This document shows, piece after piece, positions 1-44,060 of a DNA stretch of 44,060 bases. The DNA comes from Marinilabiliales bacterium (GTDB lineage Bacteria; Bacteroidota; Bacteroidia; Bacteroidales; BM520), in the NCBI GenBank assembly GCA_002869405.1, contig PKSY01000311.1:1-44060 (forward strand), written 5' to 3'. Positions within the stretch are counted from its first letter, which is position 1. Every line of letters starts with the position of its first letter. Made by a program: the position numbers and the translations under genes. The notes below the pieces were generated by a model, which ran no database searches, was not told the origin of the DNA, and worked only from the letters and a program-made list of their open reading frames with translations.

Positions 1-2
1 CT

Positions 3-677
3 TCATTTATTCCCGATGCCGGTGATTACAGTTACCTGCGAAAAGGGCTGTTCATTATCGTGGCTGCTCCTGCGGGACCCTCAATAATCGCTTTTACGGC
101 ATTATTAAAAGGAAACCTTGATTACAGTGTAAATGGAGTCTTTGGAATTACTGTTGCATCACTGTTCCTAACGCCGTTGTTGCTGTTTCTGCTTCTTGAT
201 GGCTCTGAAATCTCTCCATTGTTGCTGATGCCGATGCTCCTTAAACTGATTGTGCTACCTCTTGTTATCAGCAGACTCTTGCGACATAAAAAAATTCTGC
301 CGGTTGTAAAGAAGGCTCAGCCAACAATTGTAAAGTGGGGTTTCTTTCTGGTTATTGTCCCAACCGTAGGCTTAAGCAGGGATGTGATTTTCGCTGAACC
401 TCAATTAGTTTTAATTACAGCAGGCGTATTTCTTGCTTCAATATACGGTTTAGGGTTCCTCTATTATCTCATTGCACGAAAAAAAGAGAATCCCCGGAAT
501 ATTATCTCAGGGATTCTCATCACTGTTGTAAAATCTTCGGCTTTTTCAGCTGTGGTGGCTTTTTCCTTTTTTGAGGAATCGGTAGTTGCACTCCCCAGTG
601 CAGTACTATCGATCTTTGTTACCTCTTTTTACATCACCTTCAGCCTTTTTGCCGGAAAATTTCTCAAATCTGAATAG
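3..677 (+). CDS. Polytopic membrane transporter, probably bile acid:sodium symporter (BASS) family; 5'-truncated by the window edge
   Basis: The frame is open from position 3 (SFIPDAGDYSYLRKGLFIIVAAPAGP...). About 7 hydrophobic segments, with an 'AAPAG' motif resembling BASS-family P-x-G. Confidence 0.55.
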   Translation, partial: SFIPDAGDYSYLRKGLFIIVAAPAGPSIIAFTALLKGNLDYSVNGVFGITVASLFLTPLLLFLLLDGSEISPLLLMPMLLKLIVLPLVISRLLRHKKILPVVKKAQPTIVKWGFFLVIVPTVGLSRDVIFAEPQLVLITAGVFLASIYGLGFLYYLIARKKENPRNIISGILITVVKSSAFSAVVAFSFFEESVVALPSAVLSIFVTSFYITFSLFAGKFLKSE

Positions 678-704
678 TTGGTTAATAAGTCTGCCGTGAA
701 GATA

Positions 705-830
705 CTAATTCTTTTCTTCAGTGTGACAGTCAAATCTCTTTTCCCAGTATTTTATTACTTGCCATGATATAATCCATGCGGCGATAATCAGGGCCGGCCA
801 ACTGAGAAGGTATATTACTTGTGCTAACAT
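705..830 (-). CDS. Small 41-aa single-TM protein, candidate cytochrome bd accessory subunit (not in ORF track)
   Basis: Hand translation: MLAQVIYLLSWPALIIAAWIISWQVIKYWEKRFDCHTEEKN*. The ATG lies 8 nt after the cydB stop (TAA-GGAGCATT-ATG). One hydrophobic helix followed by a charged tail. Confidence 0.7.
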   Translation of the reverse strand: MLAQVIYLLSWPALIIAAWIISWQVIKYWEKRFDCHTEEKN

Positions 831-838
831 AATGCTCC

Positions 839-1972
839 TTAATAAATGTGAATATCTTCATTTAATTCATCCTTATCAATACGTTTCTTTCCCATGCTTC
901 GCCATACATAATAAATATATGCTACAACAAACGGCACCAGAAGTGAAACATAGCTCATAACTGTAAGTGTATATTTACTTGATGAACTGTTTTCAATGGT
1001 AAGGCTGCTCTGCAGATCGAAGTTTGACGGGTAGAAAGAGGTGTTGTTTAATCCTGCAACCAAAAATAGTGCAAGAACTGTAAACACCGTACCTCCTGCC
1101 GTTGCCCAGAATGAGTATCTGTTATTATCCATCATACCCCAAACGATACCTCCTAGTACAGCCACAACTCCAATGAGAAATAAGGCAGCCACAATCGGCA
1201 TTGCAAGGAAATTATGCAGATACTTAAACGATTCCATTGATACTACACCTGTTTCAGAATCATAAGCATAACCCGGCTGGATAAGCAGAGTGATAGCGAA
1301 ATAGAGGAAGAAAATCAGAAAGGGTAATGCATTTGCAAAGATCGATTTTCTGCTTCTGTCTACAATCATGCAATCATCGATAGAGTTGATAAAGAACTGC
1401 AGGCCAAGTATTCTGGCAAGGAAAAATACAGCAAGCCCCAAAGCAACATTCCGGAAATTCAGCACTGCTTCAAGACCAAAAGCAGGATGTTCCCATTGTG
1501 AGAAATTCGTTACCGTGTCAACGCTGAAGTTAGAGCCTGTAAAGAAAGTTCCTACGGCGGTTCCAATAAGTATTGTGCCCAGCAAACCATTGGCAAAAAG
1601 AAATGCTTCATAGGTCTTCGCACCAAAGAAGTTCTTTGGCTTACTGCGGAACTCATATGCTACTGCCTGAATGATAAAGCTGAAAAGAATGGCCATCCAG
1701 ACCCAGTAGGCGCCACCGAAGCTGGTACTGTAGAATAGCGGGAAGGATGCAAAAAATGCGCCTCCAAAAGTTACCAGTGTGGTAAATGTTAACTCCCATT
1801 TTCTACCGAGTGTATTCACCATCAATGATTTTTCCTCATCACTTTTTGCGAAATTGAAAAGGAAGGTCTGACCACCCTGGACAAACATCAGAAATACCAG
1901 CAGAGCTGCTAACAGCGAGACTATAAACCACCAGTATTGTTGTAGTGCGAGTAAGCTTAAATTTTCAAACAT
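839..1972 (-). CDS. cydB: Cytochrome bd ubiquinol oxidase subunit II
   Basis: 'GRKWELTFTTLVTFGGAFFASFP' motif, multi-TM, C-terminal 'SLTIENSSSSKYTL'; 1 nt downstream of cydA. Confidence 0.95.
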   Translation of the reverse strand: MFENLSLLALQQYWWFIVSLLAALLVFLMFVQGGQTFLFNFAKSDEEKSLMVNTLGRKWELTFTTLVTFGGAFFASFPLFYSTSFGGAYWVWMAILFSFIIQAVAYEFRSKPKNFFGAKTYEAFLFANGLLGTILIGTAVGTFFTGSNFSVDTVTNFSQWEHPAFGLEAVLNFRNVALGLAVFFLARILGLQFFINSIDDCMIVDRSRKSIFANALPFLIFFLYFAITLLIQPGYAYDSETGVVSMESFKYLHNFLAMPIVAALFLIGVVAVLGGIVWGMMDNNRYSFWATAGGTVFTVLALFLVAGLNNTSFYPSNFDLQSSLTIENSSSSKYTLTVMSYVSLLVPFVVAYIYYVWRSMGKKRIDKDELNEDIHIY

Positions 1973-1973
1973 A

Positions 1974-3518
1974 TTATTCTCCTCCCTCTTTTGGTCCTAA
2001 TTTTATTTGCTTTAGCATGATGCCGATTTCCGCAACCAGTAATCCGGTAAATATGAGTGCGAAGAGTACAAAAGTGAGTTTAACTGCACCGGCATTAATT
2101 CTTGAAACAGCAACCATTGTAGGCATTACATCCTGAATTACCCACGGCTGTCGACCCATTTCAGCAACAGTCCATCCCATTTGTCCTGCAAGAAATGCCA
2201 GGGGTATCATAACAATTCCTGCAATAAGCAGCCATCGTTTGCGTGCAATTCTGTTGGTGAGGGTCATAATCAGTGATGCAACAAAAAATGCAACCAGAAT
2301 AAAGCCGATGCCAACCATAATATGGAAGCTATAAAATGTTACCGGTACATTGGGGATAAGTGCATTTACGTCATCATCGAAATATCCGTATCCAAAATAT
2401 TCGAAGTTAGCATCAAATACCTGACGTGCTTCTTCGGCCGCAGCAACATCACCGGCATCTTTATGTGCCTTGTAATCCGAGAGTGCTGCAATAGCCAGCT
2501 TTCCTTTCTCAATCTTTTCGGATACCGGAGGAATTCCCTGCCCGGGATTCCCATCAATAAGGTCTTTTACTCCCGGCACAAAAGCATCAAAATCGCGGTA
2601 AGCCAGATAGGAGAGAAGCCCCGGGAACTGTATCTTCATTACATGCTCCTTATCTCCTCTGTTTTCCGGGTTGTCCGCCTTTTTCAGAAAGCTGAAAACT
2701 ACCAGATCTGCTCTTTCACTTCCTTCATAGAGGCCTTCCATAGCTGCAAGTTTCATTGGCTGGTGCTGTGCTACCTGATAGGCAGATCCATCGCCGGTAC
2801 CTACTGTGGCCAGTGCGCCCAGCAATCCAAAGACTGAAGCAATAAGAATACTCTTTTTAGCCATCAGTACATGCCGTTTTTTTATTAAGAACCAGCTGCT
2901 GACACCAATAACAAATGCTGCAGCATACACATACGATGAAAATATGGTATGCAGGAATTTATTAATGGCCACAGGATTGAGGAATACTTCCCAGAAGTTC
3001 AACATCTCGTTTCGGGCAGTATCCAGGTTAAAAGCCATCCCTGCAGGGTTCTGCATCCATCCGTTTGCAACAAGAATCCAGAGCGCCGACAGGTTGGAGC
3101 CGATGGCTACCAGCCAGGTTGAGGTAAGGTGAAATTTCTTACTTACCCTGTTCCAGCCAAAGAACATCACTGCAATAAATACAGTCTCCATAAAAAAGGC
3201 CATAATACCCTCTATGGCAAGGGGAGCTCCGAATATGTCTCCCACAAACCAGGAATAGTTCGACCAGTTAGTGCCAAATTCAAACTCCAGAATAATGCCT
3301 GTAGAAACGCCGATGGCAAAGTTTACGCCAAAGAGCGTCATCCAGAATTTTGTTGCTTTCTTCCATTCAGGGTTCCCGGTTTTCACATAGATAGTTTCCA
3401 TGATTGCCATAATCCAGGTGATACCCAGCGTTAATGGAACAAAGAGCCAGTGGTAATAAGCCGTAAGCGCAAACTGCGCCCGTGACCAATCCACCAGTGA
3501 AAAGTCAATGTTTTCCAT
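1974..3518 (-). CDS. cydA: Cytochrome bd ubiquinol oxidase subunit I (long Q-loop)
   Basis: RAQFALTAYYHWLFVP (His ligand), FEFGTNWS, FLHT, QPMKLAAMEG (Q-loop), FHIMVG (Met ligand), EMGRQPW. Confidence 0.97.
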   Translation of the reverse strand: MENIDFSLVDWSRAQFALTAYYHWLFVPLTLGITWIMAIMETIYVKTGNPEWKKATKFWMTLFGVNFAIGVSTGIILEFEFGTNWSNYSWFVGDIFGAPLAIEGIMAFFMETVFIAVMFFGWNRVSKKFHLTSTWLVAIGSNLSALWILVANGWMQNPAGMAFNLDTARNEMLNFWEVFLNPVAINKFLHTIFSSYVYAAAFVIGVSSWFLIKKRHVLMAKKSILIASVFGLLGALATVGTGDGSAYQVAQHQPMKLAAMEGLYEGSERADLVVFSFLKKADNPENRGDKEHVMKIQFPGLLSYLAYRDFDAFVPGVKDLIDGNPGQGIPPVSEKIEKGKLAIAALSDYKAHKDAGDVAAAEEARQVFDANFEYFGYGYFDDDVNALIPNVPVTFYSFHIMVGIGFILVAFFVASLIMTLTNRIARKRWLLIAGIVMIPLAFLAGQMGWTVAEMGRQPWVIQDVMPTMVAVSRINAGAVKLTFVLFALIFTGLLVAEIGIMLKQIKLGPKEGGE

Positions 3519-3523
3519 ATTTC

Positions 3524-3760
3524 CTATTCTTGTGTTGTTAGTTGTTCAAGCACGTAGTCACTTCGCTCCTCATCAGTTGAAAAATTGCTGTTCAAAAAAT
3601 TTGGAAAGAAGATAAGCTTTAAAATTAGGAAAAATATCGCCAGCTTTATAATTATAATGGCCCATAATTTTTTTCCTACAGTCATATTTTTGAATCCGTC
3701 GTAATAGAAACTGAATATCCGTTGAAAGATATTTCCTCTTTTCTCGCGGGTAGATTCCAT
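3524..3760 (-). CDS. DUF4492-like small membrane protein, first gene of the cyd operon
   Basis: 'FYYDGFKNMTVGKKLWAIIIIKLAIFFLILKLIFFPNFL' and position 5 nt upstream of cydA, typical of DUF4492. Confidence 0.85.
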   Translation of the reverse strand: MESTREKRGNIFQRIFSFYYDGFKNMTVGKKLWAIIIIKLAIFFLILKLIFFPNFLNSNFSTDEERSDYVLEQLTTQE

Positions 3761-3892
3761 GTCAGGTTTTCTTCAGTGATTTTTCCGTTGTTTGTGTATC
3801 AACAACAGTTTTTAATTATTTGTTTTTGCGAAAAGCAATTTAGAATAAATCTCATTTAGCTTGAAAATAGATGTTTTCCCTATGAGTATTCC

Positions 3893-3900
3893 CAAAGGTA
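3893..3900 (-). promoter_or_regulatory. Bacteroidota -7 promoter element (TACCTTTG), candidate for the cyd operon
   Basis: Matches TAnnTTTG on the minus strand, about 130 nt upstream of the DUF4492 start. Confidence 0.5.
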
Positions 3901-3934
3901 AATAACTGAAGCTGTATATCACATTGGAATTCAT

Positions 3935-3942
3935 TATCTTTG
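3935..3942 (+). promoter_or_regulatory. Bacteroidota -7 promoter element (TATCTTTG) for the recQ-like gene
   Basis: Exact TAnnTTTG, 17 nt before the ATG at 3960. Confidence 0.65.
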
Positions 3943-3959
3943 TATGGAAATCACTTTTT

Positions 3960-5882
3960 ATGGTGGATAATATTCATAGCATTCTTCAGCATTACTGGGG
4001 CTATCCTTCTTTTCGTCCCATGCAGGAGGATATTATTTTGTCGGTACTTGAAGGCCGCGATACTCTGGCGCTTTTACCTACAGGCGGGGGGAAATCTCTC
4101 TGTTTTCAGGTTCCCGGGCTGGCAATGAAAGGCATGACGTTGGTGATTTCTCCTCTGATAGCATTAATGAAAGACCAGGTAGAAAATCTGAAACGTCGCA
4201 ATATCTCCGCTGCAGCACTTTATTCCGGCATGAAATACCGGGAGATTGAAAGCGTAATCGATAATGCTGTCAACAATCAGATTAAGTTTCTCTATATCTC
4301 TCCTGAACGTCTTATGAGCGATAGAATAAGGCTGAACCTTGAAGCTATGAATATCTCACTGCTGGCTATAGATGAAGCTCATTGTATCTCTCAGTGGGGG
4401 TATGATTTTCGTCCTCCATACCTTGAAATCGCCAGGGCCCGTGATTTTCTTCCCGGAGTTCCCGTTATTGCGCTTACTGCAACTGCCACTCCTGATGTGG
4501 TGGATGATATTCAGGAGAAACTATCTTTCGCCCGGCAAAATGTTTTTAAAAAGAGTTTTGAAAGACCTAATCTTACCTATCTGGTATATCGCGAGGAAGA
4601 TAAATACAACAGGATGCTGAAAGTGTTTCGTGGCGTAAACGGAACAGGAATAGTCTATGTGCGTAACAGAAAAAAAACGCTTGAAATTGCAGAGTTTTTA
4701 TCGATGAATGGAATTTCTGCCACATTTTATCACGCAGGACTCTCTCCTCAGCAACGTGATAAGCGTCAGGCTGACTGGATTAAAAATGAAACCAGAGTGA
4801 TAGTCTCAACCAATGCTTTTGGTATGGGTATCGATAAACCTGATGTGAGAGCTGTGGTTCACCTTGATATTCCTGATAACCTGGAGGCCTATTTCCAGGA
4901 AGCAGGAAGGGCAGGCCGGGATCTAAAACGATCTTACGCAGTGCTACTGTTTGATGATCAGGATCTGGAAAATCTGAACCGTAATTTCCACTCCTCTTTT
5001 CCTGAAATTAAGATGATAAAGAATGTTTACAGGGAGTTGATGAACTACTACCAAATCCCTCCGGGAAAAGGAGAAAATACGGCGTTTGATTTTGATCTGA
5101 ATGCTTTCTCCACAGAGAAAAACATGAACCCTGCGATTGTTTTTAATGCCCTGAAACTTCTTGAAAAAGAGAGTTATCTGCATCTTAATGAAGCAATGGT
5201 ATCGCCTTCACGCATAAAGTTTATTGTCTCTAAAGAAGATTTGTATTCTTTTCAGGTTGAAAATATGAAATATGATGGGTTTGTAAAATTACTTTTACGC
5301 TCTTATTCAGGCGTTTTTTCATCTTATGTGGTGATAAACGACAGCGCTCTTGCGCGAAAAGCCTCTCTGAAGGAGTCGCATGTGGTTTTCGGGCTAAAAA
5401 AGCTTCACGAATTCGGAATAATTGAATATAACCCTGCTCCAGAAAAGCCACAGATTGTATTTATTCAGCCTCACATCCCATCAAAGGATCTCCATTTTAG
5501 CAAAAAGAATTATAAATTCCGCAAGGAGTCAGCATCACAAAGGCTTGAAGCTATTAAAGAGTATGTTAGCAGTGTGGAGAAATGTCGTAGCCAGATGTTG
5601 CTGAATTATTTCGGTGAAAAAGACGGGTTAGAATGTGGTATTTGTGATTACTGCCGCAAGGAGAAGGGAAAGCTCAGCAATGTTCTTTATGAGGCAATCG
5701 CCCGCAGGATTAAAAAATTATTATTGCAACATCCTTATTCTATTGAAGAACTCGCGCGCGAGGCAAACGGTATTAATCCCGACCAGCTAATTGTTGTGGT
5801 GCAGTATCTTCTTGATAAGCGTTGGATTGAGATGGATCACAGAATGAGGTACCGCTGGATAAAACAAAAGGCTGTGTACTAA
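3960..5882 (+). CDS. recQ: RecQ-family ATP-dependent DNA helicase
   Basis: PTGGGKS, DEAHCISQWGYDFRP, YFQEAGRAGRD and Zn-binding CR...CGICDYC. Start moved to ATG 3960, downstream of the promoter motif. No obvious HRDC domain. Confidence 0.93.
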   Translation: MVDNIHSILQHYWGYPSFRPMQEDIILSVLEGRDTLALLPTGGGKSLCFQVPGLAMKGMTLVISPLIALMKDQVENLKRRNISAAALYSGMKYREIESVIDNAVNNQIKFLYISPERLMSDRIRLNLEAMNISLLAIDEAHCISQWGYDFRPPYLEIARARDFLPGVPVIALTATATPDVVDDIQEKLSFARQNVFKKSFERPNLTYLVYREEDKYNRMLKVFRGVNGTGIVYVRNRKKTLEIAEFLSMNGISATFYHAGLSPQQRDKRQADWIKNETRVIVSTNAFGMGIDKPDVRAVVHLDIPDNLEAYFQEAGRAGRDLKRSYAVLLFDDQDLENLNRNFHSSFPEIKMIKNVYRELMNYYQIPPGKGENTAFDFDLNAFSTEKNMNPAIVFNALKLLEKESYLHLNEAMVSPSRIKFIVSKEDLYSFQVENMKYDGFVKLLLRSYSGVFSSYVVINDSALARKASLKESHVVFGLKKLHEFGIIEYNPAPEKPQIVFIQPHIPSKDLHFSKKNYKFRKESASQRLEAIKEYVSSVEKCRSQMLLNYFGEKDGLECGICDYCRKEKGKLSNVLYEAIARRIKKLLLQHPYSIEELAREANGINPDQLIVVVQYLLDKRWIEMDHRMRYRWIKQKAVY

Positions 5883-5920
5883 AATATTACACAGCCTGAA
5901 TGATAAAATATCTGAATAAT

Positions 5921-6193
5921 CTATTGTACCGAGTCTGCAAGATCTTTTCCGGGCTTAAACTTTGCAATTTTTCTTGCGCTTATGGCTATTTCCTGGCCTG
6001 TGCGAGGGTTTCTTCCTTTACGTGCTGCTCTTGCATCCACATAAAAAGTACCGAAACCGGTGAGTTGAATACGGTCTCCGCTTACTAAAGTTTCCTTGAC
6101 ACCCTTCATAAATGCTTCAAGGGATTTTTGTGCATCAACTTTCGTCATGCCGGTTTCACCTGCCATAAATTCAATGAGTTGAGCTTTGTTCAT
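5921..6193 (-). CDS. hup: HU-family DNA-binding protein (paralog 1)
   Basis: MNKAQLI...GFGTF...RKGRNPRTG...KFKPGK, 90 aa. Confidence 0.95.
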   Translation of the reverse strand: MNKAQLIEFMAGETGMTKVDAQKSLEAFMKGVKETLVSGDRIQLTGFGTFYVDARAARKGRNPRTGQEIAISARKIAKFKPGKDLADSVQ

Positions 6194-6276
6194 GATCCTT
6201 TTTTTTAGTGGTTAGATGTTTTTACCCTGCAAGTATATCATTTTTTAATGCCAAATGCAACCTGCAAAATAATCTG

Positions 6277-7230
6277 CTACTGCATTTTCCAATCCGGGTC
6301 AATGGAAAAACCTCTTAAAAAATCACTAATATTCATCCTTTTTTTACCTGCCAGCTGAAGCGATTCAAGAGAAACAAATTTATCTCCGGTGGCAATATGA
6401 AGAAAACTTTTTCCGTCACTATCAATCACGCCGGGAGTTGGTGCCGATTTCTCTGTTCGCGTGATTTTGTAGACCTTTAATATATGAGATTCCTGATCAG
6501 GAGATATTAAGTGCGTGAATGCAGTGGGGTAGGGGCTTAATCCCCTGACAAAATTAATAACCTCTGTGGCTTTTTTCCTCCAGTCTATTTTAATGTCCTC
6601 CTTAGTGAATTTTGGTGCTGGATGCAGTGTTTGAGGATTCTCCATTGTGTTTTGATCAACCGGGTTGACATCTCCTGATTCGAGCGCACTAACAGTTTTC
6701 AGAACCAGCTCCGCTCCTTTGATCATAAGTATATCATGCAGATCTCCCACATTCATATCATCAGAAATTGCAACTTTCTCTCTGAACAGGATTTTGCCGG
6801 TGTCAATTTCATGATCAAGCAGGAAAGTTGTGACTCCTGTCTCTTTTTCACCATTGATGATTGCGTGATTCATTGGTGCTGCACCACGGTAATCGGGAAG
6901 CAGTGAGCTGTGCAGGTTAAAGGTCCCTTTTTTTGGTAGCTGCCACACCACTTCCGGAAGCATCCGAAAAGCGACAACCACAATAATATCAGGATTTAAT
7001 TTACGCAGTGCATCTATAAATTCCGGATCGCGGAGCTTTTCAGGTTGCAGTACCGGCAATTCATTTTCAACGGCAAACTCTTTAACAGGGCACGCTTTCA
7101 GTTTCCGTCCTCTGCCTGCCGGGCGGTCGGGAGGTGTTACTACTGCAAGTATTTCGTAACAGGCCTCCAGTAGGATTTTCAGTGATGGTACTGAAAACTC
7201 CGGGGTGCCCATGAAAACTATTCGTTGCAT
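6277..7230 (-). CDS. fmt: Methionyl-tRNA formyltransferase
   Basis: RIVFMGTPEFS, PDRPAGRG, NLHSSLLPDYRGAAP, DTG. Start set at MQRIVF (7230). Confidence 0.97.
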   Translation of the reverse strand: MQRIVFMGTPEFSVPSLKILLEACYEILAVVTPPDRPAGRGRKLKACPVKEFAVENELPVLQPEKLRDPEFIDALRKLNPDIIVVVAFRMLPEVVWQLPKKGTFNLHSSLLPDYRGAAPMNHAIINGEKETGVTTFLLDHEIDTGKILFREKVAISDDMNVGDLHDILMIKGAELVLKTVSALESGDVNPVDQNTMENPQTLHPAPKFTKEDIKIDWRKKATEVINFVRGLSPYPTAFTHLISPDQESHILKVYKITRTEKSAPTPGVIDSDGKSFLHIATGDKFVSLESLQLAGKKRMNISDFLRGFSIDPDWKMQ

Positions 7231-7261
7231 AAAAAAAACTTTTGGTGAAAGTACAAAAAAC

Positions 7262-7291
7262 AAAAAAACCGCTCTTAGAAAGAACGGTTTT
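7262..7291 (-). terminator. Intrinsic terminator downstream of the TPR gene
   Basis: Minus strand reads AAAACCGTTCT-ttcta-AGAGCGGTTTT, running into a T-rich tract. Confidence 0.75.
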
Positions 7292-7313
7292 AAAATTCAA
7301 GACGTAATATTTT

Positions 7314-8000
7314 TTAGAGATTTCCTTTAGCTCTGGCGATGTATTTATCTGCTTCGCGGGCTAGCGAGCTCTTGGGAAAATCAATTTTTATCGATTCATA
7401 TAACTCTACAGCTCCGGCATAGTCGCCTGTTTCTTCACTTGCCATACCTGCTTTGAGCAGATGGAATGGCGTTGAGAAGTCATTCTGGTGCATGCTGGCT
7501 GCATTTTTATAGTGGTTTAATGCTTTCTTGGCGTCTCCGCTTTCCATGTATGCATCACCGATAGCAGCTTCTGCCATCGCAGAAACCATCATATCCTTAC
7601 TGTTGAACTTCTTCAGATAGTCGATGGCATTGTCATATTCACCACGGTGCAGAAAACAGATTCCTGCATAGTAATGAGCAAGGTTTGCTGACTTTGTGAT
7701 TCCATATTCATCGATAATATCGAGGAACCCGAGATAGTTTCCGCCATCGCCGTAAAGTGCGAGGTTGAATGAGTCCTGCTCAAAATATTTTTCTGCCATA
7801 AACATTTGTTCCTGAGCTTCATTGCTTTTTGGAAGCAGGAAGTAACGCTGATATCCGAGATATGCAAGAATTAAAACGACAACAGCACCAATAACAATGG
7901 TGATAAGGCGTTGATTCTTTTCAATAAACTGTTCCGACTTACTTAGCGCATCTTCAACGGCCATCAGGTTGTCATCTCTGTGATCATGCTTTTTTGCCAT
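7314..8000 (-). CDS. Membrane-anchored tetratricopeptide repeat protein (YfgM-like)
   Basis: N-terminal TM helix, then TPR-like helices (AHYYAGIC...YDNAIDYL; AIGDAYMESGDAKKALNHYKNA). Confidence 0.85.
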   Translation of the reverse strand: MAKKHDHRDDNLMAVEDALSKSEQFIEKNQRLITIVIGAVVVLILAYLGYQRYFLLPKSNEAQEQMFMAEKYFEQDSFNLALYGDGGNYLGFLDIIDEYGITKSANLAHYYAGICFLHRGEYDNAIDYLKKFNSKDMMVSAMAEAAIGDAYMESGDAKKALNHYKNAASMHQNDFSTPFHLLKAGMASEETGDYAGAVELYESIKIDFPKSSLAREADKYIARAKGNL

Positions 8001-8019
8001 AATTCTCTTAAAATTTTTG

Positions 8020-8027
8020 CAAAATTA
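8020..8027 (-). promoter_or_regulatory. -7 promoter element (TAATTTTG) for the TPR gene
   Basis: TAnnTTTG on the minus strand, 19 nt upstream of the ATG. Confidence 0.6.
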
Positions 8028-8287
8028 ATTGTTTTTTCGAGATAGCAAACAATACCAATAGGTTTTTTCATCCTGTTGAAAAGTTTTATTTCTGACAGGA
8101 AATTGGTCTTGTGTTCCTTTATCCATGCATATCTATGCATATTTCGCCCTGTTTTTGGTGTGATTATTAACAAAGGCACGATTTTATTAACAATTTTTCG
8201 TCAAAATCTCTGAAACCCCTTGATTTTAGAGATTTTTAGACTATATTTACAAAAATTTAACTGTTTATCAACCAAAATCTTGTTATT

Positions 8288-8548
8288 ATGAACAAAGCTG
8301 AACTCATTGATGCCATTGCCCAGGATGCTAACCTGACGAAAGCCGATGCCGGTAAAGCCCTCGACGCTTTTATTAACAATGTAAAAGGTGCAATTAAGAA
8401 AGAAGAAAGAGTTGCCCTCGTTGGATTCGGTTCATGGACTGTTTCCGAACGTGCTGAGAGAACCGGCAGAAACCCTCAAACAGGTAAAACAATCACTATC
8501 CCTGCTAAAAAGGTAGTGAAATTCCGTCCTGGCGCTGAACTTAAGTAG
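8288..8548 (+). CDS. hup: HU-family DNA-binding protein (paralog 2)
   Basis: [11 protein letters not shown]...LVGFGSW...[25 protein letters not shown], 86 aa. Confidence 0.96.
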
Positions 8549-8566
8549 TTCCGGCCTTAAAGATTT

Positions 8567-8594
8567 AAAGCCCCGTATTTTCGGGGCTTTTTTT
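8567..8594 (+). terminator. Intrinsic terminator after HU paralog 2
   Basis: AAAGCCCCG-tatttt-CGGGGCTTT followed by TTTT. Confidence 0.85.
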
Positions 8595-8607
8595 ATCTTC
8601 TCCAGTT

Positions 8608-9291
8608 ATGAATACAGAGGAAAAACTGCTTGAATTTCTGATGGGATATGTGTCGGTAAACAGACAAAAACGGTTTAATGAAGTAATTCAAAACCGAACC
8701 CGTCATATTACAATGGTGATTGAAAATGTTTTTCAACCTCATAATGCAAGCGCTGTATTGCGCTCCTGCGACTGTTTCGGGATCCAGGATGTACATGTTA
8801 TCGAAAACTATAACTCCTATCAGGTGAACCCTAATATCGCGCTGGGAGCCTCCAAATGGCTTAACATGTATAAGTACAATGAAAATGAGTATAATACTGT
8901 TGAATGCCTTACTTCTCTGAAAGAAAAAGGATATACACTGGTTGCCACTTCACCTCATAAATACGATTATACTATTTCTGAACTGCCTCTGGATAATAAA
9001 GTTGCGGTAATGCTTGGCACAGAACTTCAGGGTCTGACAGATCAGGCGTTTGAAATGGCCGACTGTATAGTAAACATTCCAATGTTCGGTTTTACCGAAA
9101 GTTTTAATATCAGTGTTTCTGCTGCTCTGATTATGTATGAACTTACAAAACGACTACATGAATCTGATATTAACTGGCAACTTACTAAAGAAGAAAAACT
9201 GCAGGTAATGCTCGACTGGGCAAGAAATGCAGTGAAAAAATCAGATGCCATTGAAAAGGCATTCCGACGTCGGAATACAGAAGATTCTTAA
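8608..9291 (+). CDS. trmH: TrmH/SpoU-family RNA 2'-O-methyltransferase (TrmH-like)
   Basis: ENVFQPHNASAVLRSCDCFG, LGTELQG and IPMFGFTESFNISV SPOUT motifs. Confidence 0.88.
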   Translation: MNTEEKLLEFLMGYVSVNRQKRFNEVIQNRTRHITMVIENVFQPHNASAVLRSCDCFGIQDVHVIENYNSYQVNPNIALGASKWLNMYKYNENEYNTVECLTSLKEKGYTLVATSPHKYDYTISELPLDNKVAVMLGTELQGLTDQAFEMADCIVNIPMFGFTESFNISVSAALIMYELTKRLHESDINWQLTKEEKLQVMLDWARNAVKKSDAIEKAFRRRNTEDS

Positions 9292-9318
9292 AGAAGTTGC
9301 TTTTTACATAAAAAGCCA

Positions 9319-9326
9319 TATTTTTG
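9319..9326 (+). promoter_or_regulatory. -7 promoter element (TATTTTTG) for the bTHX gene
   Basis: TAnnTTTG 18 nt upstream of ATG 9345. Confidence 0.65.
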
Positions 9327-9344
9327 CAAAAAAATTTAATTGTC

Positions 9345-9473
9345 ATGGGAAAAGGAGATAAAAGAACTAAAAGAGGTAAGATTGTAAACGGTACTTTTGG
9401 AAAGTTTCGTCCTCGCAAACAGCGTAATGTTGAATCGCTTAAGGAACAATCTACCATTAAGGAAGAAAAATAA
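9345..9473 (+). CDS. 30S ribosomal protein bTHX (Thx/bS31), 42 aa (not in ORF track)
   Basis: Hand translation [42 protein letters not shown] matches the Thx pattern MGKGDxxTxRGKIxxGTxGKxRPRK. Has its own promoter motif. Confidence 0.93.
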
Positions 9474-9533
9474 GCTTCTCTATAAGAAATTGTGAATAGT
9501 CACTATCCTGTTTTATACAGGTAGTGGCTTTTT

Positions 9534-10898
9534 CTATTTTGTAAAACCGTTAATGGTTGAAACCAATTCCTTAAAGTGTTCGCCACGTTCTTCAAAGTTT
9601 TTATATCGGTCGTAGCTGGATGCTGCAGGGGAGAGCAGGCAAACTCCCTGCACAGAATCTGATTCAGTAATAAAGGAAATACACTCATTCATACTATTGC
9701 ACGTGATAATCCGTGTTTCGGTAATTCCTGCGGATAATGCCAATTCGCTTATTTTTTTTCCCGCTGCACCGGTAGCCAAAGCTGTGATTTGCTGCCGCTC
9801 TTTCAGATATTCCACAAGTTGACTATAATCTATTCCACGGTCGTAGCCTCCCAAAATAATATATTGAACGTTTTCAAGTGCCTCCATTGCAGCTATTGCA
9901 GCTTCGGGTACTGTAGAAATTGAATCATTATAGAAAATCAGGTCATTAACTTTGCCCACATATTCCAATCGATGCTGTAAAGGGGTGAAGGTCACAAGTG
10001 CCCCGGAAGCCTGCCCTGGTGTGACTCCGCCAATAACAGCAGCAGTTACTGCCGCTGCAATGTTTATGAGGTTATGCGATCCTTTCAGTGTGCAGGAAGG
10101 ATTTTGCAGATGAAAGCCCGGGCCAATAATCTCTTCTTTGGAAAAATAGATCTCTGCACTGCGACTAGTTGATGAAATCCCAACAGCCGTTACTCCGGAT
10201 ACAGATTTTTCACACCTTTTTAATATTGGATCATCTGCATAATAAATATAGGTATCTCCTGCAGCTTGCCGATAGCAAAAATTCAGCTTTGCGTTTTTGT
10301 ATTTGGAGAAATCACCAAAATGATCCAGATGCTCCTGGAATATATTTAATAATATCATTGTTGACGGGGCACGACTGAGGATTTCCCCCTGATGTGCCGA
10401 TAGCTCCATAATAATTTCAGTGTCAGAAGTTATTTGACTTATAAGGTCAAACACCGGAATACCAATATTTCCGGCCAACAGAACTTTTCTTCCTGATTCT
10501 TTATAAAGATGATATAGAAGTGATGCTGTTGTACTTTTCCCTTTTGTTCCTGAAACTCCTGTGGTCTGATGGAAATACTGCTGCAGGAAAAGATCAGTTT
10601 GTGAAGTAAGTACCGTTTTTGATACTTTATTCAATTTACGCAACGGAATTCCCGGAGTCTTTATAATTAAATCAAATACCTCAAGATTCATAAAGCAGTC
10701 ATCTCCGGTATGAAAAACGATATTATTGTCCCTGATGAATTCATTATAACCTGTGATTTCGGGATTCTCATCCGCGATATGAATCAATTTTTCCGGAAAC
10801 AGGTGGCGAAAATAGCTATATGTGCTTTTTCCCTCGCGTCCACAGCCAAGGATAAGTATTTGACTATGTGATGATAGAATATCTGCTATTATGGTCAT
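9534..10898 (-). CDS. murD: MurD-family ligase, likely MurD2 (UDP-MurNAc-L-Ala:L-Glu ligase)
   Basis: LGCGREG, P-loop SGTKGKSTT, LAGNIG, ELS, EHLD, HRLE, NDSIST, GGYDRG, LLSPAASSYD...FEERG. 4-nt ATGA overlap with the upstream murL-like gene. Confidence 0.85.
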   Translation of the reverse strand: MTIIADILSSHSQILILGCGREGKSTYSYFRHLFPEKLIHIADENPEITGYNEFIRDNNIVFHTGDDCFMNLEVFDLIIKTPGIPLRKLNKVSKTVLTSQTDLFLQQYFHQTTGVSGTKGKSTTASLLYHLYKESGRKVLLAGNIGIPVFDLISQITSDTEIIMELSAHQGEILSRAPSTMILLNIFQEHLDHFGDFSKYKNAKLNFCYRQAAGDTYIYYADDPILKRCEKSVSGVTAVGISSTSRSAEIYFSKEEIIGPGFHLQNPSCTLKGSHNLINIAAAVTAAVIGGVTPGQASGALVTFTPLQHRLEYVGKVNDLIFYNDSISTVPEAAIAAMEALENVQYIILGGYDRGIDYSQLVEYLKERQQITALATGAAGKKISELALSAGITETRIITCNSMNECISFITESDSVQGVCLLSPAASSYDRYKNFEERGEHFKELVSTINGFTK

Positions 10899-12244
10899 CT
10901 GACTGCCTTTTTAAGTATATCGAATTCCTCCAATGACAAGTTGTGATTTTTATCAAAAGTATCCAAAACATCGCTTAACGCAGAGGTGACAGAGATTATT
11001 TTTTTATCAATCAAGTCGAGCACTACTGGAAGATCAGTCTCTTTGTAATTATTAATTATGTATCGCAAGGCAAAGGTTACCTCTTCAGCAGTCCCCACAC
11101 ACTCAAATGGTTTTGCCGGCCACAGACCTGCAAGTTCTTCAGTGGTTTTTACAAGTCCGGAGTCCTTAAAAAGATTCTTATTGAAGATTTTGGTTACATC
11201 TTCTTCAGGTAAAAACAGCGACAGCATTATTGCTGTAAACATACACTTCGGGCATTTACCGCACCAGGAATTTGTTTTGCTGCCCACATTGCAACTCCTG
11301 AATTCTGCATGATGATGCTTTAGCTGTGAAAAGATCTTTGCAATCTGGACTTCTGACAAAGGTCTCAACATGCTGAAATACCGAAGGTCTTCAGTGATAT
11401 AACTCTTTACATAGCCTCTGAAGTCGTTTTCAAATTCCAGACTTTTGCTGTACTGGTGGTTAACATGACTTCCGTGCACTGTGCTTTCATTTGCGCTTGA
11501 CTCATTGGAAAGAGCAATGTTCTTTCTGCCTGCAAAAAGTGCTGCCGGCAATGATGTGAACGCGAGTAAAGCAGAGAACGGAGTGTGTCCGTTTAAAAAT
11601 CCTTCATCATTGAGTTTAAGCATCAATGGATCCAGCCGGCGTGTGACAAGAGCACTGTTGTGTTTATCAAAACCTGCTGCTGCAATGGTGCCGGTTTGCG
11701 CTTCCCGGGGATTTATAATAAAAGGTGTGGCATTTTTATGTTTCAATAATTCCAGGGTTACAACAGAATCTTTTCCTCCGCCTACAGGAATGAGATATCC
11801 TGAACCATCTGAAATTTTACCCTTTTGATATCGTTCTCCGGAACTTTGGAAGATAACGAAATCATCTGCATCAGCAGCTATACCGTTAATATAAAAGAAC
11901 TCTCCCAGACCATTGAACATGAGTTTCTTCCACCATTCTTTCTGATTAACTGATATTTCACCACAACGAATATTTATTATCGGTGCACATGTGATTTTCC
12001 AGTAACTAATCATCTCCACTAAACCAATATGGAATATCATGTTTTTAAGCAGATCCGCAGGAATTGAATCCGTGATATCTTTAGGTGTATGGAATGTCAG
12101 GGAAGGAGAAAAGAAAAAATGCTCAGCAATGTTAAATTGGTAAATTACAGTTAAATCTTCGGGCGTTTTTTGTATGTCGAAGCCACTAAATGTGAATACG
12201 GGGTACTGATTTCTCAGATCTGTATAATGTTGATTATTATTCAT
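10895..12244 (-). CDS. murL: MurL-like UDP-MurNAc-L-Ala-L-Glu epimerase
   Basis: PP-loop-like GGGKDS, LNGHTPFSA, SNESSANE, VNHQYSKS, FRSCN, WCGKCPKC, KPFECVG; coupled to a murD homolog. Confidence 0.8.
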   Translation of the reverse strand: MNNNQHYTDLRNQYPVFTFSGFDIQKTPEDLTVIYQFNIAEHFFFSPSLTFHTPKDITDSIPADLLKNMIFHIGLVEMISYWKITCAPIINIRCGEISVNQKEWWKKLMFNGLGEFFYINGIAADADDFVIFQSSGERYQKGKISDGSGYLIPVGGGKDSVVTLELLKHKNATPFIINPREAQTGTIAAAGFDKHNSALVTRRLDPLMLKLNDEGFLNGHTPFSALLAFTSLPAALFAGRKNIALSNESSANESTVHGSHVNHQYSKSLEFENDFRGYVKSYITEDLRYFSMLRPLSEVQIAKIFSQLKHHHAEFRSCNVGSKTNSWCGKCPKCMFTAIMLSLFLPEEDVTKIFNKNLFKDSGLVKTTEELAGLWPAKPFECVGTAEEVTFALRYIINNYKETDLPVVLDLIDKKIISVTSALSDVLDTFDKNHNLSLEEFDILKKAVR

Positions 12245-12278
12245 AAACGGGGAATATTTTATCGGTTATTCCGTTGGC

Positions 12279-12286
12279 CAAATATA
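12279..12286 (-). promoter_or_regulatory. -7 promoter element (TATATTTG) for murL-murD2
   Basis: TAnnTTTG on the minus strand, 34 nt upstream of the murL ATG. Confidence 0.6.
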
Positions 12287-12357
12287 CGATTTTAGAATAA
12301 ACGTTAGTATATTGCAACCCAAACGTCATTTGTGAGTCAAAGCAGAAATTTTGTGTT

Positions 12358-12924
12358 ATGGTCGATAAGGAATTAATCATACCTGCAGCAGGAAGGATTT
12401 TAATCTCAAAGCCTTCACTTGATGATTTTTATTTCGGCAGGTCTGTGGTATTACTTGCTGAACATAATGAGGAAGGATCCTTCGGAATTATCGTCAATAA
12501 ACCAATGAAAATAGGACTCCGGGATGCTATTGAAGGTTTTCGGGATTTTAATCCACCCCTGTTTTTTGGAGGGCCTGTGGAGACTGACACCATGTTTTTT
12601 ATTCACAGTCTTGGATTTGCTGTTCCCGGGGCGCAAAAGATTCGTGAAGGCTTATTCTGGGGTGGTGACCCGGATAAAATTCGTGAAATGGTTATCCTTA
12701 ACCAAATACGGCCGGAGGAGATTCGTTTTTTTCTGGGCTATTCCGGTTGGTCTGCCAAACAATTGGATCAGGAGATAAACCAGGATTCATGGATTGTGTC
12801 AGAAGCCCGTAGTGAACAGATATTCAAAATGAAGCCGGAAGATATGTGGAGCTCATCAATGAAAAGCCTGGGAAAGGATTACGCCATCTGGGCTAACCTT
12901 CCGTCTGATCCGGAGCTGAACTAA
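12358..12924 (+). CDS. YqgE/AlgH (UPF0301) family protein
   Basis: FGRSVVLLAEH...GIIVNKP, GGPV, RFFLGYSGWSAKQLDQEI...W, C-terminal PELN. Confidence 0.93.
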   Translation: MVDKELIIPAAGRILISKPSLDDFYFGRSVVLLAEHNEEGSFGIIVNKPMKIGLRDAIEGFRDFNPPLFFGGPVETDTMFFIHSLGFAVPGAQKIREGLFWGGDPDKIREMVILNQIRPEEIRFFLGYSGWSAKQLDQEINQDSWIVSEARSEQIFKMKPEDMWSSSMKSLGKDYAIWANLPSDPELN

Positions 12925-12959
12925 CCTACTGCTTATTTATTGAATTGCGTCTTATTTGG

Positions 12960-12967
12960 TATCTTTG
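12960..12967 (+). promoter_or_regulatory. -7 promoter element (TATCTTTG) for ispH-recF
   Basis: TAnnTTTG 17 nt before ATG 12985. Confidence 0.65.
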
Positions 12968-12984
12968 CGCATAAATGTTTAATC

Positions 12985-13851
12985 ATGTATGTAGAAATTG
13001 AAAAGAGTTCCGGATTCTGTTTTGGCGTGGTTCATGCCATTGAGGTTGCTGAACGGGAACTGCAGGATAATGACGAGCTGTACTGCATTGGTGACATTGT
13101 CCATAACCATAAAGAAGTCAACAGGCTTAATGAATTGGGTTTAAGGGTTATTGATCATGATAAATTGGATTCACTCAAGGGAAAAAAGGTTTTAATTCGT
13201 GCTCACGGTGAGCATCCTGATACCTACATCAAAGCATTTAGCAAAGGGATTAACCTGATTGATGCAACCTGCCCGGTAGTATTAAGATTGCAGAATAAGA
13301 TACGTAAGGCTTCAGAAAAAATGCAGGAAGTTAACGGACAGGTGGTAATTTTTGGAAAGCCTAATCATCCTGAAGTAAATGGTTTATTAGGCCAGACACT
13401 TGGGAACGGAATTGTGATTTCGGAGATGAACGATCTCGAAAAAATTGATTTCTCCCGTCCTGTGAGCCTTTTTGTGCAAACCACAAAGGGGATAGATCAG
13501 TTTCATGAGGTTCGGGATGAAATTATTCGAAGAATGAAGGAGATTAATCCGGATAATTCACCGGAAATCACTGATTCAATATGCCGGCAGATGTCCAACA
13601 GAGTGCCTGAACTTCAGTCGTTTGTGAAGGATTTTGATGTAATCATATTTGTGAGCGGCAAAAAGAGTTCCAATGGTAATTTTCTCTATAAAAAATGTAA
13701 GGAAGTAAATGATAATACCTGGTTTGTATCTGAAAAAGACGAGATTAGTGAGGAATGGTTTTCAAATGCAGAGCGTGTAGGGATCTGTGGTGCCACTTCA
13801 ACACCAATGTGGCTTATGGAAGAAATAGCATCAATAATTAAAGCGATATAA
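12985..13851 (+). CDS. ispH: 4-hydroxy-3-methylbut-2-enyl diphosphate reductase
   Basis: GFCFGV, IVHN, RAHG, DATCPVV, HPEV, QTT, DSIC, SSN, GATSTP; three Fe-S cysteines. Start set at MYVEIE. Confidence 0.97.
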   Translation: MYVEIEKSSGFCFGVVHAIEVAERELQDNDELYCIGDIVHNHKEVNRLNELGLRVIDHDKLDSLKGKKVLIRAHGEHPDTYIKAFSKGINLIDATCPVVLRLQNKIRKASEKMQEVNGQVVIFGKPNHPEVNGLLGQTLGNGIVISEMNDLEKIDFSRPVSLFVQTTKGIDQFHEVRDEIIRRMKEINPDNSPEITDSICRQMSNRVPELQSFVKDFDVIIFVSGKKSSNGNFLYKKCKEVNDNTWFVSEKDEISEEWFSNAERVGICGATSTPMWLMEEIASIIKAI

Positions 13852-13856
13852 CCTGT

Positions 13857-14987
13857 ATGTACCTGAAACAACTCATTATTTCGAATTTTAAGAATTATGG
13901 AGAAACTTCTCTGGAATGTTCATCAAAACTGAATTGTTTTACAGGTCCCAATGGTGCAGGAAAAACCAATATCCTTGATGCTGTTTATTATCTGTCGTAT
14001 TGTAAATCTGGTTTTAACGCTACTGATCAGCAAAATATCAGGCATGAAAATGATTTTTTTGCCATTCATGGAATTTTTAATAGCGGAGAAAATCCTGATG
14101 ATAAGGTGAGCTGTGTGCTGAAGCGTGGAAGTAAAAAACAGTTTAGCATTAACAAGAAGGAGTATCAGCGTCTTGCAGATCATATTGGAAAATTTCCACT
14201 GGTGATGATAAGTCCGTATGACCAGGACCTGATTAATAATGGCAGCGAAGTTCGAAGGAAATATTTTGATAGTGTAATAGCTCAGTTTGATGCCGTATAT
14301 TTAGATAATCTGATACAGTATAACAGGGCACTTGCTCAGCGCAATACGTTGTTAAAAAGGTTTGCGGATACTGGTAATTTTCAGGAAGAAGCACTGGAAA
14401 TATGGAATGAGCAACTGGTGCAGTATGGCGTTACACTGAATGAAAAACGACGCGTTTTTGCCGGTGAGTTCATCCCTGTTCTGCAGAAATTCTATACCCA
14501 TGTTTCAGGTGGTAATGAAGAGGTTAGTGTTGAGTATATTTCTCAGCTGAATGACAGCTCCCCGGAGTTGCTTCTTCAGGAATCGGTGATGAAAGACAGG
14601 GTTTTGAAATATACGACAACAGGAATTCATAAGGATGATTATGCTTTCAGGATGAATGGACATGCTGTAAAAAAGTATGGTTCACAGGGACAACAGAAAT
14701 CCTTTTATATTGCAGCCAAGCTGGCTCAGTTTGAATATACTCAGGCGAAAAAAGGTTTTAAGCCGATTCTTTTGCTGGATGATATTTTTGATAAACTGGA
14801 TGATACCCGTGTAAGTGCCATTGTAAAGCTGGTTGCTGATAACATGTTCGGCCAGGTTTTTATCACCGACACACAAAGCGAACGTATTGAAAGACTTGTT
14901 TCAGAGAGTAATGCGGAATATTTACATTATGTGGTTGACAACGCTTCTGTAAAGAAAAACGGTTTTACCGAAACACCACATTCCTGA
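13857..14987 (+). CDS. recF: DNA replication/repair protein RecF
   Basis: NFKNY, GPNGAGKTN, QRNTLLK, GIHKDD, GSQGQQK, LLLDD. Confidence 0.96.
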   Translation: MYLKQLIISNFKNYGETSLECSSKLNCFTGPNGAGKTNILDAVYYLSYCKSGFNATDQQNIRHENDFFAIHGIFNSGENPDDKVSCVLKRGSKKQFSINKKEYQRLADHIGKFPLVMISPYDQDLINNGSEVRRKYFDSVIAQFDAVYLDNLIQYNRALAQRNTLLKRFADTGNFQEEALEIWNEQLVQYGVTLNEKRRVFAGEFIPVLQKFYTHVSGGNEEVSVEYISQLNDSSPELLLQESVMKDRVLKYTTTGIHKDDYAFRMNGHAVKKYGSQGQQKSFYIAAKLAQFEYTQAKKGFKPILLLDDIFDKLDDTRVSAIVKLVADNMFGQVFITDTQSERIERLVSESNAEYLHYVVDNASVKKNGFTETPHS

Positions 14988-15258
14988 CAATCTCTTTCCC
15001 TACTTTTTCATTTATCAGGAACAACAGTTGCTCACGGGAATAGACCAGTTCATTGCGGAGTGCTGCGTTGTCAACCGCTACAAAAAGTGTGTCGTTTTTC
15101 ATTTTTACCGAAAGGGTATGTTTGACAATCAACTCACCGGCAACATCATAATAGGCAGAAATAACCTTCGACCTTTCCACTTCTCCTTCAATGCGGTAGG
15201 TTTTTAAAAGGAGACTTATGGCCTCTTTCATGCTGTATGTATTGTCTTTTCTGACCAT
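14965..15258 (-). CDS. DUF721 / DciA-family protein
   Basis: 97 aa; 'TLFVAVDNAALRNELVYSREQLLFLINEKVGKEIVRNVVFR' is typical of Bacteroidota DUF721. Confidence 0.8.
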   Translation of the reverse strand: MVRKDNTYSMKEAISLLLKTYRIEGEVERSKVISAYYDVAGELIVKHTLSVKMKNDTLFVAVDNAALRNELVYSREQLLFLINEKVGKEIVRNVVFR

Positions 15259-15261
15259 AGT

Positions 15262-15873
15262 CTATTTTATGAGCGTAGAGAGCATTTTTTTGTCTTCAAT
15301 GAATCCTTCAAGCCTGTCGCCAATTTTAACTGGCCCAACCCCTGAAGGTGTTCCGGTAAAAATAATATCTCCCATTTTAAGGGTAATATATTTTGAAACA
15401 TGGGCAATTATCCTGTCCACAGAAAATATCATATCCTTAGAGAATCCGTGTTGTACAACTTCGCCGTTCTTTTTCAGCGAAAACTCGATGTTTTCAACAT
15501 TCTTCAGGTCGGTAAGAGGGATGAACCTGCTTATTGGTGCCGAAGAATCAAAGCCTTTGGCAATCTCCCACGGCGCTCCGTTTTGTTTGCATTTTTGCTG
15601 TAAGTCTCTGGCTGTCATGTCAAGACCAAACCCTATTTCAGAATAGTAATCATTAGCAAAAGCTTCGCGTATGTGCTTCCCGTTTCTGTCTATGCGTATA
15701 ACAAGCTCAGCCTCATAATGAATATTGTTTGAATAATCCGGGTAGTAGAAGGGCCTGTTTCTCAATAAAAGAGCGGTATCCGGTTTCAGAAAAAAAACAG
15801 GATCTTCATTTTCAGGGCTGTTCATCTCTTTAACATGATCAGCGTAGTTTCTTCCTATGCAGATGATTTTCAT
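15262..15873 (-). CDS. Fumarylacetoacetate hydrolase family protein
   Basis: MKIICIGRNYADH, FFLKP, HYEAEL, DMTARDLQ, AKGFD, FTGTPSGVG. Start set at MKIICIG. Confidence 0.95.
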   Translation of the reverse strand: MKIICIGRNYADHVKEMNSPENEDPVFFLKPDTALLLRNRPFYYPDYSNNIHYEAELVIRIDRNGKHIREAFANDYYSEIGFGLDMTARDLQQKCKQNGAPWEIAKGFDSSAPISRFIPLTDLKNVENIEFSLKKNGEVVQHGFSKDMIFSVDRIIAHVSKYITLKMGDIIFTGTPSGVGPVKIGDRLEGFIEDKKMLSTLIK

Positions 15874-15880
15874 AGTTGTG

Positions 15881-16708
15881 TTATTTGAAGATAAGCCCCT
15901 GAGGATTAGGTCTTGATTTAAAGTAAAGCTCCTGAATAACTTTTTTCGTATAGAGAGGAAAATCACTCTTCATCATCCAATCGTAATATTGTGGTTCTTT
16001 ATTGAAGACATCCACAACACGTTGCCCCTTGAATTTTCCAAAATTGAAAACCTCTTCATCTTTTTCATTGAAAATGATTTGTCCTGTGAGATCGGCATTT
16101 TTTGTTCTTGCGGTAAATTCACTCAATGCTTTCATGTCGTTTACAACAGGAGTAAAAACATTACCTTTTTTATCTTTTAAAGGTGTTTCTTTATATCTGT
16201 CGAGCTGAGCTTTTAAGACCTCATAGGTTGCAATTGTATCAGCCTCAGCTGTATGAGCATCTTCGAGGTTTTTATCACAATAGAACTTGTATGCAGCGGA
16301 GAGCGTGCGTTGTTCCATTCTGTGGAAAATATTTTGCACATCCACAACTCTTCTGTTTCGCATTTCAAAATCTACGCCCGCTCTGAGAAACTCTTCCACA
16401 AGTAAAGGAATATCAAAACGCAATGCATTGTAACCGGCCAGGTCGCAATTTTGAAGAAATTGATTCAAATCTGCGGCAACCTGTTTAAAAGTAGGCTGAT
16501 CAATAACATCCTTATCATAGATTCCATGGATTTCCGAAACCTCTTTGGGAATTGGTATTGTCGGGTTGATTTTGGATGTTTTAATGATTTCCTCTCCTTC
16601 GGGAGTGACCTTTAACACTGAGAATTCTACAATTCGGTCTTTAGCTATGTTGAGTCCTGTAGTTTCCAGATCAAAAAATGCAATAGGTTTTGTGAGATTC
16701 AGTTCCAT
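15881..16708 (-). CDS. DEDDh 3'-5' exonuclease (DnaQ / Pol III epsilon-like)
   Basis: FFDLETTG, GYNALRFD, AHTAEAD; C-terminal FNFGKFKG motif. Confidence 0.92.
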   Translation of the reverse strand: MELNLTKPIAFFDLETTGLNIAKDRIVEFSVLKVTPEGEEIIKTSKINPTIPIPKEVSEIHGIYDKDVIDQPTFKQVAADLNQFLQNCDLAGYNALRFDIPLLVEEFLRAGVDFEMRNRRVVDVQNIFHRMEQRTLSAAYKFYCDKNLEDAHTAEADTIATYEVLKAQLDRYKETPLKDKKGNVFTPVVNDMKALSEFTARTKNADLTGQIIFNEKDEEVFNFGKFKGQRVVDVFNKEPQYYDWMMKSDFPLYTKKVIQELYFKSRPNPQGLIFK

Positions 16709-16728
16709 GAGTCTTTTTTAAATAAATA

Positions 16729-16756
16729 CGCTGCGCAGAAATACTCCTGCGCAGCG
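16729..16756. promoter_or_regulatory. GC-rich perfect hairpin between the E2 and exonuclease genes
   Basis: CGCTGCGCAG-aaatactc-CTGCGCAGCG (10-bp arms). A minus-strand TAACTTTG promoter motif lies upstream at 16776-16783. Confidence 0.6.
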
Positions 16757-16796
16757 AAATTTTCATTTCGTAACACAAAGTTACAAAAAAGGGATG

Positions 16797-18086
16797 TTAT
16801 GCTGTTCTTTGTGTATCGAAGTTTTCAAGATATTGTGCTACTCTTTGCAGGAACATTCCTCCGAGAGCTCCATCAACCACGCGGTGGTCGTAAGAGAGCG
16901 ATAGGACACATCTGTGACGAATGGCGATGGTATCACCAAATTCTGTTTCCACAACAACAGGCTTCTTATTTATTACACCAATGCCAAGGATTGCTACCTG
17001 CGGCTGGTTAATAATTGGTGTTCCGGTTGTGGACCCGAATGTGCCGAGGTTGGTAATTGTAAATGTACCACCACTGATTTCATCAGGTTGCAGCTTATTT
17101 TCTCTTGAACGATGGGCAAGATCATTTACTGATGCTGCGAGTCCTGCCAGGTTCATTCTGTCAGCTTGTTTAATTACGGGAACAATAAGGTTACCATTGG
17201 GCAGTGCTGCAGCCATCCCTATATTAACGTCTTTACGAAGGATAATTTTGTCTCCGTTGACAGATGCATTGACACCCGGGAAGTCGCGTAAGGCGCGAGC
17301 TGTAGCTTCAATAAAGATTGGCGTAAACGTAAGTTTTTGCTTTTCACGAGCCATAAATGCCTCTTTATTCTTTTTTCTCCACTGAACAATGGGTTCCATA
17401 TCTACTTCAATGAATGAAGTAACATGTGGGCTTGTCTGAACTGACGCCACCATATGGTCGGCAATCAGTTTTCTCATTCTGTCCATCTGAATTATCTCAT
17501 CACCGTCTTTGAATTCCGGTGCAGGAGTGGCAGGAGGTGTTGTCGTAACTTTGGTTTCCGTAGCAGCAGGTGCTTGAGGCTTTTGCTGACCTCTGGTTTC
17601 CAGATATATAAGAATATCATTCTTGGTAACCCTGTCATCTTTTCCTGTGCCCTGAATTGAAGCGAGTTCAGCACTGTTAATATTTTCCTCTTTTGCAATC
17701 TTTCTTACCAGTGGGCTGTAAAAACGACCGTCATCTGCAGAATTATCTTCAACGGGCGTCTGCGTTTCGGGCGTTTCAGCAACCGATGGTTCAGGAATCT
17801 CCACTTTTGGAATTTCTTTCTGAGGCTCTTCCCCGGCATCATCACCTTCCAGGGCCACAATTGCAATTACTTCACCTACAGGCACTACATCGCCTTCCTT
17901 AAAAAGGATTTTCTCAATAGTTCCATCAATTGGTGACGGAATTTCTGAATCAACTTTGTCAGTTGCCAGTTCAACAATAGGATCTTCTTCAGCGATAACG
18001 TCGCCTTCCTTAACAAGCCATTTTGTAATAGTTGCTTCTATAATGCTTTCCCCCATTTTAGGGATGATAATCTCGTGTTTTGCCAT
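16797..18086 (-). CDS. 2-oxoacid dehydrogenase E2 (dihydrolipoamide acyltransferase)
   Basis: Lipoyl domain ATDKVDSE, E3-binding SPLVRKIAKE...GTGKDDRVTKND, catalytic YDHRVVDG. Confidence 0.95.
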   Translation of the reverse strand: MAKHEIIIPKMGESIIEATITKWLVKEGDVIAEEDPIVELATDKVDSEIPSPIDGTIEKILFKEGDVVPVGEVIAIVALEGDDAGEEPQKEIPKVEIPEPSVAETPETQTPVEDNSADDGRFYSPLVRKIAKEENINSAELASIQGTGKDDRVTKNDILIYLETRGQQKPQAPAATETKVTTTPPATPAPEFKDGDEIIQMDRMRKLIADHMVASVQTSPHVTSFIEVDMEPIVQWRKKNKEAFMAREKQKLTFTPIFIEATARALRDFPGVNASVNGDKIILRKDVNIGMAAALPNGNLIVPVIKQADRMNLAGLAASVNDLAHRSRENKLQPDEISGGTFTITNLGTFGSTTGTPIINQPQVAILGIGVINKKPVVVETEFGDTIAIRHRCVLSLSYDHRVVDGALGGMFLQRVAQYLENFDTQRTA

Positions 18087-18158
18087 TTTGTTTGATCTGA
18101 ATAGCGTTATATCTATTTTGTTTCCAGATAAACAGTAAGAAGTGCATTTTGTTTGGTG

Positions 18159-20120
18159 CTATCGTACTAAATGGCGGATAGCCCTGAGAATGATATTGAT
18201 ATCTTTTCTGAAATGATAATCTTTGGCATAAAGGTAGTTAAGCTGAGTGCGGTCTTCAGCACTAATTTTTGGCAGTGCAAAGAGGTCGGTGGGATTTAAA
18301 ATCCCGGTTTTAATTGTTGGAAGGTGGATGTCCTCGTTACTATCTGATGGACAATAACCTACCCAGCTTTTCAGGCCGAAGACTACAGCAAAAATATTCT
18401 TTAAAAAGCCTGCAGGTCGTCGCATTATAAATACCAAAAAGGGTGAAAACGCCAGAAATATCAGTGAGGAAATAATATCAAGTAATCGCTTGTTTCTCCT
18501 GTTCGCCTGTTTGGAAATTGCATTCACGTCAATTGTATAGAGGTCGCCGCTGGTGTTTATGCTGTTGCTGCCAATAATAGCGGCAGATTCACGTGGAGCA
18601 ATTTTGTAATTAACCTGCAGGTGACCCAGGTCCGACATCAGATCAATGATTTTTACAGAGGAAACATCTTTGGCGCAGAAGATAATCTCTTTGATATCAT
18701 AGATTTGAATAATATCTTTAAGTTGGTCAAGGTTTCCGATAAAGCCATCTTTTCTGCTTCCTTCTGAAGGTGAAACAAAACCCACAAAACCAGGCTTGAG
18801 AGCAGTCTTACTTAATAATGATGCCACTCTTTCAGCTTCTGATTTTGATCCGATAATCACAAATCGTTTGTTCTCATCGTAACCCAGATGATATCTGTCG
18901 GGGCCAAAATAGTGAAGTAAGCCTCTGATGGATGACAATGCTATAATACCCCAAAGTGTACCCATTAGAATCATGGCTCTTGAAAACCTGAAATGTTCCG
19001 GGAGCAATGCATAGGCCACAAGAATAATCACTGTTCCTATCAGAGTACCCTGTACAACCTTGCTGAGTTTTATGGGGCTATCGTAAGCTCCGCTAAGGTA
19101 GAGTGAGATAGTCCAGGTTAACACATATGCCGGAACAGCAAACAGGAGATATTCGGGAGGGTAGGAGCCGCCGTCAGGGAAAATATACAATCGTTCCCAA
19201 TAGAGTTTTATTATGAATATTCCTCCATACATTAATAAAGCATCACAAAACGGGAGGAATAGGTTTTTCGCCAGTCGGCTGGCCAATGCAATGGATGCAC
19301 GCAGCCATATGGCGAAGTTTATAATAAAACTGAACAGCTTTGCTCTTTTAGTGCTAAAATGCTTTTCAGCAAAGATTACCATGGCATTATAGAAAGTGTA
19401 GACATAATTCACGCTACTCTTCTTTGTGCTTTCACCTTTATAATGAATAATCCTTGTATCAGGGAAATAATAGTTATTGTAGCCTGCAAGTTTGATGCGG
19501 TATGAAAGGTCAATATCCTCTCCATACATGAAGAATGTTTCATCCAGGAGTCCTGCTTTATCCAGGGTCTCTTTCCTCATCATCATAAATGCTCCGGAAA
19601 GGACATCAATTTTGTGTGTCTCTTCACGTGAAAGATAGGTGAGGTGATACTGTCCGAACCGTTTTGATTTTGGGAAAAGCCGGGAAAGCCCGGAAAGTTT
19701 ATAAAAAGCAACTTCAGGTGTTGGCAGCCCGCGTTTTGACTCAGGCAAAAATTCGCCTTTGCCGTCAACCATCTTAACACCTAATCCACCGGCATCAGGA
19801 TGCTGATCCATAAAGTCAATACACTTGGAAAAGGTATCCTCCTCCACAACTGTGTCAGGGTTGAGTAAAAGTACATATTCACCCTTTGAAACTCTGATAG
19901 CCTGATTGTTGGCCTTGGAAAATCCGGGGTTGTCATTATTGGCAATAAGATTTACCCACGGAAATTTCTCCTTTACCATACTTACAGAACCATCTACAGA
20001 ATTGTTATCTACAACAAAAACTTCCACTTCAAGGCCTGAAATTGCCTTTTGTACCGATAGCAGGCACTGTTCCAGAAAATGGATTACATTATAATTAACA
20101 ATAATGACTGAAAGTTTCAT
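18159..20120 (-). CDS. GT2-family glycosyltransferase with C-terminal membrane and Rossmann-like regions
   Basis: LSVIIVNYN, VVDNNSVDGS, LLLNPD, SGAFMM, FFMYGEDIDL, HYKGES; then 4-5 TM helices. Confidence 0.92.
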   Translation of the reverse strand: MKLSVIIVNYNVIHFLEQCLLSVQKAISGLEVEVFVVDNNSVDGSVSMVKEKFPWVNLIANNDNPGFSKANNQAIRVSKGEYVLLLNPDTVVEEDTFSKCIDFMDQHPDAGGLGVKMVDGKGEFLPESKRGLPTPEVAFYKLSGLSRLFPKSKRFGQYHLTYLSREETHKIDVLSGAFMMMRKETLDKAGLLDETFFMYGEDIDLSYRIKLAGYNNYYFPDTRIIHYKGESTKKSSVNYVYTFYNAMVIFAEKHFSTKRAKLFSFIINFAIWLRASIALASRLAKNLFLPFCDALLMYGGIFIIKLYWERLYIFPDGGSYPPEYLLFAVPAYVLTWTISLYLSGAYDSPIKLSKVVQGTLIGTVIILVAYALLPEHFRFSRAMILMGTLWGIIALSSIRGLLHYFGPDRYHLGYDENKRFVIIGSKSEAERVASLLSKTALKPGFVGFVSPSEGSRKDGFIGNLDQLKDIIQIYDIKEIIFCAKDVSSVKIIDLMSDLGHLQVNYKIAPRESAAIIGSNSINTSGDLYTIDVNAISKQANRRNKRLLDIISSLIFLAFSPFLVFIMRRPAGFLKNIFAVVFGLKSWVGYCPSDSNEDIHLPTIKTGILNPTDLFALPKISAEDRTQLNYLYAKDYHFRKDINIILRAIRHLVR

Positions 20121-20128
20121 TCCGGCAA

Positions 20129-20767
20129 TTAGTTGTTGTATTTCTGATTAAAGTCAAAACTTATATAAATGGATAAACGGCTGTCATTGCCTTCTATTGC
20201 ATCCGGGCGCCCGCTTTTGCCCGAGCGGTTATCTTCCTGATTATAATAAATGCGATAATTTCCTGCTCTGCTAAGTTTTCCCTGATTATCGAATCCATAG
20301 AAATAGTCAAGAAGAATGCCATCGATGGATTTTATTTTACCCTGCTTTGGCGGACCCTGCATAACATCATGATATGTGATTTCTATATCATTGATATAAT
20401 GAAGCCTTGTTGACTGCGCTTCTCCCGGCATTCTGTCGTAATATTCAAGTTCTGTATCTCCAAAAGATTGTAAAAAACCATCATGATCAAGATTGTTGTA
20501 ATATGAAAACCGGATTCCGTTTATCTCTTCCGGTTTTCCTTCTGTTGCATCCTTATATTCCGACCACCTGAAAGAGTTGCTTCCGTTCATTTCTATGCCG
20601 GGGTTGCCATACTGGTCGATATAAAGAGTCGGTTGATCATCTTCTACAGGAAGCGGATAGATTTTAAGATTCTGACCATTGGGAGAAATTTCAATAGTGA
20701 TTTGTTCCTGCGCATTCAGGAAAAATGCAAAGAAGAAAAAGGAAAACAATAAACAATAATTCTTCAT
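20129..20767 (-). CDS. Secreted hypothetical protein with ~22-aa internal repeats
   Basis: Signal peptide ending LNA-Q; recurring G(K)-xx-I-(N/D/G)-xxx-hydrophobic-x-YY units. Confidence 0.7.
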   Translation of the reverse strand: MKNYCLLFSFFFFAFFLNAQEQITIEISPNGQNLKIYPLPVEDDQPTLYIDQYGNPGIEMNGSNSFRWSEYKDATEGKPEEINGIRFSYYNNLDHDGFLQSFGDTELEYYDRMPGEAQSTRLHYINDIEITYHDVMQGPPKQGKIKSIDGILLDYFYGFDNQGKLSRAGNYRIYYNQEDNRSGKSGRPDAIEGNDSRLSIYISFDFNQKYNN

Positions 20768-20771
20768 ACTG

Positions 20772-22397
20772 TTATTTTATTACATCCCAATTGCCAATAT
20801 GCTCTGATACGACGAATGTTTTTGGTTCTGTTTTAATAAATTCGTTGGCATTATAAGTCCATTCAAGGGTTTCCGAGCCGCCACCAGATTGTGTAGTGAC
20901 TATATACTTTCCTTTTACAGCGCCGAAATATGCGGCCTGGTGCGCAGGGGAGTCTGAGTCACCACCTGAGGGGTCAACAGGGATCCAACCATAATTGGGA
21001 AGGTATATTTCAACCCAACGGTGAAACACGTCGTCGAGTTGAGCAGTTTCCAGCCTTACTGAAACAGCTCCCACGTACCTTGCCGGAATTCCGGCCGCCC
21101 GGCACATGGCGATATATACAAATGAGTATTCAGAGCATGAGCCGTTACCTCTTTCCAGAACCTCCGGGGCTGTATTCCAGCCTCCGGCCATCTCATAATA
21201 CATATGTGTTTGCACATAGCGATAGATCTTTCGTGCCTGATAATAGAGATTCTTCTCATTGCCAATGGCCTCTTTAACAGCACTCTTTATTGTCTTTCCT
21301 GTGAGCTGAAATTTCTCATTATCTGCCAGATACAGATTTTTTACCGTTTCCGGGATATCTTGAAAACCGCCGACCTTCTCAGGATATATAAAATAGTTCA
21401 GATCCCAGGTTTCAGCCCGGACTGTCATAGCTGCATCAAACTGCTCTGAAGCCGCAATATTCTCCCTATTCCAGTGTACAGTATTCTGCCCCCAGTTGTC
21501 AGATACAACATTATAACCTTCAGGTGAAAAAACCGGCGGAGCGACTATTTTTTGATTAATTCTGCTTTCAGGAATTGCGATGTGTACATCAAGGGATGTG
21601 ACATTTCCCGGGCCGAAGTTTGTCGTGCAATGGTTAAAAGTGAGATTTAATTCTCTTTTGTTCGTCAACCGGTATTGTTGGTCGTCTTGAATTTTTAACA
21701 CATAGATGCTGTCGGTCTGTGAGTCTATTGCAAGTAAGTTCTTTCCGTCGAAGGCGATATCTCTGACATATGGAGACGGGGCATCCGTTGTAATGATCAC
21801 CGTGCCGTCTGTTGGGTTAACCATAAATAATTTGTTCGACCCGGAATCAGTAACCCAAAGGTACTTACCGTCAAATGCAATTGCAGAAGATGATCTTGTG
21901 GGTGAAGGGAAGGAGCGAATAGTTGTTCCGTCCGCTGCATTTATCATTACGATTTTTTGCTGGCCGGGAATGATGCTCCATAAATACTCGCCATCGGAAG
22001 CCAGTCCTGTTGCCATGGCGTCAGGGCCGTCAGCGAAATGCAGAATATTTCCTTTGATTGGATCGACCCGATATATTTTCGCATGATAATGCTCTGCCAG
22101 AGGTAAACCTCCTTTAATATCAATATTGTAAATTGAATTCCCATCCCAGGCCAATGCTGAAGGCCAGTAGGCCGGAGAGGATAATGAACGGGAAATGTTC
22201 CCGGTCTCCGGGTTAAGGCAGTATATCAAATCTGTTTTACGGTCACATACCCAGATGTTTGTTCCGTCAAAAGTTATTCCGGTGCAATTCTGCGCCGGTG
22301 CAATAAAGGTTCGAACGACTTCTCCGGGATGTGCAAATATTGTGTTGCTAAATAAAAAGAAAAGAATCGTTACATAAACCGAAATTCTATTTCTCAT
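20772..22397 (-). CDS. Secreted beta-propeller plus transglutaminase-like domain protein
   Basis: Signal peptide; five 'xxxFDGxxLWxxD'-type blades; triad motifs GSCSEYS, FHRWVE, VDPS. Confidence 0.85.
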   Translation of the reverse strand: MRNRISVYVTILFFLFSNTIFAHPGEVVRTFIAPAQNCTGITFDGTNIWVCDRKTDLIYCLNPETGNISRSLSSPAYWPSALAWDGNSIYNIDIKGGLPLAEHYHAKIYRVDPIKGNILHFADGPDAMATGLASDGEYLWSIIPGQQKIVMINAADGTTIRSFPSPTRSSSAIAFDGKYLWVTDSGSNKLFMVNPTDGTVIITTDAPSPYVRDIAFDGKNLLAIDSQTDSIYVLKIQDDQQYRLTNKRELNLTFNHCTTNFGPGNVTSLDVHIAIPESRINQKIVAPPVFSPEGYNVVSDNWGQNTVHWNRENIAASEQFDAAMTVRAETWDLNYFIYPEKVGGFQDIPETVKNLYLADNEKFQLTGKTIKSAVKEAIGNEKNLYYQARKIYRYVQTHMYYEMAGGWNTAPEVLERGNGSCSEYSFVYIAMCRAAGIPARYVGAVSVRLETAQLDDVFHRWVEIYLPNYGWIPVDPSGGDSDSPAHQAAYFGAVKGKYIVTTQSGGGSETLEWTYNANEFIKTEPKTFVVSEHIGNWDVIK

Positions 22398-22404
22398 AGC
22401 CGGA

Positions 22405-23064
22405 CTATTTTTGAGAATATGTAGTAGTCCCGGTTAATATTCCTTCCTTATTATAAGTATGCCAGATGCTGTCTGGTTTTGAGAGCTTAAAAAATCCCTG
22501 TTCATGCAACTCACCACCAATATAGTATTTGTTGTAAATTCCATTGGGTACACCGTTCTTATACTCCTTTTCTTCTACCAGAACACCATCTTCAGAATAG
22601 TTTTTCTGCAGGCCTTCACGTTTTCCATCATGATAAACAACTTCAGACTGAACCTTTCCATTCTTAAAGTAGCTGTAGTATTGCCCTTCACGTCTTCCGT
22701 TTTCATAGCTAATAAGGGTTTTTAACTCACCTGTATTATAAAAGGCTTCGTATTCGCCATGCAGGCTGTCATTTTTGAACTCTGCTGTATTTCTGATTTT
22801 TCTGTTTTCATGATACTTGACCCATTTACCGGTGCGAAGTCCTTTTTTATATTGACCTTCTGAAACGACATTTCCTTTATCATCATAAAATTCATAAAAA
22901 CCGTCTTTTACTTCATTTCCGTCTTCATCGGTAAAGAATTCATACTTTTCTGAAATAACATCTGTACCGGGGTGAAAGACCTCTTTTACTTCCCTTTTTG
23001 GTCCGCAGGAAATCAGTAACACAGTAATAATAGTAATGATACTTAGAAGTTGGATTTTTTTCAT
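22405..23064 (-). CDS. MORN-variant repeat lipoprotein (YwqK-like repeats)
   Basis: Lipobox LISC; repeated Y-x-x-G-x-x-x-G-x-Y/W-x-x-Y-x-x-x-G units. Confidence 0.85.
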   Translation of the reverse strand: MKKIQLLSIITIITVLLISCGPKREVKEVFHPGTDVISEKYEFFTDEDGNEVKDGFYEFYDDKGNVVSEGQYKKGLRTGKWVKYHENRKIRNTAEFKNDSLHGEYEAFYNTGELKTLISYENGRREGQYYSYFKNGKVQSEVVYHDGKREGLQKNYSEDGVLVEEKEYKNGVPNGIYNKYYIGGELHEQGFFKLSKPDSIWHTYNKEGILTGTTTYSQK

Positions 23065-23089
23065 GATCTGATTTTTTTCTTATACCATG

Positions 23090-23097
23090 CAAAGGTA
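23090..23097 (-). promoter_or_regulatory. -7 promoter element (TACCTTTG) heading the MORN-transglutaminase-GT2 run
   Basis: TAnnTTTG on the minus strand, 25 nt upstream of ATG 23064. Confidence 0.6.
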
Positions 23098-23160
23098 AAA
23101 GAAAAATACCGATTCTGATAATAATCTTTCTGCTCCCGGGTGGGAGTTCTGTGTTGTTTG

Positions 23161-23769
23161 TTAGTTGTTGAAAATGAGCTCTGTAAACCTTATAAAAAGA
23201 GCTGGTTTTAGTAATATTGTGAAAATAAACCCAAAAACAGCACCCCAGAAATGCGCATCATGACCGATGTTGTCACCGCCACGTTTTGCCATGTATGCAC
23301 TAAAAACAAGATACAAAATCCCAAAAATAAACGCAGGAATTCCAATAGGTATAAACATGAAATAAATCTTATTCCAGGGGTCAAAAAGAATGCTTGCAAA
23401 GACGATTGCTGAAATGGCTCCGGAAGCTCCAACAGCACTGTAATATGGGTTTTCCTTATTCTTGAAAAAGGATGGACCGGAAGAAATAACTATTCCGCCA
23501 ACATAAAGAACAACATAGTAATATAATCCGGTTGCGCCCCATATAGCTTTAAAATACTGTTCCACGGCGGTACCGAAAGATATCAATACAAGCATATTAA
23601 ATAAAAGGTGTGCTATTCCTCCATGTATTAAGGCATGTGAAAGAAAACGATAATACTGCCTGTCTTTAGCAATAAGGTAGGGCGTAAACTTTAGTTTTTC
23701 AGTGAGGTCGGCACGTTGAAAAGCCAGAATAGACACCAGAATGGTGATTGCAGCAATAATATATGTCAT
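23161..23769 (-). CDS. Rhomboid intramembrane serine protease
   Basis: YR...H...HLLFNM, catalytic GASGA and HDAH. Confidence 0.95.
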   Translation of the reverse strand: MTYIIAAITILVSILAFQRADLTEKLKFTPYLIAKDRQYYRFLSHALIHGGIAHLLFNMLVLISFGTAVEQYFKAIWGATGLYYYVVLYVGGIVISSGPSFFKNKENPYYSAVGASGAISAIVFASILFDPWNKIYFMFIPIGIPAFIFGILYLVFSAYMAKRGGDNIGHDAHFWGAVFGFIFTILLKPALFIRFTELIFNN

Positions 23770-23777
23770 GTCAGAAT

Positions 23778-24596
23778 CTATTTCCCGGTTTGTACTTCTC
23801 CTGATGCATAATCGAATTCTGAACCAAACATGCTATGTGGAATAAGGTATATTGCCAGCAATACAATGCTTGCCAGAATTGGCCAGAATCGGTTCTGAGG
23901 GTCTTTCCTCAGTCGCAGCCATGCAACAACCCAGAAAATAAACGAAATAAGGGTTTTTGTATCTGTAAGGTCTTTGCCAAACGGCCATCCGGTCCAGAAA
24001 TCCCCGAAAGCATAATACTGAACTATGGGGCCAAGGATAAGTCCACCAACTAATAATAATATGGTGGTAATTCCTGCAAGCCGAAGGGTTCTTCTGCGAA
24101 GAAACAAAGCTTCAAAACCGGTTCTTAAACTGAAAACCATTGCCAAAAACATAAAAAGCACATGCGGGATGAGAATGGCTTCCGGCACAGGACCCTTAAA
24201 ACGAATCACGACAGGCTCTTCATTAATTGGTTTTTCCAATCCATTGTTGTCAATGAGAATCAGCCTGTATTCCAGTTTTCCTGCCGCAGGTTGAGCAGGG
24301 AGTTCGGCAACCAGTGCATCTTCCTTATGATGCATTCTATATTTAGTCCATGCATCATCACTTTTAAAACGACGGAATTCATAATACCCTTTAAGGATTT
24401 TGTTCGTATCAGGTACTGATATAACAGCATCCTTATCATTATCAGCACTTGTCAGAAGTTTTACGGATAAAGGCATACCATCGATGGTTATCTCAGCTTT
24501 TACAGGATATGTTGGGCCTGTTGTGCGCTGATATACGGCGATAATACCCATTAAAAGAACTGAAATTACCCAGAGTAAAAATGATTTCCACTTCAT
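23778..24596 (-). CDS. Conserved hypothetical membrane protein
   Basis: N-terminal TM, a soluble ~110-aa beta-rich region, then four TM helices with 'GDFWTGWPFGKDLTDTKT'. Confidence 0.75.
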   Translation of the reverse strand: MKWKSFLLWVISVLLMGIIAVYQRTTGPTYPVKAEITIDGMPLSVKLLTSADNDKDAVISVPDTNKILKGYYEFRRFKSDDAWTKYRMHHKEDALVAELPAQPAAGKLEYRLILIDNNGLEKPINEEPVVIRFKGPVPEAILIPHVLFMFLAMVFSLRTGFEALFLRRRTLRLAGITTILLLVGGLILGPIVQYYAFGDFWTGWPFGKDLTDTKTLISFIFWVVAWLRLRKDPQNRFWPILASIVLLAIYLIPHSMFGSEFDYASGEVQTGK

Positions 24597-24738
24597 AATT
24601 TTGTCGTTTGTTGAATTAACCGTAAAAATATGGAAAGGTTCGAATCAAATCAATGTTTAAAAGGAATTATTGCAATTTTATGGTATTTTTACAGTTTATA
24701 TCATTGAACACATTAGGTTAACGCTAACAAGAATATTC

Positions 24739-26247
24739 GTGGATTATCAGCGCACACATCATCACGCCTCTCTGTTTATCTTAATTATAATGTTTTTGCC
24801 TGCAGCACTTTTAGGGCAGGAGAGGTTCGGGCTTACCACCGGAAATTATTCAGGGATTACAGGAGCCAGACTAAATCCTTCCTCGATAGTTAATTATCAG
24901 CAATATCTTGATATTCAGGTAGCTGCCGGAGGGGTGTTTTTGGAGAATAACTACCTGTATATCGGTGCACAGGAATACAGGGCAAGGGATATATTTTCAC
25001 TAAGTCCTCAATTCCCAACATACACTGAAGAGCATCCGAATCTGGGGTATTCTGTAGAGCTGGGAGCTTTTAATCACTACCAGAATGGTGGCGATAAGGA
25101 TTTAAACCTTGATATTTGGGCTGGTGGTCCGGGTTTTCTTCTGGTTTCTGGTGATTATGCCTATGGAATAAGCATAAATGCCCGAACCGCTGTTTCCCTG
25201 CATAAGGTTCCTGAGAGTGTTGCCAATTTTGCGTATATAGGACTCGGTTATGTTCCGCAACACAATATAGATTATTATGAGGATGGCTTTTCTGCTGCCG
25301 GTATGGCATGGATGGAAACAGCTTTTTCGGTAGCAAAGATTTTTGAAGACAGATATTATACCCGTATCTCAGGTGGAATAACATTAAAGTATCTTTCAGG
25401 AGCATCAGGCTTTTATTTGTATGGTAATGCGTTGGATTATAATATGCTGAATCGCTCCGACCTGGATATTCTTAATCTTAATGCCACTACGGGTATGAGT
25501 CTTCCTCTTGGTTATAGCGATAACTCTTTCCCCGATGGAGGAAGTTTTTTCAAGGGCAGGGGAGTGGCTTTTGATGTCGGTTTTACGCTGCTGCAGAAAG
25601 ATAAAAACTATTATCGTCGTGATTATGACCGGCTTTGCCAACAGCATTATACAACCTATGTTTATCGTTTGGGAATCAGCTTGCTTGATGTCGGTTTTGT
25701 CTCCTTTTCCGATAACGCCATGGCTCATATTTATGAGGATGGCAGTCATTATTGGCCAAATATTAATGCATATCAGTATGAGGATATGAATTTCCTGATG
25801 AGTGACCTTAGTGATCGATTTTTTCGCGATCCCGGGGCAACCTACAATGGCGATAGGGTGACTGTCTTAACACCTGCAGCAATAAGCCTCCAGGGAGATT
25901 ATTCATTTGAAAATTATCTGTTTTTAAATGGAACCTGGATTCATCCGGTGGTTATTCGTCAAAGCGCCATCCGAAGACCTGCTCAGGTAGCGTTAGTGCC
26001 CCGCTACGAGCGGAAGCACTTTGAAGTGGCAATGCCGTTGAGTTTGTATCAGTACAAATATCCCCGGCTAGGGTTGAGTATCCGTGCTTATGCGTTAACC
26101 ATTGGTACGGAAAAGCTGGGTGCTTTTACCGGCCTTACCGACTTTTCCGGCATGGATATCTACTTTTCACTGAAATTCTCCTTTGATAAGGGCGACTGTC
26201 CCGGTGGCGGAAGAAAATACGGTTGTGATAATGTGCAATTCCAATAG
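24739..26247 (+). CDS. Outer-membrane beta-barrel protein, DUF5723-like
   Basis: Signal peptide ending LLG-Q (GTG start 24739 assumed); GNYSG...LNPSSI, GITLKYLSG, GRGVAFDVG, LGISLLDVG motifs; alternating beta-strand pattern. Confidence 0.7.
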   Translation: MDYQRTHHHASLFILIIMFLPAALLGQERFGLTTGNYSGITGARLNPSSIVNYQQYLDIQVAAGGVFLENNYLYIGAQEYRARDIFSLSPQFPTYTEEHPNLGYSVELGAFNHYQNGGDKDLNLDIWAGGPGFLLVSGDYAYGISINARTAVSLHKVPESVANFAYIGLGYVPQHNIDYYEDGFSAAGMAWMETAFSVAKIFEDRYYTRISGGITLKYLSGASGFYLYGNALDYNMLNRSDLDILNLNATTGMSLPLGYSDNSFPDGGSFFKGRGVAFDVGFTLLQKDKNYYRRDYDRLCQQHYTTYVYRLGISLLDVGFVSFSDNAMAHIYEDGSHYWPNINAYQYEDMNFLMSDLSDRFFRDPGATYNGDRVTVLTPAAISLQGDYSFENYLFLNGTWIHPVVIRQSAIRRPAQVALVPRYERKHFEVAMPLSLYQYKYPRLGLSIRAYALTIGTEKLGAFTGLTDFSGMDIYFSLKFSFDKGDCPGGGRKYGCDNVQFQ

Positions 26248-26332
26248 TGAATAATTTCGTGATAATTTTATGCGTTATATTTTCAAGAAGTCGTGTTTTT
26301 AGCTATATTTACGGCGCTTTGACGAAAGAATT

Positions 26333-29300
26333 ATGAGAATTAGAACCACTGCAGGGCTTTTAATTATACTGTGCCTTTCTTTATTTTCTTTATCAGTGTA
26401 TGCACAATACATTGATATCGACTATCCTACGGGTGATATTTGTCCGGGAGATGAAGTCTTATTTGTTAACAATTCCGCTAATCCGGGTGCTCATACCTGG
26501 CTTTGGACCTTTTGTAAAGCTGACCCCAATGAGGCTCCCGTTGGCGATCCCGAAATTAACTGGGACGAACTTTTACAATCACCTGTTTATCTCTCTTTGA
26601 ATGAAGATAATGGAGTTTTCTACTCTTTTATAAATAATTATTCAGAACTTGAATACAATAATAATTACCCTGGTAAGATAACACGATATACATATCCTGA
26701 ACTCGACGGACTTCCACAGGACCCTATAGATTTGATTATTGCGGGTATGCCTAAAAATCTGGAAGGGCTACAAATTGTGTATGATGAGTATGTTACTAAC
26801 AAATGGTACGGTTTTATTGTTGGTGGAAACCCGCTTTATAACTCCTCATACCTTGCAAGAATTGATTTTGGTGCCTCTCTTGATAATCCTTCTCCTGTGC
26901 TCACAATGCTTGTGGACGACCCCGGTTTTACAAACCTGAATTTCCCGCATGACCTCTATATCTTCTATGATGATGATAATGCTACCTGGCATGGATTTAC
27001 TGTAAATAAGGGTAGTGGTGAAGTAACACGTTTTGATTTTAACAATGGTATTAATCAGGTTCCGGATGTGGAAAACCTGGGTGACTTTGGAGGAATGCTA
27101 CAGGAACCTGTGGGTATCTTTCCAATTAGTGAGCTTGACGGTTCGGTGAATAACTGGCATGTGTTTGTTACTGACTATGTTGGAGGTCTGTTTCGTCTTG
27201 ACTTTGGATCAGATCTATTGAATAGCAGTCCTGTATGTTCTTCTGTTACAACTACCAGTACACAGGATATCCTGCATATGCGTGATTTATCCCTTTTTCG
27301 CAGTTGTAATGAAATTTACGGCTATATAGTCTCCGGGGCAAACAGCAGCGAATATAATCTGGTATCACTAAGGTTTGATGATATTACACAGGATCCTATC
27401 TGTACGTCATACGGAACTCTGGGTAATTCCATAGAATATGGCCATAGTATAAGTGATGTGTTTCGCGTCGGAAGCGATTATTATGCAATGATATGTAATA
27501 TTGCTACAAAAAATATTACACGCTTGATATTGCCTTCTTGTGAGGCTGTAAACAACCACGTTTTCACAGGACCTCACCCTCCTGCAATTATTTACGACGA
27601 ATCCGGTCCCAAGCAGGTGGAGGTTATTACCGATTTTGGAACTCCTTTGCAGGAAAATAAATGTATCGATCTTTTTATCGATTTTCTGCCGTTTGAAGCT
27701 GATACTATTCATGGACCGGTGGTGGTATGTCCCGGTGATACGGTAATCTATTTTGTGGATCCTCTGGATTATGCTGACTCCTACAACTGGAGTTTTCAGC
27801 CGGGAATGAGCGGTACCACCGCTACTGATGAAGCAACTATTGAAGTGGCCATTAGCTCCTCTATCGCTCCGGGCAGTCATTCTATTGAAGTTTACGGAAT
27901 TAATCATTGCGGTAATGGCCCTGCATATATCATGGATATCCATGTGGACACTTCCACTTTGATCAATAATCACCCTATTGATATCCTTGCCGTGGATGAA
28001 GGCGATGCCGCTCAGTTTTCTGTGATCGCTGAAGGTACAAACCTGATGTATCAATGGGAGGAGAGCCGTGACGGTGGAGCTACCTGGAATGCACTTACCG
28101 AAACCTATCCTTATTCAGGCGTTTATACCAATACGCTGGTTATTCAGGATGTAGAATCCACCATGACCGGATATGAGTACCGATGCAAGGTTTATGGAAG
28201 TTGCGCTCCGATTGAAATCGTATCCGGAGAATGTATCCTTGTTGTGGGATCCCTGCTCACCACTGTTGGTGTTGCCGGCGCTGAGGCATGCCCGGAAAGT
28301 GATGTTGATATACCTGTAGATATTGTAGGCTTTAGCCAGGTGAATGAACTTGAACTTAGAATTACTCATCCCACAGAGCTTGAATATCTTGGTTTTAGCA
28401 ATGTTCATGCACAGCTAAGCGGACTTACCGTAAATTCCCCAACACCGGGAGTAATTGAAATAGCATGGGACGGCACCAGCGGACAAACCATACTTTCCGG
28501 AAAGATGGTTAATCTTATGTTCCATACACATGTTGGAGCAGGGTGTGATTTTTCTTTTGATGAAGCTTATTGTGCCTATTATACTGAAGGGACAAAGCTT
28601 GAAGATGAGTATCAGCAGCATACTTTTACGATATTGCCACTTCCTCAGACGCCATCAATACCATCCGGTATTGTCGACCGCTGTGAAGGTTCTGAGGTGA
28701 TTTCCTATGATGTGCCGTCTCCAATGTATACCGATTCTTATAACTGGGTGTTGTATCCTCCTGAGGCCGGTTCAATAACCGGTACTTCCAATCCTGTTGC
28801 GATTACCTGGGACGAATATTTCCATGGAAATGCATGGATAAAAGTTAAAGGCAATAATGGTTGTGGTGAGGGTGCTTTCAGCGACAGCCTTCAGATTATT
28901 ACCAATCCTTTACCTTTAAAAGCTGCGGTTCCGTTGGGTGATACTAACCTTTGTGAGGCCGGACCGGCAACGCAGTATACCACATTGGGTGGTAACTATG
29001 CCGATACATACCTTTGGTCGATTGAGCCACCTGCTGCGGGAACTGTGACCGGAACAGGAGCTACCTGCGAGGTTTTCTGGGATCCTGAATGGGTTGGAAT
29101 GACAACATTAACTGCCTTGTCGCAAAACGGATGTGGCGATGCCCGTGAAAAGAGTGATGCTATTTTCATTGATGTTAACCCACTTCCTGAGATTGACATC
29201 TGGGCCTCCGATACAGTCACTTACCTGGATGCACCGGTCTCTTTTGACGCTGATGTATGGCGCGGAGCAGAACCCTATTCCTATCACTGGGATTTTATGA

Positions 29301-29734
29301 ATGAAGGATGGTTCTCATCTACTCCTGACACTACTATTATTCCTGATGATCCTTATCATGAATACATTCTTACCGTTGTCGACAGTAATAATTGTGTTAT
29401 GACATCCAAAATAGCAGTTAAGATTCTGCTGCCGATGTTTATGCCGAATGCTTTTACTCCGGATAACAACGGGCTAAATGATACTTTTAAAGGTTTTGTT
29501 ACCGGAAATGTTGAAGGTGTGAAATACAGGATGTTTGTGTATTCCCGTGAAGGAACTCAGGTTTATTATGAGGAAGGCAACGAGTTTTCCATGATGACAG
29601 GCTGGGACGGGACTTTTAAAGGGCAGAATTGCTCTTCCGGGGTATACATCTATATGTTGTATTATGAAATCATGGGATATGATGGAATTGAAGGAGAGCA
29701 GCTCCTGAAAGGATCATTCACTCTCCTCCGTTAA
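26333..29734 (+). CDS. Large T9SS cargo protein with type-B (gliding-motility-associated) CTD; propeller-like, Ig, cohesin-like and PKD-like domains
   Basis: Signal peptide VYA-Q; C-terminal MPNAFTPDNNGLNDTF...GWDG...SGVYIY...KGSFTLLR; three 'G...C.G....Y.......SYNW'-type PKD-like units. Confidence 0.88.
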   Translation: MRIRTTAGLLIILCLSLFSLSVYAQYIDIDYPTGDICPGDEVLFVNNSANPGAHTWLWTFCKADPNEAPVGDPEINWDELLQSPVYLSLNEDNGVFYSFINNYSELEYNNNYPGKITRYTYPELDGLPQDPIDLIIAGMPKNLEGLQIVYDEYVTNKWYGFIVGGNPLYNSSYLARIDFGASLDNPSPVLTMLVDDPGFTNLNFPHDLYIFYDDDNATWHGFTVNKGSGEVTRFDFNNGINQVPDVENLGDFGGMLQEPVGIFPISELDGSVNNWHVFVTDYVGGLFRLDFGSDLLNSSPVCSSVTTTSTQDILHMRDLSLFRSCNEIYGYIVSGANSSEYNLVSLRFDDITQDPICTSYGTLGNSIEYGHSISDVFRVGSDYYAMICNIATKNITRLILPSCEAVNNHVFTGPHPPAIIYDESGPKQVEVITDFGTPLQENKCIDLFIDFLPFEADTIHGPVVVCPGDTVIYFVDPLDYADSYNWSFQPGMSGTTATDEATIEVAISSSIAPGSHSIEVYGINHCGNGPAYIMDIHVDTSTLINNHPIDILAVDEGDAAQFSVIAEGTNLMYQWEESRDGGATWNALTETYPYSGVYTNTLVIQDVESTMTGYEYRCKVYGSCAPIEIVSGECILVVGSLLTTVGVAGAEACPESDVDIPVDIVGFSQVNELELRITHPTELEYLGFSNVHAQLSGLTVNSPTPGVIEIAWDGTSGQTILSGKMVNLMFHTHVGAGCDFSFDEAYCAYYTEGTKLEDEYQQHTFTILPLPQTPSIPSGIVDRCEGSEVISYDVPSPMYTDSYNWVLYPPEAGSITGTSNPVAITWDEYFHGNAWIKVKGNNGCGEGAFSDSLQIITNPLPLKAAVPLGDTNLCEAGPATQYTTLGGNYADTYLWSIEPPAAGTVTGTGATCEVFWDPEWVGMTTLTALSQNGCGDAREKSDAIFIDVNPLPEIDIWASDTVTYLDAPVSFDADVWRGAEPYSYHWDFMNEGWFSSTPDTTIIPDDPYHEYILTVVDSNNCVMTSKIAVKILLPMFMPNAFTPDNNGLNDTFKGFVTGNVEGVKYRMFVYSREGTQVYYEEGNEFSMMTGWDGTFKGQNCSSGVYIYMLYYEIMGYDGIEGEQLLKGSFTLLR

Positions 29735-29742
29735 GAAGTTTG

Positions 29743-30516
29743 CTAGAATCGTCTGTCACCGCCAAGAATACCACCGAGGATATCACCTCCGATTCCTGCT
29801 GCACCCTGTTTTTCTCCTCTGTTGTGACGGGCACTTGCTGCCATGATTCTGTCTGCCAGTCTGCTGAAAGGTAAGCTTTGAAGATATACTTTGCCGGGTC
29901 CGGTGAGTGTTGCAATAAAAATACCTTCACCACCAAACAGCGCATTTGTAAAACCTCCGACGAACTTAATGTCATAATCTACAGTAGGAGCAAAGGCTGC
30001 AATACATCCTGTATCGATACGGAGCGTTTCGCCGGCCTGGAGATTTTTGCTGATTACGGTTCCACCTGCATGCACGAAGGCCAGACCATCACCTGTGAGT
30101 TTTTGAAGTATAAATCCTTCACCACCAAACAGCCCTGCACCAAGTCTTTTTGAGAACGCAATATCAATATCAACACCTGCGGCTGCGCATAAGAAGGCAT
30201 CTTTCTGGCAAATGAAAGTTCCGCCAAGTTCAGTGAGGTCGAGCGGGATTACTTTTCCGGGGAATGGAGCGCCAAAGCCCACATATCCTTTTCCATTGCC
30301 GTTTTGTGTGAATGTGGTGATAAAAAATCCATCCCCGGTGAGCATTCTTTTAAAACCTTTAAAGATACCTCCGCCGGTGTTGGTTTGCATCTCAATACCA
30401 TTTGTCATATACATCATCGTACCTACTTCAGCCCGAACACCTTCGCCGGGGTCGAGGCCTACCTGTACAATTTGCATATCATCGCCATAAATTTTGTAAT
30501 CGATAATATCTGCCAT
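29743..30516 (-). CDS. TIGR00266 / AIM24-family protein
   Basis: IYGDDMQIV, AEVGTMMYM, CQKDAFL, FGGEG twice, GPGKVYLQSLPFSRLA. Confidence 0.92.
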   Translation of the reverse strand: MADIIDYKIYGDDMQIVQVGLDPGEGVRAEVGTMMYMTNGIEMQTNTGGGIFKGFKRMLTGDGFFITTFTQNGNGKGYVGFGAPFPGKVIPLDLTELGGTFICQKDAFLCAAAGVDIDIAFSKRLGAGLFGGEGFILQKLTGDGLAFVHAGGTVISKNLQAGETLRIDTGCIAAFAPTVDYDIKFVGGFTNALFGGEGIFIATLTGPGKVYLQSLPFSRLADRIMAASARHNRGEKQGAAGIGGDILGGILGGDRRF

Positions 30517-30619
30517 AGATTAAAATTTTGACTTTAGAAGTTTTTTGAGTGATAAAGTTACACGAAAAAATATTTTCATGGAAAGTGATATTTTTATTTC
30601 AGGAAATGAAAAAATGTAT

Positions 30620-30627
30620 TATTTTTG
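30620..30627 (+). promoter_or_regulatory. -7 promoter element (TATTTTTG) for tRNA-His
   Basis: TAnnTTTG 12 nt upstream of the tRNA. Confidence 0.7.
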
Positions 30628-30639
30628 CAAATCGAAAAT

Positions 30640-30714
30640 GGTGATTGTAGCTCAGTTGGTTAGAGCGCTGGATTGTGGTTCCAGAGGCCGCCGGTTCGAA
30701 CCCGGTCTTTCACC
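30640..30714 (+). tRNA. tRNA-His (GTG)
   Basis: Cloverleaf with G-1/C73, D arm GCTC...GAGC, anticodon arm CTGGA-TTGTGGT-TCCAG and T arm GCCGG-TTCGAAC-CCGGT. A full CCA is not encoded. Confidence 0.97.
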
Positions 30715-30722
30715 CACGCACG

Positions 30723-30753
30723 AGGCTTTCAGAAATGAAAGCCTTTTTGTTTT
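30723..30753 (+). terminator. Intrinsic terminator after tRNA-His
   Basis: AGGCTTTCA-GAAA-TGAAAGCCT followed by TTTTGTTTT. Confidence 0.88.
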
Positions 30754-30967
30754 CAATAACGAAAAAACAAGCATTACTCGGATCAAGGGAATAAGTTGGG
30801 TCAAGTAATGTAGAATTACACAGAGTTTATTTTTATTTTCCTTGATTAAATCGCATTTAAACCTTCAATAAATCTGTTCTAATCACCCATTGGTTTTGGG
30901 GTTTTCACAGTGTACCACGGAGTCCCAAAAACTTTCGGGATTCCTGCTTCGCAGAAAAGAGGTCCCT

Positions 30968-31060
30968 GTTGCTTAGCATCTTGCAAAAAGCAGACACCTC
31001 TAAACCTTTAATCAGATCCATAAAAAGTAATCAGTGAAGCTCGCATGGATGCTTAGCAAC
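30968..31060. repeat. 13-bp imperfect inverted repeat pair, 80 bp apart
   Basis: GTTGCTTAGCATC (30968-30980) and GATGCTTAGCAAC (31048-31060) are 12/13 complementary; each contains the odd palindrome TGCT-T-AGCA. Confidence 0.55.
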
Positions 31061-31153
31061 TATAACAACACCAGGTAGTTGGATTTTGCGCATATCTTTG
31101 CGTCATAGCGCCTTACCGGTAAAAAAGGATCAGGTGCAAAAGTTGGTTTGCCG

Positions 31154-34090
31154 CTATTTTTTCGGGATTAGACTTCTGATTAGTTTGAAGAGTGCATCTT
31201 TCTTTATTGGCTTGGATATATAACCATTGCATCCTGCAGACATGGCTTTCGACTCATCTTCCTCAAATCCGAAAGCTGTTTGCGCTATAATGATAACATT
31301 TTTTCCTTCTTCTCTGATTTTTCGTGTTGCATCATATCCATTGATATCAGGCATTTTTATATCCATCAGAATGATATCTGTATCTGGGTTATTATGAAAC
31401 GCTTCAATAGTTTGACGACCAGTCTTGGTGAAAATCAGTTCCTTAAATGTGCTTTCAAGTATGGAGCGGAAATATTCTATGCTATATTCATCATCTTCTG
31501 CGATAATTATTTTCAGGTCTTCCAGAGGTTCTGACGAATCTTCGTGTGAGAGATGAGTTTGTTCATTTGCAATGTCGTTGGCTGTAACATAGGGTATTGT
31601 AAAAGAAAAAACAGACCCTTTATTTACGCTGCTTTTTACCGAAATTTCTCCGTTTAGCATCTCAATATATGCCTTTGATATTGCAAGGCCTAAGCCCGAG
31701 CCTTCAAATACTTGCGTGTCTTCAATGTCTGCTTGTTCAAACCGGTTAAAGATAGCATCTATTCGGTTTTCCGGAATTCCTATCCCTGTATCCTTAACAA
31801 AAAACTCTAAAGTTTCTTTTTCTTTGAGCTTTGTGCAACCAAATGTAATGCTTCCTTTAGAAGTAAATTTTATTGCATTTTTAATAAGGTTTGTCAATAC
31901 ATTTTCTAGCTTTCGTTTATCAGTCATTATTTGAGAAACATCCTGCGAAAGTGAAGAGTCATAACTAAATTGCAATCCTTTTTTACCTGCCTCCGTTTCA
32001 AAGAATTCGAATTGCTCTTGTAAAACTTTATTAATATCCGTGATCTCATAAGATATTTCATCCTGCCCGGATTCGATTCTGGAGATACTAATAATATCAT
32101 TTATGGTTCCCAGCATACGCTGGCCGCTTTTTTCTATAATATCAATATAGTTCTCTTTTTCTTCACCTGATAGTGCCGGTTCTTTAAGAAGTTGTGTGAA
32201 ACCCATAATCCCATTCATTGGTGTTCGGATTTCATGGCTCATATTTGAAAGGAATGCACTTTTAAGGCGATCGCTTTCCTTGGCTTTTTCTAAAGCAATC
32301 TTCAGTTTTTTCTCTTTTTCTTTTAAAGAAGTTATATCCCTTAGAATATATACCATTCCCTGTGGCCATCCCAGAGAATCTCTTACTACATCTCCATTCA
32401 CCGAAATTTCATAAGTTATATCTCCCCCGGCTTGCATTTTATACTCCTGAACTCCCAAAGGTGTTTCGAACATTAATTTAGTATTCTCTTCAATCCGCTG
32501 TTTGTCTTCTTCTGCAATGAAGCTTCGCATGTTCATACCAAGTACATGATCTTTTTTAAGGAAAGGAAAAGTTTTTGACAAAGCGTCATTTACAAAAATA
32601 ATATCTCCCTCAAGGTTTGTTCTGACAATGATATCAGGCACTGTAGCGATAAGTTTGTTTGTTAGTTCCTGGTTTTCCTTTGCTGTTTTTACTGCTTTTT
32701 TTAATTTCTTATTGCTGTTTTCAAGCGCTGCTTCATAGGCTTTCTTCTCCTCGAGAAATTTTATTTTCATTAATGCGATTGTTACCTGTCTTGCCACCGA
32801 ATTCATGAATTTAAGCTCTATAACAGACCATTCACGTTTCTGTAAAATCTGGTTTAGTGTAAAGACATAAAACTCGTTATCATCAAATGCAAAGGGATAC
32901 CATAAAAGACTTTTGATTTTGAATTTCTGATGTAATAATATGTGCGAATTATCCTGTTTGTATACAGGATCTATATCATCAAAATGACTCGAAAGGTGTT
33001 TTTTTGTATTAAGAATTCTGGTAAAAGGAACTTTATATAAATCAAGTGAGTAATTATCTTTTGTGGGCTCGATATCTTCATAACCTTTTCTAATCCATTC
33101 TGCCAGTGCGAATATCTGATTTTCCTTAAAGGAAATCCTGTATATAAGCGTTCTGTCTACGTCGAGTGTTTCAGCAATTATCCTGTTTGTATTGTCGAGG
33201 AGCTCGCCGGTATTATTGTTTTGAATAATAACTTCAGCGATTTCATTAAGTGCTTCAGAGAATTTTAGCTGGGTTTTAATCTCTTCCTGCCTGTTTATCT
33301 GGTCTGTGATATCTCGGCATATTACAATTGATTGCTGGTGTTCTCCATGCTCATCAAATTGAAATCTGGCATTATCTTCCCGCCAAATATAATGCCCTTT
33401 TTTATGCTTTACTCTGAATGTATACTTAAAAGATTCCTTTTTCTCTTCAATTGCCTTGTAAATGCTTTTGAAAAGATTATCTCGGTCTTCCGGGTGTATG
33501 ATATTATAAATTTCATCAGGTCCTCGGCCAACATCCTCATTTTTAGTATATCCGAGCTGATTTACATACGATTTAGAAACATATATAATCTTACCTTCTT
33601 TATTTGTAACGAAAATTCCGTCAGATGTGTTTTCAGCAATTAGTCTGTATTTTGACTCATTATCCTCGGCAATTTTGTGCGCCACAAGTAACTCCTTTTC
33701 ACTTTTCTCTAATTTGGTAATATCATTAATATAAGTAAGAAAATAGAGTGGATTCTCCTCTTGATCTAATAGAAGAGTTGATGATACATCAGCATGTATG
33801 ATTTTACCGCTTTTATGAATGTAACGTTTTAATAATTTTATTTTTCGTTGATCAGAGTTACGGGCTTTTTCAATTTGATTATAGCTGATTTCGATATCTT
33901 CAGGATGTGTGACATCTTTTATCTCCTTAGATAAAAAATCGGTTTTTGTATACCCAAAGAGATTAATCATCTCCGGATTCACATCAAGAAATTTACCATT
34001 TAATCCAACAATACAAATTGCAACATTGGCGTGCTTAAACGCTATTTCAAAATCAACATTCAAATGGAGGTCAGGGTTGTTTTCAGTCAT
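31154..34090 (-). CDS. Cytoplasmic PAS-PAS-GAF-PAS hybrid histidine kinase / receiver
   Basis: THPED and IHPED PAS motifs, GAF-like region, SHEIRTPMNG, NLIKNAIKF, DTGIGI, GSGLGL, REC with LMDIKMP. No TM segments. Confidence 0.93.
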   Translation of the reverse strand: MTENNPDLHLNVDFEIAFKHANVAICIVGLNGKFLDVNPEMINLFGYTKTDFLSKEIKDVTHPEDIEISYNQIEKARNSDQRKIKLLKRYIHKSGKIIHADVSSTLLLDQEENPLYFLTYINDITKLEKSEKELLVAHKIAEDNESKYRLIAENTSDGIFVTNKEGKIIYVSKSYVNQLGYTKNEDVGRGPDEIYNIIHPEDRDNLFKSIYKAIEEKKESFKYTFRVKHKKGHYIWREDNARFQFDEHGEHQQSIVICRDITDQINRQEEIKTQLKFSEALNEIAEVIIQNNNTGELLDNTNRIIAETLDVDRTLIYRISFKENQIFALAEWIRKGYEDIEPTKDNYSLDLYKVPFTRILNTKKHLSSHFDDIDPVYKQDNSHILLHQKFKIKSLLWYPFAFDDNEFYVFTLNQILQKREWSVIELKFMNSVARQVTIALMKIKFLEEKKAYEAALENSNKKLKKAVKTAKENQELTNKLIATVPDIIVRTNLEGDIIFVNDALSKTFPFLKKDHVLGMNMRSFIAEEDKQRIEENTKLMFETPLGVQEYKMQAGGDITYEISVNGDVVRDSLGWPQGMVYILRDITSLKEKEKKLKIALEKAKESDRLKSAFLSNMSHEIRTPMNGIMGFTQLLKEPALSGEEKENYIDIIEKSGQRMLGTINDIISISRIESGQDEISYEITDINKVLQEQFEFFETEAGKKGLQFSYDSSLSQDVSQIMTDKRKLENVLTNLIKNAIKFTSKGSITFGCTKLKEKETLEFFVKDTGIGIPENRIDAIFNRFEQADIEDTQVFEGSGLGLAISKAYIEMLNGEISVKSSVNKGSVFSFTIPYVTANDIANEQTHLSHEDSSEPLEDLKIIIAEDDEYSIEYFRSILESTFKELIFTKTGRQTIEAFHNNPDTDIILMDIKMPDINGYDATRKIREEGKNVIIIAQTAFGFEEDESKAMSAGCNGYISKPIKKDALFKLIRSLIPKK

Positions 34091-34131
34091 TCCTTTAAGG
34101 ATAAAAAACGTCTTTAAAAAAGCTTTATATA

Positions 34132-37100
34132 TTATGCGTCAATAATAAGGTTGGTGATTAGCCCCATAAATTGATCCTTTTGAATCGGTTTTGCTATATA
34201 TTCCGCAAATCCGTTATTCAGGCATTTATCCCTGTCGCTTGACATTGCATGCGCAGTCTGTGCAATAATTTTTGCCTTTGGATTAATTTTGAGGATTTCC
34301 TGTGCTGCCTTATAACCATCGAGAATCGGCATTCTGATATCCATTAACACCAATTCAATATCAGGATGATCTTTGTATATGTTAATTGCTTCAATACCAT
34401 TTCTCGCCCAATATGTTTTTAAAGGAATATTTTTAAACAACTCTTCCAAAAAGAGGTTATTGACATAATCATCTTCTGCAATGAGAAGTTCTTTTCCTTT
34501 CAGTAATTCCCAATCAGGTTTCGTAGATGAAATTTTATTGTGTTGGTCTATCTTTGCCGGAATAAATGGTATTTCAATTGTAAAGAGGCTTCCTTTGCCG
34601 TGTTGAGATTCAACATTAATAGTGCCATTGAAATTATCTATAATACCTTTGGTGATTGCAAGTCCAAGACCGGTACCATCATATTTTTCTTCATTTGTTT
34701 GGTCTGTTCGCTGAAATCGTTTAAAAATATTGGAAATATCTTTCCCGTCAATTCCAATCCCGGTATCAGAAACCTGAATTATTATTTTATCATTATTGAT
34801 ATTATATCCAAATTCAATCTTCCCTTTGTGTGTAAATTTCAGCGCATTACTTAAAAGGTTTGTCAGAATCTGTTTTATTCTCTCGGGATCGGAAAGAATA
34901 GTGACTTTTTGATGCTTTTTGGGGATATTGAGTATGATATCAATCTGATCTTTGCCTTTTTTCTCTTTGAGTTTATTAAATGTTTCATATAACTCTGTAA
35001 AAATAAGATCCAGACGGCAGGGTTTTTCTCTTAATTGTAATTCTCCTGCTTCAATCTTTGAAACATCAATAATGTCGTTTATGAGATTGAGCAATTGCCG
35101 GGAACTGCTTTCAATGATATCAATATATTTATTTCGCTCTTTTGCATTAAGCTTACTATCTCTTAGTAAAGCTGCAAAACCAACAAGGCCGTTCATGGGA
35201 GTACGGATTTCATGGCTCATATTGGCGAGAAACTGATTTTTATAGATGTTGGCTGCTTCTGCTTTTTTCTTGGCTTTCAGGAGCAACGAATCAGTATGTT
35301 TCTTTTCTGTGATTTCTGTAACAATCCCTGTAACAGTAATCCGATCATTATTTTTAGCAATAATCTGTCCGATATCCTGGAACCAAAGGTAATTACCATT
35401 TGCATGCTGCATTCGGTATTCACATTTGTATAGTGGTTCTTCACCGTCGATATGCTGCCTCATGGCATTCATGGCTGCCTCATGATCATCAGGATGCACA
35501 ATTTTCATGAAGTCTTTATAAGATGTGAAATCTTCTTTTCTGCGACCAAGAAGATCTGTTTTGTTTTTACTGTATGAAACGAAGCCATCCGGAAGGCGGA
35601 GTTCCCACCAGGCCATATTTCCTGCACTTAGTGCTTCGGAGAGTCTGATTTCTGATTCCCCGAGATCTTTCTCTGCTTTTTTTAAACTTGTGATATTCAC
35701 AAAGGTAATTACTACTCCTTCGATTCTTTTTTCTGCAGTTATAAAGGGTAAAATTCGCTTTAAATACCAGTTGCCTTCTCCATCTCTGATCTCCTTTTCA
35801 GAAGTCTGAAGATTCTCAAGTGCTGTTTTAGAATCATTAATCAACGATTTCCTGGTATCATCGTCAAATTCTGAAGCAAAACTGGATATACTTCTTCCAA
35901 TATCTGATTCTTCAAGATTAAAAAGATGTTTTATTGCCGGCGTAAATTTTCTGATATTCAGATCAGTATCAAGAAATAGTGTTCCAATATCTGTACTGTT
36001 TAGAAGGTTTAAAATGTCATTGTTGAGGTCTTCAAGCTCTTTGTTTTTTTCCTGAAACTCAGTATTAACGGTATAGAGCTCCTCATTAACCGACTGAAGT
36101 TCCTCATTGGAGATTTGTAATTCCTCATTGGATGACATAAGTTCTTCATTGGAACTTTGTAACTCTTCATTACTTGTCTCGAGCTCCTCCACGACGTTTT
36201 GTAATTCGGAACGATTCTCTTTTAGTTCATATTCAAGATCTTCTATTCTTTCCTTAGAAAAATTGGAAATATCATCATTCGATAAAACAATCTCTTCACT
36301 GGAATTTTCCTGTTTGCTGAATCCAAACTGAATCATATATACCTGGTCGTGAGTATCTTTATGCTCAACCTTTTCAAAGTAAAGATCCGTTGCAGTTGTT
36401 TCTTCATTAACTGTATATGTGAGATTCTTTATTGTGATTGGTTTGTCACTCTGTTCTAACCTTCTAACACCATTGCGTATAATGGTAGAAAGCTCCAGAC
36501 CAACCATGTCCAGCAGATTATTGGTAAACGTTCCGTCAACCTGTCTGAACCAGTTCTTGAATTCACCTAACATGAAATTGACCGTAAAAGATTTATCAAT
36601 AAACACTGTTACAGGAGCATGTTTTTGACTAAGATATTTGTAATAAAATAATTCACTCTGTTTACGTCCTGCCTGACTATTCTTTGCATAGGTGGTTAAT
36701 GGCTGCTCCGGAATATGTTTGTTTTTATACAAATACGTTTCTTTATCATCATTCCTGACCAGGCGGGTGTTTTCAAAGAGGTTTTGGAATATTTTGTATT
36801 TTGAATCAACGTCCCTGAAAGATTTTGAAACGCTTCCAAGTGATTCGCTACTTCCAAGAAATAGAAAACCATCTTTATTCAGGGCAAACTGAAATCCCGA
36901 TAGAATTGCTTTTTGGGTGGAATTATTAAGATATATAAGCAGGTTCCTGCATGAAATAAGATCTACTTTTATGAAAGGCGGATCGTTTGTTAGGTCATGG
37001 TATGAAAAGACAATTTTCTCCCGGATTCGCTTAATGATTTGAATCCTGTCGCCGGTTTTTAAGAAATATTCCTGTAGGTAAGGTTTTTCTATCTCCAAAA

Positions 37101-38184
37101 AGGTATTTACCGGATAACTACCCATGCTTGCCTGCTGAAGCGCTTTTTTATCAATATCTGTGGCAAAAATCTTAAAATCAATCCCCGATTTGTTATTTCG
37201 GATGTAATTATCAAACAGAAGTGCAATAGAATAAACTTCTTCACCGCTTGAGCATCCCGGAATCCATATTCTGACATCACTTTTATTTCTCTTTTTCTCA
37301 CATATTTCAGGTATGACCTTCGTTTTTAGTATTTTAAATGCTTCTGTATCTCTGAAAAAACTAGTTACACCAATTAGAAATTCCTGCTTAATTGCACTTT
37401 TTTCTTTTTCACTGGTTTTTAACAGTTTTAAATACTCCTGCAGAGATTCAATATTGTGAAGACTTAATCTCTTTTCCAGTCTCCGAAGCAAAGTGTTGGT
37501 TTTGTATTTTTTGAAGTTTACACCTGTATGGCGATGAATCTCTTCAAGTATTGCGTTAAAAACCTTTTCATTGCTCGAGATCAGATCTCCGGAACTTTCA
37601 AGTTGCAGGTTTTTTCCTGTAAACTGAACGATTTTTTCAGCCAGCATCCCCGGCGAAAGGATAAAATCTGCGAGGTTAGTCGATATTGCCGAGTTTGGCA
37701 TACCGTCAAACTGAGCTGTCTTAGGATCCTGAACCAAAATTGTTCCTCCTGCCTCTTTGATGGTTTTGATACCCCGGGAGCCATCGGAACCAGTACCTGA
37801 CAAAATCACTCCGATTGATTTATCTTTGTATGATTCACCCAGCATATGAAAAAGTATGTCAATGGGAAGGTTTAGATGGTCTTTAGGCGCTTTATCAAAA
37901 AGGATAAACTTATAATCCTTTATGCCAATATTGGTGTTTCTGTTATTTAAATAAACGCAATTAGGCTTAATCTTTTGATTATTCTTTGCCGTGTAGATAT
38001 GCATGCCTGTGTGCTTGGCAAGTAATTCAGGCATAAGACTTTTAAAGTCGGGTGATAGATGTTGAATAATGACATATGCAACTCCTGTATTATCTGGGAT
38101 ATGGTCAAAAAAACGTTGAACTGCTTCGAGGCCTCCGGCTGATGCGCCAATACCTACGACATAAAAATCATTGTGGTTACTCAT
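34132..38184 (-). CDS. CheB-CheR-PAS-histidine kinase-receiver fusion protein
   Basis: CheB GIGASAGG / IQH / GTGSDG; CheR [30 protein letters not shown]; heptad coiled coil; PAS; [10 protein letters not shown]; REC with LMDIRMP. Start set at MSNHND. Confidence 0.93.
   Translation of the reverse strand: [1350 protein letters not shown]
36065..36189 (-). repeat. 21-bp period coding tandem repeat (xNEELxx heptads)
   Basis: Encodes [42 protein letters not shown]; TCATT recurs every 21 nt. Confidence 0.85.
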
Positions 38185-38283
38185 AATCATTCTGCCTAGA
38201 TGTGGTTTTACCAAATAAAGATACAGAATTTTTTATATGTAAGTCAATGCATATATTTTTTACGAAGAAAAACTGTAAAGGGG

Positions 38284-39150
38284 TTAGGATTCGGATACTT
38301 CTTTGTGTAAGACCCGAACAGCCTCTGAAGATGGCCGGACAGGCTTATAAATAGCATCGCCTATAACTTTTACAAAACAAGCACCCAAAAAGATAATTTG
38401 CGATAGATAAAAAACCCACAGCATAATTAAAGCAAGTACACTCGCTTGTCCGAAGGTGGTCTCTATATGGCTTTGTGCAATGATTTGTGCAATAATAACT
38501 TTACCAATTAAAAAGAGTATTGCAGTCACTATACCTCCAATCATTGCAGGCTTCCAGTGAATTACTGCATCACCCAGTGTTTTATACATCAGGCTGAATA
38601 TTAATGCAGTAATTGCAAAAGAAAACAGGTGTTCCAGGATTTGTAAAAGTTGATTGCTTCCGGTGATTTCAGGCGTGAACCGTTGCAGAAAGGTACTGAT
38701 TGTGGTGCTTAGGACCAAAATTGTGAAAAGGATAACTAATATAATCAGTGCGAATGCCTTTCGTTTTAAAAACAAAATCAATCCGTTTTTTGGTTTTATT
38801 TTAATGCTGTAGATATCGTTAAATGCGTTGTGTAGTTGGATAACTATTTTTGAGGCCGAGACTATCAGCATTATAATACCGGTTATTGTGGTCAGGATAC
38901 TTTTATGTGATGTGTGATGATTGTTTATTATAGTCTGTATCTGATGCGCGGCCTCACTTCCCAATAACTCTTTAAACTGAGAAAAGAACTCTGATGATAC
39001 CGTTCCTGATCCAAAGAAAATACCCAGAACCGAGATTATAATAATAGCAATCGGGATAAGGGCGAAAACGGCGAAATACCCCAATGCTGCCCCTTTCTGG
39101 AATGTATTACTCTGGATATATAAATGGAAGATTTTTTTTAATGATTGCAT
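38284..39150 (-). CDS. YihY / BrkB-family membrane protein
   Basis: GAALGYFAVFALIP, QLHNAFNDIY, TFGQASVLALIMLWVFYLSQIIFLGA. TATATTTG promoter motif at 39169-39176 (minus strand). Confidence 0.9.
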   Translation of the reverse strand: MQSLKKIFHLYIQSNTFQKGAALGYFAVFALIPIAIIIISVLGIFFGSGTVSSEFFSQFKELLGSEAAHQIQTIINNHHTSHKSILTTITGIIMLIVSASKIVIQLHNAFNDIYSIKIKPKNGLILFLKRKAFALIILVILFTILVLSTTISTFLQRFTPEITGSNQLLQILEHLFSFAITALIFSLMYKTLGDAVIHWKPAMIGGIVTAILFLIGKVIIAQIIAQSHIETTFGQASVLALIMLWVFYLSQIIFLGACFVKVIGDAIYKPVRPSSEAVRVLHKEVSES

Positions 39151-39227
39151 CCGTGACTTAATCTTCTACAAATATACGCTATCTTAAATAATATATCTCC
39201 GTCCTTTGATATGATAATGTTATTATA

Positions 39228-39947
39228 CTACCACTCCATTGGAACTTCAATCAACAGGATTTCAGAATTCTCAGCCGTGGATTTAATTTCGATTATATCT
39301 GCTTCACTGATGGCAATAGCATCTCTGGATCCAAGAGCCTTTCCATCTATAATAAAACTGCCGTCAATTACGAAAGCATATACTCCATTTCCTTCTTTTC
39401 TAATCTGATAATCGACTTTTGTGTCTTTTTCAAATCTTCCCAGATGCATCCAGGCCTGCTGATGAATCCAGACACCTTCATCATCACTATTTGGAGAAAG
39501 GATTTGCTGCAGCTTGTTTTTTCTGTCCTCAGGGTTGAGTGACAATTGGTCGTATCGGGGCGTGACATTCTTCTTGTCGGGGAAGATCCATATTTGGAGA
39601 AATTGACCTTGCTTATCAGGATAATGGTTGAACTCACTATGATAAACACCGGTTCCGGCACTCATAACCTGAATTTCGCCTGCTCTGATCACGGAACTGT
39701 TGCCCATACTGTCTTTATGTTCCAGTGCTCCTGATAGGGGGATTGATATAATCTCCATGTTATCATGGGGGTGGGTGTCAAAGCCCTGACCTCCGGCTAT
39801 GGTATCATCATTTAATACACGCAAAGCACCAAAGTGAATGCGCTCAGGATTGTAGTATCCGGCAAAACTGAATGAGTGGTATGAATCAAGCCAGCCATGG
39901 TTTGCATGACCGCGTGATGCTGAAGTATGAAGAATGTATTTTTCCAT
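39228..39947 (-). CDS. Pirin-family protein (YhhW-like)
   Basis: RGHANHGWL, FGALRVLNDD, HPHDNMEI, HKDSMGN, MSAGTGVYHSE, LQIWI. Confidence 0.95.
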   Translation of the reverse strand: MEKYILHTSASRGHANHGWLDSYHSFSFAGYYNPERIHFGALRVLNDDTIAGGQGFDTHPHDNMEIISIPLSGALEHKDSMGNSSVIRAGEIQVMSAGTGVYHSEFNHYPDKQGQFLQIWIFPDKKNVTPRYDQLSLNPEDRKNKLQQILSPNSDDEGVWIHQQAWMHLGRFEKDTKVDYQIRKEGNGVYAFVIDGSFIIDGKALGSRDAIAISEADIIEIKSTAENSEILLIEVPMEW

Positions 39948-40007
39948 TTGTCTGCTTTTTTATCTTTAACAAACAAATCAAAGGAATGTCTGAACAATCC
40001 TCAGGCC

Positions 40008-40364
40008 TTAAGATTTTTTATGATTTACTGACAGCATTATCAATATTGCAGATGAGAACAATGCCAACGCTGTGAATGCCGGAACAGCCGGTATTATTCC
40101 TTTTTCAGCATAATAACCTGCAGCATTTATTACAGAATAAACCACCATGGCATTTGCCATGATGAGCATATATTTATATTTGATTCTTAAGTATAGTATA
40201 CCTCCTGCAATGCATAAAATTGCCATCAGGAACTCCGAAAACAGATGGAATGAAATTTCTGATTTCCCTTCATTTATATCGCCGGATAAGAGCAGGAAAA
40301 CCCACATTCCAAGAATGGCTATTCCCAGAATAATAGAATAGATAGGGATAATTTTATTTATCAT
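40008..40364 (-). CDS. Small 4-TM hypothetical membrane protein (118 aa)
   Basis: C-terminal part of the 270-aa track ORF, starting at MINKIIP (alternative start 40373); four hydrophobic helices; overlaps the upstream stop. Confidence 0.7.
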   Translation of the reverse strand: MINKIIPIYSIILGIAILGMWVFLLLSGDINEGKSEISFHLFSEFLMAILCIAGGILYLRIKYKYMLIMANAMVVYSVINAAGYYAEKGIIPAVPAFTALALFSSAILIMLSVNHKKS

Positions 40365-42252
40365 ATTGTTCATAGCTGTGTCTTGTATCGTTTCCGTTTG
40401 TATCATTGAAAATGCCAACTCCTTTAAAATTATTAGGGACATAAATGCGATATCCAATCTGCATCTGATGATTGGCTGCTGTTGTAGCACCCATAGACGG
40501 AGACTGACTGTTTTGTTGGTTTTTATACCAATGATAGCTATCACTTCCCTCATTATCAGAAAAGCTTCCGATACCTGATAAATCTCCAATCCCCACACTT
40601 CTGTTTCCAAAGTGGTATTCATCATCTCCGGATTTTTCAAGAAAGATTCCTGCTGAGAAATCTCTGCCGCAGCCAAAACTCTGAGTAATCCTCTCTTTGA
40701 TTGCTTCTTTGTTATAGATGTCATCACCGCTACTCTCGTAAAATCCTGCCAGCGAAAAATGTGCGGCATATCCAAAACTGTGAGAGCTGGCATTATAAAT
40801 ATCATCTCCAGCTTCATCATAAAAAATACCTAACCCGAAATAGTACGATCCCCCAATGGAAAAAGATCCTGCTGAATACTTGTCATTGCCTGAATAGTCA
40901 ATAAAGATTCCGGTACCACCTGCAAGACTATGTCCGTCTGTAGCTTCTGCCCAACGACCTCTGGCTGCCCCAAGTACAAATCCCGGTGGGTTTTGCAAAT
41001 GGGAATCCACTGAATTATAATTGTCATTTCCTGCTTTGTCGTAGAGAATGCCTACTCCATGAGTGCCTCCAAAACCCATTGAATACCCGCCACTGCTGTA
41101 CTGATCATCCCCCGAAAGATCTGCCAGTATTGCCACACCAACATATGCCGATGCATGCCCGTTATCATTTCCGCTAAAGTATAGGTCATCTCCACCTTTG
41201 TCATAAACCATGGATGATCCATACAGCGCATAACCCGGTCCGCAAGTTTTTGAATAGTACCGGTCATTACCCTGAAGATCAAATAGTGCTGAGATTCCGA
41301 GAACGGCAGATCCAGGACTTTCTGCATTATAGATATCATCCCCGGAAAGGTCAATGACAAAACTAAAAGGTTGCGAAAAATATGATGCAGAGGCTATATT
41401 GCCATGATAATAATCGTTTCCGCCTAAGTCTATAATTAATAACTCACTACGCGCTGTTGTGTCAGCCTGTTTGCCATTAATACTGATTTTACCAAGGGAA
41501 GTATTCAGCCTGCATCCCTGAAATTTTTCCGGGACTGAAACAGAAGTCAGTGAAAAACAATTATTGAGTTTCTGTGCAATAACTCTGGTAGCATATGAGA
41601 GTTTTTTGAGATCTGCTTTGTTTATTATGTCAATCGAAGAAAAGGATGTCATCTCCTTTATGCGCCATGGTTCTTGTAAAAAATCAAACAGCGATTGCGA
41701 AATTGTAGTATCTGTGATATCTGTTAGAGCCATCAAGGGCAGGCAATATTCATCAAATATCATTTTTGCCTCAATCGAGGCTGATAAGAATTCGATGGTA
41801 TATTTTTGTATTTCAAAAGGTAGTTTATCCCATTCTGCCCGCGGCTCGATAATTATTTCGGTCTTTGATATAAAGCCCGCTATTTCCTCATGATTTTTAA
41901 AAGAGTGCTTTTGCTTAATTCCGGATAAAGGAGGACCATAACCTCCGGCACCAGAGCCAAGTATCTGGAAAGCATAATGAAATAACTCTGAAGGCGATAA
42001 CGCTGAGTTATTAACAGATTTTGCGGCAGATTTTGAGAAGGAGCTTAGCTCTCCGGGATGACTGAAAAGGTATTTATGCAAAGTTGTGAGGGTATTGATT
42101 CCCTGAATGGCAGTCATATATTCTAAGTCCAGTGCCGGGAGCTCAGGGGTTTTCTCATTCTCTTTATTATCAGATGAGTCTATCTCCTTGTTACCGCAAC
42201 TCACATTAACAGCAATCACTGTGATAAAAAGCAATGCCAATAAGATTCGCAT
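40354..42252 (-). CDS. Lipoprotein with ~12 D-x-x-G-(N/D)-D-x-Y repeats (putative Ca-binding beta-solenoid)
   Basis: Lipobox NVSC; repeats such as IIDLGGNDYY, VIDLSGDDIY, LFDLQGNDRY separated by Gly-rich spacers. Confidence 0.8.
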   Translation of the reverse strand: MRILLALLFITVIAVNVSCGNKEIDSSDNKENEKTPELPALDLEYMTAIQGINTLTTLHKYLFSHPGELSSFSKSAAKSVNNSALSPSELFHYAFQILGSGAGGYGPPLSGIKQKHSFKNHEEIAGFISKTEIIIEPRAEWDKLPFEIQKYTIEFLSASIEAKMIFDEYCLPLMALTDITDTTISQSLFDFLQEPWRIKEMTSFSSIDIINKADLKKLSYATRVIAQKLNNCFSLTSVSVPEKFQGCRLNTSLGKISINGKQADTTARSELLIIDLGGNDYYHGNIASASYFSQPFSFVIDLSGDDIYNAESPGSAVLGISALFDLQGNDRYYSKTCGPGYALYGSSMVYDKGGDDLYFSGNDNGHASAYVGVAILADLSGDDQYSSGGYSMGFGGTHGVGILYDKAGNDNYNSVDSHLQNPPGFVLGAARGRWAEATDGHSLAGGTGIFIDYSGNDKYSAGSFSIGGSYYFGLGIFYDEAGDDIYNASSHSFGYAAHFSLAGFYESSGDDIYNKEAIKERITQSFGCGRDFSAGIFLEKSGDDEYHFGNRSVGIGDLSGIGSFSDNEGSDSYHWYKNQQNSQSPSMGATTAANHQMQIGYRIYVPNNFKGVGIFNDTNGNDTRHSYEQYDK

Positions 42253-42281
42253 ATTCAGTTGAATTAAAAATGATTCCGGGT

Positions 42282-43691
42282 TTACATTTTATTTGAATCT
42301 AATAAGTACAGATATTTTTTTATTCCCTCTGTAATTGCCCAGGAGTCGAATTCGTAATTATGGCCTGTGGTAACAATTACGACATTTACTTCAGGGATGA
42401 TATAGATAAACTGGCTTCCCCAGCCGTTTGCCCAGATTACTTTGTATCTCTTCTCACCTGACTCCAGTTCAAGTCTCCACCACTGATACCCGTATTTGTC
42501 TCCCGGAATATGAGTATCAGTATGTATTGCTGTTGATTCATTAATCCACTTTTCTGATATAACCTGTTTGTTATAAAATTTTCCCTTATTCAATATAAGA
42601 AGACCAATTTTAATCATGTCACGGGGAAGTAAATGGAGAGAACCAGCCATACTTGGATACCCTTCTTGTTTGGCGATTTCCCAATCGAAATTTTTTATAT
42701 TCAATGGGTCGAAGAGATATTTCTTTGCGTAATCATCAGCAAACGCACCGGATGTTGCTTTGATTACTGCACCAAGAATTTCAGTATTCCCTCCATCATA
42801 CCGGAATGAGCTTCCGGGTTTGTCAAGGATTCCCCGTTCCAACGCAAATTTTATGCGGTTGTCAGATCGGAATAGTTCATCATTTTGTGGATTATAGCCC
42901 GAGTTCATACAAAGTAAGTGCTTTAGCGTTATCTCGTTATATAAACCTTTCTTTAAATGATTGTATTCCGGAAATATTTGATAAATCGGTATTTCAGTGG
43001 AGTTGATTAATCCATTATCCTTGGCAATACCAACCAGTAATGATGTGATGCTTTTTGTGCACGATTCAATGGGATGAGGGTCTTTAGCTGTATAACCAAA
43101 AAAGTATTCATCACAAATGAGTTTATTGTCTTTAGCTACAAGGAAAGAGTTTATTCTGCCATATGTGCCGGAGCGAATTTCAGTAAGCATCTTTACAAGA
43201 AACTCTGTTTCCTTAGTTGAAATTTCTTCAGATACCTGAAGACCGTCATCCGGATTTTTTACCGGATGAATTAACGATGTATTTTTTTTATCCGGAAAGG
43301 ATAAATAATTCCGGATATGATGATTTCTTACCAAAGGTACTGTATCGAAGGGCTCTCCGATACAAGCAAAACCGCCTTTAATGGTGTTTTTAGAAAATAA
43401 TCCGGTATAGGTGCAGCCCCATCCGGGAATTCTGAAGGTGATGGTGTCTTTTGAAAACTTAAAACTATCCACAACAAATGAGGCTTCATAAAAACCGTTT
43501 TTTGTCCAATATCCTGAGCAATATATGGAATCGTTTTCTTCAGCAACTTCAATATAAAAGTTCATGCTGCAGTCAATAGGATGCGGCCCTTCCCAAAAAC
43601 CGGAAAAGGGTAGGGGATTATTTCTTGAACAACTGCAGGAAAGAAATATTACACCAGCGATTATACAGAATATCTGATTGCTTCTTTTCAT
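42282..43691 (-). CDS. Serine hydrolase of the beta-lactamase class C / NylB-like fold, probable lipoprotein
   Basis: SxxK = SCTK, HLLCMNSG, PGSSFRYD, LFDPL, RDMIKIG, ANGWGSQ; N-terminal FLSC. Confidence 0.88.
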   Translation of the reverse strand: MKRSNQIFCIIAGVIFLSCSCSRNNPLPFSGFWEGPHPIDCSMNFYIEVAEENDSIYCSGYWTKNGFYEASFVVDSFKFSKDTITFRIPGWGCTYTGLFSKNTIKGGFACIGEPFDTVPLVRNHHIRNYLSFPDKKNTSLIHPVKNPDDGLQVSEEISTKETEFLVKMLTEIRSGTYGRINSFLVAKDNKLICDEYFFGYTAKDPHPIESCTKSITSLLVGIAKDNGLINSTEIPIYQIFPEYNHLKKGLYNEITLKHLLCMNSGYNPQNDELFRSDNRIKFALERGILDKPGSSFRYDGGNTEILGAVIKATSGAFADDYAKKYLFDPLNIKNFDWEIAKQEGYPSMAGSLHLLPRDMIKIGLLILNKGKFYNKQVISEKWINESTAIHTDTHIPGDKYGYQWWRLELESGEKRYKVIWANGWGSQFIYIIPEVNVVIVTTGHNYEFDSWAITEGIKKYLYLLDSNKM

Positions 43692-43697
43692 GTTATC

Positions 43698-44060
43698 TTA
43701 GTTAAGCTTTTCAAAAAAGAACGGCATTGAAATACTGACAATTGAGTCTTCATTATCAGGGTATTGGTGACCCATCTTATTAATGACTTCATGGCGGAAT
43801 TTCCTTCCGGATTTTGTAAATATTTCGGCCATCTCTAATTGTTTTGGCAGATAATAGTCCTCCTCACCTCCAATCATATATACTTTTACCGCCGGATTTG
43901 AATTTTTATTTGATTCAATAGCTGGCAAATCCTTTGGAATTCCCGGACACAAAGCTATGACACCATGAGCCGGAATAACATTGCGTATTGCAACATCAAT
44001 GGCGTAGGTTGCGCCAGCTGAAATCCCTGCAAGGATAATTTTCTCATAATCAACAGGATA
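43698..44060 (-). CDS. Alpha/beta hydrolase, 5'-truncated by the window edge
   Basis: Frame open from 44060: YPVDYEKIILAGISAGATY (GxSxG), GGEED (acid) and MGH (His). Confidence 0.8.
   Translation of the reverse strand, partial: YPVDYEKIILAGISAGATYAIDVAIRNVIPAHGVIALCPGIPKDLPAIESNKNSNPAVKVYMIGGEEDYYLPKQLEMAEIFTKSGRKFRHEVINKMGHQYPDNEDSIVSISMPFFFEKLN

Follow-up and report, generated by a model that had tools for sequence, protein, structure and literature searches.

The murL-murD2 gene pair

The question raised by this locus is whether two overlapping genes in the window (the whole 44,060-nt stretch of Marinilabiliales DNA analyzed here) supply the D-Glu of peptidoglycan by a route other than the glutamate racemase MurI. 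The upstream gene, a murL homolog (10895..12244, minus strand), encodes a 449-aa protein, and the downstream gene, a murD2 homolog (9534..10898, minus strand), encodes a 454-aa paralog of MurD; both are taken from the ORF list of the window. The initial annotation had pointed to five motifs in the first protein (GGGKDS, NGHTPFS, SNESSANE, NHQYSKS, and CGKCPKC), all of which are present in the translation, as well as to an ATGA overlap with the MurD homolog. The coordinates bear this out: the stop codon (TGA) of murL and the start codon (ATG) of murD2 share 4 bases at 10895..10898 on the minus strand. This overlap suggests that the two genes may be translationally coupled within one operon.

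The neighbors of the pair are housekeeping genes encoding a SpoU methylase, HU, an AlgH-like protein, IspH, and RecF, and the dcw cluster of the same genome, which includes a second murD, is found on a different contig, so the MurD homolog does lie outside the dcw cluster, as was first proposed. The GC content of the pair (0.38–0.40) is similar to that of the whole window. Among 80 related loci, murD2 directly follows murL in the same order and on the same strand in 68, touching it or nearly so, and the two are fused as one ORF in six more, for a total of 74; four of the remaining six are interrupted by a contig end. Of 99 related loci, 74 have an AlgH-like gene beside murL, and in the loci inspected it is encoded on the opposite strand.

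In the window, a divergent intergenic region of 113 nt (12245..12357, no strand assigned) separates murL (minus) from the AlgH-like DUF179 gene (plus). A motif scan of this region finds TATATTTG at 12279..12286 on the minus strand, a match to TAnnTTTG that starts 42 nt 5' of the murL ATG. We take TAnnTTTG to be the −7 promoter consensus of Bacteroidota/Bacteroides. Across the entire window, TAnnTTTG is no more frequent than expected (48 sites vs. 48.5). Among 102 MurL ORFs, a set that includes kin and one duplicate, 55 have the motif no farther than 150 nt upstream of the start, versus 383 of 5000 random 150-nt windows (7.7%), and the spacing is often 40–47 nt. The native-type promoter motif that had been noted 5' of the operon is thus enriched upstream of MurL genes. 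A sigma-70 promoter scan returned nothing above shuffled sequences (10 vs. 8.9), and a terminator scan found none that was convincing directly 3' of murD2.

The ligase carries L-Glu-type residues

The 454-aa protein matches TIGR01087 with 302 bits (cut-off 211.95) over model positions 1–440 of 441, and it matches MurD entries in the PDB down to an E-value of 1.6e-46. It is a full-length, three-domain Mur ligase with recognizable P-loop, HRLE, and NDS.T motifs. Its P-loop, residues 117–124, reads GTKGKSTT in place of the usual GTNGKTTT, a substitution that the initial annotation had singled out and that proves typical of its type: GTKGKSTT is found in 97 of 102 D2-type ligases, while all 28 dcw-type ligases contain G[STA]NGKTTT. 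In a tree of these proteins, the dcw-type (D1) and D2 ligases split with an SH-aLRT support of 100, and the D2 ligases form their own clade, set off by a long branch.

Residues bearing on the chirality of the substrate were mapped by alignment to E. coli MurD chains, with the X. oryzae numbering transferred via E. coli MurD. The window ligase has Glu189, Ile327, and Arg354 at the positions of E. coli D182, K319, and K348, so that it differs from canonical MurD by D182E, K319I, and K348R as well as by its location outside the dcw cluster. Each of the three states (E, I, and R) is found in 101 of 102 D2-type ligases, while D, K, and K occupy the same positions in 28 of 28 dcw-type ligases. In published mutants, the E197D/R358K exchange turns X. 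oryzae MurD2 from L-Glu to D-Glu, and K319T makes E. coli MurD accept L-Glu (PMC8788868). The alignment thus supports the presence of putative L-Glu determinants, as published, at all three positions. Pro433 and Phe435 of X. oryzae MurD2 are absent from the window ligase, which has Ser and Tyr instead; its relatives have Ala or Ser, plus Tyr. These positions do not control chirality, as the P433A and F435L mutants of X. oryzae MurD2 stayed L-Glu-specific (PMC8788868).

The partner is a MurL homolog with a predicted QueC-like fold

The 449-aa protein matches the NCBIfam MurL model NF041275 with an E-value of 8.8e-66 and 222.2 bits across model positions 6–394 of 447 (389 covered). NF041275 describes the Xanthomonadales MurL, and its equivalog cut-off of 700 bits is tuned to that group; a match of 222 bits, far below it, supports placing the window protein in a wider predicted MurL family and not in the Xanthomonadales equivalog. 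The identification of this protein as MurL, originally made from its motifs, is upheld by the match over nearly the whole model length. Close homologs are annotated by JGI as UDP-N-acetyl-alpha-D-muramoyl-L-alanyl-L-glutamate epimerase, precomputed Pfam assignments on MurL homologs are PF26298 and PF26299, and the family comprises 1146 clusters (50% identity) at E ≤ 1e-30. A PP-loop-like GGGKDS motif at residues 155–160 is invariant, as are Cys318, Cys328, Cys331, and Cys334.

An AF2 model of the protein has a pLDDT of 92.9, and its best Foldseek match is QueC (E 3.3e-4), which places the predicted fold among those of PP-loop ATP-pyrophosphatases. At the sequence level, a PDB search found no match at E ≤ 1, and the Pfam QueC model PF06508 did not match the window protein significantly (E 0.1, 12.5 bits, cut-off 22); weak matches to that model occur in 16 of 66 MurL homologs, at residues 295–336, with a best E-value of 0.0063. 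As modeled, the MurL homolog has a QueC fold yet lies outside the QueC sequence family. The likeness to QueC itself (2PG3, 3BL5) is in the fold of residues ~147–446, while that to QatC of the QatABCD system (9Y01, 9Y02) extends over nearly the whole chain (residues 10–414). What the protein has in common with QueC-family enzymes, including Cap9 of type IV CBASS (9NTO), is a PP-loop-like motif rich in glycine and a C-terminal cysteine cluster, the latter coinciding with the weak Pfam QueC matches. Identity is just 11–16%, however, the motif is GGGKDS where the classical PP-loop is SGGxDS, and MurL acts on a UDP-muropeptide and not on a deazaguanine. QueC works by adenylating a carboxylate, a reaction that would agree with the formation of AMP reported for MurL. 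A survey of QueC-family proteins from 2026 contains zero mentions of MurL.

A predicted route to D-Glu without the free amino acid

We consider it highly probable that the two genes form one operon by which peptidoglycan D-Glu is made without free D-Glu, the pair standing in for MurI. The basis for assigning the window proteins this function is homology, the specificity residues, the fold, gene linkage, and the phyletic pattern. According to this model, the ligase would first attach L-Glu to the cell-wall precursor, and MurL would then flip it to D-Glu. In the latter step, the alpha-carboxylate of the attached L-Glu would be adenylated by the QueC-like PP-loop enzyme at the cost of a second ATP, and the alpha-proton would thereby become removable. 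For enzymes from X. oryzae, Micromonospora, and Salinispora, both reactions have been shown, as have the ATP-to-AMP stoichiometry and an L-to-D conversion that proceeds one way only; the adenylate intermediate is a proposal (PMC8788868).

The route itself is known, and the window pair is a further instance of it, in Bacteroidales. In Xanthomonas oryzae, MurL is XOO_1319 and MurD2 is XOO_1320, as described in work from 2017 that is reviewed in PMC8788868 and PMC5808125. The window pair resembles these in having adjacent genes for an epimerase homolog and a MurD paralog, in the lack of both murI and dat from the genome, in having Glu and Arg at two of the L-Glu-specificity positions, and in covering nearly all of NF041275. 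It differs in belonging to another phylum, in scoring 222 bits where the equivalog cut-off is 700, in having Ser/Tyr and not Pro433/Phe435, and in the retention of a canonical dcw MurD in the genome. Xanthomonas is not known to have a canonical dcw MurD.

MurI (TIGR00067) likewise supplies peptidoglycan D-Glu, but it is a reversible racemase that needs no cofactor and takes the free amino acid as its substrate, with a fold and mechanism unrelated to those of MurL. MurL acts on a nucleotide-peptide, uses ATP, and works in one direction (PMC8788868).

MurL and MurI are complementary across Bacteroidales

In an order-level sample of 301 genomes, MurL is found in 113 and MurI in 178: 112 genomes contain MurL only, 177 contain MurI only, one contains both, and 11 contain neither. 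A set of 61 relatives divides in the same manner (27 MurL only, 33 MurI only, none with both, and one with neither). MurL and MurI are thus nearly mutually exclusive across the order. The pattern has exceptions. G535 contains MurL together with MurI, the latter lying at the end of a contig of 2.8 kb. In G412, MurI accompanies a fragment of a D2-type ligase; the MurI contig may be a contaminant, as just 380 nt of it match genomes of the same genus, at 68% identity, although its GC content is like that of the G412 MurD2 contig. Most genomes are MAGs. The MurL-containing genomes appear to be one clade, so the complementarity may record one or few events instead of numerous separate ones. Their dcw MurDs also group together (14 rows, support 98).

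The pair is present in all four of the other genomes of the genus and in 11 of the 12 other genomes of the family. In a contig profile search, the best 80 of 588 matches are all Bacteroidales-like. Its occurrence in 113 of 301 species, its conserved synteny, and its native composition mark the pair as a long-standing, native component of this clade and not as a recent import. Vertical inheritance within a large Bacteroidales clade forms part of the overall explanation that we regard as very probably correct.

In the literature, the route is listed in Gamma- and Alphaproteobacteria and in rare actinobacteria, with low-similarity orthologs in a fungus, cyanobacteria, and an amoeba (PMC8788868, PMC5808125). 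Bacteroidota are not named: the string "Bacteroid" occurs zero times in PMC5808125, and the phylum is absent from the taxon list of PMC8788868. The MurL/MurD2 route is therefore far commoner in Bacteroidales than the searched literature states. It has been presented as limited to relatively few genera and hence as a narrow-spectrum antibiotic target (PMC8788868). An apparent D-Glu route in ~38% of the sampled Bacteroidales species (113/301), which include gut, rumen, and sediment lineages, together with more than 1000 family clusters at 50% identity, implies that an inhibitor of the route would not be narrow-spectrum. Metabolic reconstructions of these MAGs would also mislead if they took a missing murI for a gap or for D-Glu auxotrophy.

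Other D-Glu sources and alternative readings

The genome that contains the window is assembled in 348 contigs, with 96.55% completeness and 2.2% estimated contamination. A search of this genome for MurI (TIGR00067) gave a best score of 35 bits (cut-off 146.65), and a search for D-amino-acid transaminase (TIGR01121) gave 63.6 bits at best (cut-off 277.45); no match to either enzyme exceeds its cut-off. A canonical dcw murD is nonetheless kept between mraY and ftsW, at 7991..9304 of contig C312. The encoded protein is full-length, carries Asp, Lys, and Lys at the three positions that bear on specificity, and scores 406 bits, a normal value that is comparable to those of relatives with MurI. The initial annotation had left it at "replaced or supplemented", and both apply: MurI has been replaced; MurD has a supplement in this genus, while other genera no longer have the gene at full length.

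The retained ligase opens the way to a different reading, in which the murL-murD2 pair is an auxiliary or back-up and the main route combines dcw MurD with free D-Glu from a YgeA-like racemase, a class IV aminotransferase, uptake, or wall recycling. Candidates for both enzymes are encoded in the genome. The sole Asp_Glu_race protein is a 228-aa YgeA/asp_race-like racemase (TIGR00035, 211 bits), and a 278-aa class IV aminotransferase has D-amino-acid transaminase as its best NCBIfam match (95 bits over the whole protein). However, the aminotransferase shows no link to MurL, being equally frequent in relatives with MurL (13/27) and without it (17/34), and two genomes of the same genus, G401 and G402, contain no Asp/Glu-racemase-like match at E ≤ 0.001; we rejected both as the source of D-Glu. 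Moreover, MurI is missing from 112 of 113 MurL-containing genomes, and 11 of 27 MurL-containing relatives have no full-length dcw MurD. In six MurL/MurD2 relatives checked at the dcw slot, murD is reduced to a conserved ORF for the C-terminal domain. As only this stub is left, MurD2, encoded elsewhere in the genome, must be the working ligase in those six. We therefore judge an auxiliary role of the pair to be unlikely.

An intact D-Glu-type dcw MurD without a known supply of D-Glu is not explained by the bypass model. As a guess, the dcw MurD kept by this genus may most simply serve in salvage, ligating free D-Glu.

The window proteins could also be relatives of MurD2 and MurL with another chemistry, such as addition of a different amino acid or adenylation for amidation or modification of the stem peptide, MurI being missing for some other reason. 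The MurL score below the equivalog cut-off and the large size of the family (1146 clusters at E ≤ 1e-30) leave room for this, as do the closest folds, QatC and Cap9, which are reported to catalyze protein-nucleobase conjugation, a reaction of quite another kind. Against it, the three experimentally implicated ligase positions are all in the L-Glu state, the MurL model is matched end to end, a MurD-family ligase is linked to MurL almost everywhere, and MurL and MurI exclude each other almost perfectly, which makes a different chemistry very unlikely. That the pair reached the MAG as contamination or as a recently transferred island, with MurI absent from one organism and MurL present in another, is suggested by the 348 contigs and the estimated contamination but is extremely improbable given a 44-kb contig of core genes with matching GC, the presence of the pair throughout the genus and nearly throughout the family, and the conserved AlgH-like synteny.

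Reduction of the dcw murD in relatives

The Bacteroidales genomes form a series: some contain both ligases, some retain only the part of murD for the C-terminal domain, and some have murL and murD2 fused. In this series, an essential step appears to have been handed between enzymes. On the MurL tree of the 27 relatives, the best tree needs four changes to truncated murD, while the well-supported branches force only one. G625, a candidate for a MurI-containing genome with a truncated murD, was discarded because its reading frame merely ends at the contig end.

Tentatively, the genus of the window may represent an intermediate in a stepwise takeover. In such a scenario, MurI would have been replaced first, in the ancestry of a large clade of Bacteroidales, leaving dcw MurD catalytically dispensable; the latter would later have been cut to its C-terminal domain, probably more than once, with the stub conserved between mraY and ftsW. 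If this is correct, selection on dcw MurD would partly concern a non-catalytic role of the C-terminal domain, for example in Mur-ligase/divisome assembly or D-Glu sensing, and the full-length dcw MurD of this genome would serve that role, perhaps in addition to D-Glu salvage. Between the murD stubs of G405 and G408, dN/dS is 0.15 at a dS of 2.2, most pairs being dS-saturated.

Identity and organization of the MurL-MurD2 operon

The murL (positions 10895..12244, reverse strand, 449 aa) and murD2 (9534..10898, reverse strand, 454 aa) ORFs share four bases (ATGA), confirming the overlap reported in the initial annotation, and every protein motif quoted there is present in their translations. The 449-aa protein has no significant match in our local Pfam copy. 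It matches NF041275, the NCBIfam model for Xanthomonadales MurL, over residues 13–397 (model positions 6–394 of 447; E 8.8e-66), which supports its placement in the wider MurL family; the score of 222 bits is far under the equivalog cut-off of 700 bits. Many close homologues are labelled UDP-N-acetyl-alpha-D-muramoyl-L-alanyl-L-glutamate epimerase by JGI, while in NCBI they are hypothetical proteins assigned to Bacteroidales or Lentimicrobium. The MurD homology claimed for the 454-aa protein is confirmed: it is a ligase of the MurD family over its full length, scoring 302 bits against the MurD model TIGR01087 (cut-off 211.95). We consider the pair a genuine, native MurL-MurD2 operon, which, judged from sequence, very probably supplies the D-Glu of peptidoglycan in a genome without the glutamate racemase MurI. 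The pathway itself is already known, and homologues are already so named by the JGI annotation; Bacteroidales MurL-MurD2 was missing from the literature searched.

The ligase gene lies outside any dcw cluster, as first noted, and the pair is flanked by housekeeping genes: a SpoU methylase, HU, a TPR protein, and Fmt downstream, and an AlgH-like DUF179 gene, IspH, and RecF upstream and divergent. The GC content of this region (0.38–0.40) is the same as in the remaining window. A promoter-type motif had also been described, and TATATTTG (12279-12286, reverse strand) is indeed found 5' of murL, beginning 42 nt from its ATG. It matches TAnnTTTG, which we take to be the Bacteroides -7 consensus. 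Of 102 MurL ORFs from related loci, a set that takes in kin and one duplicate locus, 55 carry this motif in the 150 nt before their start, versus 383 of 5000 random 150-nt windows, and it frequently lies at 40–47 nt from the MurL start; across the window it is not enriched (48 sites versus 48.5 expected).

Of 599 pattern matches in the genome_contigs search, 588 code for a relative. The best 80 of these 588 are from Bacteroidales-type MAGs of sediments, lakes, rumen, and gut; murD2 lies directly 3' of murL on the same strand in 68 of the 80 loci, and in six the two genes are fused as a single ORF of ~900 aa (L046:3920-6709, L069:485-3214, L077:3986-6673, L094:3989-6679, L105:3986-6709, and L106:3986-6769). 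Another six lack a MurD ORF, four of them ending at a contig end and two (L082 and L108) having a full flank. Of 99 loci, 74 have the AlgH-like gene adjoining murL, with opposite orientation in the rows shown, and 20 have the SpoU methylase gene downstream. A search of the representative library clustered at 50% identity matched 1146 clusters (E <= 1e-30), including numerous fusions of ~900 aa in both domain orders (e.g., P0122, P0148, P0224, and P0231).

Ligase specificity and the MurL fold

In Xanthomonas oryzae, MurL (XOO_1319) converts the MurD2 product to the D-Glu form in one direction, using one ATP and releasing AMP, and an adenylate intermediate has been proposed (PMC8788868). The double mutation E197D/R358K turns MurD2 into a D-Glu ligase, the substitutions P433A and F435L leave chirality unaltered, and K319T makes E. 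coli MurD accept L-Glu (PMC8788868). PMC8788868 and PMC5808125 assign this route to some members of the Gamma- and Alphaproteobacteria and to rare actinobacteria, with low-similarity orthologues from a fungus, from cyanobacteria, and from an amoeba; Bacteroidota are not among the taxa named. Our full-text literature search returned no further paper on MurL or MurD2 distribution.

When the window ligase is aligned to E. coli MurD with HMMER (8V8W numbering equals that of 1E0D + 1), D182, K319, and K348 correspond to Glu189, Ile327, and Arg354, and A414 and L416 to Ser and Tyr. Among 130 MurD-type ORFs from the retrieved loci (102 MurD2-like, or D2-type, and 28 dcw-type), the D182 position is Glu in 101 of 102 D2-type and Asp in 28/28 dcw-type sequences, the K319 position is Ile in 101/102 versus Lys in 28/28, and the K348 position is Arg in 101/102 versus Lys in 28/28, the remaining D2-type row being truncated at the latter two positions. 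The only D2-type ligase with Asp at the D182 position is that of L103, an Oscillospiraceae-labelled locus. The P-loop pointed out in the initial annotation, GTKGKSTT, occurs in 97/102 D2-type sequences, and G[STA]NGKTTT in 28/28 dcw-type sequences. The two types split with SH-aLRT support of 100 on a tree of 71 ORFs, which leaves out rows <380 aa and includes only every fourth of loci L036–L113.

An AlphaFold2 model of MurL, based on 66 sequences (pLDDT 92.9, pTM 0.92), has QueC (2PG3) as its top Foldseek match in the PDB (E 3.3e-4). The GGGKDS motif and Cys318, Cys328, Cys331, and Cys334 are invariant in 66/66 MurL homologues, 16 of which show weak Pfam QueC matches on the Cys region. QueC adenylates a carboxylate; a QueC-like fold would accordingly fit the proposal by MurL's discoverers that the alpha-carboxylate of Glu is activated with AMP formation. 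A sequence search found no solved MurL structure, and MurL is not named in a QueC-family survey from 2026.

D-Glu sources in the source genome

The source genome (348 contigs, 96.55% complete) was searched for the other D-Glu enzymes. Neither a glutamate racemase (best match 35 bits) nor a D-amino-acid transaminase (best genome-search match 63.6 bits) was found above cut-off. The sole Asp_Glu_race protein is YgeA/asp_race-like (228 aa). A 278-aa class IV aminotransferase scores 95 bits as a whole protein against the D-amino-acid transaminase model; it occurs in 13/27 relatives with MurL and 17/34 without, so we see no link to MurL. A canonical dcw MurD is present elsewhere (406 bits; contig C312), between mraY and ftsW, with the P-loop GANGKTTT and the specificity residues Asp/Lys/Lys. 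The suggestion that the lineage replaced or supplemented the canonical route thus holds in both senses: MurI has no match above cut-off, and the canonical MurD is kept beside MurD2. Our guess is that the full-length D-Glu-type MurD is kept in this genus for salvage of free D-Glu.

Complementary distribution of MurL and MurI

The MurL model matched none of 400 other sampled genomes of the phylum at E <= 1e-10, seven of which belong to the same order. Among the 61 nearest relatives, including the source genome, 27 encode MurL, 33 encode MurI above cut-off, none encodes both, and one encodes neither. In 301 genomes of the order, MurL (E <= 1e-30) occurs in 113, MurI in 178, both in one (G535), and neither in 11; kin among these genomes are not independent data points. 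Families in the tally are almost all-or-none for MurL (e.g., 3/3 versus 0/3; f80 has 2/3). The dcw MurDs of MurL-containing genomes form one group (14 rows, support 98), and the complementarity may therefore trace back to a small number of ancient events, perhaps just one.

Two genomes depart from this pattern. G535 carries MurL together with MurI, the latter (C321:3-731, L164) at one edge of a contig of 2.8 kb, and G412 (73% complete), the sole member of the window's family without MurL, encodes MurI and, at a contig start, a partial D2-type MurD (C100, L163; C13:19-993, L127). These may reflect contamination or true co-occurrence. Five of the best 80 loci carry the submitter label Bacillota (L106 and L110, from Erysipelotrichaceae- and Clostridia-labelled MAGs, and L099, L103, and L111); three group together in a separate clade (support 100), which the other two do not join, so that the five are not resolved as a Bacillota group. 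The tree requires three label changes, and this could reflect transfer or mis-binning. In G425, of the same order (98% complete, 10 contigs), neither MurL nor an above-cut-off MurI was found, nor any MurD at E <= 1e-50, the sole MurD trace being a C-terminal-domain match (1.4e-19).

Retention and truncation of the dcw MurD

Among the 61 relatives, genomes lacking MurL but having a complete match contain one high-scoring MurD each (384–419 bits), while 14 with MurL, including the window's genus, contain both types. The dcw type is present in G456, whose MurL lies at a contig end; the D2 type occurs alone in G405–G411, G416, G431, G441, and G452, and together with a fragment in G414. In 6/6 inspected genomes, all with MurL, the mraY-ftsW slot is occupied by a conserved 181–192-aa ORF: L158:6122-6673 (G405), L159:1559-2107 (G408), L126:1517-2062 (G414), L155:1965-2513 (G431), L156:6452-7030 (G441), and L157:6197-6754 (G452). 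These stubs cover MurD model positions ~263–441, the C-terminal domain only (89–170 bits), and the four that align far enough start at an internal Met common to full-length MurDs. The substrate-binding Lys is retained in two and substituted in four, and dN/dS between G405 and G408 is 0.15, with dS close to saturation. The working ligase in these six genomes is encoded by a MurD2 gene.

Among the 150 of 398 matches listed from an order-wide search with one of these stubs as query, at least eight further genomes contain such frames (183–192 aa), all with MurL; the sole MurI-containing case among the matches listed, G625, is a contig-end artefact. Family f77 is mixed, with a truncated MurD in G431 and a full MurD in G567 and G682.

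Other features of the window

Two overlapping long ORFs on the reverse strand, 40008-40820 (270 aa) and 40354-42252 (632 aa), lack any Pfam match at E <= 1e-5, and one or both may be spurious. GC within the window is lowest (0.34–0.36) at 31154-38214, where the reverse strand encodes two large hybrid sensor kinases, one of 978 aa with a PAS/GAF-HisKA-HATPase-receiver architecture and one of 1360 aa, in which a CheB methylesterase and a CheR methyltransferase are fused to PAS-HisKA-HATPase-receiver.
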